Source: an uncultured Acidobacteriota bacterium
GTDB taxonomy: Bacteria; Acidobacteriota; Thermoanaerobaculia; Multivoradales; SZUA-115
Reading direction: 5' to 3'
Assembly (NCBI GenBank): GCA_963805975.1
Contig: CAWDVR010000003.1
Location: forward strand, 736,001 to 800,000
DNA: 64,000 nt
Part shown: positions 1 to 64,000 of the stretch, in pieces
Layout: the number at the start of each line of letters is the position of its first letter
Position numbering within the stretch: the first letter of the stretch is position 1
Translations under genes and position numbers: made by a program
The notes under the pieces: generated by a model
What the model was told of the DNA's origin: nothing
Database searches by the model: none
What the model saw: only the letters and a program-made list of their open reading frames with translations

Positions 1-732
1 ATGGCCGAGGGCTACGGCATGCAGCTCGACGAGGTCCAGAGCATGGTGGCCGACGCCCACTCGACGAACTTCGCCGAGAACAAGTCGTTCTTCCTGAACC
101 AGAACGACCCGGCGAACTTCGAGCGCACCTGGAAGAACACCACCTTCGTCTACCGCGAGCTCGGCCTGGTGGGCACCCCGGTGCGCTTCGACGAGGTGAT
201 GGACTTCTCGGTGATCAAGAAGCTCGACGCCGCCGGCAAGTTCGCCGACCAGCGCGACGAGTACGCCGCCACCTTCGCCCCCACCACCTACTCCAAGGTG
301 CAGGCCGAGGCGCCGATCCTCACCCAGACCATCCGCATCAACTTCTACCCCAACTCCTCGAACATCTACGAGCCGCAGCACGACGACATCGACCGGCCGA
401 TCGCCAACACGCTCTACGACCCGACGGTCGAGGCCACGCTCGAGAAGGTGGGACGGCTCGCCGGGCAGTACGCGCGGGCGACGATCGCCATCGTCGGCCA
501 CACGGACGCCTCGATGAAGACCAAGGGCGTGCGCTTCGAGGACGTGCAACGCCTCTCGCTCGATCGCGCCAACGGCGTCAAGCAGGCGCTGATCAAGAAG
601 TACAAGTTCGACCCCAACAAGTTCGTGGTCGAAGGCAAAGGCTGGAACGAGGCCGCCAACTCGGACGATCCCAACAACCATGCCTTGAACCGGAGGGTGG
701 AGATCTCGGTGTATCCGCCCGAGGCGCAGTAG
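1..732 (+). CDS. ABC substrate-binding/OmpA-like peptidoglycan-binding fusion protein (5' end outside window)
   Basis: C-terminal OmpA-C motifs (IVGHTD...LSLDRANGVK...G.G...NRRVEI); helical N-terminal part resembles the end of NMT1/SsuA-type binding proteins; lies directly upstream of an ABC permease. Confidence 0.8.
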   Translation: MAEGYGMQLDEVQSMVADAHSTNFAENKSFFLNQNDPANFERTWKNTTFVYRELGLVGTPVRFDEVMDFSVIKKLDAAGKFADQRDEYAATFAPTTYSKVQAEAPILTQTIRINFYPNSSNIYEPQHDDIDRPIANTLYDPTVEATLEKVGRLAGQYARATIAIVGHTDASMKTKGVRFEDVQRLSLDRANGVKQALIKKYKFDPNKFVVEGKGWNEAANSDDPNNHALNRRVEISVYPPEAQ

Positions 733-735
733 CCG

Positions 736-1692
736 ATGAGCGAGCCGAGAGGCGACTTCTTCGTCTCCGACCCTCCGGAGCGCCGCCCGAGCCCCGCTCC
801 GACCTGGCTCGAGCCCAAGCCTGAGCCGCGGGCGGGCTCCGCGGAGGCGCTCGAGGAGCGGGCCACGGCCGGCGCCGCGCCCACCGCCAAGGCGCTGCTC
901 AAGATCCGCGAGGAGATCCCGGTCTGGCAGTACTGGGCGCTGGGCGCGATCCCGATCGTGGTGCTGCTCGCCGTGTGGTCGTTCGTCACCGCCGGCGCCG
1001 CGGCCGAGGACCGCATCATCTCGCCCACCATCCTGCCGAGCCCGCTCGAGGTGGTGAGGTCCGTGCCTTCGCTGTGGTTCGAGCGCGCCCTGACCCGCAA
1101 CCTCTCGGTGTCGCTCAGCCGCGTCGCGGCCGGCTTTGCCCTGGCGGTGGCGATCGCCTTCCCGCTCGGCCTCTGCATGGGCGCCTTCACCAAGATCAAG
1201 GCCACTTTCAACCCGCTGGCGGTGTTCGGCGCCTACCTGCCGATCCCCGCCCTGGTGCCGTTGACACTGTCGCTCTTCGGCACCGGCGAGCTGCAGAAGG
1301 TGGCCTTCCTGGCTCTGGCCTTCGTCATCTATCTGCTGCCGCTGATCGTCTCCGCGGTCGACAACGTGGACGAGGTCTACCTCAAGACCGCGTACACGCT
1401 CGGCGCCAGCCGCGCGCAGGTGGTCTCGAAGGTGCTGCTCGGGGTCTCCTGGCCGGACATCTTCCACGCCCTGCGGCTGGGCTTCGGCATCGGCTGGAGC
1501 TACATCATCCTGGCCGAGATGGTGGACATCGGCAGAGGCCTGGGCGGGATCATCATCATCTCGCAGCGCCGTGGCCCGCGCGAGCACATCTACCTGGTGC
1601 TGCTGGTGATCGTCGCCATCGCCTTCCTGACCGACAAGCTGTGGGCGTGGGCCGGGCGCAGGCTCTTCCCCTACCGGGAGGCGCGGGCGTGA
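736..1692 (+). CDS. ABC transporter permease, NitT/TauC/SsuC family
   Basis: ILPSPLEV motif, multiple TM helices, EAA-like loop (LKTAYTLGAS), AEM motif. Confidence 0.9.
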   Translation: MSEPRGDFFVSDPPERRPSPAPTWLEPKPEPRAGSAEALEERATAGAAPTAKALLKIREEIPVWQYWALGAIPIVVLLAVWSFVTAGAAAEDRIISPTILPSPLEVVRSVPSLWFERALTRNLSVSLSRVAAGFALAVAIAFPLGLCMGAFTKIKATFNPLAVFGAYLPIPALVPLTLSLFGTGELQKVAFLALAFVIYLLPLIVSAVDNVDEVYLKTAYTLGASRAQVVSKVLLGVSWPDIFHALRLGFGIGWSYIILAEMVDIGRGLGGIIIISQRRGPREHIYLVLLVIVAIAFLTDKLWAWAGRRLFPYREARA

Positions 1693-2555
1693 CCGCACCG
1701 GCCGTGAGCCCACCCGTCGTCCCGCCAGTCGTCGAATTCATCGGCGTCGAGAAGACCTTCCACGCCGGCACGGCGCGCGCCTTCACCGCCATCAAGGACA
1801 TCAACTTCCGGATCGACGACAAGCCGGGCTACGGCGAGTTCATCTCGATCGTCGGCCCCTCGGGCTGCGGCAAGTCGACGATCCTGAACCTGATCCAGGG
1901 CTTTCCGGACGTCTACCCGCCCACCCGGGGCGAGGTCCGGGTACGCGGCCGGATCGTCGAGGGACCGGGCCGCGACCGCGGCATGATCTTCCAGAAGTAC
2001 AGCTCGTTCCCCAACCGTACGGTGCTCGAGAACGTCACCTTCGGCCTCGAGGTGAACCAGGACGAGCTCAGGCTGGGGCGTGCGGAACGCGAAGACCGGG
2101 CGCTCGAGATGATCCGCCGCGTGGGCCTCTCCGGCCACGAGCGCAAGTACCCGCACCAGATCTCGGGCGGCCAGCAGCAGCGGGTGGCGATCGCCCGCTC
2201 GCTGGTGCTCAAGCCCAAGATCCTGCTCATGGACGAGCCTTTCTCGGCGCTCGACGAGCCGACGCGCTACGAGATGCAGCGACTCATCACCGAGCTCTGG
2301 CACGACGTCGAGGCCACGGTGTTCCTCATCACCCACTCGCTCTCCGAGGCCGTCTACCTGGGCGACCGGCTGTGGGTGATGTCCAGGGGGCCGGGCACCA
2401 TCGCCGCGGTGTTCGAAGACATCATCCCGCCGACCCGCGACAGCGATCCGGTGCTGGCGCAGGAGAGCGGCGAGTTCAAGGCCGTGGTGGGCGAGGTGGC
2501 GCGGGCCTTCAAGCGGGTGGAGAACGGTCCGGCGGGCGGCGCGGGGAAGACTTGA
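1689..2555 (+). CDS. ABC transporter ATP-binding protein, TauB/SsuB family
   Basis: Walker A GPSGCGKST, signature ISGGQQQR, Walker B LLMDEPFSALD, H-loop ITH; GTG start overlaps the permease stop (GTGA). Confidence 0.92.
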   Translation: MTAPAVSPPVVPPVVEFIGVEKTFHAGTARAFTAIKDINFRIDDKPGYGEFISIVGPSGCGKSTILNLIQGFPDVYPPTRGEVRVRGRIVEGPGRDRGMIFQKYSSFPNRTVLENVTFGLEVNQDELRLGRAEREDRALEMIRRVGLSGHERKYPHQISGGQQQRVAIARSLVLKPKILLMDEPFSALDEPTRYEMQRLITELWHDVEATVFLITHSLSEAVYLGDRLWVMSRGPGTIAAVFEDIIPPTRDSDPVLAQESGEFKAVVGEVARAFKRVENGPAGGAGKT

Positions 2556-3433
2556 TGGCGCCGGCCGACCGTGACCTCGGGTTCTGGGACTACGTCAAGG
2601 AGGCCTTCTACCGCAAGGTCCCGACGCCGCTCCTGGGCCGCATGCCGCTCAACCTCATGGCGCTCGGCGTGTTCGGCGTGCTCGGCATCGCCAACCCCGG
2701 CTTCTGGCTGCTGGGCCTGGCCGTGGAGCTCGGCTACCTGGGCGGGGTGGCGGGCAGCGGGCGCTTCCAGAAGCTGGTGCAGGGCGAGAAGCTCCTGGGC
2801 GCCCAGCGTGGCTGGGAGGTGGAGCTGGCGCAGGCAGTCTCCCGCTTGACCGAGGAGAGCCAGGACCGCTACAAGCGCCTCCTCGATCAGTGCCGCACCA
2901 TCCTCGGCATCGCCGACAAGCTCGAGGCCGGCTCGCTCGACAACCTGCGCGACATGCGCTCGCGCAACCTCAACCAGTTGCTGGTGATCTTCCTCCGCCT
3001 GCTGGCTTCGCAGGAGGTGATCTCCGGCAACCTCTCCAAGCTCGGCCGCGGCGAGCTGGAGCGCAACGTCACGCAGATCGAGGGCGCCATCGTCCAGGCC
3101 AAGGGCAACGAGCCGCTGACCCGCTCGCTCGAGGGCACGCTCGCGATCCAGAAAAAGCGGCTCGAGAACTTCCAGCGCGCGCAGGGCAACCTGCAACTGA
3201 TCGAGGCCGAGCTGCTGCGCATCGAGCAGCAGGTGGAGCTGCTGCGCGAGGAAGCGGCGGTGGCCGGCAGCCCGGACCTCCTGTCGCAGAAGCTCGACTC
3301 CGTGACCTCCACCATGGGCGAGACCACGCGCTGGATGGACGAGCACCGCGAGCTCCTGGGCTCGCTCGGCGAGTCGCCGCTCACCGAGGTGCCGGACATG
3401 CCGCGGCTGCCCGGCCAGGTGAGGGAGGGCTGA
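2555..3433 (+). CDS. Hypothetical protein with N-terminal 2TM hairpin and long coiled-coil region
   Basis: TGATG overlaps at both ends; hydrophobic LNLMALGVFGVLGIANPGFWLLGLAVEL followed by heptad-rich helices; host-like codon usage. Confidence 0.8.
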   Translation: MAPADRDLGFWDYVKEAFYRKVPTPLLGRMPLNLMALGVFGVLGIANPGFWLLGLAVELGYLGGVAGSGRFQKLVQGEKLLGAQRGWEVELAQAVSRLTEESQDRYKRLLDQCRTILGIADKLEAGSLDNLRDMRSRNLNQLLVIFLRLLASQEVISGNLSKLGRGELERNVTQIEGAIVQAKGNEPLTRSLEGTLAIQKKRLENFQRAQGNLQLIEAELLRIEQQVELLREEAAVAGSPDLLSQKLDSVTSTMGETTRWMDEHRELLGSLGESPLTEVPDMPRLPGQVREG

Positions 3434-5292
3434 TGGCCGAGCCGCCGGCCCCCAGCACGCCACCCGCGTCAGGCCCGCCGCCGGTGGCAGCTCCGCCGCT
3501 GCCCGCCTGGGCCGAGGAGATGCGCAGCGCCTTCCGCTCCGGCACCGCCTCGCAGTTCCTGCTCTACGGCAACATCTTCGACCTCGTCCCCTCGACCGAC
3601 GAGAAGGGCAGGCGCCACTTCACCTCGCTCAGGGCTTTCCTCGCCGAGTCGATGTTCCAGCCCTTCGACGTGGTGCTCGCCTACGACCGCGGGCGCGGCA
3701 TCCGGGCGATCAAGGGCAGCGAGGCCTTCCACCGCTTCTTGAAGGCGTTCGACACCTTCCAGGGCACGAGCTGGGCCGGCATGCCGGCCGACTCGCCCGA
3801 CAAGGTCGAGAACCTGGAGCTGGGGAACCTCTTGCCGCGGGACCCCAAGCGGGCGCTCGAGCTGCTGGACCGCTTCCTCCGCGCGAGCCAGCTCCGCACC
3901 GAGCCGGACACCAAGGGCGGGCGCAAGCAGGCGCCGCTCAAGGTGGCGGTGCTCATCGACTACGCGCACTTCATCGCGCCCCAGGGCGAGGCGATCTACC
4001 TGGCGAGCGACCTGTCGCAGAATTTGATTCGCCTGCTCGACTGGGCCTCGGACCCGTCCCTCACCGGCGCCTGGGTGGCGACGGTGCTGATCTCCGAGAA
4101 CCTGACCGACATCAACCGCCTGCTGGTCGAGAACCCCTACTCGGCGAAGATCCACATCCCGCTGCCCAACGGGGAGGAGATCCTCGACTACGTGACCTGC
4201 CTCACCGCCGAGCAGCCGAACTTCGAGAAGTCCTGCGAGGTCTCCCGCGAGGTGCTGGCCGGCAAGCTCGTGGGCCTGTCGCGCGTCAACGTGCGCAACC
4301 TGGTGCTGCGTGCGCTCGGAGGCGGCGAGCTGATCACCGGCAAGTACCTCTCGAAGCTCAAGAAGGAGCTGATCGAGAAGGAGGCGGCCGGGAGGATCGA
4401 GTTCATCGAGTCCCGCCGCACGCTCGACGACGTGGCGGGGCACGAGGAGGCCAAGGCCTGGCTGCGGCAGGACGCCGAGCTGCTGCGGCGCGGGCGCCTG
4501 CGGGCGATCCCCATGGGCTACCTCCTCTGCGGGCGGATCGGCACCGGCAAGACCTTCCTCGTCGAGTGCTGGGCCGGCGAGGTCGGCGTGCCGGTGGTCG
4601 AGATCAAGAACTTCCGCGAGCGGTGGGTGGGCGCCACCGAGGGCAACCTGGAGCGCATCTTCAACATCCTGCGCGCCCTGGGGCAGGTGGTGGTGTTCGT
4701 GGACGAGGCCGACCAGGCTACGGGTAAGCGCGGCGGCGGCGACGGCGACTCCGGCCTCTCCGGCCGCATCTACGGCATGCTGGCCAAGGAGATGAGCGAC
4801 ACGCGGAACCGCGGCAAGATCATCTGGGTCTTCGCCACCAGCCGCCCGGACTTGGTGGAGGTGGATCTGAAGCGCCAGGGCCGGCTGGACGTCCATATCC
4901 CGCTCTTCCCGCCCGGCGACCCCGAGAGCCGTCGCAGCCTCTTCCGCTCGATGGCGAAGAAGGTCGGCATCGGCGCGGCGTCCGAGGAGATCCCCGACCC
5001 GCCGGACAACGAGCAGGTGGGCGGCAACGAGATGGAAGGCATCCTGGTGCGCGCGCTCCGCGTCTACGAGACCCAACCCGAGGGCGCCACCCCGCGCCCG
5101 CTGGGGGAGGTCATCCGCGAGGCGATCGCGGACTTCCGCCCCTCCGCCCACATCGAGCGCCTCACCTTCATGGACCTGCTGGCAGTAAAAGAGGCGACGG
5201 ACGCACGCTTCCTCCCGGAGCGGTTCCGCAAGCTCTCCCTGGCCGAGGTGAACCGGCGGATAGAGGAGCTGCGGCGGGTGATCGGGGAGTAG
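3433..5292 (+). CDS. AAA+ ATPase (SpoVK/Ycf46/Vps4-like) with degenerate N-terminal and intact C-terminal AAA domain
   Basis: GYLLCGRIGTGKT Walker A, WVG pore loop, VVFVDEAD Walker B, ATSRPDLVEVDLKRQGRLD second region of homology. Confidence 0.9.
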   Translation: MAEPPAPSTPPASGPPPVAAPPLPAWAEEMRSAFRSGTASQFLLYGNIFDLVPSTDEKGRRHFTSLRAFLAESMFQPFDVVLAYDRGRGIRAIKGSEAFHRFLKAFDTFQGTSWAGMPADSPDKVENLELGNLLPRDPKRALELLDRFLRASQLRTEPDTKGGRKQAPLKVAVLIDYAHFIAPQGEAIYLASDLSQNLIRLLDWASDPSLTGAWVATVLISENLTDINRLLVENPYSAKIHIPLPNGEEILDYVTCLTAEQPNFEKSCEVSREVLAGKLVGLSRVNVRNLVLRALGGGELITGKYLSKLKKELIEKEAAGRIEFIESRRTLDDVAGHEEAKAWLRQDAELLRRGRLRAIPMGYLLCGRIGTGKTFLVECWAGEVGVPVVEIKNFRERWVGATEGNLERIFNILRALGQVVVFVDEADQATGKRGGGDGDSGLSGRIYGMLAKEMSDTRNRGKIIWVFATSRPDLVEVDLKRQGRLDVHIPLFPPGDPESRRSLFRSMAKKVGIGAASEEIPDPPDNEQVGGNEMEGILVRALRVYETQPEGATPRPLGEVIREAIADFRPSAHIERLTFMDLLAVKEATDARFLPERFRKLSLAEVNRRIEELRRVIGE

Positions 5293-5300
5293 GGGGGCGT

Positions 5301-5328
5301 TTGACAAGCCGTACGTCTCGTCTACACT
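5301..5328 (+). promoter_or_regulatory. sigma70-type promoter of the toxin-antitoxin pair, probably leaderless
   Basis: TTGACA-16 bp-TACACT; ATG lies 6 nt after the -10 box with no Shine-Dalgarno. Confidence 0.65.
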
Positions 5329-5334
5329 CGCGAT

Positions 5335-5556
5335 ATGACCAAGGCAGCGATCGCCAGAGCAGCGCTCCAGCTCCCGGTGGAGGATCAGCTCGAGTTAGCA
5401 CAGGCCCTCTGGGACCGCGCATCCCCTCCAAGCGACTTCGAGCTAACACCAGAACTCAAGGAGCTGCTCGAGTTGCGCCGGCAGGAAGCGCTTGAGAACC
5501 CTGTTGCGGGCGTGCCCTGGGATGAGGTCCGGGATCGACTGCTGAAGCGCGCATGA
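5335..5556 (+). CDS. Putative addiction-module antitoxin
   Basis: 73 aa with ALQLPVEDQLELAQALWD...ELRR...GVPWDEV pattern; ATGA overlap with the toxin gene. Confidence 0.85.
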   Translation: MTKAAIARAALQLPVEDQLELAQALWDRASPPSDFELTPELKELLELRRQEALENPVAGVPWDEVRDRLLKRA

Positions 5557-5846
5557 AGCTCATCGTCCGGCGCTACGTCGAGTCCGAGCTCGACCAGGCC
5601 GCAGCTTGGTATGAAAGCCGACAACCCGGCCTGAGAGATCGCTTCCTTCGCGCGGTGGATTCGACCCTGAAGCAGGTAGCTGCGAACCCCCAGCTCTACC
5701 AAGTCGTCCACCTCGACATCAGGCGGAGTGCTGTTCATGGGTTCCCGTACAGCGTCTTCTACTTGGTCCTCGCCAACAGGGTCGAGGTGATCGGCGTCGT
5801 ACACGATGCCCGGCATCCCGCTGTCTGGAAACGGCGGCGGCGGTAG
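5553..5846 (+). CDS. Type II toxin, RelE/ParE family
   Basis: ELDQAAAWYE...GL..RF...FPYSVFY...IGVVHDARHP.VW. Confidence 0.88.
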   Translation: MKLIVRRYVESELDQAAAWYESRQPGLRDRFLRAVDSTLKQVAANPQLYQVVHLDIRRSAVHGFPYSVFYLVLANRVEVIGVVHDARHPAVWKRRRR

Positions 5847-5921
5847 GCACGGTCAAATCGGTCGTGGCCTTAATGTCAGCTTGCGATAAGCTTGCGTTAC
5901 CGTGACCAAGCAGGTTCTGGG

Positions 5922-8813
5922 ATGGGTGCTTGCGCAAGCAGAATCCAGTCGACCGGGCTATTCACCGAGCTCGAGAAGTCGAGCAGGCGGGGCGGCATCG
6001 AGGCCGACGAGGTCACGCAGCTTCAAGGGCTGGTCCTGGGAGTGGCGGATCTGGTCGGCCCCCATCTCGACCAGATTCAGCAGACCTTCGAGCAGTACAC
6101 TCAGCACAACCTGGAGCACAGCCGGAACGTGGCCGAGCACATGGCTCGCATCGTGCCAGGGGCTACGCTCGCCCAGCTCAACGCTCTCGAACTAAGCCTC
6201 TTGCTCCTCGCAGCCCTGCTGCACGACGTGGGCATGGTGGTCAGCACGCAGGAGGGCGAGAGATCACACAGGCAACGGAGTTCCGCGACTTCCTGCAGCT
6301 CTCGGGCGCAGAGCGACTGCGGGCCGCGCAGGCCGCGAGGGAGCGAGGAGATGCCTGGAGAGCGCGGCGCATCGACACGGCGCTGCTTGCCGAGTTCGTA
6401 CGACGGCACCACGCGAAGCGCGTTCACGACTTCATCGGCAGACACTTCGCCGACCGCTTGGACTTTCGGCAGATGTCCTTCGCACGGGACCTCGGCCAGC
6501 TCTGTGAGAGCCACGCCTGGCCGTTGGAGAAGGATTACAAGGAAGGGCGCTCGGTCGCGGAACTCCCCACCGACCGACGTTTTGAAGGCGTGCCCGTCAA
6601 CCTTCAGTATCTCGCCTGCCTGCTGCGCCTTGCGGACATCCTGGACTTCGACCGCTCGCGCACTCCTCTTCTTGTCTTCGAGAGTAAGGCGTTCACCGAG
6701 GAGAAGAGCTGGGAGGAGTGGAACAAGCACCTCTCAGTACGCGGCTGGAACATTGACCCGACGACTGTCGCCTACCAGGCCGAATGCAGCCACCCGAGCT
6801 TTTACGTAGCCGTGCAAGGGTTTCTGGACTGGATCGACCAGGAGCTGCGAGCCTGCCGCTACCTGCTAGACGGGCAGCCAGCGGAAGTCGCCAGTCGGTA
6901 CGAGCTTCGCCTTCCCGTCGCTGTAGACCGCCGGAAGGTGAAGATGGACGACCCGATGGTGCTGCCCGGAGGTTTCCGCTTCCAGCTCGAGTACGAGGAG
7001 ATATTGAACCTTCTCATGGACAGGAGCCTCTACCCGGACGACTCGCTGTTCCTGCGCGAGCTGTTGCAGAACTCCCTCGACGCTGTCATCGCAAGCAGGC
7101 CGAGGCAAAGCTCGTCTATGGCTACGATCATGCGCGCCACTACGAACCGCGGATTGTGGTTCTCGACTACCAGGACGATCCCAAGGAGCCACGCATCGAG
7201 TTCCTGGATAACGGCGTCGGAATGTCGCAGCGCGTCGTGGAGCAATTCTTCCTGCGGGTCGGCAAGAGCTACTACAAGTCACCGGAGTTCGAGACTGAGC
7301 GAGCGCGTTACCAGGAAGCGGGCATTCAGCTCGACGTATGCTCGCAGTTTGGTATCGGCATCCTCTCCTGCTTCATCGTGGCGAATCGGCTTCGGGTAGA
7401 GACCTACCAGCATGGGCAGGAGCCTCTGAGGCTAGCGGTGGATGGACCCTCGAAGTACTTCGTGATCCGGCGGCTCTGCCGACAAGCGCAGCAGCCGTTC
7501 GACAGGCAGCCCACGAAACCTGAAGATGACGGGCCGCCAGAGCGAACGGGAACTCGAGTAGTTGTGGCGCTGAAGGAGGGGACGAGACTCGATCTGCTGG
7601 AGGTTCTTCAACGATTTGCGGTGAACCTCGATACGCCTGTCTGGATTCTTGACGGAAGCGCGGGTGACCCGAAGCGACTCTCGCGGCGCCAGTGGGATGG
7701 GGCTCCACCGACTCTGAGGAAGTTCGTCGAAGGAACCCAGCGCTACGGGGAGAATCCTACGAGCTTCTCGACGAGTTGCAAGCCTTGGTTCAACAGAGGT
7801 TCAGAGACTGGCGCCTCAAACTCAAGGGAGTGCCCGAGTTCGCCTGCTTTTTCCAGCCAGTGTCGATCATGCAGGGCAGTACGCCCCGGGCGGATGTGGC
7901 GAAGGGGATTCTCCCACTTCTGAAGGCGGACGCGGATGAGCCTTTCCAGGAGTTTCTGAGGCGGCAGCAAGCTCAGCTCGGTTTCACCGATGACCACACC
8001 TTTGCCGTGGACCGCGATAGCGCGTGGAGGAGCTTCTCGAGTTCAGAGCGTGAGTGGATTGTTGAACGCGTCCGCTCGATCGCCGAGGGGCTTTCGGAAT
8101 CCAGTGAGAGAACTCCAGCCGAGGTAGCGCAGGAGCTCCTGGAAGCCTCCCTTGATCTGACGTTACGGGAACTTCGACCGTTCCAGTACTCGCCTCAGAT
8201 TCCTTGCGGCTACTCCCTGGCACTAAACTCGGTGTTGATACCTCAAGGAATCGTCGCATGGGAGCCAGAGACTTTTCGGACTGGGAGGCCCCGGATCGGG
8301 AACCATTGTGGTGGGGCTTGGCTCGATGTCCGCGGAGCTTGTGCACCGAAGCCCAGTGCCAATCGGCTGTTCTTGCCCCGTGAGCGTGCAGCGAGACTTG
8401 CTGTCGGCTACGGGCAATTCGTGTTCGATGAGGCTCTCCGTTTGGAGATGCCGCTCTCCAGCGGTCAAGGTTGGCGGAACTGGCTGAGAAGCGTTGTTTC
8501 CGGTGTTGTGGATTCCCTTGCAAGCTTTGAGAGCATCGAGGCCCTTCGGCAGCGGGTCGGGACGGATGCTGAGGGGCTGGGCATCATGTGCTGGTTCGCC
8601 GGAAAGAGCGAGGTGGTTAGTCGTGGCGAGCTAAGACAAGCGTTCGCGCAGGCGGTTCCCATGGTGAACAGGTTTGGGCACTCATCGCACCAAACTGGGC
8701 TGGATGCGAGGGATGGGATCAACCGACTACTGCTTTCACATCTCGTGGGCAAGGATCTCGCAACCGTAGAGCGTCTTCCACTCGACCGTCTCGATCCCGA
8801 CGAGATCGCCTGA
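5922..8813 (+). pseudogene. HD-domain (HD-CE type) plus HSP90-like GHKL ATPase protein, split by three -1 frameshifts (about 6255, 7085, 7750); decay or sequencing error
   Basis: Consecutive frames give YTQHNLEHSRNV, LLHDVGM, RLADILDFDRSRTP, then LY...FLRELLQNSLDA, DNGVGM, GKSYY, SQFGIGILSCF; joined product about 964 aa. Confidence 0.8.
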
Positions 8814-9165
8814 CGAGGCTGCCACTCCCCGGCGGTACCATCTGGTTGCGCCGCCGGATCAAGGATGGGAAGGCGCCCAGCGGCCGGCGCTGCCGCCAGC
8901 ATGTGCTCGGAGCCAAGGGGGGAGGTCGATGAAGGCGCTCAACTCGGCGAACAGAGTCACTTGAGATTCTAGATCACCATCGCAAGACCGAGCTGCCGCG
9001 CGCGGGCATTCGGGTCGGCCAGCGCCCCCTTGAGGTCCCAGCCGATTCCGGCACTTGTCGGAGGGAAGCGCTGAGCCACTGATTCTGCGCACTTCCCCGA
9101 AACGGCTGGCGCCGATTGATCGGACGTCCGAAGGCAATGCCTATCCGGGGCGCTAGGATGCCGGA

Positions 9166-10262
9166 ATGCGACCCTTCCGCCTCGGCCTTCTCGTAACCCT
9201 TCTCTCGGCCTCCTCGGCTCTCGCCGCCCAACCCGCCCGCGGCATTCCCGCCAGCTCCGCCCAGCGCTTCGCGGACTTGGCGCTTGCTTGTCTGCACAAG
9301 GAGTACCCCAACAAGATCGCCCATGTGCTGGCGGGTGATGGAGACGTGAAGCCGCCGCGCGATCTCACGCCGGTCTTCTTCGGCTGCTACGACTGGCACT
9401 CCGCGGTGCACGGCCACTGGCTGCTGGCGCGTCTGGCCCGCACCTATCCGGAGGCGCCGTTCGCCGACCCGGCGCGGCAGGCGCTCGCCGCTGAGCCTCA
9501 CACCCCGAGGCTTTGCCGCCGAGGTGGCCTATCTCGAGGGACCGGGGCGCGTCTCCTTCGAGCGGCCGTACGGCCTGGCCTGGCTGCTCCAACTGGCAGC
9601 CGAGCTGTGCGCAGTGGGAGGACCCGTGGGCGCGGGACTGGTCGGCGGCGATGGCACCTCTCGAGCAGGCCGCGGCCCGGCGCCTCCGGGACTGGCTGCC
9701 CAAGCTCTCGCGGCCCATCCGCGGCGGCGAGCACGACCAGACCGCCTTTGCGTTCGGCCTCGTGGCGGACTGGGCGCGCATCCGGCAAGACCAGAGCATG
9801 GCCGAGCTGCTGGAGGCGCGCGTCCGCGAGCTGTACCTGGCCGACCGCCACTGCCCTCTGAGCTACGAGCCGGGTGGGCAGGACTTCCTCTCCCCTTGCC
9901 TGGGTGAGGCGGACCTCATGCGCCGCTTCCTGCCGCCGGCCGAGTTTGCCCGCTGGCTGCGCGAGTTTCTGCCGGAGATCCCGAGGAACGGCTCGGCAGC
10001 GTGGCTGGTGCCGGCGGTGGTGACCGACCCGACCGACCCCAAGCTCGCCCACCTCGATGGACTGAACCTCTCGCGGGCCTGGATGCTCGAGGGCATCGCC
10101 TCCGGCCTGCCGCCCAAAGACAGGCGCCGTGCCTCGCTCCTCGCCGCGGCCCACGAGCACCGCGTGAAGGGCCTCGCCGCCGTCACCGGCGAGCACTACG
10201 AGGGCGGTCACTGGCTGGGGAGCTTCGCGGTGTACCTGGTGACCGGGCGAGGGCTCGACTGA
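9166..10262 (+). pseudogene. DUF2891 family secreted protein with two +1 frameshifts (about 9492 and 9608)
   Basis: KEYPNK, FFGCYDWHSAVHGHW, FERPYGLAWLL, GEHDQTAF, DFLSP, HLDGLNLSRAW and YEGGHWLGSFA spread over three frames. Confidence 0.8.
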
Positions 10263-10344
10263 GCCGAGCGGACGTCAACGCGGCAGGGCTTCCCTCGGAC
10301 CGAGACCTCGCAAGGTGACGACCCGAGGGGGCTTTGCGACAGCA

Positions 10345-11298
10345 CTACGGCACCGTCAGGCTCCAGGCGGAGGTGTCCCCGCTCTCGAAGCCGTCGTTGA
10401 AGATCACCTCTACGCAGACGTTCCGGATCGCGCCCTCGTACTCGCCGATCGGGTTGCTGGAGGAGAGGGTGGTGAGGGCGCCGGTCGTGGTGTCGATGGT
10501 GCCGAACCGGTTGGCGCCGCCGCCCTGGTAGGTCCAGGCGTAGAGAGCTCCCGACTCGTTGTCGAAGTCCATCCCCTGTGCGAAGTTGGAATCGAAGCCG
10601 GTCGGCCCCACCAGGGTCACCGCGCCGGTCGCCGGGTTGATGCGGTAGATCGAGTCGGTGGCGACGTCGTGCCCGAACAGCTCGCCCGCGCAGTTCATGG
10701 CGAGGGCGATCATGCCGGTCGAGGTTGCGTCCTGGCCCACCAGGGTGGCCGCTCCGGTGGTGGGGTTGAGGGTGTACAGGCCGTAGGGGACGTTCACGGC
10801 ACTGGCGATGGCGCTCGCATACATCACCCCGGAGACCGGGTCGACGGCCATCCCGCTCCAGAGGTTGTGGCCCGCCACCGAGGGGGTGCTGGTGCCGATG
10901 AGAGAGAAGGCCCCGGTCGTGAGATCGTAGGTGCCGAGCTGGAATGGGCTCGAGTTGAGCGCGTAGAGGGTGGTGGCCGTGGGCTCGAAGTCCGTGGCGA
11001 AGACCTGGTCGGTCACCGAGGCGTCCACGACCGAGAAGCCCGGGAAATTGTTGAGCGCATGGAAGCCGAAGCGGGAGTTCCAGAAGTCCTTGTTGTAGGC
11101 GAGATCGGTGGGAGCCGCGGGTGCGTCCGTCGAGGTTTTTTCCGGTACGACGCAGGGGAAAAGCGAGGGAGTCTCCGCGTCGCCGGAGGTTTCCTGGGGA
11201 GTGCAGCCCAAGAGCTGTGCTCCTCGGGTGGCAGGGCCGGCGGCAAAGAAGAACAGGGTCGACAGGCAGATCATTCTGACTCTGAGGCTCATCCTCAT
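10345..11298 (-). CDS. Secreted beta-propeller-like protein with C-terminal IFxDGFESGD motif
   Basis: Signal peptide; repeated LY.I/LNP.TGA.TLVG blades; ends VIFNDGFESGDTSAWS. Confidence 0.75.
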   Translation of the reverse strand: MRMSLRVRMICLSTLFFFAAGPATRGAQLLGCTPQETSGDAETPSLFPCVVPEKTSTDAPAAPTDLAYNKDFWNSRFGFHALNNFPGFSVVDASVTDQVFATDFEPTATTLYALNSSPFQLGTYDLTTGAFSLIGTSTPSVAGHNLWSGMAVDPVSGVMYASAIASAVNVPYGLYTLNPTTGAATLVGQDATSTGMIALAMNCAGELFGHDVATDSIYRINPATGAVTLVGPTGFDSNFAQGMDFDNESGALYAWTYQGGGANRFGTIDTTTGALTTLSSSNPIGEYEGAIRNVCVEVIFNDGFESGDTSAWSLTVP

Positions 11299-11418
11299 CC
11301 CTCCCGAGGGGGTCGCGAACGCGGAGCAAGAGGCTTCCGAGTTAGAGACGGACGCAGTCGCGGGTTTTCTGCGCCCCAGACCGTCCAGCCGTTCCGGCTC
11401 GGCCGGGGAGTCAGCGCC

Positions 11419-11434
11419 TGGCAGGAGCCTTGCT
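11419..11434 (+). promoter_or_regulatory. sigma54 (-24/-12) promoter
   Basis: TGGCAGGAGCCTTGCT matches TGGCA-N6-TTGC, 48 nt upstream of a small ORF with a strong RBS. Confidence 0.6.
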
Positions 11435-11482
11435 GTGAAGGGGCGCGAGCTAGGCTAGAAACTTCGAACCGAGGAGGGAGCG

Positions 11483-11620
11483 ATGAGCAAGCTGTTGCGA
11501 GGTGTGGTTGCGGGGTACGGAGCGAAGAAGCTCACCGGAGGGTGCGGCTGTACTGCGATCATCGTCTTCATCCTTCTGTGGTGGCTCCTGGGCGAGTCGG
11601 GCATTCAGATCTTCCAGTAA
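11483..11620 (+). CDS. Small 45-aa membrane protein (absent from the ORF track)
   Basis: GAGGAGG RBS; MSKLLRGVVAGYGAKKLTGGCGCTAIIVFILLWWLLGESGIQIFQ; single TM helix; upstream sigma54 box. Confidence 0.7.
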   Translation: MSKLLRGVVAGYGAKKLTGGCGCTAIIVFILLWWLLGESGIQIFQ

Positions 11621-11873
11621 TAGCGCGGCGGCGCGGGACTCGGGCCCTGGGCTGAGCACCGGCGATTTCCAGACCTACTGGCCCATGGGGCCCATGACCC
11701 GCCAGGACTGCTGCAGCGGTGAGGGTGTGGTCTGCCCACCGGGTTATATGCTGGCGGGTCTCGTCGCCTGGGTGCCGCAGGGCGGGTATCTCTCCATCTG
11801 CCCCGACCACGAGCTGGCTGCGCCAGCCGAGAAGTCTCCATCCTGGGCTCGAGCCGCTGGCGGCCAAGGATCG

Positions 11874-13589
11874 CTAGCGCCGCGGCGAGGTGCGCCGGAG
11901 CCTTCGGCTCCAACGCCGTGCCCGCCAGAGCGAACCCACCAGGCAGAGCAGAAAGAAACCGCTGGCAGCGGCGAAGCCGGCCGCGAAAGCCTCGTCCGCT
12001 CGCAGGCGGGCCAGGTAGGCGAGGGCGCCGGTGCCCAGAGCGAAAAGGCCCCAGAGGAGCTGGTGGCCGGCGGCGTAGAGCAGCCGCGCGCCGTCCGCCA
12101 AGCCCTGTACTCCCACCTCGAGCTCGCCGCGCTCCGCCTTGCGGAGTGTGCGCCGGAGATCCTCCGGCAGCGTGAGCACGGAGAGCGCCAGGTCCTTGAC
12201 CACCGAGCGCACGAGGGCCATCCAGTCCCGGCCGGGCATTAGCTCTTCGAGGTACGGCCGCACCACGGTCAGGGGACGCATCTCGGGGTCCAAGTGAGTG
12301 CAGAGGCCCGCCAGCAGGAGGAGTGTCCGTTCGAGGAGGACCCACTCCCGCGGCACCTGGAAGGTGGCGGTCAGCTCGCGGAGCGAGATGTCCAGCCGCG
12401 CGAGGTCGGCCATCATCTCGACCTTGAGCCCGGTGTCGACCCGAATGTCCTTCAGGTTGAAGGACTCGAGCTCGACCGCGGCCAGGAAGCGCGAGTACAC
12501 GTAGTCGATCACCAGCTCCGCGACCTCGCCGCCGTCCGCGCTCCGTGCCACGAAGCCCATGCTCTGGAGCGCCGCCAGGATCTGCTCGCGGTCGCGGCGC
12601 AGGACGCCTTCGAGAAGCCGCGGGATGCCCGCCTTCATGCCGGGCGACAGCCGGGCCACGGCGCCGAAGTCCACGAAGACGATGCCGCCGTCCGCTCGCA
12701 CCAGGATGTTCCCGGGATGCGGGTCCGCGTGGTAGACGCCGTCGCGGAAGATCATCCGGCAGTAGGCGGAGAGCACGCGAACGGCGAGCGCGCGGCGGTC
12801 CAGGCCGAGCGCCGCGAGGGACCCCAGGTCGCTGATCTTCACGCCTTCGACGAAGTGGGTGGTGAGCACTCTCCGGGTCGAGGCCTGGCGCACGACTAAG
12901 GGGAAGCCCACCTCGGGATCGTCCCGGAAGCGGGCAGCGATCTCTTCGATCGAGTCGGCCTCGCGGCCGAAGTCGAGCTCTTCGAGGATCGTCTCGTGGA
13001 CCTGCTCGTAGACCTCGATCAGGCCGCGGATGCCGAGCACCAGCTCCACCACGCCCAGGATGCGGCGGATGGTCGCGAGGTCGCGGCGCGCGGTGTCCTC
13101 GATGTCCAGGTGCTGCACCTTGACCGCCACCCGCCGGCCGTCGGCCAGGGTGGCGGCGTGGACCTGGGCGAGCGAGGCGCTGGCGATCGGCTCGGGGTCG
13201 AAGCTCGCAAAGAGCTCTTCCGGCTCGCCGCCCAGCTCGGAGCGCAGTCGGGCGCGGATCTCGGCCAGGGGCCGCGCCGGGATGCGGTCCTGGAGCGCTT
13301 CGAGCTCGCCGCGGAAGTCTGCCGGCAGGAAGTTCGAGAGGATGCTCAGGAGCTGGCCGACCTTGATGAACAGGCCCTGGACCTCGAGGATCGTCTCCTT
13401 CACCCGGCGGGCGTTGCGGAGGTGGCAGGCGGGGAGCGCCCGCTCACGCCAGGCCGCGCCGCGCACCAGGCCGGCGAGCTTCAGCCAGCCGTAGCTCGCG
13501 AGCACGCGAACTAGGAGCGCATACACCGCGAGCAGCCGGAAGCGCCTCCCGGCCGGCGCTCCGTGGTGCGAGTCGGGGGCGGGTTGCAT
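11874..13589 (-). CDS. AarF/UbiB (ABC1) atypical kinase
   Basis: FIKVGQ, ASASLAQVH, VAVKVQ, ELDF, HADPHPGN, DFG; two C-terminal TM helices. Confidence 0.92.
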   Translation of the reverse strand: MQPAPDSHHGAPAGRRFRLLAVYALLVRVLASYGWLKLAGLVRGAAWRERALPACHLRNARRVKETILEVQGLFIKVGQLLSILSNFLPADFRGELEALQDRIPARPLAEIRARLRSELGGEPEELFASFDPEPIASASLAQVHAATLADGRRVAVKVQHLDIEDTARRDLATIRRILGVVELVLGIRGLIEVYEQVHETILEELDFGREADSIEEIAARFRDDPEVGFPLVVRQASTRRVLTTHFVEGVKISDLGSLAALGLDRRALAVRVLSAYCRMIFRDGVYHADPHPGNILVRADGGIVFVDFGAVARLSPGMKAGIPRLLEGVLRRDREQILAALQSMGFVARSADGGEVAELVIDYVYSRFLAAVELESFNLKDIRVDTGLKVEMMADLARLDISLRELTATFQVPREWVLLERTLLLLAGLCTHLDPEMRPLTVVRPYLEELMPGRDWMALVRSVVKDLALSVLTLPEDLRRTLRKAERGELEVGVQGLADGARLLYAAGHQLLWGLFALGTGALAYLARLRADEAFAAGFAAASGFFLLCLVGSLWRARRWSRRLRRTSPRR

Positions 13590-13678
13590 GACGATCCTCG
13601 GAATTGCGTTGGCTACGGGTACAAGGCGATGATCGCACGGGTTTCGAGCCGCCGACCTCTCACCAAGGGAGCAATTCG

Positions 13679-14665
13679 ATGAAGACACGCGAGCTGGGGC
13701 GGAGCGGGCTGGCCGTCTCCGCCATAGGGTTGGGATGCATGGGGATGTCCGAGTTCTACGGGCCGAGCGACGAGGCGGAGTCGCTCGCCACGCTCGACCA
13801 CGCCCTCGGGATCGGCGTCACCTTCTGGGACACCGCCGACATGTACGGTAGCGGGCACAACGAGGAGCTCTTGGGCCGGGCGCTGGCCGGGCGCCGCGAG
13901 CAGGTGGTGCTGGCGACCAAGTTCGGCAACGTCCGGGGCGAGGGCGGCTCGTTTCTCGGCGTCGACGGCAGCCCGGACTACGTGCGCCGGGCCTGCGACG
14001 CGAGCCTCGCGCGGCTCAAGGTCGAGACGATCGACCTCTACTATCAGCACCGGGTGGACCCCAAGGTGCCGATCGAGGACACGGTCGGCGCCATGGCGGA
14101 GCTGGTAGGAGCGGGCAAGGTCCGCCATCTGGGCCTCTCGGAAGCCGGTGCCGAGACCCTGCGGCGGGCGGCGGCCGTGCATCCCATCGCGGCGCTCCAG
14201 ACCGAGTACTCGTTGTGGACCCGCGACCTCGAAGCCGAGATCCTGCCCACCTGCCGTGAGCTCGGCATTGGTCTCGTGGCCTACAGCCCGCTCGGCCGTG
14301 GATTCCTGACCGGCGGCTTCAAGAGCGTCGAGGACCTCGCCGAGAACGACTGGCGGCGCAATCACCCGCGCTTCCAGGGCGAGAACTTCGAGCACAACCG
14401 GCGGCTGGTCGCGCGCATCGAGGAGATCGCGGCCGAGAAGGGCTCGACCCCGGCACAGCTCGCGCTCGCCTGGCTGCTGGCCCAGGGCCGGGACGTGGTG
14501 CCGATCCCGGGCACGCGCCGCCGCTCGCGGCTGGACGAGAACGCCGCGGCCACCGAGCTCGAGCTCACCGCCGCCGACCTGGCGCGGATCGGCGAGGTGC
14601 TGGAGCACAGCTCGGTGGCGGGGACGCGCTACCCGGCAGCGGCGATGGCGGCGTTGGGGCGCTGA
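13679..14665 (+). CDS. Aldo/keto reductase
   Basis: [39 protein letters not shown]. Confidence 0.95.
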
Positions 14666-14720
14666 GCTAGGGGCCGAAAGCGAGAGGGTCGGTCCGTCTC
14701 ACGAGACGGAGGAGATCCTC

Positions 14721-15863
14721 ATGCACCGGAGAAACCTCATTGCGCTCGCCGGCCTGATCCTGGTCCCCGCGAGCTTGACGGCCGCGGAGGTGGTTCCCCC
14801 GCCAGCGCCAGACGCCACCCCACAGCGTCAGGCCAAGCCCGTGGCGACGATCGTCTCGGTCGCGCCGGGGACGTTCGCGCTCGGAGACGCGCTGACCTTC
14901 GAGGTCACCGGTCTCGAGAACCTCTGCCCGGACCGCACCCCGGACCAGAAGCTCCGCCTCTTCCTCAACGGCCGGGCGCTCCCCGGGATCGTGGGCGAGC
15001 CCGAGGCGGCCAACCGCCTGCGTTTCAAGCTCGAGCCGATCTGGGCGCTCGAGGAGACGGATGGCGAGCCGAACGTCTGGGCCAAGCTGGTCTCCGGCTC
15101 GCTCCTCCGCAACCGGGTGCGCAAGGTCCAGGCGAGCCTCGGCTACGAGGCCTGTGCGGACGGCGCCGGGGTGCAGACCCCGCCCAAGGACTTGCAGTTC
15201 GTGGTGCTCCGCGACGCATGGCTGTGGACCTGGGTCGCGAGCATGGTGGTGATCGTCGGGCTCACTTTCTGGCTCGGCCGGCGGACGCCGCTGCTGCGGG
15301 AGAAAGGTGCCGCGGGGCCCTTCAGCCTGGCCCGCGTGCAGATGGCCTTCTGGACGGTCCTGGCGCTCGGCGCCTTCCTGCTCATCCTCGTCTCCACCGG
15401 CTTCGTCGCCAGTCTCAGCAACGACGTCCTGACCTTGCTCGGCATCAGTGCGGCCACCGGTCTCGGCGCCGCGGTGGTGGACGCCGGCAAGGAGGCGCAG
15501 GTCGAACGGAAGACGATGCTCGAGCGACAGAGCAAGGCCCTCGATCGAGCCGCCCAGTCCGCCGGAGGCCCGACCTCCGAGATGCTCGAGCAGCAGCGGA
15601 AAGTCGCGGTCGAGCTGGCGCAGGTGCCGGCCCTCGTGGGCCAGACCCGGCGGAGCTTCTTCGCCGACATCCTCCAGGACGAGAACGGCTACAGCATCTA
15701 TCGCTTGCAGTTCGTCCTCTGGACGCTGGTCCTCGGCGGCTACTTCCTCTACGCGGTGGTCAGCCGGCTGATCATGCCTTCCTTCGGACCGCAGCTCCTG
15801 ACCTTGATGGGGCTGAGCTCGGGGACCTACGTTTCGCTCAAGACTCAGGAGAAGCAGGTCTGA
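14721..15863 (+). CDS. Hypothetical membrane protein with signal peptide and duplicated two-helix membrane module
   Basis: Strong RBS; FSLARVQMAFWT...LLGISAAT and YSIYRLQFVLWT...LMGLSSGT repeats. Confidence 0.75.
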   Translation: MHRRNLIALAGLILVPASLTAAEVVPPPAPDATPQRQAKPVATIVSVAPGTFALGDALTFEVTGLENLCPDRTPDQKLRLFLNGRALPGIVGEPEAANRLRFKLEPIWALEETDGEPNVWAKLVSGSLLRNRVRKVQASLGYEACADGAGVQTPPKDLQFVVLRDAWLWTWVASMVVIVGLTFWLGRRTPLLREKGAAGPFSLARVQMAFWTVLALGAFLLILVSTGFVASLSNDVLTLLGISAATGLGAAVVDAGKEAQVERKTMLERQSKALDRAAQSAGGPTSEMLEQQRKVAVELAQVPALVGQTRRSFFADILQDENGYSIYRLQFVLWTLVLGGYFLYAVVSRLIMPSFGPQLLTLMGLSSGTYVSLKTQEKQV

Positions 15864-15926
15864 GCTTCCGCCGACCCGTAACCCGGCCGTAACGTCCCCG
15901 CCCTGCCGCGACGCTAGCGTTGCCGC

Positions 15927-16736
15927 ATGGTGAATGACACGACTGAGCGGGGAATCCGTGGTTGCGAGGCCCTGGACGAGCGCCGGGCGCAGGCGCCGAA
16001 GCTGTCCGTGAGGCTGGCTGCGAGCTGGGACGAGGTCAGCCAGTCGCAAGCGCTGCGCCACCGCGTGTTCGCGGTCGAGAAGGGGGCACGGCTGATGGGC
16101 CCGCGGCCGGGGCTCGACGAGGACCGATTCGATCGCTTCTGCGACCACCTGCTGGTGCGGGACGCGGCCGGGGCGGTAGTGGCATCGACACGCCTGCTCT
16201 CGGACGTCGCGGCGGTCCGCGCCGGCGGCTACTACTCCGAGACCGAGTTCGAGATCGACCCGGTGCTGAAGCTGCCCGGCCGCATCCTGGAGGTCGGCCG
16301 CACCTGCGTGGCCGAGGGCCACCGCAACGGTGCCACCATCGCGGTGCTGTGGTGCGGCCTCGCGGCCTACCTGGAGGCTCATGGCTTCGACTACCTGATC
16401 GGCTGCGCCTCGATCGACCTGGCGGATGGCGGTTTCGGGGCGCAGACGCTGATCCATCGCCTGCGGCGCGAGCACTCTTCGCCGACGGCGCTCCGCGTCC
16501 GGCCGCGGCGACCCTGGCACGGGCCGGCCTATCCCCGGGAGAGTGAGGAGGTCCGCGTGCCGCCCCTCCTCAAGGCCTACGTGCGGCTGGGCGCGTGGGT
16601 CTGCGGTGAGCCCGCCTGGGACCCGGGCTTCGGCAGCGCGGACCTCTTCATCCTCCTCGACGCCAAGCGGCTCGAGAGCCGCTACGCACGGCATTTCGTG
16701 GAGCGCAAGCGGGGGGCGCTCGAAGCCGCGGCCTGA
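15927..16736 (+). CDS. olsB: GNAT-family N-acyltransferase, ornithine N-acyltransferase OlsB-like
   Basis: LRHRVF, D.DRFDRFCDHLLV, GGYYSETEF, LEVGRTCV...HR, PPLLKAYVRLGA...PAWDP.F; adjacent to a PlsC-type gene. Confidence 0.75.
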   Translation: MVNDTTERGIRGCEALDERRAQAPKLSVRLAASWDEVSQSQALRHRVFAVEKGARLMGPRPGLDEDRFDRFCDHLLVRDAAGAVVASTRLLSDVAAVRAGGYYSETEFEIDPVLKLPGRILEVGRTCVAEGHRNGATIAVLWCGLAAYLEAHGFDYLIGCASIDLADGGFGAQTLIHRLRREHSSPTALRVRPRRPWHGPAYPRESEEVRVPPLLKAYVRLGAWVCGEPAWDPGFGSADLFILLDAKRLESRYARHFVERKRGALEAAA

Positions 16737-16843
16737 GCCTCCACTCCTACGTCGGGAAACCAGCCTCCGCGCGGTGAGCATGATCTCGCCGCGTGCGGCG
16801 CCGGTGCGCTACCATCGGCCGACAACGGACTCGACGCGGGCGG

Positions 16844-17689
16844 ATGACCACGGACACCCAGGCCAAGCCGGCTACCGGCCCTCTCGCGACGATCCACAGC
16901 GCTGCGCCGGGGAGGCTCGCCTCGCTCGCACGAAGCCTCCGCGGCACGATCCGCCTCTTGGCCCTGGTGGCCCACGTCCTGTCCGGCTGCGTCATCGCGG
17001 GAACGAGCATGCTGCGCTGGCTCCTGGGCCGGCGCTCGCTCGTGCCCTACCCGCGGGGCGTCCGCTGGTGGATGGCGCGCTGCTGCCGCGTGCTGCACGT
17101 GAAGGTCCGAGCAGTGGGGGAGCCCGCGACACGATCCGGGCTGGTGGTCGCCAACCACGTCTCCTGGCTGGACATCCCGGTCCTGGGCGGGCTGGCGCAC
17201 ATCGTCTTCCTGTCCAAGGCGGAGATCCGCAGTTGGCCGGTGATCGGCTGGATGGCGGCGGGCGGAGGCACGATCTTCATCCCGCGCGGCGCCCACCAGG
17301 CCGGTGCCGTGGCCGGTGAGATCGCCTCGCGCCTCGCGGAGGGGGCCAGCAACGTCCTCGTCTTTCCCGAGGGCACGACCACCAACGGCAGCTACCTGCG
17401 GCCCTTCTACCCCCGGCTCTTCGCCTGCTTGCAGGCCCCCGAGCTCAGCCGTACGGCGGTCACCGTGCAGCCGGTCGCGATCCGCTACCTCCACCCGGGC
17501 GGCGTTCATCCCGTGGCGCCGTTCATCGATGACGAGTCCTTTCCCTCCCACCTCCGGCGGGTGTTGGCCGAGCGCGAGATCGAGGTGGAGGTGCGCTTCT
17601 GCCCACCCTTCGACACCGCCGGTCTCGACCGCAAGAGCGTGGCGCAGGAGGCCCGCCGCGCCATCCTCGCCGCCCTACAGATCGAGTAG
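16844..17689 (+). CDS. olsA: Lysophospholipid/lyso-ornithine-lipid O-acyltransferase (PlsC/OlsA family)
   Basis: ANHVSWLD (HX4D), FLSKAEI, FPEGTT; follows the olsB-like gene. Confidence 0.7.
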   Translation: MTTDTQAKPATGPLATIHSAAPGRLASLARSLRGTIRLLALVAHVLSGCVIAGTSMLRWLLGRRSLVPYPRGVRWWMARCCRVLHVKVRAVGEPATRSGLVVANHVSWLDIPVLGGLAHIVFLSKAEIRSWPVIGWMAAGGGTIFIPRGAHQAGAVAGEIASRLAEGASNVLVFPEGTTTNGSYLRPFYPRLFACLQAPELSRTAVTVQPVAIRYLHPGGVHPVAPFIDDESFPSHLRRVLAEREIEVEVRFCPPFDTAGLDRKSVAQEARRAILAALQIE

Positions 17690-17714
17690 AGGGATGCAAT
17701 AGACTGCGCCGGCC

Positions 17715-18563
17715 ATGGACCTCGGCCGGCTCAAGCTGACCCCCCTGCCCGACGGTGAGTTCCGCCTCGACGGCGGCGCGATGTTCGGCGTCGTGCCGCG
17801 CGTGATGTGGGAGAAGAAGAAGCCGCCGGACGAACGCAACCGCATCCGCATGACCACCAACTGCCTGCTGGTCGAGGCGGGCGACGAGCTGCTGCTGGTG
17901 GACACCGGGGTGGGGGACAAGGGCGACGACAAGTTCAACGACCAGTTCGCTGTGGGGGAGGGGGGCGGCCGGCTGCCCGAGCGGCTGGCCCGCGCCGGCT
18001 TCGCCCCCGAAGACGTGACCCAGGTGCTCCTGACCCACCTCCACTTCGACCACTGCGGCTGGAGCACGCGGCTCGACGGCGGCCGGCTGGTGCCGACCTT
18101 CCCGCGGGCCCGCTACTGGATCTCGGCCGGCGAGCTCGAGCACGCGCGGCGGCCCAACGCCCGCGACCGCGCGAGCTACGACCCGCGCAACTGGGAGCCG
18201 CTCTTCGAGGCCGGGTTGGTGGAACTGTTCGCAGACGAGGCGGAGCCGGTGCCGGGCGTCAAGGCGGTCAAGGCCCCGGGGCACAACGCCGACATGTGCA
18301 TCGTGCTCCTGGACGGCGGCGGCGCCGGGAAGGCCGCCTTCTGGGCGGACCTGGTGCCCACCGCGGCGCACGTGCCGTCGCCGTGGATCATGAGCTACGA
18401 TCTCTATCCCATAGAGACCCTGGCGGCGAAGGAGCAGTGGCTGCCCCGGGCCGCCGCCGAGGGCTGGATCTCGATCTTCGAGCACGACCCGGAGACGCCC
18501 ATGGCACGGCTGGTGGCGGACGACAAGGGGCGGATCGCGCCACAGCCGATCGACGACCCGTGA
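17715..18563 (+). CDS. MBL-fold metallo-hydrolase (YtnP-like)
   Basis: LDGGAMFGVVP, THLHFDHCG, PGH, DLVPT, FEHD. Confidence 0.9.
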   Translation: MDLGRLKLTPLPDGEFRLDGGAMFGVVPRVMWEKKKPPDERNRIRMTTNCLLVEAGDELLLVDTGVGDKGDDKFNDQFAVGEGGGRLPERLARAGFAPEDVTQVLLTHLHFDHCGWSTRLDGGRLVPTFPRARYWISAGELEHARRPNARDRASYDPRNWEPLFEAGLVELFADEAEPVPGVKAVKAPGHNADMCIVLLDGGGAGKAAFWADLVPTAAHVPSPWIMSYDLYPIETLAAKEQWLPRAAAEGWISIFEHDPETPMARLVADDKGRIAPQPIDDP

Positions 18564-18576
18564 GGCTGGAGGAACG

Positions 18577-19971
18577 ATGCCCGAAGACTTCGACCTGATC
18601 ATCGTGGGCAGCGGCCCGGGCGGCTACGTGGCCGGCATCAAGGCCGGCCAGCTCGGCATGAAGGTGGCCGTGGTCGAGAAAGACCCGAAGCTCGGCGGCA
18701 CCTGCCTGCACCGCGGCTGCATCCCCACCAAGGCCCTGCTCCACACCGCCGAGTTCCTCGACCAGGCGAAGAAGGCCGAGAGCTTCGGCGTGCTGCTCGA
18801 CAACCCCCACCTCGACCTCGGCAAGGCGCAGCAGTACAAGCAGAAGGTGGTGGACAAGAACGCCAAGGGCATCGAGTTCCTGTTCAAGAAGAACAAGGTG
18901 ACGTGGCTCCAGGGCCACGGCCGCTTCACCGGCGCGAACGAGGTGACGGTGGAGGGTGGCGCCGGGGCGGGGACCTACCGTGCCAAGAACTTGATGGTCG
19001 CCACCGGCTCCGTGCCGCGGGACATTCCGCTGGCGCCGGCTGACGGCGAGCGCGTCATCAACTCGGACCACATCCTCGAGCTCTCGCGCCTGCCCGCGTC
19101 GCTCGCCGTCCTGGGCGCCGGCGCCGTGGGCACCGAGTTCGCGTCGATGTACGCCTCCTTCGGCAGCAAGGTGACGCTGATCGAGATGCTGCCCCGCATC
19201 CTGCCGATCGAGGACGAAGAGGTCTCGGCCGAGCTGCACAAGGCGCTGCGCAAGCGGGGCATCAACGTGCTGGTGGGCACCAAGCTCACCGAGGCGCGGA
19301 AGGAAGGCACCGGCGTGGTGCTGGGGCTCGAGAAGGACGGCCAGGCTTCCTCTCTCGAGGCCGAGATGCTGCTGGTCGCGGTAGGCCGGGCGCCGGTGAC
19401 GGCGGACCTCGGGCTCGAGGCGCTGGGCGTCGAGATCGAGCGCGGCTACCTCAAGGTCAACGGCTTCATGCAGACCGCGGTGCCGTCGATCTACGCCATC
19501 GGCGACGTGGTGCCGACGCCGTGGCTCGCCCACATCGCCTCGGCCGAGGGCATCCTCGCTGTGGAGCACATGGCCGGCCTCGCCGCACGGCCGCTCAACT
19601 ACGACCTGACACCGTCCTGCACCTACTGCGAGCCGGAGGTCGGCAGCGTGGGCCTCACCGAGGCGAAAGCCAGGGAGCGCGGCTACGACGTGGCGATAGG
19701 CAAGTTCCCGTTCTCCGCCCTCGCCAAGGCGGCGATCCTCGGCAAGACCGAGGGCTTCGTCAAAGTGGTGCGCGAGAAGAAGTACGACGAGCTCCTGGGA
19801 GTGCACATCATCGGCCCGCATGCCACGGACCTGATCGCCGAGGCCTGCGTGGCGCTCTCCGTCGAGTCCACCACCGAAGAGCTGTTCCGCGCCATCCACG
19901 CCCATCCGACGCTCTCCGAGGCGATGGCCGAGGCCGCGCACGCGGCGGTGGGCCACGCGATCCATGTTTGA
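18577..19971 (+). CDS. lpdA: Dihydrolipoamide dehydrogenase (E3)
   Basis: GSGPGGY, GGTCLHRGCIP, AIGD, HAHPTLSE. Confidence 0.97.
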   Translation: MPEDFDLIIVGSGPGGYVAGIKAGQLGMKVAVVEKDPKLGGTCLHRGCIPTKALLHTAEFLDQAKKAESFGVLLDNPHLDLGKAQQYKQKVVDKNAKGIEFLFKKNKVTWLQGHGRFTGANEVTVEGGAGAGTYRAKNLMVATGSVPRDIPLAPADGERVINSDHILELSRLPASLAVLGAGAVGTEFASMYASFGSKVTLIEMLPRILPIEDEEVSAELHKALRKRGINVLVGTKLTEARKEGTGVVLGLEKDGQASSLEAEMLLVAVGRAPVTADLGLEALGVEIERGYLKVNGFMQTAVPSIYAIGDVVPTPWLAHIASAEGILAVEHMAGLAARPLNYDLTPSCTYCEPEVGSVGLTEAKARERGYDVAIGKFPFSALAKAAILGKTEGFVKVVREKKYDELLGVHIIGPHATDLIAEACVALSVESTTEELFRAIHAHPTLSEAMAEAAHAAVGHAIHV

Positions 19972-19984
19972 GCCGGGAAACTGA

Positions 19985-21034
19985 ATGTCAGCGCACGCCA
20001 AGAAGCTCGGCCCCCTCCACCCCGAGGCTCCGGCCCCCGAGACCCTGCACTCGACCTCCCTGGGCCGCGACGGCCAGTGGGAGATCTATCGCCTCATGGT
20101 GCTCAACCGCCGGGTGGAGGAGCGCCTGGCGAACCTCTACCGGCGCGGCAAGATCGTGGGCGGCGCCTACTCCTCCCGCGGCCAGGAGGGCGTGTCCGTG
20201 GGCAGCGCCTTCGCGCTCGAGCCGGGCGACGTGATCGGCCCGTTGATCCGCAATCTGGGCGCCCAGCTCGTGCGCGGCGTCGAGCCCAAGAACGTCTTCG
20301 CCCTGCACATGGGCAAGTCGGTGGTCATCAACCGCGGCAAGGACAACCTGCCGCCCACCGATCTCGCCAAGGGCATCCTCGGCCCCATCGCCATGCTCGG
20401 CGCCCTCGTCTCGGTGGTCGCCGGCTACGTGCTCGCGGCGCGCATGCAGGGAAAGAAGACCGTGGGCCTCACCTGGATCGGCGACGGCGGCACCTCGACG
20501 GGGGAGTTCCACGAAGGGTTGAACTTCGCCGCGGTGCAGAACCTGCCGGTGGTGGTGATCGTCGAGCACAACGGCTACGCCTACTCGACCCCCACCGCCA
20601 AGCAGATGCGCATCAAGGACATCGCGCTCCGCGCCGCCGGCTACGGCATCCCCGGCGAGACCGTGGACGGCAACGACGCGCTGGCGGTCTACGAGGCCAC
20701 GCGGCGCGCGGTGATGCGCGCCCGCGCCGGCGGCGGGCCGACGCTGATCGAGGTCAAGACCTTCCGCATGAAAGGCCACGCCGAGCACGACGACGCCTCC
20801 TACGTGCCGCGCGAGCTGGTCGAGGAGTGGCGCGGGCGGGACCCCATCGCGCGCTTCGAGCGCCACCTGCTGGCCTCCGGCTTCGCCGCCGAGGCCGACT
20901 TCGAGGCCCTGGGCCAGTCGATCGAGGCGCAGCTCGACACCGACGTGGAGCACGCCACGAGCGCGCCCCTGCCGGCGGCCGAGGAGGCGATCGAGGGCGT
21001 CTACGAGACCGAGGAAGGGGGGATGGCGCGATGA
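19985..21034 (+). CDS. 2-oxoacid dehydrogenase E1 alpha subunit (pyruvate or branched-chain type)
   Basis: GQEG, TPP motif GDG...N, YAYST, RMKGHAEHD. Confidence 0.9.
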   Translation: MSAHAKKLGPLHPEAPAPETLHSTSLGRDGQWEIYRLMVLNRRVEERLANLYRRGKIVGGAYSSRGQEGVSVGSAFALEPGDVIGPLIRNLGAQLVRGVEPKNVFALHMGKSVVINRGKDNLPPTDLAKGILGPIAMLGALVSVVAGYVLAARMQGKKTVGLTWIGDGGTSTGEFHEGLNFAAVQNLPVVVIVEHNGYAYSTPTAKQMRIKDIALRAAGYGIPGETVDGNDALAVYEATRRAVMRARAGGGPTLIEVKTFRMKGHAEHDDASYVPRELVEEWRGRDPIARFERHLLASGFAAEADFEALGQSIEAQLDTDVEHATSAPLPAAEEAIEGVYETEEGGMAR

Positions 21035-22026
21035 GCGAGCCCGTCACTTTCCTCGAAGCCATCCGCCAGGGCCTGTGGCGCGAGCTGGAGGCCGATCCCC
21101 GCGTCTTCCTGATCGGCGAGGACATCGGCCGCTTCGGCGGTGCCTTCAAGGTCACGGCCGGGTTGGCCGAGCGCTTCGGTGACGAGCGGGTGATCGACGC
21201 GCCGATCGCCGAGTCCGCCATCGTCGGTGCCGCGATCGGCGCCGCGCTCGCCGGCATGCGGCCGGTGGTCGAGATGCAGTTCATCGACTTCATCGCCTGC
21301 ACCTTCAACCACATCGTGAACTTCGCGGCCACCCAGCGCTACCGCTCGGGGCTGGCCGTGCCGCTGGTGGTGCGCGGCCCGTGCGGCGGCAACGTGCATG
21401 GCTCCTCGTTCCACAGCCAGAACCCCGAGGGCTTCTTCCAGCACGCGCCGGGCTTGAAGATCGTGGTGCCGGCAACGGTGGAGGACGCCTACGGCCTGAT
21501 CCGCTCGGCGATCCGCGACCCCAACCCGGTGCTCTACCTCGAGCACAAGTACCTCTACCGGCGGATCAAGGCGCCGCTGCCGGAAGGGGAGGGGCCCCAG
21601 GGAGCGTACCTAACCCCGATCGGCAAAGCGCGCCTCGCGCGCCCCGGCCGGGACCTCTCGGTGGTGACCTACGGCGCCATGCTGCACGTGGCGCTCGAGG
21701 CCGCCGACAAGCTCTCCGCCGAGAACGGTGTCGAGCTCGAGGTGCTGGACCTGCGCACCGTCAAGCCGCTCGACGACGAGGCCCTGGAGGCCACGGTCAA
21801 GAAGACCAACCGGGCGCTGGTGCTGACCGAGGAGCCGGCGACCGGGTCGGTCGCGAGCGAGGTGGCGGCACGCATCGCGTCGCGCAGCTTCGCCTGGCTG
21901 GACGCGCCGGTCGAGCGCCTCTGCTGCCCCGACGTGCCGGTGCCCTTCTCGCCGCCGCTCGAAGAGTTCTACCTGCCCAACGTCGACAAGCTGATCGCCC
22001 GCGTGCGGGAGATCCTGAGCTACTAG
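21031..22026 (+). CDS. 2-oxoacid dehydrogenase E1 beta subunit
   Basis: GEDIG..GG.F, DAPIAE, EMQFIDF, FHSQ, LEHK.LY; ATGA overlap with the alpha gene. Confidence 0.92.
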   Translation: MSEPVTFLEAIRQGLWRELEADPRVFLIGEDIGRFGGAFKVTAGLAERFGDERVIDAPIAESAIVGAAIGAALAGMRPVVEMQFIDFIACTFNHIVNFAATQRYRSGLAVPLVVRGPCGGNVHGSSFHSQNPEGFFQHAPGLKIVVPATVEDAYGLIRSAIRDPNPVLYLEHKYLYRRIKAPLPEGEGPQGAYLTPIGKARLARPGRDLSVVTYGAMLHVALEAADKLSAENGVELEVLDLRTVKPLDDEALEATVKKTNRALVLTEEPATGSVASEVAARIASRSFAWLDAPVERLCCPDVPVPFSPPLEEFYLPNVDKLIARVREILSY

Positions 22027-22036
22027 GAGAGTCGTG

Positions 22037-23518
22037 ATGGCAAGCGAAGTCGTGATGCCGCAGATGGGCGAGTCGATCGCCGAGGGAACGATCACCAAGT
22101 GGCTGGTGAAGGTGGGCGAGAAGGTGGAGCGCGACCAGCCGCTGTTCGAGATCTCGACCGACAAGGTGGACGCCGAGATCCCCAGCCCGGCCGCCGGCAC
22201 ACTGATCGAGGTGCGGTTCCAGGAAGGCGCCACGGTGCCCGTCAACGAAGTGGTGGCGATGATCGGCGACGCCGCCGAGCAGCCGGCCCCGGCCCCTGCC
22301 GTCCCCGAGCAGAAGGACTCCGAGCCGCCGCCTCCGCCGCCGCCCGGAGTCGCGGACCAGAAGGAGGCGGATCGACCGCCCGAGGCGCCGAACGTGGCGC
22401 CTCCTCCTCCCGACGTCGCGGGCAAGCCCGCCGAGGTGCCGGCGGCCTCCGGCAGCGCCGAGAAGCTGGTCGAGGCCGGCTCGCTCGAGGAGCGCGTGCG
22501 CCAGTCCTCGAGCCCGGTGGTGCGGAAGATCGCCGCCGAGGAGGGTGTGGACATCGCGCAGATCGAGGGCTCGGGCATCCACGGCCGGGTGACCAAGCGC
22601 GACATCGAGAACTATCTCGAGGACCGCAAGAGCGCCCCGGCTCCCGCTGCGGCTGCCCTGGCCCCGGCTGCTCCGGCACCTGCACCGGCCGCCGCGGCCC
22701 CGGCTCCGAAGCCCGCTCCCACGCCCGCCCCGGCGGCTGCGGCGCCGCCGTCCACCAAGGTGGCGACCGGCTTCCACGTCGCGGCCTACAACGAGGGGGA
22801 CAACGTCGAGATCGAGCCCATGTCGAAGATCCGCCAGATCACGGCGGCCCACATGCGCTACTCGAAGGACACCTCGGCGCACGTGACCACGGTCTTCCAC
22901 ATGGACATGTCGGGCGTCGCCAAGGCGCGCGAGAAGGCGCGCCGCCGCTTCGAAGAGGCCAACGGCACCAAGCTCACCTACATGCCGTTCATCTTCAAGG
23001 CGGTGGCGAGCGCGCTCAAGCGCCACAAGAAGATCAACGCCTCGCTCGACGGCACCAACATCGTCTACAAGAAGGACATCAACCTCGGCATGGCCGTGGC
23101 GCTCGACTGGGGCCTGATCGTGCCGGTGATGAAGAACGCCGACCAGCTCTCGCTCCTCGGCCTGGCGAAGACCGCCAACGACCTGGCCGAGCGCGCGCGC
23201 TCGAAGAAGCTGCGGCCCGAGGAGGTGCAGGGTGGCACCTTCACGATCACCAACCCCGGCGTCTTCGGCTCGCTCTTCGGCATGCCGATCATCAACCAGC
23301 CGCAGGTGGCGATCCTGGGCCTCGGCACCATCGAGAAGCGGCCGGTAGTGCTGCAGGACTCGCTCGGCAACGACATGATCGCCATCAAGACCATGTCCTA
23401 CTTCGCCATCACCTACGACCACCGGCTGGTCGACGGGGCGGACGCCGACCACTTCATGAACGACGTCAAGAAGACCTTGCAGGAAGAGGCCTGGCAGGAG
23501 CTGGCGGCGTACTTCTGA
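22037..23518 (+). CDS. Dihydrolipoamide acyltransferase (E2)
   Basis: Lipoyl domain EISTDKV, E3-binding SPVVRKIA..GSGIHGRV, Ala/Pro linkers, DHRLVDG. Confidence 0.95.
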   Translation: MASEVVMPQMGESIAEGTITKWLVKVGEKVERDQPLFEISTDKVDAEIPSPAAGTLIEVRFQEGATVPVNEVVAMIGDAAEQPAPAPAVPEQKDSEPPPPPPPGVADQKEADRPPEAPNVAPPPPDVAGKPAEVPAASGSAEKLVEAGSLEERVRQSSSPVVRKIAAEEGVDIAQIEGSGIHGRVTKRDIENYLEDRKSAPAPAAAALAPAAPAPAPAAAAPAPKPAPTPAPAAAAPPSTKVATGFHVAAYNEGDNVEIEPMSKIRQITAAHMRYSKDTSAHVTTVFHMDMSGVAKAREKARRRFEEANGTKLTYMPFIFKAVASALKRHKKINASLDGTNIVYKKDINLGMAVALDWGLIVPVMKNADQLSLLGLAKTANDLAERARSKKLRPEEVQGGTFTITNPGVFGSLFGMPIINQPQVAILGLGTIEKRPVVLQDSLGNDMIAIKTMSYFAITYDHRLVDGADADHFMNDVKKTLQEEAWQELAAYF

Positions 23519-23524
23519 GCAGAG

Positions 23525-23630
23525 CCCCTCACCCTAACCCTCTCCCCGCAAGCGGGGAGAGGGAATCAGAGGGTCGAACCATTCCGGCCCCCTCGCCCCG
23601 CGTGAGCGGGGAGAGGGCTGGGGTGAGGGG
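23525..23630. repeat. Inverted pair of REP-like palindromic elements
   Basis: CCCCTCACCCTAACCCTCTCCCCGCAAGCGGGGAGAGGG (about 23525-23563) and an inverted variant at 23588-23630. Confidence 0.75.
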
Positions 23631-23657
23631 AAGCCGGCCACGACTAGAATCACTGGC

Positions 23658-24383
23658 ATGGCGCAGCCCCTCCGCCCTCTCCGCTACGGCTTCCTCGGCC
23701 GGGTACCCTACGGCGAGGGCGTCGAGATCCAGCTCGCGACGCGCGACGCTCTGAAGCGCGGCGAGGGTGAAGAGCACCTGTTCCTCCTCGAGCACCCGCA
23801 CGTCTACACCCTGGGCCGCAATGCCAGCGAAGCTGACGTGCTGGCGGACCCCGCCTGGCTCGCGCAGCGCGGTATCGAGATCGCGCACTGCGACCGCGGC
23901 GGCCAGGTCACCTACCACGGCCTGGGCCAGCTCGTGGGCTATCCCATCCTGAACCTGTCGCCGGACCGCCGGGACATCCGCCGCTACGTGCGCGACCTGG
24001 CGGAGGTGCTGGTCGCGACCCTTGCCGACTACGGCCTCGAGGCGCGGCGCGGCGAGGAGCAGGCGCTGATCGGCGTCTGGGTGGGCGAGGCCAAGGTCGC
24101 TTCGATCGGCGTTCACCTCTCGCGCTGGCTCACCACCCACGGCTTCGCGCTCAACGTCACCACCGACCTCTCGTACTTCGCCGGCATCACGCCCTGCGGC
24201 TTGACCGGGGTGAGGATGGCCTCGATCGAGAGCCTGACGGGCCGGCGGCCGAGCCTTCCGGAGGTAGCGGAGGTGGCGGCCCGGCACCTGGCCCGCATCT
24301 TCGAGCGCGAGCTGGTGCCGATCGCGGCGCTGCCCGCACCCGAGCGGCCGGTGCGCGAGGTCGCGTGGGCCACCGCTTCCTGA
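23658..24383 (+). CDS. lipB: Lipoyl(octanoyl) transferase
   Basis: LLEHPHVYTLG, RGGQVTYHG.GQLVGYP, KVASIG, HGFALN, PCG. Confidence 0.95.
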   Translation: MAQPLRPLRYGFLGRVPYGEGVEIQLATRDALKRGEGEEHLFLLEHPHVYTLGRNASEADVLADPAWLAQRGIEIAHCDRGGQVTYHGLGQLVGYPILNLSPDRRDIRRYVRDLAEVLVATLADYGLEARRGEEQALIGVWVGEAKVASIGVHLSRWLTTHGFALNVTTDLSYFAGITPCGLTGVRMASIESLTGRRPSLPEVAEVAARHLARIFERELVPIAALPAPERPVREVAWATAS

Positions 24384-24434
24384 ACCACACGGCCGGTCTG
24401 CGACTTTAGGCCGCGGTCACTTCGCTGGCCGAGC
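24348..24434 (+). repeat. Direct repeat copy 1 (lipB 3' end plus dead archease 5' remnant MGHRFLNHTAGLRL*)
   Basis: 69/87 nt identical without gaps (manual alignment) to 25994-26080. Confidence 0.85.
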
Positions 24435-24500
24435 GGCTCCTCCACAACCCAACCCGTAGTCTGCTCACAAAGTAGCCGGAAGTGCGCGTTTTAGAGCGAG

Positions 24501-25967
24501 ATGAGCCTTGGTCCGCGCGAAGCGTGGTTTTTCGGCTCCACGATCGCCCACCGGCTGGGCACCTGGGGGCGCCAGCCCTGGGTGTGGGTGCTGCTCCAGG
24601 CGCTGGCGATCTGGGGATTCCTGGCGTTCCAAGGGCGGCTCGAGCCACACCACCACATAGACAGCCACTTCTACGTCCGCCTGGCGAAGGACTTCTCGTG
24701 GATCGATATCCTGGGGAGCCGGCGAACCCTGGGCTACCCGCTGTTCCTTCGAGCCTTGTTCTGGTTGCGGGGAGACCTCGGCTGGCTGCCCCATCTTCAG
24801 GTGCTCTCTCTCGGGGCCGCGGCGGTGCTCTGGTGCGCGGCGCTGCAGCGGTTCGGCCTCTCGGCGCCAGCCGCCCTCGTGGCCGGGAGCTGGCCGCTTT
24901 ACGCACGGCTCTTCCGGGTGCTGAAAGCGTCGGTGATGACCGACCTGCCCGCGGCCACCTTGGCTTTGTTCGCCCTCGCGGCCCTGCTGTTCCTGCTCTG
25001 CGAGCCCCGGCGGACGCGCTGGTGGGCGGGCCTCGGTGTCCTGCTTTTCCTCGCCTATCAGGTGCGGCCGTCTTACGCATCTCTCGTCCTTTTCTTGCCG
25101 CTCGCCGCCTGGGTCTCGAGCAGGCTCGAGGCGCGGTGGAAGCTGGGTGGAGAGCCCCGCCGCGGTCTCGTCTCGCGCCTCGGGTTGCTGATGTGCGGCC
25201 CGCTGCTGCTGTTCTGCGCCTGCCGCTGGGCGCTGGTGGGGCACTTCGGGTTGGTGGCCTTCACCGGCCACAACCTGTCGGGCCTCACCTCCTCGATGCT
25301 CAGTCCGGAGCTCGTCGCCGAGCTGCCCGCGGCCGAGCAACCGCTCGCCGCGGCGATCCTCGCCTTGCGCCAGGAGAAAGGCCTTGCGCCGCTCGATGCG
25401 CGATCGAGGGCCGAGGAATGGGGGCGGTTCTACAACTGGAACTGTTGGGAGGCGGCGGTCAGGCTGGTGAGGACCGCCTGGAAGCAGGATCTGGCCGAGG
25501 CCTCGGCGCGGGGCCCGATCCGGGGAACGGCCGTCGAGCACCGCGACATCTACGTCGAGAGGCGCCTCCTGCCCTTGAGCGTCTCCATCCTCCGCGCCCG
25601 CCCCGGCCTCTATCTCGTCTGGATGAGCCGAGGCTGGACGCATGCCTTGCTCACCACCGGGAAACAGCCGTGGATCTTCATCCCAGCCGTGCTCCTGGGG
25701 CTCTCCTGGCTGCTGTTCGGCCGGCTGAGGGGAGGAGCCCACCGGCAGGAGCGCGGCCGGTGCCTGTTGGTCCTTCTGCTGGCGCTCGCCTATTACCTCG
25801 CCACCATGGGCCTGGTCCTGCTGGTCGAGATCGCGGACTGGCGCTACATTGCCGCGGCCGAGCTGCTGCTGCCGGGGGCGATGCTGGCGATGGCGGTGGA
25901 GCTCTTCCGATCCGGATCCGGCCGCGATCGGCTGGCAGCGGAGGCGGCCGCTACAATCTCCGCATGA
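24501..25967 (+). CDS. Polytopic membrane protein, possibly GT-C/ArnT-like glycosyltransferase
   Basis: About 11-12 hydrophobic segments; DS..Y loop after TM1, R..GYPLFL, large central soluble loop, late RY motif. Confidence 0.6.
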   Translation: MSLGPREAWFFGSTIAHRLGTWGRQPWVWVLLQALAIWGFLAFQGRLEPHHHIDSHFYVRLAKDFSWIDILGSRRTLGYPLFLRALFWLRGDLGWLPHLQVLSLGAAAVLWCAALQRFGLSAPAALVAGSWPLYARLFRVLKASVMTDLPAATLALFALAALLFLLCEPRRTRWWAGLGVLLFLAYQVRPSYASLVLFLPLAAWVSSRLEARWKLGGEPRRGLVSRLGLLMCGPLLLFCACRWALVGHFGLVAFTGHNLSGLTSSMLSPELVAELPAAEQPLAAAILALRQEKGLAPLDARSRAEEWGRFYNWNCWEAAVRLVRTAWKQDLAEASARGPIRGTAVEHRDIYVERRLLPLSVSILRARPGLYLVWMSRGWTHALLTTGKQPWIFIPAVLLGLSWLLFGRLRGGAHRQERGRCLLVLLLALAYYLATMGLVLLVEIADWRYIAAAELLLPGAMLAMAVELFRSGSGRDRLAAEAAATISA

Positions 25968-25993
25968 CGCGGCCCACTGCCTGCCGTCTCGAG

Positions 25994-26080
25994 CCGATCC
26001 GCGAGGTCGTGTGGGCCACCGCTTCCTGAGCCACACCGCCGACCTGCGGCTCGAGGTCACGGCTCCTTCGCTCGAAGAGC
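25994..26080 (+). repeat. Direct repeat copy 2 (lipB-like 3' remnant IREVVWATAS* plus intact archease start)
   Basis: Matches 24348-24434. Confidence 0.85.
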
Positions 26081-26436
26081 TCTTCGCCGAGGCCCTGGTC
26101 GGCTTCACCGAGGCCATGACCGAGGTCGAGTCCGTTTCGGCGGAGACCTCGTGGGCCGTGGAAACCGAGGCCGCCGACCTGGGCGGCCTCCTGGTCGCCT
26201 GGCTCGAAGAGCTGCTCTTCCACTACGACGCCCGCGGCCTGCTTCCGTTGCGAGCGGAGCTGGGCGTGGTGGGCGAGGAAGGCTCGTACCGGCTCGACGC
26301 GACCGTCCACGGCGAGGCCTACGACCCCGAACGGCACGAGATCAAGGTGCTGCTCAAGGCGATCACCTACCACGGGCTGGTAGTGGAGCAGGGGGAGAGT
26401 GGGGAGTGGCGGGCCGAGGTGATCTTCGATATTTGA
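26011..26436 (+). CDS. Archease (SHS2 fold, RtcB cofactor family)
   Basis: HTADL, LVAWLEELLF, KAITYHGL, C-terminal VIFDI. Confidence 0.92.
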   Translation: MGHRFLSHTADLRLEVTAPSLEELFAEALVGFTEAMTEVESVSAETSWAVETEAADLGGLLVAWLEELLFHYDARGLLPLRAELGVVGEEGSYRLDATVHGEAYDPERHEIKVLLKAITYHGLVVEQGESGEWRAEVIFDI

Positions 26437-26450
26437 GGCCCGCCGCGCCC

Positions 26451-28100
26451 TCACATCTCCTTGAGATACTCGTGCACGAACTGCACGGCCATCGAGCCTT
26501 CGCCCACGGCGGAGGCCACGCGCTTGACCGAGCCGGCACGCACGTCGCCGGCGGCGAAGACGCCGGGGCGGCTGGTCTCGAGCAGGAACGGCTGGCGGCG
26601 AAGGGTCCAGTAGGGAGACTCGGCCAAGGCCGGGCCGGTGCGGACGAACCCCTTGGCGTCCTTCTCGACCTCCGGGGGCAGCCATTCGGTCCACGGCACG
26701 GCGCCGATGAAGCTGAACAGCGCCGCGGTGGGGAGCATCCGCCGCTCCCCCGTCCGGTGCTCGAGGATCTCGACCGAGGCGAGCACGCCGTTGCCGGCCA
26801 TGCGCTCCACCGTGGTGTGGTAGAGCACCTCGATATTGGGCATCTGCTCGATGCGATGCACCAGGTAGCTCGACATGCTCTTGTAGAGATCGTCGCCGCG
26901 CACCAGGATGTACACCTTCCGCGCCAGGCCGGCGAGATAGACGGCGGCCTGGCCCGCGGAGTTGCCGCCGCCCACGATCACCACGTCCGCTCCACGGCAT
27001 AGCGGCGCCTCGTTGGGCGTCGCGGCGTAGTAGACGCCGCAGCCCTCGAAGCGCTCGCAGCCGTCGGCGGGAAGCCGGCGGTAGTCGGCGCCGGTGGCGA
27101 TCAGCAGGCACTTGGCGGTGATGCTCTCGCCGCCTTCGAGGTGCAGCACCGGGTAGGCGTTGTCGAAAGTCATGCTGGCGACCGGGGTGGGGATGGGCAG
27201 GCGGGCCCCGAACCGGTTGGCCTGGAGGACGGCGCGATCCGCCAGCTCGGCGCCGGTGATGCCGGTGGGAAAGCCGAGGTAGTTCTCGATGCGCATGCTG
27301 CGGCCGGCCTGCCCTCCGGGCCCGGAGCGCTCCAGCACGATCGTTTCGAGGCCCTCGGAGGCGCCGTAGACCGCCGCGGCCAGCCCCGCCGGTCCGGCCC
27401 CGACCACGACCAGATCGTAGACGGCGTGCGCGAGCGGCTGACGGATGCCGAGCGCCTCGGCCAGCGCGCGGTTCGACGGGTTGCGCAGCACCAGCTTCTG
27501 GCCCCAGGCGACCACCGGCGTGTCCTCCGGGGTCATCCCGAAGTGCTGGAGCAGCAGGTCCATCTCCGGCTCGGTCTCCAGATCCAGCCAGGTGAAGAGG
27601 ACGCGGTTCCTGGAGAGGAAGTCGCGCACCCGGAAGGTCTCCCGCGAGTAGCGGGAGCCGATCACCCGCAGGCCGGTGAAATCCCCCGACTCGCGCAGCA
27701 GCTGGCGCCGGGCGATGAAGGCCTGGAGGATGATGTCGGCCAGGTCCGGGCACTGGCTGAGGATGTCGCGCAGCGTCTCCGGCGACACCTCGTAGACCTC
27801 GCAGTCGCCGCGGGCGACGGCGCTCACGATCGCCGGCCGGCCGGTGAGGTGGGAGATGTCGCCGGTGAACTCTCCTGGTTGGTGGACGGTGACGGTCTTC
27901 GGCGTGTCGCCGGACTCGTCCAGGATCTCGACCGCGCCGGTCCGCACCACGAAGAACTTGAGATTGCGGTCCCCGACCTCGAAGAGCTTCTCGCCGTCGG
28001 GGAACTGGCGGAGCGTGGCGCCCGTGCAGCTCGCGAGCTCGGCGAGCTGACCCGGGTCGAGCGTGGGGAACGCGACCTCGTGCAGGTCCTGATGGGCCAT
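26451..28100 (-). CDS. Cyclic-nucleotide-binding-domain thioredoxin-reductase-like FAD oxidoreductase
   Basis: N-terminal cNMP fold (GEFTGDISHL..R), GAGPAG, IENYLGFP, GGGNSAGQ, AGDV; CxxC replaced by AATP. Confidence 0.9.
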   Translation of the reverse strand: MAHQDLHEVAFPTLDPGQLAELASCTGATLRQFPDGEKLFEVGDRNLKFFVVRTGAVEILDESGDTPKTVTVHQPGEFTGDISHLTGRPAIVSAVARGDCEVYEVSPETLRDILSQCPDLADIILQAFIARRQLLRESGDFTGLRVIGSRYSRETFRVRDFLSRNRVLFTWLDLETEPEMDLLLQHFGMTPEDTPVVAWGQKLVLRNPSNRALAEALGIRQPLAHAVYDLVVVGAGPAGLAAAVYGASEGLETIVLERSGPGGQAGRSMRIENYLGFPTGITGAELADRAVLQANRFGARLPIPTPVASMTFDNAYPVLHLEGGESITAKCLLIATGADYRRLPADGCERFEGCGVYYAATPNEAPLCRGADVVIVGGGNSAGQAAVYLAGLARKVYILVRGDDLYKSMSSYLVHRIEQMPNIEVLYHTTVERMAGNGVLASVEILEHRTGERRMLPTAALFSFIGAVPWTEWLPPEVEKDAKGFVRTGPALAESPYWTLRRQPFLLETSRPGVFAAGDVRAGSVKRVASAVGEGSMAVQFVHEYLKEM

Positions 28101-28122
28101 CTCGGACGTTCCTCTCCAGCGG

Positions 28123-28764
28123 TCAGGCAGTCAGGCCTTCGCGCACCGCGAGGAGCGCCGCCTGGGTGCGGTCCTCGACGCCGAGCTTCGACAGCACGGC
28201 GCTGACGTAGCCTTTCACGGTCCCCTCGGAGAGGTGGAGCTCCTTGGCGATCTGCTTGTTGCTCCGGCCGCGGGCGATCTCGGCCAAGACGCTCTTCTCG
28301 CGCGGCGTGAGCTCGTCGAGCGGCGAGGCCGTCTTCGGCGCCGTGAGGCGTTGCATCAGCAGGCGCTGGGCCTCCGGGTGGAGCGCGGGATGGCCGTCCT
28401 TGGCGCCGCGCAGCGCGCGCAACAGCTCGCTGCCGGAGACGTCCTTCAACAGGTAGCCGAGCGCCCCCGCCTCCAGGGCCTGGCGCACCATCGCGTCCTC
28501 GACGAAGCTGGTGAGCACGATGACCGCCGCCTTGGAGCCGGCGGCGCGCAGCCGGCGAATGGTTTCCAGGCCGCCGATGCCCGGCATCACCATGTCGAGC
28601 AGGATGACCTCGGGGCGGTGCGCGGCGGCGAGCACCAGGGCCTGCTCGCCGCGCGCCGCCTCGGCCACGATCTCGATGTCCCGCTCCTCGGAGAGCAGCG
28701 TGCGCAGCCCTTCGCGCACGATCTCGTGGTCGTCGACGATCAGGACGCGGATCGGTTCGTTCAC
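28123..28764 (-). CDS. NarL/LuxR-family response regulator
   Basis: REC domain (DDH, LLDMVMP, LLK) plus LuxR HTH (LTPRE..GRSNKQIA..LSEGTVK). Confidence 0.95.
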   Translation of the reverse strand: MNEPIRVLIVDDHEIVREGLRTLLSEERDIEIVAEAARGEQALVLAAAHRPEVILLDMVMPGIGGLETIRRLRAAGSKAAVIVLTSFVEDAMVRQALEAGALGYLLKDVSGSELLRALRGAKDGHPALHPEAQRLLMQRLTAPKTASPLDELTPREKSVLAEIARGRSNKQIAKELHLSEGTVKGYVSAVLSKLGVEDRTQAALLAVREGLTA

Positions 28765-28780
28765 GGTGTCTCTCCTCGCC

Positions 28781-30514
28781 TCAGGTGGCGAACGCGATCT
28801 CGATCTCGGTGCCGGCGCCGGGCGCGGTGCGCAGGCAGAAGGTGCCGCCGAGGTGGCGGGCCCGCTCGCGCATCGTCGATAGGCCCATGCCGCCGCCCTC
28901 GAGCGTCGAGGGGGAAAAGGAGCGCGCCGCGGCAGCCTGCGGGTCGAAGCCTTTGCCGTCGTCCCGGATGCGCATCGAGGCGCGGGCGCCGCTCGCCGCG
29001 AGCTCGACCTCGATCGAGCGCGCCCGCGCGTGCTTCACGGTGTTGGAGAGCGCCTCCTGCGCGATGCGGTAGAGCACTTCCTCGCGCTCCGGGGTCAGCC
29101 GATCGTAGCCGCGGCGCACCAGGCGTGCGGCGAGGCCGTCGCGCTCGAGGGCCGCGAGCTCCAGCGCCAGCACCGCCGGCAGGCCCTCGCTCCTCACCCG
29201 CACCACGCCGGGAATCGGCAGCTCGGCGGTCGAGTGCATGGCGTTCACCGGCTTGGGCTGGCCCGGCGGGCGCAGCTCCTTGAGCAGCGCCCGCATCTCG
29301 GCCAGGGCGGAGCGGTTGAGCTCGACCACGCGCGCCGTGCGGCGCTCGCCCTCGGTGCGGTCGCGGGCGTAGGCCGGCGCCACGGACTGGGCGATCATCG
29401 TCGCCGAGGACAGGAGCTGGGTCACCGAGTCGTGGAGGTCGCGCGCCAGGCGCTGGCGCTCCTCGAGCACGGCGAGCTGCTGCGCCTGGGCGAAGAGCCT
29501 GGCGTTCTTGATCGCCAGCGCCAAGTGGTCGGCGGCGATCTCGAGCGCCGTCGCATCCTCCTCCGAGAAGGGCTGGCCGCTCTCCACGTTGAGCACGCCG
29601 AGGATCTGGCCGCCCAGCCGGATCGGCACCGCGAGCTCGGAACGGATGCCCACCACGCCGGGCGTGGGCACGTAGCGCGGGTCGGCCGCCACGTCGTTCA
29701 CCAGCTCCACACGGCCCTGGCTCGCCGCGGCACCGATGATGCCGCGGGCGAGCGGCAGGCGATAGCCGCCGTCGATCGAGTGCCCGGCTCCGCCACCCAC
29801 GTAGGAGAGCACCAGGGTCGAGGGCCGCTCCGGGTCGATCAGCGGGATGGCGACGTAGGGGTAGCCCAGCAGCCGGTGGATGGCGTCGGCGGCGTTCTGG
29901 AGCATTTCGGAGAGCTCCAGGCCCGAGGAGATGATGCGCCCCACCGCCGCCAGCACCTCGAGCCGGCGCGTGCGCAGGTGCTCGCGCTGGTAGCGGCGCG
30001 CGATCTCGATGGCGATCGCCGCGGGCCGGCCGAAGAGCGACAGGCTCTCGACGTCGGCGGCATCGAAGCGGCGCGGCGGCCGGGCGCCGATACCGAAGAA
30101 GCCCACCACGCGATCACGCCAGAAGAGAGGCAGGCCGAGGACGGTGTTTTCCGCCAGCTCGGGCCGCGGGAGCTGGCCGAGGTCGCCGTAGCGGTCAAGC
30201 ACGACCGGTCGCCGCTCGGTGAGCACCCGGCCCGCCAGGCCTTCCCCCGGCCGTGCCTCGGTGCCGACCTCGCCTTCGGGCATGTTGTGGGCAGCCTCCA
30301 CGCGCAGCACGCCGCGCTGCTCGTCGTAGATGCCGATCGAGCCGTCGTCGGCGCCCAGGAGCTCGCAGGCCTCGCGCACGATCGAGGTGAGGAGCGTGCG
30401 CAGCTCGGACTCGCTCGACACCTCCTCGAGCACACGCTGCAGTGTCTCGCCCCGCCGTAGCAGGGCCTCGAGCTGCGCCTCGGAGGGCGGGATGCTGGCG
30501 CCAGGGAGGTCCAT
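28781..30514 (-). CDS. Cytoplasmic GAF-GAF histidine kinase (HisKA_3)
   Basis: Two GAF domains; EERQRLARDLHDS, QEALSNTVKHA, DDGKGF, GMGL. Confidence 0.92.
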   Translation of the reverse strand: MDLPGASIPPSEAQLEALLRRGETLQRVLEEVSSESELRTLLTSIVREACELLGADDGSIGIYDEQRGVLRVEAAHNMPEGEVGTEARPGEGLAGRVLTERRPVVLDRYGDLGQLPRPELAENTVLGLPLFWRDRVVGFFGIGARPPRRFDAADVESLSLFGRPAAIAIEIARRYQREHLRTRRLEVLAAVGRIISSGLELSEMLQNAADAIHRLLGYPYVAIPLIDPERPSTLVLSYVGGGAGHSIDGGYRLPLARGIIGAAASQGRVELVNDVAADPRYVPTPGVVGIRSELAVPIRLGGQILGVLNVESGQPFSEEDATALEIAADHLALAIKNARLFAQAQQLAVLEERQRLARDLHDSVTQLLSSATMIAQSVAPAYARDRTEGERRTARVVELNRSALAEMRALLKELRPPGQPKPVNAMHSTAELPIPGVVRVRSEGLPAVLALELAALERDGLAARLVRRGYDRLTPEREEVLYRIAQEALSNTVKHARARSIEVELAASGARASMRIRDDGKGFDPQAAAARSFSPSTLEGGGMGLSTMRERARHLGGTFCLRTAPGAGTEIEIAFAT

Positions 30515-30561
30515 CACAGCTCCTTCGGGCTGAAGGTAGCACAGGGGCCAGGGCACGACCG

Positions 30562-30597
30562 CTGACGAAAGTCAGTGCTCGGAGGACCGAAAGTCAG
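30562..30597. promoter_or_regulatory. Putative response-regulator operator
   Basis: CTGAC-GAAA-GTCAG palindrome; CGAAAGTCAG repeated 22 bp apart upstream of the kinase gene. Confidence 0.5.
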
Positions 30598-30666
30598 GGC
30601 CGTGGCAGCCACGAGGCTGCCCTTACGAGATCCCGGTAGAGGTCCCTCGTGGCCGCCCGAGAGGGC

Positions 30667-32127
30667 TCACGCCAGCGCCGGCTGGGTGTGGCGGCCGCGC
30701 TTGAAATCCTCCTTGCGCAGGCCAAGCTCGCGCATCTTGTCGTAGAGCGAGCGCGGGTCGAGGCCGGCGCGGCGCGCCGTCTCGCCGATCCGGCCGCCGG
30801 TCGCGCGGAGCTGCTCTTCGAGGTACAGGCGCTCGCAGGTCTCGACCACCTCCCGCCGCACGTCGCGGAGCGGCTTGTCCAGCCAGTCCCGCGGCATCCC
30901 GAGCCCGGAAGCGGTACCGGTGCGGTCCGGTCCGGCCTTGGCGGAGGCTTCGGCGAAGCGGGCGATGTTCTCCGGCAGGTCGTTGAGAGTGATCTCTTCG
31001 CCTTCGCAGAGCAGCACCGTGCGCTCCATGACGTTGATCAGCTCGCGCACGTTGCCCGGCCAAGGGTAGTGGACCAGCGCGTCGAGCGCCTCTTCGTGCA
31101 CCGCCTCCGCCGTGCGCCCGAGCTGGACGCGGAAACGGTCCATGTAGCTCTGGGCGAGCGCGGGGATGTCCTCCTGCCGCTCGCGCAACGGCGGCACCGT
31201 CAAGGTCACGACACCCAGTCGGTAGTAGAGATCACTCCTGAACTCTTTGGCCTTGATCGCCTCCTCGAGGTTCCGGTTGGTGGCCGCCATCACCCGCACG
31301 TCGACCTCGATGAGCTGCTCGCCGCCGACGCGCTGGATCTTCCGCTCCTGGAGCACGCGCAGGAGCTTGGCTTGCAAGTGGGGCGACATGTCCGCGATCT
31401 CGTCGAGAAAGATCGTGCCGCGGTGTGCGAGCTCGAAGTAACCGCGCCGCGAGCGGATAGCGCCGGTGAAAGCCCCTTTGTCGTGACCGAAGAGCTCGCT
31501 TTCGAGCAGCGTGTCCGGGATGGCGGCGGAGTTGACGGCGATGAAGGGAGCGCTGGAACGCGGGCCTTCGGCGTGGATTGCGCGCGCCAGCCACTCCTTT
31601 CCGACCCCGGTTTCGCCTAGAATCAGCAACGAGCTGTCGGACGCGGCGACTCGGCGCGCGAGCTGTAACAGAGCCTGCATGGACTCGCTGGCCGAGGCAA
31701 AGTCACTTAGGTGATAGTGTTCATCCGGCTGCTCGGCTCGAATTCGGTTGATCAGCGCCTCGCGGCGGCGACTGACCAAGGTTCTCAGCGTCTGAGCGAG
31801 GACCGAGTCCGATAAATCGGGAGAGATCACCGCAAAGCAGCCCAAGGCCAGAAGCGCCGCCCGATCCTCCGAGTCTTCCTGGGCTTGCAGGACGATGAGC
31901 TCGGGGCGGTCGGGAAGCTTGCGCAACGCAGAGACGAAGTCCGACGGCGGTTCTGTGACGGCGTCGCGGTCGACGACTACCAGGTCGCAGCTATCGCGAG
32001 CGAGGCCTTCCCAAAGACCCTCGCTCTTGGAAGCGGCGAACACGAGGACGTTTGGCTGGGCGATCAGGCGGCTGACCCGGCGATAGACAGCCGGCTGATC
32101 GATGACGACGAGGATGCGGATCAGCAT
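30667..32127 (-). CDS. sigma54-dependent enhancer-binding protein (atypical REC, AAA, Fis HTH)
   Basis: GETGVGKE, ESELFGH, GAFTGA, FLDEI, WPGNVREL, C-terminal HTH. Confidence 0.95.
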   Translation of the reverse strand: MLIRILVVIDQPAVYRRVSRLIAQPNVLVFAASKSEGLWEGLARDSCDLVVVDRDAVTEPPSDFVSALRKLPDRPELIVLQAQEDSEDRAALLALGCFAVISPDLSDSVLAQTLRTLVSRRREALINRIRAEQPDEHYHLSDFASASESMQALLQLARRVAASDSSLLILGETGVGKEWLARAIHAEGPRSSAPFIAVNSAAIPDTLLESELFGHDKGAFTGAIRSRRGYFELAHRGTIFLDEIADMSPHLQAKLLRVLQERKIQRVGGEQLIEVDVRVMAATNRNLEEAIKAKEFRSDLYYRLGVVTLTVPPLRERQEDIPALAQSYMDRFRVQLGRTAEAVHEEALDALVHYPWPGNVRELINVMERTVLLCEGEEITLNDLPENIARFAEASAKAGPDRTGTASGLGMPRDWLDKPLRDVRREVVETCERLYLEEQLRATGGRIGETARRAGLDPRSLYDKMRELGLRKEDFKRGRHTQPALA

Positions 32128-32146
32128 GCGAGGTCACTCTTCAAGT

Positions 32147-32191
32147 TTCGGAGATTGTGTATCCGATCGGTTCGGATTTCAAGGCTCCGAA
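32147..32191. promoter_or_regulatory. Tandem palindromic upstream activating sequence, TTCGGA-N9-TCCGAW x2
   Basis: TTCGGA-gattgtgta-TCCGAT (32147-32167) and TTCGGA-tttcaaggc-TCCGAA (32171-32191), about 90-130 bp upstream of a sigma54 box. Confidence 0.6.
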
Positions 32192-32277
32192 TCTTGTTTC
32201 GGGGTAGTTTGCCGCTCAGCGGGTCGATGGACTAGCAAGTCTTTCATTTCAAAGGACTTGGTCCGTTGGCCCGGAGC

Positions 32278-32293
32278 TGGCATCCGGTTTGCC
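32278..32293 (+). promoter_or_regulatory. sigma54 (-24/-12) promoter of the lipoprotein/LDT operon
   Basis: TGGCATCCGGTTTGCC; IHF-like site CAAGTCTTTCATT at about 32236-32248 between it and the UAS. Confidence 0.7.
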
Positions 32294-32638
32294 AAGGCAG
32301 TGAATCGAAACCGGCGGGTATGAGCGAGTGTGTCGCTTGTCCGTACCGGTATCGAATGCGGTCCCTCCATGGGCAGAGGAGAACTCCACCATGGCTGGCA
32401 AACCGAAGGCACCCGTTCCGGAGCGCAGGCTCGCGGTAACGCGGCCGGCAAGTGCGGGCGGTTCCACCGGCAAGCAGGCCGGCACTCCTGGTGCGATCAA
32501 AGCACTGATCGCTCAAGGGCCGAAACGCTAGCCAGTAGAACCGACGCGAGGGTTGGGCACGGCGCAAGCGCCTACCCGGCCTCGAGCCAGGTCGCACGGG
32601 GTGTCGGGACCGTGGTTTATTTGAGAGGAGATTGTAAA

Positions 32639-33250
32639 ATGCGCAGCAAGACGATCCTGATCGGCTCGGTGCTGCTCTCGTGCGTGTTGCTGGTCACGGG
32701 TTGTGCCAAGCCACCGCAGGCGGAGCTCGATGGCCTCAAGGCTTCTGTCGCCGGTGCCGAGTCGGCGCAGGCCGAGACCTATTCACCTTCCGAGCTCGCT
32801 ACCGCCCGCGACGCGCAAGCCGCGGCGCAGGCCGAGATCGATGCCCAGGCGAAGAAATTCGCCCTCTTCCGTTCCTACAAGAAGGCCAACGAGCTGATCA
32901 CCGACGCCAACGCCAAGGCGAAGGCCGCCCAGGAAGCCGCGGTCGCCAACAAGGCCAAGGCCAAGACGGACGCCGATGCCGCCGTCGTCGCCGCCAAGGA
33001 CGCGGTGACCGCTCTCCAGACCGCTCTCACCGAGCTCGAGGCCTGCCCGCGCAAGCCGAAGGGCTTCTCCGAGGACCTCGCGGCGCTCAAGGCTCGCGCC
33101 GAGGGCCTGAGCTCGCAGGCTGCGCAGCTCGACTCCCAGATCTCTTCCGAGGACTACAACGGTGCGAAGTCGACGGCCGAGTCCGTGGCGAGCGGTGCGG
33201 CGACCTTGACCACCGACATCACGGGAGCCAAAGAAAAGATCAAATGCTAG
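32639..33250 (+). CDS. Ala/Lys-rich coiled-coil lipoprotein (DUF4398-like)
   Basis: GAGGAG RBS, lipobox VTGC, helical heptads, ends KEKIKC. Confidence 0.85.
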   Translation: MRSKTILIGSVLLSCVLLVTGCAKPPQAELDGLKASVAGAESAQAETYSPSELATARDAQAAAQAEIDAQAKKFALFRSYKKANELITDANAKAKAAQEAAVANKAKAKTDADAAVVAAKDAVTALQTALTELEACPRKPKGFSEDLAALKARAEGLSSQAAQLDSQISSEDYNGAKSTAESVASGAATLTTDITGAKEKIKC

Positions 33251-34407
33251 GAACCGGCTATCCAAAAGCCGTTACCGCGGCGTCCTTCCGGCGCCGCCCG
33301 CGTTTCCTTCTGCAACTCTCGCTGGGCGCCGCCTTCTTGGCGGCGTCCGTTTTCTCTTTTGGGGGCTGCTCGAAGGAGCCGGAGTTCGACGTGCCGGCCG
33401 CCCGCTCGGCGGCAAACCGCGTGCTGTCGACCCTCGGCACCGCGGAGCCCGAGCAGACAAAGCTCCTCAAGACCCTGATCGAGCTCGCCGAGCAGACCAC
33501 GGTTCGCGAACGCGCCGAGTGGTTCTGGCAGCGCGAGCCCGAGCTGATCGAGGGCTCCTGGGGACGCGTGGCGGCGACCTCGGTGGTGGCGCTCGAGCAG
33601 CTCAAGACACACAAAGAGGCCTCTCGCACCCGTTGGGTGGAAGCCGAAAAGAAAGCAACAGCGGCGCTGGCCAAAGCGCGCGAGGAGGTCAAGGCGCCCG
33701 GCCTGTCGCGGCGCGAGCACAGCCTCGTGCAGCAGGCCGCCGTGGTCCTCGACACCTCCCGGCGGCTCGCCGCCGCGGGCGAGGTCAGCCGTGCTACAGC
33801 ACTGGCGGGTCTCGCTCTGCAGAAGACCGCCGAGGTGCACACCGCCTGGGACCATCTGCACGCTCGTTTCGACGACCGGAGCACGCTCCGGCGCTGGATG
33901 GCGCTGGTCGAAGCGGAGATCGCCAGGACTGCCTCCAGCCAGTCGAACGCTTTCGTCGTCGACAAGCTGAACCGCCGGCTCTACGTCTATTCACGCGGTA
34001 GAAAAGTAGACTCTTTTCCCGTGGAGCTGGGAGCCAAGGGCCTGCGGGCCAAGCTCCACGCCGGTGACCGCGCGACGCCCGAGGGCCGCTACCGCGTCAC
34101 CGAGGTCCGTTCCCCCGGCCAGACCCGCTACTACAAGGCCCTGATGCTCGACTATCCCAACAGCGAGGATCGCGCCCGCTTTGCCGAGGCGCAGCGCCGG
34201 GGGCAGGTTCCGCGCGGCGTGGGCCCCGGGAGCCTGATCGAGATCCACGGCGACGGCGGCAAGGGCAAGGACTGGACCGATGGTTGCATCGCGCTCACCA
34301 ATGCGGCCATGGATCGGCTGTTCCGCTACGCCGCGATCGACACTCCGGTCGTCATCGTCGGCAAGGTGCCGGAGGTCAAGGCCAACCAGAGAGCGGAGGG
34401 AAGATGA
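33244..34407 (+). CDS. L,D-transpeptidase (YkuD) with N-terminal coiled coil, probable lipoprotein
   Basis: VVDK..R.L, GDRATPEG.Y, IEIHG...WTDGCIAL; FGGC lipobox-like motif. Confidence 0.9.
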   Translation: MLGTGYPKAVTAASFRRRPRFLLQLSLGAAFLAASVFSFGGCSKEPEFDVPAARSAANRVLSTLGTAEPEQTKLLKTLIELAEQTTVRERAEWFWQREPELIEGSWGRVAATSVVALEQLKTHKEASRTRWVEAEKKATAALAKAREEVKAPGLSRREHSLVQQAAVVLDTSRRLAAAGEVSRATALAGLALQKTAEVHTAWDHLHARFDDRSTLRRWMALVEAEIARTASSQSNAFVVDKLNRRLYVYSRGRKVDSFPVELGAKGLRAKLHAGDRATPEGRYRVTEVRSPGQTRYYKALMLDYPNSEDRARFAEAQRRGQVPRGVGPGSLIEIHGDGGKGKDWTDGCIALTNAAMDRLFRYAAIDTPVVIVGKVPEVKANQRAEGR

Positions 34408-35120
34408 GCATGCACTCGGAAGCAGTCACCGTCTCCACCCTGGCTCCTCCTGTTGCCGAACCGGTCGCGGCTCCTCGGCGCCGGATCTGGCGCGGCCTGC
34501 TGCTGGTCTTCCTGGTCTTGGGTTTCCTGGCCGTGGGCGCCGTGGGTTACGTCGTTTCGCGCGGAGGGTGGTTCGACGTCGAGCCGCTGGTCGGCTCGGC
34601 TCCGACGCCCGACCCGAGCTCGAAGGAGGTCGTGCGGCAGGAGAAGCTGGGACGGAAGCTGGGCTCTCTCGCCCCCACCGGCGTCTACGTGACGGTCGAC
34701 ACCTACAACAACCGGGTGATCGTCTTCCAGGACGGGAAGCCGCTGCGCGAAGCCGTGTGCTCGACCGGCAGCGGCACCATCCTCAAGGATCCGGAAAAGG
34801 GCCGCGAATGGGTCTTCGACACTCCCCGCGGCGAGCGCAAGGTGCAGCGCAAAGTGAAGAACCCCATCTGGGTGAAGCCGGACTGGGCGTTCATCGAGGA
34901 GGGATTCCAGCCCCCTCCCAAGGACTCTCCGGACCGCTACGACGATTTCTCGCTCGGCGACTACGGCCTGTACCTCGGGGACGGCTACATCATGCACGGC
35001 ACGCTCTTCCAGACCCTCCTGGGCCAGCGCGTGACCCACGGCTGCATCCGCCTGGGAGACGCTGACCTCGAATGGATCTACAAGACAGTGCCGCTGGGAG
35101 CCCGGGTTTATCTCTTCTGA
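34404..35120 (+). CDS. Membrane-anchored L,D-transpeptidase (YkuD/ErfK-like)
   Basis: N-terminal TM; CSTG, FDTPRG, NPIWVKPDW, YIMHGT...THGCIRL. Confidence 0.92.
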   Translation: MSMHSEAVTVSTLAPPVAEPVAAPRRRIWRGLLLVFLVLGFLAVGAVGYVVSRGGWFDVEPLVGSAPTPDPSSKEVVRQEKLGRKLGSLAPTGVYVTVDTYNNRVIVFQDGKPLREAVCSTGSGTILKDPEKGREWVFDTPRGERKVQRKVKNPIWVKPDWAFIEEGFQPPPKDSPDRYDDFSLGDYGLYLGDGYIMHGTLFQTLLGQRVTHGCIRLGDADLEWIYKTVPLGARVYLF

Positions 35121-35836
35121 TGCGGGCGAGGGTCCTGGTGCCGGGAGGCGCCCTGCTGCTCGCGTTGGCGACGATCGCCCTCGCAGCTCCGCTGGTGGCG
35201 GCCCCTCCATCGAAGGCGGCCAAAGGGCCCCCTCCGCCCAAGAGCTTCCTCGAGGCCGAGCTCGCGACGGCGCAGACCATCGACCTCTACCTCGTGCTGA
35301 GGCCTAAAGCCAAGGCTCTCGAGATCAGGGCACGCGGAGTTACGCTGGCGACGGTGCCGGTCGAGCAGGTGGCGCTGCTGCGCTACCGAGCGCCGCGCGG
35401 GACGAGCTCGGAGCCGGGACGCATGCCCTTCTTCTATTGGACGGTGGCGGAGGATCCCGAGGCAGCCCACCGCAAAGTGATTGCGCCCGCCGAGCTGCGA
35501 CCCTATTCCGAACAGGAGTCCGCGGAGGAAGAGCAGAGCACTCAGGTTCCGGTGGCCACCGCGCCTGCCGGTGCCGCAGAGCCGCTGCCCACTCCGCCTA
35601 CCGACTACAAGATCGCTCTGGATCTGGGCTGGCAGCTCTGGGTCACTGGCAAACTGCCGGACACCAGTCTCCTGGCCCGGCTCAAGTACGCGTTCGCCGA
35701 GGGCTGGGGACGGCTGCGCGGAAAGCAGCCCGACATCCAGGATCGCGTCGTGCTGGTCTTTCCGCCTGCAGAGGCGCAGCGCATGCACCACCTCTTCCGC
35801 GCAGGTACCCGGATCTACCTCGACCCCACCGGGTAA
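35120..35836 (+). CDS. Secreted hypothetical protein, possibly catalytically dead LDT-like
   Basis: TGATG coupling; signal peptide; LYLVL...LEIRARG start and LFRAGTRIYL end resemble YkuD termini; no Cys in the protein. Confidence 0.6.
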   Translation: MRARVLVPGGALLLALATIALAAPLVAAPPSKAAKGPPPPKSFLEAELATAQTIDLYLVLRPKAKALEIRARGVTLATVPVEQVALLRYRAPRGTSSEPGRMPFFYWTVAEDPEAAHRKVIAPAELRPYSEQESAEEEQSTQVPVATAPAGAAEPLPTPPTDYKIALDLGWQLWVTGKLPDTSLLARLKYAFAEGWGRLRGKQPDIQDRVVLVFPPAEAQRMHHLFRAGTRIYLDPTG

Positions 35837-35866
35837 CGCAGCCGAACCCCACCCACCGGTTTCACT

Positions 35867-36436
35867 TCAGCGCGCGATCCGAATCACGATCGCCGCCCCA
35901 AGCGCCAGGAGTCCGATCAGACCGATCAGACCTTGATTGCTGGCGGTCGCCGGAAGTGCCGTGCGCGAAGTCGGAGCGTTGGCGTCGTACGCCGGGGTTT
36001 CATAGGCTGGGGTTGGGGTCGCCACCTCGGGAGCAGGCGCCGGAGCCGGGACCATAGCCGTCGGAGGCGGCGTCACGGCTGCCGTGGGGGTCGTCGTCAC
36101 TGCCACGGGAGGCGTCGTCACCATAGGCTCAGCCTCTCCCTGGTAGCCGAGGATCTCGTCGGCGATCGCTCTACCCTTCTCGACGTGATAGTTGACCTTG
36201 ACGCGGCTTCCCGTGGTGCGGTTCTGGGCGCCGACCGTCGCGTCGACGAGAAACACAGTCATGGTCTGCCCCGCGTCGTCGCGAATCACGAGCTGATCGT
36301 TGGAACTCGAGACCACGATGCCGGTGGCAAAAGTCGAGCCGGGTGTCGATGCGTTTCCCATATCCTGCGGTGCCTGGGCAATCGCAGGACCGACGCTGAG
36401 CAGGGTCAGAACGGCGAGTACAGTCAGTCTTTTCAT
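35867..36436 (-). CDS. Secreted protein with C-terminal LPxTA sortase-type sorting signal
   Basis: GAGGAG RBS, signal peptide, small beta domain, Pro/Thr linker, LPATAS plus hydrophobic helix plus RIAR tail. Confidence 0.8.
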   Translation of the reverse strand: MKRLTVLAVLTLLSVGPAIAQAPQDMGNASTPGSTFATGIVVSSSNDQLVIRDDAGQTMTVFLVDATVGAQNRTTGSRVKVNYHVEKGRAIADEILGYQGEAEPMVTTPPVAVTTTPTAAVTPPPTAMVPAPAPAPEVATPTPAYETPAYDANAPTSRTALPATASNQGLIGLIGLLALGAAIVIRIAR

Positions 36437-36571
36437 TTTGTTCTCCTCTTTCGTTGCAGCTCGGATCGAAGTCACCTTCGCCTCCGGAGCCTTGCGCACC
36501 GGAGCTCCCGACGACTCGATTGAGTTTCTTGAGTTGAGTCACGCGAGAGCAGCGTGACGGAAAGTAGTGAG

Positions 36572-36587
36572 AGCAAGGGAGATGCCA
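36572..36587 (-). promoter_or_regulatory. sigma54 promoter
   Basis: Minus strand reads TGGCATCTCCCTTGCT. Confidence 0.75.
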
Positions 36588-36628
36588 GTGCGGCGCCGCC
36601 CGAGTACCGGACACACCCCAAGTAAGAA

Positions 36629-36658
36629 GAGCCCCAGAGCGTCGCGCGCCTGGGGCTC
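36629..36658 (-). terminator. Intrinsic terminator-like hairpin after the glycine-zipper gene
   Basis: GAGCCCCAG...CTGGGGCTC stem followed by TTCTTACTT on the minus strand. Confidence 0.55.
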
Positions 36659-36701
36659 GGATTACTTGTTTTGCCGCTAGTCAGCGGCGCGGTTGCAGTT
36701 T

Positions 36702-37226
36702 CTACCGGCCGTCGCCGTCGGCGTCGCCGGGCAGGGCCCGCTCGACCCGGTGCCAGGCGTCCCTGGTAGCGTCCTTCGCCTGGTGCCAAGCCAGGTTGGA
36801 GCCGGCCTTGGCGCGATCCCAGCCGCGCTCGAGATCGCTCTCGACCTCGTCCCAGCTTCTGTTCGGCTGAGCCGCGCGCGACTCCCACCCGTAGCGGTAG
36901 GCGCTCTGGTAATCACTGTAGGGACGACTGCGGTCGACGTAGTCGCTCTTGGTGTAGTTCTGCTGCCAGTAGGCCGCCTCGGCGGTGGGATTGATCGCTT
37001 CGCCGCCGGCATGGCCCGCCGCAGCCCCGGCGACCGCTCCAGCTACGCCGCCAACCACCGCTCCGACTGGCCCGCCCACCACTGCTCCGACTGCTGCACC
37101 CGCCACTCCTCCGCTCGTCGCTCCGACCGCGGTGCCGACCGGATGGGAACCCGGCGCGCCGGTGATGGGATCGCGATTGAAGTCCGTCGCTTTGGGATTG
37201 TTCTCCGTACCATATTTCGTCGTCAT
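36702..37226 (-). CDS. Glycine-zipper hypothetical protein (general-stress-like)
   Basis: AGGAGG RBS; NRDPITGAPGSHPVGT, GxxxG repeats, AYW..NY, AYRYGW, W..AK.A.RDAW. Confidence 0.85.
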   Translation of the reverse strand: MTTKYGTENNPKATDFNRDPITGAPGSHPVGTAVGATSGGVAGAAVGAVVGGPVGAVVGGVAGAVAGAAAGHAGGEAINPTAEAAYWQQNYTKSDYVDRSRPYSDYQSAYRYGWESRAAQPNRSWDEVESDLERGWDRAKAGSNLAWHQAKDATRDAWHRVERALPGDADGDGR

Positions 37227-37307
37227 CGAAGCCTCCTGGTTGTGGATTCCTGTTGAGTCACGCGTGGTATCGATTCGCGAGAGTGCAGCGTGACCACGAA
37301 CCCCAGG

Positions 37308-37323
37308 AGCAAGAGGGGTGCCA
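37308..37323 (-). promoter_or_regulatory. sigma54 promoter
   Basis: Minus strand reads TGGCACCCCTCTTGCT, an exact consensus match. Confidence 0.8.
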
Positions 37324-37362
37324 AGGCAGAGACAGAGAACCGGAGGCGAAGCGGTTCTCTGC

Positions 37363-39243
37363 CTAGAGCGCCACCTGCGTCCCCAGCTCCACGACACGGT
37401 TGGGGGGGATGCCGAAGTACTCCGTCGCCGAGCTGGCGTTTCTCGCCATCACCCCGAACAGCCGCTTCCTCCAGCGTGCCATGCGGCCACGGCCGGTGGG
37501 CAGGATGGTCTCGCGGCCGAAGTAGAAGCTGGTGCGGGCGAGATTGATGGAGTGGTCGCCGAGCTTGGTCTCGGCGAGCGACTGGGTGACGTTGGGGGCG
37601 CTCATGAAGCCGTGGCGCAGGACCATGCGGTAGAGGCCCGATCCCAGCTCTACGACCTCCACCCGCTGGTCGGGCGGAACGTCGGGCACCCGCTCCGCCA
37701 CGACCGACAACAGCACCACCTGTTGGTGCAGCACTTCGTTGTGCTTCAGGTGGTGCAGGAGCACGGGCGGCACACCCTTCTGCTCGCGGGTCATGAACAC
37801 CGCCGTGCCGGGCACCCGGGGCGGGTTGCGGTTCGCGACCTCGGCCAGGAAGGGCTCCATGTCGAGGATCGAATCGCGGAAGGTCTCCCGCAGGAGCAGG
37901 CGTCCCTTGCGCCAAGTGGACATCAGAACGTAGAGCACACCGCCCACCGCCAGCGGAACCCAGCCGCCGTGCACGATCTTGACGACATTGGCGCTGAGCA
38001 GCGCCAGCTCGATGATCAGAAAGCAGCCCGCCACCAGGCCGGCGCGGAGACGGCTCCACTGCCAGTGGGTACGGGCCACGAAGTAGAACAGGATCGTGGT
38101 CACCGCCATGCTGCCGGTCACCGACAGGCCGTAGGCCGCAGCCAGAGCGCTCGAGCTGCGGAAGGCGAGGACCAGCGTCACACACGTCAGCATCAGCAGC
38201 GTGTTGATCCGCGGGACGTAGATCTGGCCTTCGTAGCGGTCCGAGGTATGGACGATCTCGACCCGTGGGATGTACCCGAGGTTGACTAGTTGCTTGGTCA
38301 GAGAGAAGGAGGCGGAGATCAGGGCCTGGGAGGCGACGACGGTGGCGGCGGTGGCCAAAAGGACTAGAGGGAAGCGGCCCCACGACGGCGCCAGCTCGTA
38401 GAAGGGGTGGATGGCGTCGGCCGGGGTCTGGAGCAGGAGGGCTCCCTGGCCGAGATAGTTGAGCACCAGGGCCGGAAAGGCCACCGTGAACCACGAGAGC
38501 CGGATGGGGAGACGCCCGAAGTGCCCGAGATCCGCGTACAGCGCCTCGCCTCCGGTCACCGCCAGCACCACCGCGGAGAGGACCAGGAAGCCGGTCGGGC
38601 CGTTCTCGAGAAAGAACCGCAGGGCGTGGATGGGGTTCAGGGCGGCGAGGACGCGCGGCTCGGCGAGGATCCCTCGCACCCCGAGCAGGGCCAGGACCAC
38701 CATCCAGACCAGGATCACCGGGCCAAAGACGAAGCCGATCGATCCGGCGCCTCGCTTCTGCGCCGCGAAGAGGACGAGCAGAATGCCGACGGTCAGTGGG
38801 ACGACGAGCTGCGAGAGGCCCGGTGCCGCGATCGTCAAGCCCTCGACCGCCGAGAGCACGGAGATGGCCGGGGTGATCATGCCGTCGCCGTAGAGCAACG
38901 AAGCGCCCACCAACCCCAGGACGATGAAGGCCGCGCGCCGCCGGCCGGAGGCGCGGCTATCGGTCAGCAGGGTGAGCAGTGCCAGGATCCCGCCCTGACC
39001 TTGGTGGTCGGCCCGCAGCAGCAGGCCGAGGTATTTGACCACCACCAGCACCACGATGGTCCACAGCATGAGCGAGATGACGCCCAGGACGTTGACGTCG
39101 TTGATCGCAATGGCGAAGGGTCCGTAGAAGGCCTCCCGGACCGCGTAGAGGGGGCTGGTGCCGATATCGCCGTAGACGATGCCCAGGGCGCCCAGGGACA
39201 GCAGCGCCAGCTCGCGCCGCCCCCCGGTTCCAGAATGGCTCAT
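37363..39243 (-). CDS. kup: KUP/HAK/KT potassium transporter
   Basis: GIVYGDIGTSPLY, GDGMITPAISVLSAVEG, GGEALYADLGHF, EGQIYVP, VVELG. Confidence 0.97.
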   Translation of the reverse strand: MSHSGTGGRRELALLSLGALGIVYGDIGTSPLYAVREAFYGPFAIAINDVNVLGVISLMLWTIVVLVVVKYLGLLLRADHQGQGGILALLTLLTDSRASGRRRAAFIVLGLVGASLLYGDGMITPAISVLSAVEGLTIAAPGLSQLVVPLTVGILLVLFAAQKRGAGSIGFVFGPVILVWMVVLALLGVRGILAEPRVLAALNPIHALRFFLENGPTGFLVLSAVVLAVTGGEALYADLGHFGRLPIRLSWFTVAFPALVLNYLGQGALLLQTPADAIHPFYELAPSWGRFPLVLLATAATVVASQALISASFSLTKQLVNLGYIPRVEIVHTSDRYEGQIYVPRINTLLMLTCVTLVLAFRSSSALAAAYGLSVTGSMAVTTILFYFVARTHWQWSRLRAGLVAGCFLIIELALLSANVVKIVHGGWVPLAVGGVLYVLMSTWRKGRLLLRETFRDSILDMEPFLAEVANRNPPRVPGTAVFMTREQKGVPPVLLHHLKHNEVLHQQVVLLSVVAERVPDVPPDQRVEVVELGSGLYRMVLRHGFMSAPNVTQSLAETKLGDHSINLARTSFYFGRETILPTGRGRMARWRKRLFGVMARNASSATEYFGIPPNRVVELGTQVAL

Positions 39244-39467
39244 CGAGGTCTCTTTCGTAGAGGCTGGATCGGTAGGTCCAAGGGGAATCACAGCCGCCGG
39301 CGGGCGAGCGCCCTTTACGGGCTGGGGCCAGATCGAGGCTTGAAAGATTACTCTAGCTCAAGTCGGGACCCGCCGGCAGGCGGCGGCACTCCCTTGGGTT
39401 GGGAGGCGCCGGAACAGTAGAATCCGCCCTCCAGACAACCGTCCCGCCGACCCGAGGGCCTCTCCTC

Positions 39468-40118
39468 TTGCTCCATGACCTGCTCGACCTGTTCCTGCAC
39501 CTCGACCGCCACCTCGCGGAGCTCATCGCCACCTATGGCGGCTGGACCTACCTGATCCTGTTTCTGATCGTCTTCTGCGAGACCGGCCTGGTGGTGACGC
39601 CCTTCCTGCCGGGCGACTCGCTGCTGTTCGCAGTCGGCGCCTTCGCGGCGCTCGGCATCCTCGATCTGACGCTGGCCTTCGTGCTGCTCCTGGCGGCGGC
39701 GGTCCTGGGCGACACCGTGAACTACTGGATCGGCCGGACCCTGGCGCCGCGGATCGTCTCGGGGAAGAAGCTTCGCCTGGTGAAGCAGGAGCACTTGGAC
39801 CGCACCCATGCCTTCTTCGAGCGCTACGGCGGCAAGACCATCGTCATCGCCCGCTTCGTGCCCATCGTGCGCACCTTCGCGCCCTTCGTCGCCGGCGTCG
39901 GCAGCATGAGCTATGGCCGCTTCATGAGCTACAACGTGGTGGGTGGCCTGATCTGGGTGACGAGCTGCCTCGCGGCGGGCTACTTCTTCGGCAACCTGCC
40001 CTGGGTGCGCGACAACTTCAGCGTCGTGGTGCTGGGGATCGTGGCGGTATCGCTGTTGCCGGCCGTGGTCGAGTACCTGCGCCACCGGCGGGAGAGCGCG
40101 AGAGACCGGAAGGTGTAG
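39468..40118 (+). CDS. dedA: DedA family membrane protein
   Basis: FCETGLVVTPFLPGDSLLF, GDTVNY, ARFVPIVRTFAPF; start codon (TTG) uncertain. Confidence 0.92.
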   Translation: MLHDLLDLFLHLDRHLAELIATYGGWTYLILFLIVFCETGLVVTPFLPGDSLLFAVGAFAALGILDLTLAFVLLLAAAVLGDTVNYWIGRTLAPRIVSGKKLRLVKQEHLDRTHAFFERYGGKTIVIARFVPIVRTFAPFVAGVGSMSYGRFMSYNVVGGLIWVTSCLAAGYFFGNLPWVRDNFSVVVLGIVAVSLLPAVVEYLRHRRESARDRKV

Positions 40119-40142
40119 GGGCGCACGGCCGTGCGCCCCTAC
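40115..40142. repeat. GTAG-family REP palindrome between convergent genes
   Basis: Perfect 28-bp palindrome GTAGGGGCGCACGGCCGTGCGCCCCTAC. Confidence 0.75.
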
Positions 40143-40161
40143 GAGGATGCGACCGGCTGCG

Positions 40162-42621
<2,460 letters not shown>

Positions 42622-42774
42622 AGTACCTCCAGGTTCGAAACAGGGGATGTGGACGGCAACACGAACCCCTCCCGGCCGCCGGCCGGAGGGCCCTCGCGGG
42701 CTCCCGGCCTCGGTCTGGAAGGGGCTGGAACTTGCGTAGTTTACGCGATCAGGCGGCGGGTGTCAGGCAGGGTG

Positions 42775-43185
42775 CTACCGGATGTCGTCGAAAACGAGGC
42801 CGATGTTCTCGGCGCCGTTCTTCTGCACCATGTCGAGGAACTCCGCGACCTTGCCGTACTCGAGCTCGCCGTCGGCGGCGAAGAAGGCGATCTTGGAGCT
42901 GCGCCCCTGCATGACCTCTTGCAACCGGAAAGGAAACTCGGAGGCCGGAATCAGATCCTTGTTGATGTAATAGCGCCCGTCGCGATCCATCCGCACGATG
43001 ATCTGGTCGGTATTGGGCAGCACCACCTGCGTCTCGAGCTTGGGCGGCAGGCGGGTCTCGTGGCCCACCTGCGTCAGCGGCGTGACCACCATGAAGATGA
43101 TGAGCAGCACCAGCACCACGTCGACCAGCGGCGTGATGTTGATGTCGGTCTTGTAGCCACCGCTTCCTCCTACGCTCATCGCCAT
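42775..43185 (-). CDS. ExbD/TolR family protein
   Basis: INITPLVDVVLVLLIIFMV. Confidence 0.92.
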   Translation of the reverse strand: MAMSVGGSGGYKTDINITPLVDVVLVLLIIFMVVTPLTQVGHETRLPPKLETQVVLPNTDQIIVRMDRDGRYYINKDLIPASEFPFRLQEVMQGRSSKIAFFAADGELEYGKVAEFLDMVQKNGAENIGLVFDDIR

Positions 43186-43204
43186 GTCGATGTCTCCTTC
43201 GCGG

Positions 43205-43664
<460 letters not shown>

Positions 43665-43681
<17 letters not shown>

Positions 43682-44351
43682 GGGAGCCACCCTTCTTGAC
43701 GAAGAAGTCGACCAGCTCGGAGGAAGAGTTGGACATCTCGACGCCGAAGCGCTCCATCTTGCCCACGAAGTAGTTGAAGCCCCAGGCCGCCGGGATGGCC
43801 ACCAGGATGCCGATGGCCGTGGTCACCAGCGCCTCGGCGATACCCGCGGAGACGGCGCCGATACCAGCGGAGCCGGAGGCGGCCATGCCGCCGAAGGCCT
43901 TGATGATGCCGACCACGGTGCCGAACAGCCCGATGAAGGGCGCGGTGGTGGCGATCGTCGCCAGGTGCGAGGTGCCCTTCTTGAGGTCGGAGGCGGCGAT
44001 CAGGGTCTCGCGCTCGATGGCGCGCTGCGCTGCTTCGATCTTCTCGTCGGCCGACAGCGGAGCGGTCCGGTTGTCGAGCAGGTACTCGATCAGGCCGGCG
44101 CGGGTGACGCGGGCGATGTGGCTCCACTTGAACTTGGAGGCGGAGTCGGCGGCCTCCTGCAGCTTGTCCTGCTGCAGCTTCTGGGTGGCGAGCTTGGCGA
44201 ACTGCTGGGACTCTTTTCTGGCCTTGTTGAAGGCGAGCAGCCGCTCGATGGTGATGTAGAGCGACCAGATCGACAACAGGAGCAGGGTGATCACCACGAA
44301 CTTTCCGATGAATCCCATGTGCTCCCACAAGGCTCCCAAACTCATATCCAT
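43665..44351 (-). CDS. MotA/TolQ/ExbB proton channel protein
   Basis: [25 protein letters not shown]. Confidence 0.95.
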
Positions 44352-44394
44352 GGCAATCTCTCCTTTTGCGGCCGATGGTTGATTGCAGAAGATT

Positions 44395-45126
44395 CTACTG
44401 GAGCTGGAAGTTCACGGTCAGCGTGTAGTACACGGTGACCGGCCTGCCGTTGAGGGTTGCGGGCTTGAACTTCCACTTTCTCACGGTTTCCACCGCGGCG
44501 GTGTCGAGCCCCATCGGCAGCCCTTTGAGCACCTTCACGCTCTCCACGTCGCCATTCTTGTTGATCACGGCTTCGACGATCACCACGCCCTGCACGCGCG
44601 CCCGGCGCGCGACCTCGGGGTAGCGCGGCAGCGGGGCGCTGATCTTGACCGGCGCCTGGATGTTGCCGCCGACGCGCAGGATCTCTTCCTGGACCGGGGG
44701 CGGAGCCTCGGTCGGGACGCCGCCCGGAATGCCGCCCAGGCTGCCGCCGGGGACGCCACCCTCGACGCCACCGGCGACGCCGTAGTCGGAGGTCACCGGC
44801 TCGACAGAGGCCTCGGGGATCACGTCCGGGATCTCGACCGGCTGCACCGGCTCCGTCGGCACCACCACGGGCTTCTCCTGCACCGCCTCCTGCTTGGCAG
44901 CCGGCGGCGGCGGCGGTGGCGGAGGGGGAGGTGGCGGCGGCGGCGCCGCGGTGGCGTAGAAGCTGACGTTGATCGGCGGCTCCGGCACCGCTTCGACCTG
45001 CCAGTACTGGGCGAAGACGAAGCTCATCAGAGCGATCAGGTGGATGGCGACCGCCACCGGCAGATTAATAAACCGCAGTTTGGGCAGCTTGCGCTTCTCG
45101 GACTCGATCAGGGAGTGCTCGAACAT
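44395..45126 (-). CDS. TonB family energy transducer
   Basis: TM helix with conserved His, poly-Pro tract, GVxGG repeats, TonB_C domain (YPEVARR...WKFKPA). Confidence 0.92.
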
Positions 45127-45135
45127 GACTTCCCC

Positions 45136-45990
45136 CTAGGTTCCTGCTGCTTTGGCTTGTTGGGCGGCTTGTTTGGCTGCTTCGAGCTCGGCCTTCTGCC
45201 GCAGCTCGAGGGCCTTCTTGCGGATCTCCTCGGCCTGGGCGAGCATCTCCTGCTTCTTCACCAGGTCGGGCTCGAGCTCGATCTGCTCGCGGATCAGCAG
45301 GCCCTGGTAGACCATCGCCTCGTGATAGTCGGGCTTCAGGCGCACCGCTTCGGCCAGCACCTGCTTGCCGAAGTCGATCCACTGCTGCCGGACCACGAGG
45401 TCCGTGTCCCCGGCTTTCCGGGCCTGGTAGGCCTTGTCCCAGGCGGTGACGCCGATCGAGTAGAAGACCGCAGGGTCACTCTTCGACGCGTGGGCGCGCG
45501 CCCAGTTGTAGGCGTCCTGCAGCTTGTCCTGGCGGATGAGAACCGTGACGATGGCGCCGTCGACTTTCACGTCGGTGGGCTTCGAGGCGGCATCGGCCTT
45601 CAGATACCGGAGCGCGTCTTCGTACTGCCCGGCGTTCATGAAGGTCGTCATCATGTAGTCCTTGACCTTCTCGTCGGTCGGATAGGACTGCAGGTACTTC
45701 TGGAACGACTCGATCGCGAGCTGCCCGTACTTCTTGTTCTCGGGTGTGTCGAGGTCAGGCCGGAACATGGCCATGGCGGCGAGGCCGACGGAACGGTGCA
45801 CGAAGGTAGCGGTGGGATCGAGCGCGAGGCCGTCCTGGTACTGCTTGATGGCTTCGCGGTAGTTCTCCTTCGAGTAGGCCTCGTTGCCTTTCTTCATCTC
45901 GATGCGCGCCCTCATCTTCTGGCAGCCGGCGAGCGGCAGGATCACCGCCAGCGTCAGAAGCGAGAGCGCAACAGGGGCGACTTTACGCAT
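45136..45990 (-). CDS. TPR-repeat lipoprotein
   Basis: Lipobox LAGC; TPR-like helices (GNEAY...Y.EAI..Y..GL.LDP). Confidence 0.85.
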   Translation of the reverse strand: MRKVAPVALSLLTLAVILPLAGCQKMRARIEMKKGNEAYSKENYREAIKQYQDGLALDPTATFVHRSVGLAAMAMFRPDLDTPENKKYGQLAIESFQKYLQSYPTDEKVKDYMMTTFMNAGQYEDALRYLKADAASKPTDVKVDGAIVTVLIRQDKLQDAYNWARAHASKSDPAVFYSIGVTAWDKAYQARKAGDTDLVVRQQWIDFGKQVLAEAVRLKPDYHEAMVYQGLLIREQIELEPDLVKKQEMLAQAEEIRKKALELRQKAELEAAKQAAQQAKAAGT

Positions 45991-46238
45991 GGCGATCCTC
46001 ACTCGTCCCGATCGGTTCTCATGTCAGCAGAAAAGACGGCATGCAGCTTCGAGGCATGCACCCGATCGGGTCTCGCCATCAGCCTGACGGGCGATCCGCG
46101 GAGCTACCGAAGCTGCTGGCTCGGAATCCATCGTTACAGAGACTCTAGCACAACAAAAGCGCTGTCCAGTCAAGCTCGAAGAGCCCTGCCGCAGCCCTCG
46201 GGCAGTGTTCCATCCCCAAGCGCTGCAATAAGTTACGC

Positions 46239-47540
46239 TCATATCGAGAGATCTCCGCGCAGCTCTCCGGCCGAGCCGTCACCGGCCCTGTCCGACTCCC
46301 CTCTCGACACCACCACGGCCGCTGCGAGGTCACCCGTGACGTTCAGAGTCGTGCGGCACATGTCGAGAAAGCGATCGACTCCCAGGATCAGTCCGATACC
46401 TTCCACCGGCACGTTCACCATCCCCAGGATCAAAGCGACCACCGGGATCGATCCCGCCGGCACGCCCGCTGTTCCGATACCTCCCAGGATGCAGATCAGC
46501 AAAACGAGTGCCTGCTGCGAGAGAGAAAGGGACACCCCGTAGAACTGCGCCAGAAAGAGCACGGTGACGCCCTCGAAGAGCGCCGTGCCGTTCTGGTTGG
46601 CGGTGGCGCCGACCGTGAGCACGAAGCGGCTCACGTGGCGGGGCAGGCGGAGGTTCTGCTCGGCCACCTTGAGGGCCGTGGGCAGGGTGGCGTTGCTCGA
46701 GGCGGTGGAGAAGGCGGTGATCATCGCCTCCTGGATGCCGCGGAAGAAGGTGATCGGGCTCATGCCGCCGGCCAGCCGCACGGCGAGCGAGTAGACGACG
46801 AACTGGTGGATGGCGAGCGCCAGGACGACCACTCCCACGTAGCGCGCGAGCTGCACCAGGATCTCGTATCCCATCTGCGCGGTGAGCGTGAAAAGGAGTG
46901 CCGCGACACCGATCGGCGCCAGCGAGATCACGATGCCGATCAGCCGCATGGTGACCTCGTAAAGGCCCTCCAGCACCTCCTCGAAGCGGCGCGCGGCCGG
47001 GGTCTTGGCGAGCGTCAGACCGATGCCGATCGCGAGCGAGAAGAACATCACCGCCAGCATGTCGCCGTCGGCCATGGCCTTGATCGGGTTCGCGGGCACG
47101 ATCTGGATCAGCAGGTCGAGCCCCGTCTTGGGCGCGGTGGCGCCGGTGATCGCCTTGGCGCGGTCGCCGGCGCCCTCGGTGAGCCGAGCCCGGGTCTCCT
47201 CCGACATGCCGTCGCCGGGGCGCAGGGTGTTGACCAGGAAGAGGCCGAGCACGACCGCGATCGAGGACACGACGACCGTATAGAGGAGCGCTTTGAGGCC
47301 GATCCGGCCCAGGCTCTTCAGGTCGCCGAGGCCGGCGACGCCCAGCGCCAGCGCCGAGAAGATGAGCGGCACCACCAGCATGAAGAGCAGCCGCAGGAAG
47401 ATTTGTCCGATCGGCTGCGAAACGTACCGGACCGCGGCGTCGAGCGAAGGGCTGCCGCTCGCCATGACGTGCGCGGCGACACCCAGGCCGGCTCCGAGCA
47501 CGCCGCCGATCAGTACTCGGGTGTGAAGAGGAATGCGCAT
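46239..47540 (-). CDS. Dicarboxylate/amino acid:cation symporter (GltP/DAACS)
   Basis: AFSTASSNATLP, GATANQNGT, GTAGVP, DRFLDMCRT.LNV.GD. Confidence 0.95.
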   Translation of the reverse strand: MRIPLHTRVLIGGVLGAGLGVAAHVMASGSPSLDAAVRYVSQPIGQIFLRLLFMLVVPLIFSALALGVAGLGDLKSLGRIGLKALLYTVVVSSIAVVLGLFLVNTLRPGDGMSEETRARLTEGAGDRAKAITGATAPKTGLDLLIQIVPANPIKAMADGDMLAVMFFSLAIGIGLTLAKTPAARRFEEVLEGLYEVTMRLIGIVISLAPIGVAALLFTLTAQMGYEILVQLARYVGVVVLALAIHQFVVYSLAVRLAGGMSPITFFRGIQEAMITAFSTASSNATLPTALKVAEQNLRLPRHVSRFVLTVGATANQNGTALFEGVTVLFLAQFYGVSLSLSQQALVLLICILGGIGTAGVPAGSIPVVALILGMVNVPVEGIGLILGVDRFLDMCRTTLNVTGDLAAAVVVSRGESDRAGDGSAGELRGDLSI

Positions 47541-47590
47541 CCTTCGCCGGCCGGCGTCGCGCCGCTATACAGCGCGCGCTTCGCCGCTCC

Positions 47591-48892
47591 TCATTCCGGC
47601 AGCTCCTCGCTCTTGGGCTCGGGCAGATAGAAGCTCGCCGCCACCCCGATCAGCAGGGCCACGCCTCCCACCCACGCCGCCGCCTGCGCCAGGGGCATCG
47701 TGTTGGCCAGCTTGGAAGTCAGGAACGCGCCACCGGTCCCGAGCACCCTGCCGCCGACGTTGACGGCGAACCCCTCGCCAGTGCCTCGCAAGTGAGTCGG
47801 CAGCACTCGCGGCAGGTAGTTGCCCCAGAAGCTCATCTGCGATACCACCAGGAGGCCGCAGGCGAAGAGGCCCCAGCGCAGGAAGTCGAGGTCCTGGGTC
47901 GGAGCCAGCCAGAAGACCAGCGGCACCACCAGCAGGGCGGGGACCTGGAAGGTGCGCAGCAGCTTGCGGCGCGAGACGATGCGGACCACCAGGAGCGCGA
48001 GCAGCACACGGCCGGTGAGGCCGCCCCACTCCTGGAGCCATTGCACGTCCTTCGAGGCCAGGGCCTGGGCCTGGGGTGCCAACGTCGAGACGTCCGGGAG
48101 CGAGCGGGCGATCCGTGGCGCTTGCTGGATCGCCCCGAAGGCCACGGTGAAGGTGGTCATCACCATCAGGGTGCTCACCAGGGTGGTGCGGCGCAGGCCG
48201 GGAGCGAAGAGCTCGGCGATCGACGGGCGCTTCAAAGTGCCCGCCGCGCGCTTCTCCTGCCAGGCGAGCGACTCGGGCAGCCAGGGCCGCACCAGGATCA
48301 GCGGCAGGGCCGGAATGACGCCCGACATCAGCGTGTAGCGCCAGGCGTCGTGCCCGCCCATGATGGCCGGCAGCGAGGCACCGTACTTGACAGCCCAGCC
48401 GTAGGCCACGGTCACCAGCAGCCCGCCCAGGGAACCGAACGCCTGGGTGTAGCCCAACACCTTCTCGCGCAGCTTGGGCTCGGGGAAGAGCTCGGCCAGC
48501 CAGGCCACCCCGGCGATGAACTCCACACACACCCCGGCGAAGGTGAAGCAGCGCAGCACGAGCAGCATTTGGGGCGAGGTCGAAAAGCCGGCGGCGAAGG
48601 CAGAGAAGGCATAGATCAGGATGCTCCACACCAGCACCCGGCGGCGGCCGAAGCGATCGGTGAGGTAGCCGCCCACCAGCCCCAGGAGGCCGCCAAAGAT
48701 CGCCGGCACCCAGAACAGAAGCCCCACCCAGTGGTTGAGCTCCGGGCTGTTGGGCGCCGCGCCCAGAAGCTGAGCCAGCGCCGGGGTGGCGACCAGCGGC
48801 AGCATCAGCAGCTCGTAGGTGTCGAACATGAAGCCGAGCGAGGCGATGGCGCAGATCAGCCACTGCAGAGGAGTGAGGCGGGACAGGCGCAT
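47591..48892 (-). CDS. MFS transporter
   Basis: Motif A GYLTDRFGRRR; about 12 TM helices. Confidence 0.92.
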   Translation of the reverse strand: MRLSRLTPLQWLICAIASLGFMFDTYELLMLPLVATPALAQLLGAAPNSPELNHWVGLLFWVPAIFGGLLGLVGGYLTDRFGRRRVLVWSILIYAFSAFAAGFSTSPQMLLVLRCFTFAGVCVEFIAGVAWLAELFPEPKLREKVLGYTQAFGSLGGLLVTVAYGWAVKYGASLPAIMGGHDAWRYTLMSGVIPALPLILVRPWLPESLAWQEKRAAGTLKRPSIAELFAPGLRRTTLVSTLMVMTTFTVAFGAIQQAPRIARSLPDVSTLAPQAQALASKDVQWLQEWGGLTGRVLLALLVVRIVSRRKLLRTFQVPALLVVPLVFWLAPTQDLDFLRWGLFACGLLVVSQMSFWGNYLPRVLPTHLRGTGEGFAVNVGGRVLGTGGAFLTSKLANTMPLAQAAAWVGGVALLIGVAASFYLPEPKSEELPE

Positions 48893-48918
48893 CGGGCTCC
48901 CTCTCTTGCGGTCAGTAG

Positions 48919-50700
48919 CTAGCGGCCGGCGCGTGCGGTGCCCAGGCGTAGGACCGATGCCCAGCCCAGAAGGCCGACGGCGAGGCCCGCGACGGCGCAC
49001 CAGGTCGCGATCGTGGCGCGCAGCGAGATGCCGGTATCGAAGAGGCTGGCTACGAGCCCGGCGATCGGCACCTGGTGGGGCATGAGAATGAGACCGATCC
49101 CCGCGGCCAGGAAACCGAGGCTGGCGAGCGACAGGCCTCCCGGGGTCTTCGTCGGCCGGCCCAGCTTCTGGCCCACCTTGCTGTGCGTGAAGCCGTAGGT
49201 CGAATAGACGGCCATCCCCAGCGCCAGCCAGCCGATGAATCGCCACCAGGAGGTCGGCGGCAGGAAGACCATCAAGCCGATGCACGAGGCGGCGCCCAGG
49301 AGGGCCAGTGGCCAGGCCCCGAGGCCGGGCACGCTCGGCACGCGGAAGCCGCTGCCGTGCTCGATCTCGCCCCTCGCCTCCTTGCGGCGCAGGAGCGGGA
49401 TGCCGATGCAGACCAGAACGAAGGCGAAGAGGGTGCCGATGTTGGTCAGGTCGACCATCTCGTCGATGTTCGCGACCCCGGCGATCAGGCCTACCACGAG
49501 GCCGGTGATGATGGTGGTGACGTGCGGCGTCTTGAACCGCGGGTGCACCCTGGCGAAGGTCTGCGGCAGCAGGCCGTCACGAGCCATGGCAAAGAAGATG
49601 CGCGGCTGGCCGAGCTGGAACACCAGCAGCACCGCCGTCAGGGCCACGACCGAGCCCAGGGCCACCAGGATGTTGGCGAAGTCGAAGTTGAGACCACCGC
49701 CGGCGGCCGTGCCCGCGGCGTGCTTGAGCGCCAGCGTCAGCGGCTCGGCGCGCTCCGTGGGAGAGGCGCTCTCGAGCACCGAGTAGGGGATCAGGCCGAT
49801 GAACACCGCGGAGACCACGATGTACAGCACGGTGCAGATGATGAGCGAGCTGAAGATGCCGATCGGCAGGTCGCGTTGCGGGTTCTTGGTCTCCTCCGCC
49901 ACCGTGGAAACGGCGTCGAAGCCGATGTAGGCGAAGAAGACCACGGCCGCTCCGGTCAGCGTTCCCTTCCAGCCGTTGGGTTGGAAGGGAACCCAGTTGG
50001 CCGCCATCTCCGAGGGCGACAGCAGCCACAGGCCCACGCCGACGAAGAACACCAGGATCAGCACCTTGAAGATCACCATCGCGGCGTTGAAGCGGGCCGA
50101 CTCGCGGATGCCCCACACCAGGACGGCGGTCACCGCGAGGACGATGGCGAAGGCCAGGACGTTGAAGACGATCGGGATCCCGAACAGGTGAGGCGCCTGA
50201 TCCAGCAACCCGGCCTTGGCGGCGCTCCGGTAGTCGGTCGAGAGCCAGATCGGAACGTCGATGCCGAGCCCGGACAGGAGGCTGCGGAAATAGCCCGCCC
50301 AGCTGATCGCCACCGCCACGTTGCCGATCGCGTACTCGATGATCAGGTCCCAGCCGATGATCCAGGCCACCAGCTCACCCAACGTGGCGTAGGAATAGGT
50401 GTAGGCCGAGCCCGAGATCGGCACCCGCGAGGCGAACTCGGCATAGCAGAGCGCGGTGAAGGCGCAGACCACCGCGGTGATGACGAAGGAGAGCATCAGC
50501 GACGGCCCGGCGCCGACGCGCACCGCGTCGCCGGCGGTGGCCGTGCCCACGGTGGTGAAGATGCCGGCGCCGATGATCGCGCCGACGCCGAGGAGCGTGA
50601 TCTGGAGCGGCCCCAGGGCGCGCTTGAGAGAGGAGCTCGGGTCGGAAGCCGAGGCCAGGATCTCGTCTAGGCTTTTGGTATGCAAGAGGGTACGGAGCAA
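48919..50700 (-). CDS. APC-family amino acid permease (CAT-like)
   Basis: GAIIGAGIF, CYAEFAS..P.SGSAY, FFAYIGFDAVST. Confidence 0.93.
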   Translation of the reverse strand: MLRTLLHTKSLDEILASASDPSSSLKRALGPLQITLLGVGAIIGAGIFTTVGTATAGDAVRVGAGPSLMLSFVITAVVCAFTALCYAEFASRVPISGSAYTYSYATLGELVAWIIGWDLIIEYAIGNVAVAISWAGYFRSLLSGLGIDVPIWLSTDYRSAAKAGLLDQAPHLFGIPIVFNVLAFAIVLAVTAVLVWGIRESARFNAAMVIFKVLILVFFVGVGLWLLSPSEMAANWVPFQPNGWKGTLTGAAVVFFAYIGFDAVSTVAEETKNPQRDLPIGIFSSLIICTVLYIVVSAVFIGLIPYSVLESASPTERAEPLTLALKHAAGTAAGGGLNFDFANILVALGSVVALTAVLLVFQLGQPRIFFAMARDGLLPQTFARVHPRFKTPHVTTIITGLVVGLIAGVANIDEMVDLTNIGTLFAFVLVCIGIPLLRRKEARGEIEHGSGFRVPSVPGLGAWPLALLGAASCIGLMVFLPPTSWWRFIGWLALGMAVYSTYGFTHSKVGQKLGRPTKTPGGLSLASLGFLAAGIGLILMPHQVPIAGLVASLFDTGISLRATIATWCAVAGLAVGLLGWASVLRLGTARAGR

Positions 50701-50863
50701 AACATCCTCCCTGAGAGAAAGCGCTGGACCGGACCGTCGGCGTGCGCGGGATTGTACAGGAGAAAATTGCCGAGCAGGGCTGCTACACTACGCCGCCAGC
50801 AAGTCACTACAGAGCTCGCGGGCGGAGGTCGCACCGCGCGGTCCGCGGAGGGTCGGTGCCAGG

Positions 50864-52402
50864 ATGATCGCAGAGTCCGAAGGCCAGGCGTCTCACGGCA
50901 AGACCACCGGTTTCCTGAGGGAGCTGGGCCTCGGCGACTCGACGATGATCGTCGCCGGCTCGATGATCGGCTCCGGCATCTTCATCGTCTCGGCCGACAT
51001 CGCGCGGCTGATGGGCTCGGCGGGCGGCCTGCTCGCGGTGTGGATCGTCACCGGCCTGCTGACGGTGGCCGCGGCGCTCTCCTACGGCGAGCTCGCGGCC
51101 ATGATGCCGGCGGCCGGCGGCCAGTACGTCTATCTCCGCGAGGCCTACTCACCGCTCTGGGGCTTCCTCTACGGCTGGGCCCTCTTCCTCGTCATCCAGA
51201 CCGGCACCATCGCCGCGGTGGCGATCGGCTTCGCGCGCTTCCTGGGCGTGCTGGTGCCGTCGATCTCACCCACGGCCTGGATCGTCGAGCCGATCACCCT
51301 GTCCGACAAGTACGCCCTCTCGCTCTCGACGCAACAGCTCGTCGGCATCGTGATGATCCTCTTCCTCACCTGGCTCAACACGCGGGGCATCCGTCTGGGC
51401 AAGGTGATCCAGAACGTCTTCACCTCGACCAAGACCCTGGCGCTGGTGCTGCTGATCCTGGTCGGGCTGGTGCTCGGCTGGAACTCGGAAGCGGTGTCCG
51501 CCAACTTCGGCCAGCTCTGGACGGTGCAGAACCCCACCACCATCAAGCCGGACCTGCCCTTCCTCAGCCCGGTGACCGTGGGGAGCGGCGCCCTGGCTTT
51601 CCTCATCGCCTTCTGCGTGGCGCAGGTGGGCTCGCTCTTCTCTTCGGACGCCTGGAACAACATCACCTTCACCGCCGGTGAAGTGAAAGACCCGCGGCGC
51701 AACATCCCCCTGTCGCTCGCCGCCGGCACGCTCTTGGTCACCGGCCTCTACTGCCTCGCCAACCTGGCCTACCTGGTGACGCTGCCGCTCGCCGCCATCC
51801 AGACCGCGCCGGACGACCGCGTGGCCACCGCGGCGCTCGCCACCATCCTGGGGCCGGCCGGGGCCACGGTGATGGCGGTCGCCATCGTGATCTCGACCTT
51901 CGGCTGCAACAACGGGCTGATCCTGGCCGGCGCGCGCGTCTACTACGCGATGGCGAGGGACGGCCTCTTCTTCCGCCGCACCGGTGAGCTGAACAAGAAC
52001 CACGTGCCGGGTTTCGGGCTCCTGCTGCAAGGGCTGTGGGCAGCCTTCCTGGTGCTGCCGCGCACCCGCATCGTGGACCCGGCGACCGGCGGCGTGACCT
52101 ACGGCAACGTCTACAGCGACCTGCTCAACTACGTGGTCTTCGCGGTGCTCATCTTCTACGTGCTGACCATCGGCGGCCTGTTCGTCCTGCGCAAGAAGCG
52201 GCCCAACGCCGAGCGGCCCTACAAAGCCTTCGGCTACCCGCTGGTGCCGGCGCTCTACATGGTGGCGGCATCGACCATCGCCCTGGTGCTGCTGCTCTAT
52301 CAGACGCGGACCAGTTGGCCCGGCCTGGCGCTGGTCCTGACCGGCATCCCCGTGTTCTTCCTCTGGCGCCGCTCGGCCGCGGCGACCTCTTCCGACTCCT
52401 GA
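50864..52402 (+). CDS. APC-family amino acid permease
   Basis: GSMIGSGIF, YGELAAMMP.AGGQY, DAWNN, ARVYYAMARDG. Confidence 0.93.
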   Translation: MIAESEGQASHGKTTGFLRELGLGDSTMIVAGSMIGSGIFIVSADIARLMGSAGGLLAVWIVTGLLTVAAALSYGELAAMMPAAGGQYVYLREAYSPLWGFLYGWALFLVIQTGTIAAVAIGFARFLGVLVPSISPTAWIVEPITLSDKYALSLSTQQLVGIVMILFLTWLNTRGIRLGKVIQNVFTSTKTLALVLLILVGLVLGWNSEAVSANFGQLWTVQNPTTIKPDLPFLSPVTVGSGALAFLIAFCVAQVGSLFSSDAWNNITFTAGEVKDPRRNIPLSLAAGTLLVTGLYCLANLAYLVTLPLAAIQTAPDDRVATAALATILGPAGATVMAVAIVISTFGCNNGLILAGARVYYAMARDGLFFRRTGELNKNHVPGFGLLLQGLWAAFLVLPRTRIVDPATGGVTYGNVYSDLLNYVVFAVLIFYVLTIGGLFVLRKKRPNAERPYKAFGYPLVPALYMVAASTIALVLLLYQTRTSWPGLALVLTGIPVFFLWRRSAAATSSDS

Positions 52403-52419
52403 TCCGTGGAGGACCCTAG

Positions 52420-53904
52420 ATGTCGATCTTTGCCACGAAGTCGATTGACCAGATCAAAACCGAAGCGTCGGAAGGCGGTGCGCACAGCCTCAAGCGCGTG
52501 CTCACGGCCCTCGACCTGACGACCCTCGGCATCGGCGCCATCATCGGCACCGGCATCTTCGTGCTGACCGGCCAGGCGGCGGCGGCCCACGCCGGGCCGG
52601 CCATCGTGCTGTCGATGGTGCTGGCGGGCCTGGCGAGCGCGCTCGCCGGCCTCTGCTACGCCGAGTTCGCCTCCACGGTGCCCATCGCCGGCTCGGCCTA
52701 CACCTACGGCTACGCCACGCTGGGCGAGTTCTTCGCCTGGATCATCGGCTGGGACCTGATCCTCGAGTACGCCCTGGGCGCGGCCACCGTGGCGGTCGGC
52801 TGGTCCGGCTACATGGTGAGCTTCCTCGCCGACTTCGGCATCCAATTTCCGGCCACACTGGCGGCGGCGCCGGGAACCGTGACGACGCTCGCCGACGGCA
52901 GCACGGCGACGGCGGTGTTCAACCTGCCCGCGGTGCTCATCACGGCGCTGGTAACGACCCTGCTGGTGGTCGGCATCCAGGAATCGGCACGGGTCAATGC
53001 GGTGATCGTGATCCTCAAGGTCGCCGTGGTGCTGCTGGTGATCGCGGTCGGTGCGATGTTCATGGACACCGCCAACTGGAGCCCGTTCATCCCAGACAAC
53101 ACCGGCAAGTTCGGCGAATACGGCTGGAGCGGCATCGTGCGCGGCGCGGGAGTGATCTTCTTCGCCTACATCGGCTTCGACGCCGTGTCGACCGCGGCGC
53201 AGGAGGCGAAGAATCCGCAGAAGGACATGCCGATCGGCATCCTGGGATCGCTCGCCATCTGTACCGTCCTCTACGTGCTGGTCTCCGGCGTGATGGTCGG
53301 CCTGGTTCCCTACACCGAGCTCGGCGTCCCGGCCCCGATGGCGGTGGCGATCGACGCCGCCAAGGCCAAGGCCGCGGGCGGCAGCATGGCGGGCCTGGTG
53401 GGCGTCATGCCCTTCATCGTCAAGCTCGGCGCCATCGCCGGCCTCTCCTCGGTGATGGTGGTGATGATGCTCGGCCAGCCACGCGTCTTCATGTCGATGT
53501 CCAACGACGGCCTGCTGCCGGCCTGGGCGGGCAAGATCCATCCCCGGTTCCGCACGCCGTACGTCACCACGATCCTGACCGGCGTCATGGTGGCGATCGC
53601 CGCCGGCTTCACGCCGATCAACATCCTGGGCGAGCTGGTGTCGATCGGCACGCTCTTGGCCTTCGTGATCGTCTCGCTCGGCATCCTGGTGCTGCGCTAC
53701 AAGCGGCCTGACCTCCACCGTCCCTTCCGCACGCCGTGGGTGCCTTTCGTACCGATCCTCTCCGCACTGGTGGCCCTCGGCCTGATGGCCGGCCTGCCCT
53801 GGCACACCTGGGAGCGGCTGATCATCTGGATGGTGATCGGCGTGGTGCTCTACTTCCTCTACGGCTACCGCCACAGCAAGCTGCGCGGTTCTGGCGCAAG
53901 GTGA
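52420..53904 (+). CDS. APC-family amino acid permease (CAT-like)
   Basis: GAIIGTGIF, CYAEFAS, FFAYIGFDAVST, RPFRTP. Confidence 0.93.
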   Translation: MSIFATKSIDQIKTEASEGGAHSLKRVLTALDLTTLGIGAIIGTGIFVLTGQAAAAHAGPAIVLSMVLAGLASALAGLCYAEFASTVPIAGSAYTYGYATLGEFFAWIIGWDLILEYALGAATVAVGWSGYMVSFLADFGIQFPATLAAAPGTVTTLADGSTATAVFNLPAVLITALVTTLLVVGIQESARVNAVIVILKVAVVLLVIAVGAMFMDTANWSPFIPDNTGKFGEYGWSGIVRGAGVIFFAYIGFDAVSTAAQEAKNPQKDMPIGILGSLAICTVLYVLVSGVMVGLVPYTELGVPAPMAVAIDAAKAKAAGGSMAGLVGVMPFIVKLGAIAGLSSVMVVMMLGQPRVFMSMSNDGLLPAWAGKIHPRFRTPYVTTILTGVMVAIAAGFTPINILGELVSIGTLLAFVIVSLGILVLRYKRPDLHRPFRTPWVPFVPILSALVALGLMAGLPWHTWERLIIWMVIGVVLYFLYGYRHSKLRGSGAR

Positions 53905-53935
53905 TCCGGAGCGCTGCCGAGTAACCTGGGCCCTC

Positions 53936-53966
53936 ACGGCCGAGACCTGAACCGGGTCTCGGCCGT
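53936..53966. terminator. Hairpin between convergent genes
   Basis: ACGGCCGAGACC-N7-GGTCTCGGCCGT. Confidence 0.55.
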
Positions 53967-53976
53967 ATTCAGAAAG

Positions 53977-54273
53977 TCAGTAGTGGTAGCGCGCCTGCAG
54001 GAAGTCGATCCGATCCTGGCGCACGGTATAGACCAGGCGATGCTCCTGCGTGATACGACGCGACCAGCTTCCGGCAGCGAGGTGGCGTAGCGGCTCCGGC
54101 TTGCCGATGCCGACGAAGGGGTCGCGCAGGACGGCGTCGACCAACTGCAGGATCCGCAGGGCCGTCTTCCGGTCCGTCTCGACCCAGAAGCGAAGATCTT
54201 CCAGGAAGCCCTCCTGGAAGACGGCCTCCCGCTGTGTCCGACGCGAGCCGTCACTCCTCGGCGTCGAGCCCAA
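53977..54273 (-). CDS. yoeB: Txe/YoeB family toxin
   Basis: PF.GIGKPEPL, WSRRITQEHRLVY, C-terminal RYHY; start uncertain. Confidence 0.92.
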   Translation of the reverse strand: MGSTPRSDGSRRTQREAVFQEGFLEDLRFWVETDRKTALRILQLVDAVLRDPFVGIGKPEPLRHLAAGSWSRRITQEHRLVYTVRQDRIDFLQARYHY

Positions 54274-54538
54274 CTTTCTTCTTGAGCTCCGTTACCGTCA
54301 TGCGGGTTCCGCGGCCGGTTTGCGCGGCGTGAAGGGCCTTGAGGAGACGCGCGGCGTTCTTGGGCGACCTCAGCAGATGGGCAGTCTCGGTGAGCCCGGC
54401 CAGCTCGGAGGCGGCAACCAGCGCCACGTCCTCGCGGCCCCGGCGCCGGATCACCACCGTCTCTCGGTCCTCACCGACGCGGTCGAGGATCTTGGCCAGA
54501 TTGGAGCGGGCGTGGGAGTAGGTAGTCTGTGTAGGCAT
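54251..54538 (-). CDS. yefM: Phd/YefM family antitoxin
   Basis: TYSHARSNLA..LD.V, ETAHLLRSPKNA.RL. Confidence 0.92.
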   Translation of the reverse strand: MPTQTTYSHARSNLAKILDRVGEDRETVVIRRRGREDVALVAASELAGLTETAHLLRSPKNAARLLKALHAAQTGRGTRMTVTELKKKVGLDAEE

Positions 54539-54577
54539 GTACAGAGAGATTGTACGTGGAGCGGGGGCGCTGTTCAA
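54538..54577 (-). promoter_or_regulatory. yefM promoter with overlapping TGTACA-type operator
   Basis: TTGAAC-17 bp-TACAAT on the minus strand; TGTACA (54538-54543) and TGTACG (54551-54556) resemble the E. coli yefM-yoeB operator core. Confidence 0.7.
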
Positions 54578-54648
54578 GCCTTGTGTGCTGCTGACGCCTG
54601 TCTAGGGGATTGCTCCTCTCCCTTTCCCCGTGCCACACTTCCGCCGCT

Positions 54649-56343
54649 TTGAACCTCGCTCTGCTCGCCGTTTGCTTCATGGCTCTCTTGGCCGTGGCCT
54701 ACATGGGCTATGGCCGCTGGGTGGCGCGGAAGCTGGCGATTGATGATGGGAGGGTGACGCCGGCCAGGTCGCGCGAGGACGGCGTCGACTTCGTGCCCAC
54801 GCGGCCGTTCTATCTCTTCGGGCAGCACTTCTCGGCCATCGCGGCGGCCGGGCCGATCGCCGGGCCCATCCTCGCCTGCCAGGCCTTCGGCTGGTTGCCC
54901 TGCCTGTTGTGGATCGGCCTCGGCGTGGTGCTGATCGGCGCCGTGCACGATTTCACCAGCCTCTTCGCCTCGGTGCGTCACGACGCGCGCTCGGTGGCGG
55001 ACATCGCCCGCGAGCACCTGGGGCCCGGCGCCGGGCTCGCCATGATGGCCTTCATCTGGATCGCGCTGATCTACGTGGTGGTGGCCTTCGCGGACATCAC
55101 GGCGGCAAGCTTCGTGGTCGGCACCGAGGAGTTGCAGCAGCGGGCGGCGAGCTTCCATCCTGGTGGCGCCGTGGCGGCGGCGAGCGTGATGTACCTCGGG
55201 CTCGCTCTCCTGATGGGCTTGGTGCAGCGCTTCCTGAAGCCGCCGCTATGGTTGCTGACGGTGATCTTCGTGCCGGCCATCTTCGGCTCCGCGTGGCTGG
55301 GCACCCAGGTCTCGGGCGCCCTGCTCCTCGACCGCAACACCTGGGGCCTGCTGATCCTCGCCTACTGTGCCGTGGCCTCGATCACGCCGGTCTGGGCACT
55401 GCTCCAGCCGCGTGGCTATCTGGGCGGCTTCGTCCTCTACTCGGCGCTGGCGCTGGGCGTCATCGGCATCTTCTTCGGCGGCTACGAGATCCAGCAGCCG
55501 GCCTTCACCACCTGGAACGCCGGCGGCATGACGGGGAGCCTCTTCCCGTTCCTCTTCGTCACCATCGCCTGCGGCGCCTGCTCGGGCTTCCACGGCCTGG
55601 TGTGCTCCGGCACCACCTCGAAGCAGGTGGAGCGCGAGGCCCATCTCCAGCCGGTGGGCTACGGCGCCATGCTGGCCGAGGGCTTCGTGGCGGTGATCGC
55701 CCTGGTGACGGTGATGATCGTGGCGCCGGGCGCGCTCCAGGGCCTGGCGCCCGGCACCATCTACGGCGACGGCATCGGCCGTTTTCTGACGCTGCTGATC
55801 GGCCCCGAGCACCAGGCTTTCGCCGTGACCTTCGGCGCCATGGTCTTCTCGACCTTCGTCTTCGACACCCTGGACGTGTGCACCCGGCTGGGGCGCTACC
55901 TGCTGCAGGAGCTCTTTGGCTGGAAGGGCCGCCTGGGGGCGCTGGGGGCGACGCTTGCCACGATCGGCGTCCCGGCGCTCTTGATCGGCTCCGCGGAGCC
56001 CGGCATGTGGGTCAAGTTCTGGACGCTCTTCGGCGCTTCGAACCAGCTCCTGGCGGCGCTCACGCTGCTGGCGGTCACGGTGTGGCTGAAGCGCTCGGGG
56101 CGGCCGATCGCCTTCACGCTGCTGCCGCTCCTCTTCGTGATGACGATCACGCTCTGGGCGCTCGCCAAGCTCGCCTGGGCCAATTTATCGGTGTTCCGCA
56201 GCGCCGCGGCCGGCTCCGGCGGCACGATCGCGGCGGTCAACACCGTGGCCTCGGCGGCACTCATCGCCCTGGCGCTCTACCTGGCGCTCGCGGCGTTGCG
56301 CGCGGCGCGGCGGGATCGCGGCCTGACGGCTAGCCTTTCTTGA
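54649..56343 (+). CDS. cstA: Carbon starvation protein A family transporter
   Basis: DGVDFVPT, GQHFSAIAAAGPIAGP, GAVHD, LLQPRGY, TIACGACSGFH, FGASNQL. Confidence 0.93.
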   Translation: MNLALLAVCFMALLAVAYMGYGRWVARKLAIDDGRVTPARSREDGVDFVPTRPFYLFGQHFSAIAAAGPIAGPILACQAFGWLPCLLWIGLGVVLIGAVHDFTSLFASVRHDARSVADIAREHLGPGAGLAMMAFIWIALIYVVVAFADITAASFVVGTEELQQRAASFHPGGAVAAASVMYLGLALLMGLVQRFLKPPLWLLTVIFVPAIFGSAWLGTQVSGALLLDRNTWGLLILAYCAVASITPVWALLQPRGYLGGFVLYSALALGVIGIFFGGYEIQQPAFTTWNAGGMTGSLFPFLFVTIACGACSGFHGLVCSGTTSKQVEREAHLQPVGYGAMLAEGFVAVIALVTVMIVAPGALQGLAPGTIYGDGIGRFLTLLIGPEHQAFAVTFGAMVFSTFVFDTLDVCTRLGRYLLQELFGWKGRLGALGATLATIGVPALLIGSAEPGMWVKFWTLFGASNQLLAALTLLAVTVWLKRSGRPIAFTLLPLLFVMTITLWALAKLAWANLSVFRSAAAGSGGTIAAVNTVASAALIALALYLALAALRAARRDRGLTASLS

Positions 56344-58669
56344 AAAACGCCTCCAGCAGCTTGTCGGTCGACGAGCGCCAGGAGCACCAGCCGAACTTGC
56401 CCGGGTTCTCGCTGCGGATCACCTCGACGCCCTTGGCGTTGAGCGCCTCCTCCAGCCGGGCCGTGTCCTTCTTGACGTCGAAAGGCACCTGCGGGGGCGA
56501 CAGCTCGTAGCGCGAGGTCTCGATGCGGACGCGGCGCGGGCCGCCCTGAGCCGCGGCGACCGTCGCCAGCAGCTCGTCGTTCTCGGGTGCCATCAGTACG
56601 AAGGACTGGAGCGCCAGGCCGCCGAACACTTGCGGCTGAGCGTAGGCGGCGTAGGCCGCGGCGTAGGCGCCGCGGTTGATGCCGCCGATCACCCGCGCCT
56701 CGGGCCGCGCGTCGGTCCGGTACTTGCCGTCGAGCATGGGGATCAGCTCCTCGGCCACCAGCTTGGCAAAGAGCGGCGCGCCGGCCGGCTGGGTGTCCGG
56801 TCCGCGGCGCTCGAGGAAGGCGACGATCAGCGGCTCGACCGTGGTGCCGATCAGGTTGTCGAGCGAGTTGGCCATGCTGCCGGAGGCGAGCTGGAAATCG
56901 CCGTTGGCGAGCACCAGCAGGGGATAGCGGGCGGCACCCGATTCGTAGCCCGCCGGCAGGTAGACCCAGACGCGGCGCAGCGATTCCCCAGTGCCGAGCT
57001 CGATCGTCTCCACCCTGCCGCGGGGCCGGCCGGCCGACGGCTCGTCGATGTGCGCCGGCACCTGCCAGCGCGGCATGGCCAGCTCCGAGCTCAGGTTGGG
57101 CCCGGCACCGACCCTGAGCGGGTTGGCCGGGTCGGGCTGGGGCTCGCCGAAGTCCACCCGCAGGCGGTAGTCGTAGCAGGACTCGGGGTCGAGCTTCAGG
57201 GTGCGAATGTGGAGGTCGGTGCCGGCGATGCGGTCGAGCGCCAGCTCCTGGTTGGGGGCTTCGGTCACGCTGCCGGAGACCGCCACGTCCTTGACCTCAC
57301 CGCGGTAGAGGAAGTGCGCGCGGCCGTCGTCCTCGAGGATCGGCAGCCGGGGCTTCTTGGCGAAGAACTCCTCGACCAGCTTCGGCTTGGCCGCGGCCTC
57401 GGCCGCCTCGATCCGGGCCAGCAGGGCACCGAGCTCGCCGCCCACCTTGCCGAGGTCCGGGCCGCTCGCCTTGGCGGCCGCCGGCGGCGCCTGCTCCGTG
57501 ATGCGGAGAGCGGCAATCTCTGTGAGGTTGCGGACGAAGAAGCGGCCGGAGGCGAAGGTAGGCGCGGTCAGCGCCTCGCGATCCAGCGCCTTGCCGCGCG
57601 CCTTCTCCACGTAGCCGGTGGGGGTCGCCTCGACCAGCACCACCTCGCCGCCGGTGGCGAGCACCGCGAGGTGGTCCTCCACCAGGGTCATCGCGTGGCC
57701 GCCGGGCGGGCGCGACTTCCACACTACCTTGCCGGTGGCGGCGTCGACGCAGGTGAGGAAGCGGCCGGTCAGGCCATAGAGGTGGCCCTGGCGGTAGATC
57801 GGCATGGCGTAGGCGTTCATGAACTCGTTCGAGCGCCACAGCTCGTTGACCCCGAGGCCGCCGTCCTTCTTCACCACCTGGAAGGCGGCGGTGCTCTCTC
57901 CCAGGACCACCACGAAGCGGTCGTCGCCCATCGCCACCGGCCGCGCGAAGCCGATGCCGTCCGCGGGCGTGTGGCGGTGCTGCCAGAGGATCTTCCCGTC
58001 CTTGGGATCGAGGCCCAGCAACAGATGGTTGGTCACCACCACTACCTGCGGCCTGCCGGCCACGGTGGCGAGCACCGGCGACTGGTAGTCCACGGTGTCG
58101 TCGCCGCGCGACCAGAGGAGCTTGCCGTCCCGGCGGTCGTAGGCCGAGATGGCGCCACCGCTCTGGCGGCCGGTGAGCACGATCAACGAGTCGCCGGCCG
58201 GAAGCGGGGTGGTGGCGAAGCCGTACACCGGCACCTTGGCTTCCTTCTCGGCCTCGAGGGTGCGGGCCCAGATCTCCTTGCCGTCGGCGAGGCGAACGGC
58301 GAACAGGCGGCCGTGCGGGTCCAGGCCGTAGACTGCGTCACCCGCCACCACCGGCGAGCCGGCGGGGCCGTCGTCCGAGCCGTCGTGGCCCTTATAGACC
58401 GGGCCGATCCGGTAGCGCCAGCGCTCCTCGCCGGTCGCGGCGTCGAGCGCCGCCACCAAGTCGTGCTCGGCATCGCTGAACATGGTCACCATCAGATTGC
58501 CGGCCGCCGCCACCTCCGAGTAGCCGGAGCCCAGGGCTTTCTTCCACGCCACCTCGAGCCCGAAAGGCTTGGCGGGGAAGACGGTCTCGGCAGCGGTGCG
58601 GTCCGCTCCGGCCAGGGCAGCGACGAGCAGGGCGAGCGCGAGGCGGGAGCGATGGGCGCGGGCGGTCAT
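56330..58669 (-). CDS. Secreted PQQ-like beta-propeller fused to a Fes-like alpha/beta-hydrolase domain
   Basis: Signal peptide; A.D..TG...W blades; VWVYLPAGY...YPLL and Y.TDARPEARVIGG esterase scaffold. Confidence 0.85.
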   Translation of the reverse strand: MTARAHRSRLALALLVAALAGADRTAAETVFPAKPFGLEVAWKKALGSGYSEVAAAGNLMVTMFSDAEHDLVAALDAATGEERWRYRIGPVYKGHDGSDDGPAGSPVVAGDAVYGLDPHGRLFAVRLADGKEIWARTLEAEKEAKVPVYGFATTPLPAGDSLIVLTGRQSGGAISAYDRRDGKLLWSRGDDTVDYQSPVLATVAGRPQVVVVTNHLLLGLDPKDGKILWQHRHTPADGIGFARPVAMGDDRFVVVLGESTAAFQVVKKDGGLGVNELWRSNEFMNAYAMPIYRQGHLYGLTGRFLTCVDAATGKVVWKSRPPGGHAMTLVEDHLAVLATGGEVVLVEATPTGYVEKARGKALDREALTAPTFASGRFFVRNLTEIAALRITEQAPPAAAKASGPDLGKVGGELGALLARIEAAEAAAKPKLVEEFFAKKPRLPILEDDGRAHFLYRGEVKDVAVSGSVTEAPNQELALDRIAGTDLHIRTLKLDPESCYDYRLRVDFGEPQPDPANPLRVGAGPNLSSELAMPRWQVPAHIDEPSAGRPRGRVETIELGTGESLRRVWVYLPAGYESGAARYPLLVLANGDFQLASGSMANSLDNLIGTTVEPLIVAFLERRGPDTQPAGAPLFAKLVAEELIPMLDGKYRTDARPEARVIGGINRGAYAAAYAAYAQPQVFGGLALQSFVLMAPENDELLATVAAAQGGPRRVRIETSRYELSPPQVPFDVKKDTARLEEALNAKGVEVIRSENPGKFGWCSWRSSTDKLLEAFFKKG

Positions 58670-58750
58670 GCGACACCTCCGTGAGAGTGTTCTTCTTCTA
58701 CGACGATTGTACGAGAAAGTTGGGTCTGACGGAGGGTACCCGGGGTGAGG

Positions 58751-58809
58751 GAGCGCAGCGGGATCTCGAGAAGTGGTACGCCGAGATCCTGCGCTGCGCT
58801 CGGGATGGC
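58751..58809. repeat. Degenerate REP-like palindrome
   Basis: GAGCGCAGCGGGATCTCG...CGAGATCCTGCGCTGCGCTC inverted repeat between co-oriented genes. Confidence 0.55.
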
Positions 58810-58824
58810 ACTTCGACTAGAGCT

Positions 58825-60966
58825 TTAGTCCCAGGGATTGGCGGGCTGGTCGTTGATCGCCACCCAGACGCGGCCGGTGAGGAAGAACGGGCTGCCGTGC
58901 GCCCAGAAGCTCCAGCCGCCGGAGAAGGCGAGGCCCGGGCCGTAGCGGCCGTCGTGGAACTCCGCCATGCGCCAGCCGGCGCCGAAGCTCGTGGCGCAGA
59001 AGGCGTCCGCTACTGCCCGGCTGGTCAGCGTCGCTCCCTGCACGGCAGCCGTTTCCCGTACCTGGCCGCGGGCCCAGCCGTTGTAGAAGTCCGGGGTGAT
59101 TCCCGGGGGCACCGGGCTGTTGTCCACCAGCAGGCAGAGCACCGGCAGCGAGGTGCTGGCCGGGGTGTCGCCGGAGTACGGGTTGGTCTGGCCGTCCGCG
59201 CCCACGTGGACCAGGTTGGGGAAGCGCCGCTCCAGGTACGTCCAGGTCATGCCGGCGTGGGTGGCGCCGGCGCGGCCGAGGTAGAGCAGCCGGTTGGGCG
59301 AGCGGGGATCGATCACCACGTTGGGGGTGGCGCGGCCCTGGAGCCAGCTCCGTACCTGGGCGGGGCTGGCCGTGGGGTTGTCGTGCAGGAAGAGGGCCGC
59401 CGCACCGGCCACCGCCGGGGCGGCGTAGGAGGTACCGCTCCCAGTCCGGTAGTTGCTGTCGCCGTCGAACCAGGCGGTACGGATGCTCTCGCCGGGGGCG
59501 AAGATCTCGACCTTGCCGTAGTTGGCGTCCGAGGGCCGCCGGTCGTTGCGGTCGGTGGAGCTGACCGAGATTGCCTCGGGTGCCCGCGCCGGTGTCGAGC
59601 GATCGGCGTTCTTGCCCTCGTTGCCGGCCGAGACCACCACGGTGACGCCGGCGTCCACGGCGCGGCGCACGGCGCGGTCCATGGGCGTGCGCCAGCCCAG
59701 CCAGCGGCGCCAGAAGCCGGGCGGGAAGCCGTAGCTGACGTTGGCCACCGCCGGCTTGCGGTGGTAGCGGGCCACGTAGTCCAGCCCGGCGACGATGGTG
59801 GAGTTGAACACCGAGATCTGCGGGTTGTAGGCGTTGCCCTTGCAGCCGGCGATGCGGATGGAGATGAGGTTGGCGGCCGTCGCGACCCCGACCGTGCTGC
59901 CGCCGGCGATGCTGCCCACTGCGGTGCCGTGGCCGTGGCAGTCGTCGCGCTGGCCGAAGAGGCGGATGAAGTCCCGTTCCTGCCAGGCACGGCCGCCGAA
60001 CTCCTGGTGCGAGCGGCGGAAGCCGGTGTCCAGGACGTAGATGTTGACGCCCGCGCCACAGCCGGCCGGTGGCGTGCAGTCGTAGGGGGCGAAGTTGAGG
60101 TCGTCGAGCGGCAGGGTGCGCTGGTCGATCCGATCACGGTGCCAGTGCTCGGCAGGCTGGCCGTAGCTGTCCTGCTCCACAGACTCGACACGGTAGTCCT
60201 CGCTCATCGCCCGCGCCTGGGTGTCGTCGCCGGTGAACGAGAACCCCTGGACCGAGGTGAAGACGTCGAGGATCGTGCCGCCGTAGATGGCCACGAGGCT
60301 CGAGGCCAGCGATTCGACTTCGGCCTCCGGCAGGTCCTCGCCGAACATGGCGAGGTACTGGTTCGGGACCGGCATCTCCGAGGGGATGAACTTGGGAGGA
60401 AAGATGACCGTGGGCACCGTGCCGGCCGAGTCCCAGGGGTTGGCCGGCTGGTCGTTGATCGCCACCCAAAAGCGGGTGCCGGTCGGGATCTGGCCCTCTC
60501 CCCAGAAGGACCAGCCGCCGACGGCGGAGAAGTCCCCACCGTAGCGGCCGTCGTGGAACTCGGCCAGGCGCCAGCCGCCGCCGAAGGTGTCGGCGCAGAT
60601 CTCGTCGCCCTGCGCTTGGGAGGTCAGCACGATGGCCGGGACCGCGGGCGTCGCCCGCACCGCGCCGCGGGCCCAGCCGTTGTAGAAGTCGAACGGGATG
60701 CCGTCCGGGGCCGACCGGCCGTCGACCAGCACGCAGAGAATGGACAGGAACTGGTCGATGGTGGTGTCCCCCGCATAGGCGTTGGTCTGCCCGTCCGAGC
60801 CCACGTGAACGTAGCTGCCACTCTGGCCGACCACCGTCCAGGTCATCCCGATGCGGAGCGGGCCGGCCGGTTTGTACGCGGCGGCGGGCGCTGCGGCTGC
60901 GACTGCGAGCAGGAGCCCGAGCAGGCCGGGGCTCCAGGCTGCGAGGCGTTGGAACACGGTCTTCAT
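58825..60966 (-). CDS. S8 subtilisin (proteinase K/aqualysin-like) flanked by two copies of an uncharacterised domain
   Basis: I9-like propeptide; LDTG, HGHGT, SAGN, GTSYAAP; GMTW...FYNGW...AEFHDG...WVAINDQPANPWD at both termini. Confidence 0.9.
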   Translation of the reverse strand: MKTVFQRLAAWSPGLLGLLLAVAAAAPAAAYKPAGPLRIGMTWTVVGQSGSYVHVGSDGQTNAYAGDTTIDQFLSILCVLVDGRSAPDGIPFDFYNGWARGAVRATPAVPAIVLTSQAQGDEICADTFGGGWRLAEFHDGRYGGDFSAVGGWSFWGEGQIPTGTRFWVAINDQPANPWDSAGTVPTVIFPPKFIPSEMPVPNQYLAMFGEDLPEAEVESLASSLVAIYGGTILDVFTSVQGFSFTGDDTQARAMSEDYRVESVEQDSYGQPAEHWHRDRIDQRTLPLDDLNFAPYDCTPPAGCGAGVNIYVLDTGFRRSHQEFGGRAWQERDFIRLFGQRDDCHGHGTAVGSIAGGSTVGVATAANLISIRIAGCKGNAYNPQISVFNSTIVAGLDYVARYHRKPAVANVSYGFPPGFWRRWLGWRTPMDRAVRRAVDAGVTVVVSAGNEGKNADRSTPARAPEAISVSSTDRNDRRPSDANYGKVEIFAPGESIRTAWFDGDSNYRTGSGTSYAAPAVAGAAALFLHDNPTASPAQVRSWLQGRATPNVVIDPRSPNRLLYLGRAGATHAGMTWTYLERRFPNLVHVGADGQTNPYSGDTPASTSLPVLCLLVDNSPVPPGITPDFYNGWARGQVRETAAVQGATLTSRAVADAFCATSFGAGWRMAEFHDGRYGPGLAFSGGWSFWAHGSPFFLTGRVWVAINDQPANPWD

Positions 60967-61243
60967 GGTGCGCTCTCCTTGTACCAGCGAGGTCCGATGA
61001 GGATCTCGGAGTCGCCGCCAGTGGGCGGACCTCGCGGTTGAGCCGGCGGTGCGCGTTCTGTCGCGCCCTCCAGACGCGTAGACCGCCGTGGCTCGGGCTC
61101 ACGGGTGGGGAGAGACCCCTCCTTGGGCAGGGTCGACCCCTGACGGCCGGCTGGCGAGGGTCGGCCCTTCGGGCGTGGCGGGCACACGGGCCGGGCGCCG
61201 AGACTGCACGGCGTACCGAACCGGGCAACCCAGGAGGTCCGTC

Positions 61244-63868
61244 GTGAAGGAGATCTTTCGTCGTATCCGCTCGCAGGCGGTCATCACCCTGGCGGCGCTG
61301 GCCACCACGACCGTGGCGGCGTCACCTGTCGAGAGCCAGAGCATCACTCCCCGCACCACCGGCGGAGGCGGGCCGGGCACGAGCTGCACCTGCTACGTGG
61401 ACGGCTTCCAGACCGAGTGCCCGATGATAGACACCACGGGCTTTCCCCAGGCCGATTGCGGCTACCTGGGCGACGAGATCGGGGGAGGGGGCGGCGCGCC
61501 GGGCCCGGACGATTTCCCGCCCGACCTCACCCCGCTCGGCAGGTTCTTCTTCTTCGGCCGGCCGTCGGGGGGAGGCTCCTGTGTGCCCGCCACCACCTTC
61601 GAGCCCGGCGACCCGTACTGCGCACAGATCGTGATGATCAATCAGGGGGGCCTCGACACCTCGGGCGATCAGTACGAGGGCCTCGTCATCGACCAGGGCG
61701 GATCGAAAGTGGTGCCGGGTGTCGTGGTGCGGATCTTTCTCCAACCCACCGGCAGCGGGCTCGGGCAGGTGGACCTCGGCCAGGAGACGATCGATTTCCC
61801 CCTCGTACCGAGGACCGGCCTGGAGGCTCCCACTCCCGTGCTGCTGAACGTCGCTGGCCAGCTCCCGCCCGCGACGCCGCCGGGCGGCTACCGGCTGGGC
61901 GCCACGGTCGACGTCACCGACGTGCTGCCGGAGGTCGGCGGGGACAACAACAGCAAGCAGGCCGATCCGGACGAGGCGATCACCGTTGCCGGCGAAGGCC
62001 CCGATCTCGCTTCCGTTTCCGGCTCCGGGGCCGTGACCGGCTTCGGCAAAGCCGGCGGCGCTCCCACCCTCGGCCAGTCGTACCGGGTCACCTCGCGGGT
62101 GCGCAACGAAGGCAGCGCACCGATCAGCGGCACCTTCGAGGTCACCTATGTGGCGACTGTGGCCGGGGGTGACGAGCTGGCGGTGGGAGTCCGCCTCGGG
62201 CGGCAGAGCTTCACGCTCGAGGGCCTCGAGCCGCAGGCGGTCCGCACCGTGACCTTCAACAGCGCCGCCGGCTTGCGCGGTCTCCAACCCAAGGTGCGCT
62301 ACGAGCTGCGGGCGACGCTCGATCGCGGGTCGGAAACGCTCGAAGAGCGGCGGCTCATCGGCACCTTCACCGTGGCCGCCTCCGGCTCGACCTGCAACTC
62401 GCTGGTCCTCGACGCCAAGGTGGACGGGGTGGGGAGGAAGGTCAAGCACGTCGGCCAGCCCTTCACCTTCAGCGCCGAGGTCTCCCCGCCGCAATGCGCC
62501 AACCTGCCTCTCCACTTCAGCTGGAACTTCGGCGACGGCGGCTCGGCGTCGGGCCAGACCGCGACCCACACCTACTCGACGCCCGGCTCCCGCACCGCCA
62601 CGGTGAGCGTGAGCTGCTTCAAATGCCCCTTCCCCGGCAAGACGACCTCGACCGGGGTGACGGCAGTGCCTTTCGATTTCGAGATCGCCAAGCCCAGCGG
62701 CGATCCTGCAACCGCCGGCGTCGCGGGCATCAACCAGATCACGTTCAGCGGCGCGGACGGGCAGGCGGTGATCGCCGTCGAGGCGACGATTGACCCCGCC
62801 TCGGCCGGCGTGGACGCAGCCAAGCTCCTGCGCTGGTCGCTGATCCGCCGGCGGGGCGCCTTCGTCATCCGCGCCACGCCTCCCGGCACCACCTCCAACC
62901 TATGGGCGAGCGCCGATCCCACCAGCAAGCTGGGCCTCGGTCTCACCAACACGCTGACCCTTCGCGGCTACCCCGCCGAGAACGGCGATTTCGGTCCCTG
63001 GGAGGTCCGGCTGACGGTCGAGCAGGGCGGGGTCTCGGTCCACCGGCAGACGCCGGTCGAGCTGTTCTTCGAACGCAATCGGGTAGCGGACGGCCACACG
63101 GCGCCAAACTGGTTCCGCTACTGGCTTGAGGCCTACCGCAAGGGCCACGGCGACGAGCCGCGGCACTCCCGCTACGGTGGCTCACGGCCCGGCGTCGCCG
63201 GGTCCACCCCCGCGTTGGAGAGCTGGAGCTATCAGCAGGTCCTGACGGCCACCGACAAGCTGCGGATCGTGGTCTACGACGACGCGGCGACCGAGCTGCC
63301 CACGCTCTACTGCCCGGGCGCGCACAACCTCAAGGGGATCGAGCATCTCTTCGCGACCCTCGACCACGAGCGGCGCCACCTCGAGCAGATCCGCGTCTGC
63401 GACGCCCAGCTCTGGCGGGAGAACGGCTTCCCGCTGAGCCCCGTCGGCAGCTCTGCCTTTGTCAATGGCTGGTCGTGGGACACGGTACCGATCAACCATT
63501 TCGCGGTGGGACCGAACTCGGTTGCCGGCGCGGCAGGCGATGACGACGGCGACGGGGTCGCCGACCCGACGGGGCTCTTCGGGGCCAACCGGCGTGACTT
63601 CCTCGACGAGCTCGGCTGCCCCGCTACGGACGACGTCCAGCTCTTCGACGCTTCCAATTGGGACTGGTGCACCGATCTGGGAAATCCGCCGGTGGGAGCC
63701 GTGGCACGGCCCGCTCCGCTCTTGTGCCCTCAGCGCGTGCCGCCGCCACCGCCGCCTCCGACCTTCCCGGTGACGGACGCCATCGAGATCGACGCCTGCA
63801 ACCACGAGCAGGCTTCCTATCCCGCGGCCGTCAAAGCGGACTGGGCCAACCCAGGCCGGCAGCACTAA
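61244..63868 (+). CDS. Large secreted protein with Ig-like/CARDB and PKD domains and a C-terminal HExxH motif
   Basis: AGGAGG RBS, signal peptide, PEVGGDNN, FSWNFGDG...HTY..PG, DHERRH. Confidence 0.75.
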   Translation: MKEIFRRIRSQAVITLAALATTTVAASPVESQSITPRTTGGGGPGTSCTCYVDGFQTECPMIDTTGFPQADCGYLGDEIGGGGGAPGPDDFPPDLTPLGRFFFFGRPSGGGSCVPATTFEPGDPYCAQIVMINQGGLDTSGDQYEGLVIDQGGSKVVPGVVVRIFLQPTGSGLGQVDLGQETIDFPLVPRTGLEAPTPVLLNVAGQLPPATPPGGYRLGATVDVTDVLPEVGGDNNSKQADPDEAITVAGEGPDLASVSGSGAVTGFGKAGGAPTLGQSYRVTSRVRNEGSAPISGTFEVTYVATVAGGDELAVGVRLGRQSFTLEGLEPQAVRTVTFNSAAGLRGLQPKVRYELRATLDRGSETLEERRLIGTFTVAASGSTCNSLVLDAKVDGVGRKVKHVGQPFTFSAEVSPPQCANLPLHFSWNFGDGGSASGQTATHTYSTPGSRTATVSVSCFKCPFPGKTTSTGVTAVPFDFEIAKPSGDPATAGVAGINQITFSGADGQAVIAVEATIDPASAGVDAAKLLRWSLIRRRGAFVIRATPPGTTSNLWASADPTSKLGLGLTNTLTLRGYPAENGDFGPWEVRLTVEQGGVSVHRQTPVELFFERNRVADGHTAPNWFRYWLEAYRKGHGDEPRHSRYGGSRPGVAGSTPALESWSYQQVLTATDKLRIVVYDDAATELPTLYCPGAHNLKGIEHLFATLDHERRHLEQIRVCDAQLWRENGFPLSPVGSSAFVNGWSWDTVPINHFAVGPNSVAGAAGDDDGDGVADPTGLFGANRRDFLDELGCPATDDVQLFDASNWDWCTDLGNPPVGAVARPAPLLCPQRVPPPPPPPTFPVTDAIEIDACNHEQASYPAAVKADWANPGRQH

Positions 63869-63880
63869 TCCACTGAATCC

Positions 63881-63914
63881 TTGGAATGGCACCGCATCCG
63901 CGGTGCCATTCCAA
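63881..63914. terminator. Strong hairpin after the last CDS
   Basis: TTGGAATGGCACCGC-ATCC-GCGGTGCCATTCCAA, 15-bp perfect stem without a U-tract. Confidence 0.55.
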
Positions 63915-64000
63915 AGCCAATCCTGCCCCAAGCGCTCGCCACCGCAACGAAAGGCTCCGACTGCGCGGGAAACACCAGCTACAGGAAATGCATGCTTGAC

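What the first reader, a model, noticed from the sequence alone, without database searches (positions are those of the whole stretch)
30667..35836. Sigma54-controlled lipoprotein + two L,D-transpeptidases + pseudo-LDT: candidate non-Lpp system tethering membrane to peptidoglycan
Seen: an enhancer-binding protein divergent from a UAS/IHF/-24/-12 promoter, then four overlapping genes: a long coiled-coil lipoprotein ending KEKIKC, a probable lipoprotein LDT with its own coiled-coil stalk, an inner-membrane-anchored LDT, and a secreted LDT-like protein with no Cys. Known: in E. coli, LDTs attach the C-terminal Lys of the helical lipoprotein Lpp to peptidoglycan, and a YkuD-family enzyme (DpaA/LdtF) detaches it. 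Inference: an inducible, self-contained attach, detach and scaffold module that sets periplasmic spacing or reinforces the wall. I know of no characterised equivalent in this lineage.
Basis: partly seen in the sequence, partly recalled or inferred. Interest (0 to 1): 0.8.

Follow-up and report, generated by a model that had tools for sequence, protein, structure and literature searches.

The report
Tip-lysine lipoprotein cell-wall tether operon
Four cell-envelope genes that stay together across Acidobacteriota and several other bacterial phyla encode a predicted rod-shaped lipoprotein that is likely bonded to the cell wall, through an invariant lysine at its predicted tip, by one neighbouring enzyme and likely released by another; this would be a new type of membrane-to-wall anchor in bacteria lacking Braun's lipoprotein.

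Summary
The anatomy is real. A divergent sigma54 activator and promoter precede four overlapping genes: lipoprotein, DpaA-like YkuD enzyme, ErfK-like YkuD enzyme and YkuD-fold pseudoenzyme. All four occur in order in 115 of 168 distinct loci, across several phyla. The proposed Lpp-type C-terminal lysine fails: the protein ends in a Cys that co-occurs with Cys136 (likely disulfide), and only 37 of 112 orthologues end in Lys. Instead, loop Lys141, at the predicted membrane-distal tip of an ~80 A rod, is present in 122 of 122 operon-linked lipoproteins and never replaced by Arg. It is absent from the 11 best-scoring unlinked paralogues. Cys+2 signatures split the enzymes into transpeptidase (Arg, 124/124) and hydrolase (Ala/Ser/Gly, 119/119). 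Best reading (0.5): reversible covalent attachment of the rod to peptidoglycan via Lys141; no biochemistry exists. Sigma54 control is a minority add-on (19 of 120 loci). Not found in print in my searches; this scan noted the same operon before in at least six other genomes. New variant of a known kind.

The parts
30667..32127 (-). Sigma54 enhancer-binding protein, 486 aa, atypical receiver + AAA+ + HTH; divergent from the operon
   Evidence: Pfam/NCBIfam. Receiver scores 29.0 bits, below the 30.2 cut-off, and lacks the usual Thr/Ser and Lys (read from the sequence; consensus recalled). Divergent orthologue in 11 of 120 loci.
32148..32190 (.). Two TCGG-N-CCGA inverted repeats, candidate activator-binding sites (UAS)
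   Evidence: Sequence; CCGAT arms invariant in 6 of 6 aligned family loci; similar repeats in other EBP-linked loci
32236..32248 (-). IHF-like site, 1 mismatch
   Evidence: chance-level in number, plausible only by its position between UAS and promoter
32277..32293 (+). Sigma54 -24/-12 promoter site (GG-N10-GC)
   Evidence: Conserved in 10 of 11 loci with the divergent EBP; 17 of 24 loci with any EBP vs 2 of 96 without
32391..32531 (+). 46-codon basic Pro/Gly-rich small ORF in the leader, family-specific
   Evidence: Among 5 copies, in-frame synonymous/non-synonymous differences 100/51 vs 28/147 and 30/117 off-frame (pairs not independent).
32639..33250 (+). Lipoprotein P0001, 203 aa, DUF4398-related helical rod: lipobox Cys22, membrane-proximal KFALFRSY loop, tip loop with Cys136 and invariant Lys141 (codon 33059-33061), C-terminal Cys203
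   Evidence: pLDDT 92; DUF4398 in 43 of 111 members
33323..33358 (+). Terminator-like hairpin plus T-tract shortly after the lipoprotein gene, inside the 5' end of LDT1
   Evidence: family test 72 of 112 after the lipoprotein vs 18 and 9 of 112 after LDT1 and LDT2, 25 of 112 in shuffles
33244..34407 (+). LDT1 P0002, 387 aa: anchor + stalk homologous to the lipoprotein + DpaA-like YkuD domain (His335, Cys348, Ala at Cys+2)
   Evidence: hhalign E 1.6e-5 over 167 columns; best structures DpaA, then 7o21 and 4xzz
34404..35120 (+). LDT2 P0003, 238 aa: N-terminal transmembrane segment + ErfK/YbiS-like YkuD domain (His198, Cys214, Arg216)
   Evidence: hydropathy peak at residues 33-51
35120..35836 (+). 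P0004, 238 aa: exported YkuD-fold pseudoenzyme, degenerate relative of LDT2
   Evidence: top 20 rows all YkuD-type; best Z 7.1, rmsd 3.4, 95 aligned; E 7.9e-4 to LDT2; 0 of 111 with the HG..GC motif

Best explanation
The operon likely builds a reversible covalent tether in which the membrane-anchored transpeptidase LDT2 likely joins a peptidoglycan stem to Lys141 at the predicted far tip of the rod lipoprotein, the dead YkuD protein likely serves as LDT2's partner or adaptor, and the DpaA-like LDT1 likely cuts the bond again. Shown here: gene order, catalytic signatures, invariance of Lys141, Cys136/Cys203 co-occurrence, homology of the LDT1 stalk to the lipoprotein, and a hairpin after the lipoprotein gene. 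Predicted: two three-helix bundles joined by a 54-residue helix (about 80 A at 1.5 A per residue), with the lipid and a hydrophobic loop at one end and Lys141 at the other. In this lineage a disulfide would pin the C-terminus beside the tip loop. Inferred: LDT2 forms an acyl-enzyme with a tetrapeptide stem and transfers it to the Lys141 amine. LDT1's copy of the rod would hold its catalytic domain at a similar distance from a membrane. The hairpin would give excess substrate over enzymes. In this family the operon would be switched on by a dedicated sigma54 activator, signal unknown. The anchoring membrane is more likely the outer one (about 65:35, my estimate).
For: (1) All four genes in 115 of 168 distinct loci. 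Among 40 loci picked only by the lipoprotein hit, LDT2 follows in 38 and LDT1 in 36. In 300 phylum genomes a strong lipoprotein hit and the pseudoenzyme co-occur in 75, with 2 and 3 single-sided and 220 with neither (kin not independent). (2) Lys141 column is K in 101 of 102 aligned rows, mostly 50%-identity representatives, and in 112 of 112 plus 10 of 10 operon-linked proteins. The other conserved lysines swap with Arg (K73 84K/16R; K105 83K/12R), so the amine rather than the charge appears selected. (3) Control: 30 paralogues with no LDT gene in the fetched flanks have K there in 9 and the loop motif in 0. The 11 best-scoring keep E-Q-Y at the membrane end in 10 but the Lys in 0; five of them have Arg. 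They need 3 to 6 label changes on a quick tree. (4) Cys+2 is Arg in 124 of 124 LDT2 and Ala/Ser/Gly in 119 of 119 LDT1, matching the transpeptidase/hydrolase split of Winkle 2021. (5) Five near-complete genomes of one family keep lipoprotein + LDT2 + pseudoenzyme with no LDT1 match, as a third of Lpp genomes lack DpaA. (6) The genome has separate LdtD-like and DpaA-like genes for general wall work and no Lpp match. (7) Precedent for an internal lysine acceptor: Coxiella LimB Lys21 (PMC12729407 section 11). (8) Hairpin enrichment after the lipoprotein gene.
Against: No biochemical evidence of any bond. Sequence cannot separate lipoprotein-anchoring from 3-3 cross-linking LDTs (PMC10434034 passages). 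LDT1's next-best structures after DpaA are 7o21 (Bd1075) and 4xzz (Csd6), recalled as shape-determining carboxypeptidases. An invariant loop lysine fits a binding or activating contact equally well. The paralogues are long-branched and also lose other residues (E66 in 18 of 30, D146 in 27 of 30). Lys occurs within the last two residues in 74 of 112 and the tail is basic in 109 of 112, so tail attachment is not excluded for all members. Codon usage gives no sign of Lpp-like abundance (68th percentile, weak test). Only 52 of 112 LDT1 proteins show a lipobox by a crude pattern, so many rods work from the inner membrane and the lipoprotein's own membrane is uncertain. The genome already has a Pal-like lipoprotein. 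Most Acidobacteriota genomes sampled lack the system (220 of 300).
Confidence: 0.5

Rival explanations
1. The lipoprotein is a non-covalent activator or positioning rod, like the Lpo activators of PBPs (recalled): its Lys141 loop docks on LDT2 or the pseudoenzyme and switches on 3-3 cross-linking, with LDT1 trimming stems.
For: Invariant surface loop and strict co-occurrence with LDT2 and the pseudoenzyme. LDT2 is as compatible with cross-linking as with anchoring. No codon sign of great abundance.
Against: A docking contact would usually tolerate Arg in some of 122 orthologues, as K73 and K105 do. The hairpin after the lipoprotein gene suggests excess over the enzymes. A separate LdtD-like gene exists.
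Confidence: 0.2
2. A wall-remodelling or cell-shape module: LDT2 cross-links or swaps D-amino acids, LDT1 is an L,D-carboxypeptidase of the Bd1075/Csd6 type, and the lipoprotein and pseudoenzyme are scaffolds that localise them.
For: The LDT1 profile hits 7o21 (E 1.4e-6) and 4xzz (6e-5) after DpaA (1.4e-9). DpaA-like proteins in Lpp-less bacteria may be carboxypeptidases. Inducible sigma54 control in 19 of 120 loci.
Against: Does not explain the Lys-only column or its loss in unlinked paralogues. LDT1 is the dispensable member.
Confidence: 0.15
3. One reading: Lpp-style attachment through a lysine at or next to the C-terminus.
For: Basic tail in 109 of 112; Lys in the last two positions in 74 of 112. 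Legionella Lpg1810 is attached through a C-terminal Lys-Thr. The tail lies at the predicted tip too.
Against: Here the last residue is Cys, paired by co-occurrence with Cys136 (39 both, 72 neither, 1 tail only). Penultimate residue is K66/R27/G10/C7/H5/N3 of 121. 34 of 112 have no Lys in the last three residues. The Lpp box needs a terminal Lys (PMC12274547 section 9).
Confidence: 0.1

Closest known systems
E. coli Lpp with LdtA/B/C (ErfK, YbiS, YcfS; attach) and DpaA/LdtF/YafK (detach); P. aeruginosa OprI with LdtPae2/LdtPae3
   Same: Helical lipoprotein rod of comparable predicted length; a YkuD enzyme with Arg at Cys+2 and one with Ala at Cys+2; LDT2's best structure is the Klebsiella LDT 4lzh and LDT1's is DpaA 8ikr.
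   Different: Substrate is a ~180-residue DUF4398-related bundle rod, not an Lpp/OprI zipper (PF04728 not found; NF040598 only 18.7 bits vs cut-off 43). No terminal Lys. The attaching candidate is membrane-anchored, the detaching candidate carries its own copy of the rod, and a pseudoenzyme is part of the core. All are in one operon.
Coxiella burnetii LimB, attached through internal Lys21
   Same: Outer-membrane lipoprotein joined to meso-DAP through an internal lysine (review section seen).
   Different: LimB is Coxiella-specific, short-range (~35 A spacing) and its LDT is unknown. Here the lysine is predicted ~80 A from the lipid, and the candidate enzymes are encoded next door across several phyla. 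Homology to LimB was not tested.
Dickeya OutB (inner-membrane protein attached to peptidoglycan)
   Same: Shows that an inner-membrane tether by LDT chemistry exists, which is relevant if this lipoprotein stays in the inner membrane.
   Different: OutB uses an Lpp-like C-terminal box and Lpp's own enzymes.
Bd1075, Csd6 and Pgp2 L,D-carboxypeptidases
   Same: Hydrolase-type YkuD domain related to LDT1.
   Different: LDT1 has a lipoprotein-like helical stalk and is tied to a transpeptidase, a pseudoenzyme and a rod lipoprotein; no activity tested.

Membership tests
Lpp/OprI lipoprotein | Match to LPP (PF04728) or Ala_zip_lipo (NF040598) above cut-off | tested here: not met
   No Pfam hit; 18.7 bits vs cut-off 43; no PF04728 match in the 96%-complete genome
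Lpp/OprI lipoprotein | Conserved C-terminal Lys as acceptor | tested here: not met
   Ends in Cys; last residue Lys in 4 of 121 close homologues and 37 of 112 operon-linked ones
Lpp/OprI lipoprotein | Short single-helix homotrimer | tested here: inconclusive
   Monomer model is two three-helix bundles; oligomeric state not modelled
Covalent lipoprotein-peptidoglycan tether (Lpp or LimB type) | Amide bond between meso-DAP and a protein lysine | not testable with these tools
   Needs muropeptide mass spectrometry; a DAP epimerase gene is present
Covalent lipoprotein-peptidoglycan tether (Lpp or LimB type) | Lipoprotein located in the outer membrane | tested here: inconclusive
   Lipobox Cys in 112 of 112; +2 residue Ala in 94 and Asp in 3 of 116 (E. 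coli sorting rule recalled, unproven here); LolA-like genes present
YkuD L,D-transpeptidase (LDT2) | YkuD domain with His, Cys and Arg at Cys+2 | tested here: met
   PF03734 76.9 bits; H198, C214, R216 invariant in 111 rows; Arg 124 of 124
YkuD L,D-transpeptidase (LDT2) | Protein anchoring rather than 3-3 cross-linking | not testable with these tools
   The two activities do not sort into lineages (PMC10434034 passages)
DpaA/LdtF/YafK (LDT1) | YkuD domain with His and Cys, no Arg at Cys+2 | tested here: met
   H335, C348, A350 invariant in 15 rows; A/S/G in 119 of 119; best structure DpaA
DpaA/LdtF/YafK (LDT1) | Equivalog NF040599 above cut-off | tested here: not met
   35.1 bits vs 365: DpaA-like, not a DpaA orthologue
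YkuD fold (P0004) | Structural match to YkuD domains | tested here: met
   All 40 listed Foldseek rows are LDT-type, best E 2.5e-3. VIA top 20 are YkuD-type, Z 7.1 to 3.5, next unrelated 2.4. Z is middling and the model pLDDT is 73.
YkuD fold (P0004) | Catalytic His and Cys | tested here: not met
   No Cys in the protein; 0 of 111 family rows have HG..GC
DUF4398 (lipoprotein) | PF14346 match | tested here: inconclusive
   P0001 itself has no hit; 43 of 111 family members hit at E<=0.01
Sigma54-dependent operon | -24/-12 site, upstream repeats, EBP with GAFTGA, rpoN in genome | tested here: met
   sequence-level only, transcription start not mapped

The most novel reading that the evidence does not exclude
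A second, widespread covalent membrane-to-wall tether, independent of Lpp, used across Acidobacteriota, Desulfuromonadales, Nitrospirota and Bacteroidales. A spectrin-like lipoprotein rod acts as an ~80 A spacer and is stapled through an internal tip lysine by a transpeptidase-pseudoenzyme pair. It is unstapled by an amidase mounted on a duplicate of the same rod, a built-in ruler that brings the enzyme to the bond it cuts.
Probability: 0.4. Interest if true: 0.85.

Novelty: new variant of a known kind. Interest (0 to 1): 0.65.

Why it matters
Lpp is limited to a subclade of Gammaproteobacteria (10.1101/2021.05.31.446380 passages). DpaA-like enzymes occur in many Lpp-less diderms, including Acidobacteria, deltaproteobacteria and Bacteroidetes, with unknown substrates. 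This operon offers a candidate substrate, both enzymes and a single residue (Lys141) to mutate, so that open question becomes one mass-spectrometry experiment. It also points to a required YkuD pseudoenzyme, for which my searches found no description.

Tried and rejected
Complex prediction (lipoprotein with LDT2 and pseudoenzyme) was not available, so no binding was tested. Names of cultured carriers could not be looked up. Fold search of the lipoprotein gave no significant match (best E 0.94); its profile against PDB sequences gave only weak, likely compositional hits. Codon-bias test for high expression was uninformative: ribosomal genes barely separate from background, and the lipoprotein sits at the 68th percentile. 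RNA-library contigs from two soil studies cover the leader and lipoprotein gene of a close relative (a 1361-nt piece, 32173-33533, 47 differences). Contigs cannot show level, strand or start and may be DNA, so they are not used as evidence. The leader has no Rfam match above gathering scores. Its predicted long-range helix (about 32357-32364 with 32607-32614) is conserved in 6 loci but shows no compensatory change. The IHF site is not significant alone. Other GG-N10-GC strings in the leader were rejected as not conserved. The neighbouring GAF kinase and NarL-type regulator were rejected as the activator's partner: adjacent in only 1 of 20 loci. The careful tree did not finish; the quick tree with long branches was used only to count origins of unlinked paralogues. 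No YkuD phylogeny with reference enzymes was built, since no reference sequences were on hand; profile searches against solved structures stand in. Literature searches that found no description of this operon: (open-licence PMC and bioRxiv only).

Full report
Observation. The window holds a 486-aa sigma54 activator (30667-32127, minus strand) divergent from four overlapping genes: lipoprotein P0001 (32639-33250), LDT1 P0002 (33244-34407), LDT2 P0003 (34404-35120) and P0004 (35120-35836). P0002 and P0003 match YkuD above cut-off; P0001 and P0004 match no Pfam family. Named homologues and related loci point to Acidobacteriota, class Thermoanaerobaculia. The 96%-complete genome has rpoN, LolA-like genes, a DAP epimerase, a Pal-like lipoprotein and two further YkuD genes, one LdtD-like and one DpaA-like by motif. 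It has no Lpp match.

Conservation. P0004 matched 23 of 61 related genomes. In 20 fetched loci, both LDT genes followed by gene 4 were present in all, and the lipoprotein in 19. A scan of GTDB with the LDT2 alignment found 581 relatives in about a third of the collection; the best 80 were kept. Their titles include Thermoanaerobaculia, Holophagae, Terriglobia, Aminicenantes, Desulfuromonadales, Geobacteraceae, Nitrospirota and Bacteroidales. Over 168 distinct loci, 115 have all four genes, 20 have a subset that includes LDT2 (mostly contig ends), 14 have the lipoprotein alone, and 19 fall below my score thresholds. The last two groups are largely the paralogue controls I fetched on purpose. 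As an unbiased test, 40 loci chosen only by a strong lipoprotein hit (hand-picked from the top, avoiding contig edges) had LDT2 in 38 and LDT1 in 36. Among 300 phylum genomes, with one unpublished genome dropped, a lipoprotein hit at E<=1e-35 and a pseudoenzyme hit co-occur in 75, occur singly in 2 and 3, and are both missing in 220. Kin are not independent. Five near-complete genomes of one family keep lipoprotein, LDT2 and pseudoenzyme but gave no LDT1 match, so the core is three genes.

The lipoprotein. The model (pLDDT 92) has helices 27-42, 50-71, 81-134, 143-169 and 173-200. Cys22 and the KFALFRSY loop fall at one end; the 135-142 loop and the C-terminus fall at the other. The C-terminal residue is Cys in 108 of 121 close homologues and the penultimate is Lys in 66, Arg in 27, Gly in 10. 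A loop Cys and a tail Cys co-occur: 39 both, 72 neither, 1 tail only, of 112. That indicates a disulfide and supports the predicted geometry. Only 37 of 112 operon-linked orthologues end in Lys, so the Lpp-type acceptor fails. Lys141, in contrast, is K in 101 of 102 aligned diverse rows and in 112 of 112 and 10 of 10 operon-linked proteins. Other conserved lysines exchange with Arg. In 30 paralogues without LDT genes in about 4 kb of flank, the column has K in 9 and Arg in 12, and the loop motif is found in none. The 11 best-scoring paralogues keep E-Q-Y at the membrane end in 10 cases and the lysine in none. Against this, the paralogues are long-branched and lose other residues too. The tail also stays basic in 109 of 112, with Lys in the last two positions in 74.

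The enzymes. LDT2 has a transmembrane segment, is closest to the Klebsiella LDT structure 4lzh, and has Arg at Cys+2 in 124 of 124. LDT1 is closest to DpaA, then 7o21 and 4xzz, and has Ala, Ser or Gly at Cys+2 in 119 of 119. It scores far below the DpaA equivalog cut-off. Winkle et al. use this position to separate transpeptidases from hydrolases (10.1101/2021.02.21.432140, passages and section 11 seen). Hugonnet et al. caution that anchoring and cross-linking LDTs cannot be told apart by lineage (PMC10434034, passages). LDT1's stalk is homologous to the whole lipoprotein (E 1.6e-5, 167 columns; direct HMM hits in many loci) and lacks the loop lysine in the window's copy. A lipobox is seen in 52 of 112 LDT1 proteins by a crude pattern. 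P0004's model (pLDDT 73) matches only YkuD-type structures in the top rows. It aligns weakly to LDT2 (E 7.9e-4), and none of 111 family rows has the catalytic motif.

Regulation. The -24/-12 site is present in 10 of 11 loci with the divergent activator. It is present in 17 of 24 loci with any activator in the fetched DNA, against 2 of 96 without; 0.8 of 120 are expected from shuffles and 4 were seen on the reverse strand. In a Desulfuromonadales locus a kinase plus activator pair lies downstream instead. Most other loci are enriched for sigma70-type words (TTGACAA in 21 vs 1.1 expected). Sigma54 control is therefore genuine here, apparently dedicated (1 of 75 sites has the repeats), but secondary. 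A terminator-like hairpin follows the lipoprotein gene in 72 of 112 loci, against 18 and 9 after the LDT genes and 25 in shuffles, as expected if the lipoprotein is made in excess. Codon usage gives no support for high abundance. The leader holds a family-specific 46-codon ORF with a coding pattern of change.

Mechanism. Most likely (0.5), LDT2 transfers a peptidoglycan stem to Lys141, helped by the pseudoenzyme, and LDT1 reverses the bond. Gene order, signatures and residue conservation are shown; the geometry is predicted; every chemical step and the membrane are inferred. Rivals: a non-covalent activator rod (0.2), a remodelling or shape module (0.15), and tail-lysine attachment (0.1). Precedents are LimB's internal lysine and Lpg1810 (PMC12729407, abstract, section 11 and part 1 of section 4 seen) and OutB (PMC12274547, abstract and section 9).

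Novelty. It works like Lpp/Ldt/DpaA if the inference holds, but the lipoprotein fails membership of the Lpp/OprI family. No description was found in searches, or in passages of two broad papers (PMC13721041; 10.1101/2021.05.31.446380). Subscription journals and all supplements were not seen, and the latter could list these genes. The scan's own notes describe the same four-gene set in at least six other genomes. These are unchecked and not independent support; I had reached this reading before opening them. Verdict: new variant of a known kind, interest 0.65.

Noticed in passing
window 32391-32531 (+): 46-codon basic Pro/Gly-rich ORF with a strong RBS in the operon leader. Conserved in the five family loci with synonymous-biased change; the ATG is replaced in three, with a likely GTG/CTG start a few codons upstream. 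Function unknown.
   Followed up: partly
window 32357-32364 with 32607-32614; 32311-32350: Conserved long-range leader helix enclosing the small ORF, plus a 5' hairpin with a GTGTGTCG motif that recurs in some sigma70-driven relatives (L028, L031). No Rfam match.
   Followed up: partly
window 33280-33358; L026-L030, L042-L048: The hairpin and T-tract after the lipoprotein gene also encode the LDT1 N-terminal RRRSFLF stretch, which resembles a twin-arginine export motif (consensus recalled). Dual coding or coincidence.
   Followed up: no
window 30667-32127 (-), residues 1-115: The activator's receiver domain keeps the Asp but lacks the usual Thr/Ser and Lys, and has no conserved adjacent kinase; it may be phosphorylation-independent.
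   Followed up: no
L084:7470-10303; also L091, L094, L114, L119, L157: A different sigma54 activator lies downstream of the operon (with a HAMP-type kinase in L084), and a -24/-12 site sits 67-81 nt before the lipoprotein in five of these six: an independent route to sigma54 control.
   Followed up: partly
L153, L155, L193-L195 (family f61): Three-gene form of the operon without LDT1; no LDT1 match in five near-complete genomes.
   Followed up: yes
L161, L163, L165, L167: Unlinked paralogues of the lipoprotein with Arg in place of the tip lysine, in genomes that also carry the operon-type lipoprotein; possible non-attachable decoys or spacers.
   Followed up: partly
L077, L082: LDT1 without the helical stalk (about 195 aa) while the rest of the operon is intact.
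   Followed up: no
L101, L104, L108: Records titled Eubacteriales carry the operon, but their proteins group with Aminicenantes-type sequences (L101); possible mislabelled bins.
   Followed up: no
window 35867-36436 (-): Secreted protein with a Pro/Thr linker and an LPxTA-like sorting tail plus transmembrane segment, convergent on the operon; adjacent in only 1 of 20 loci.
   Followed up: no
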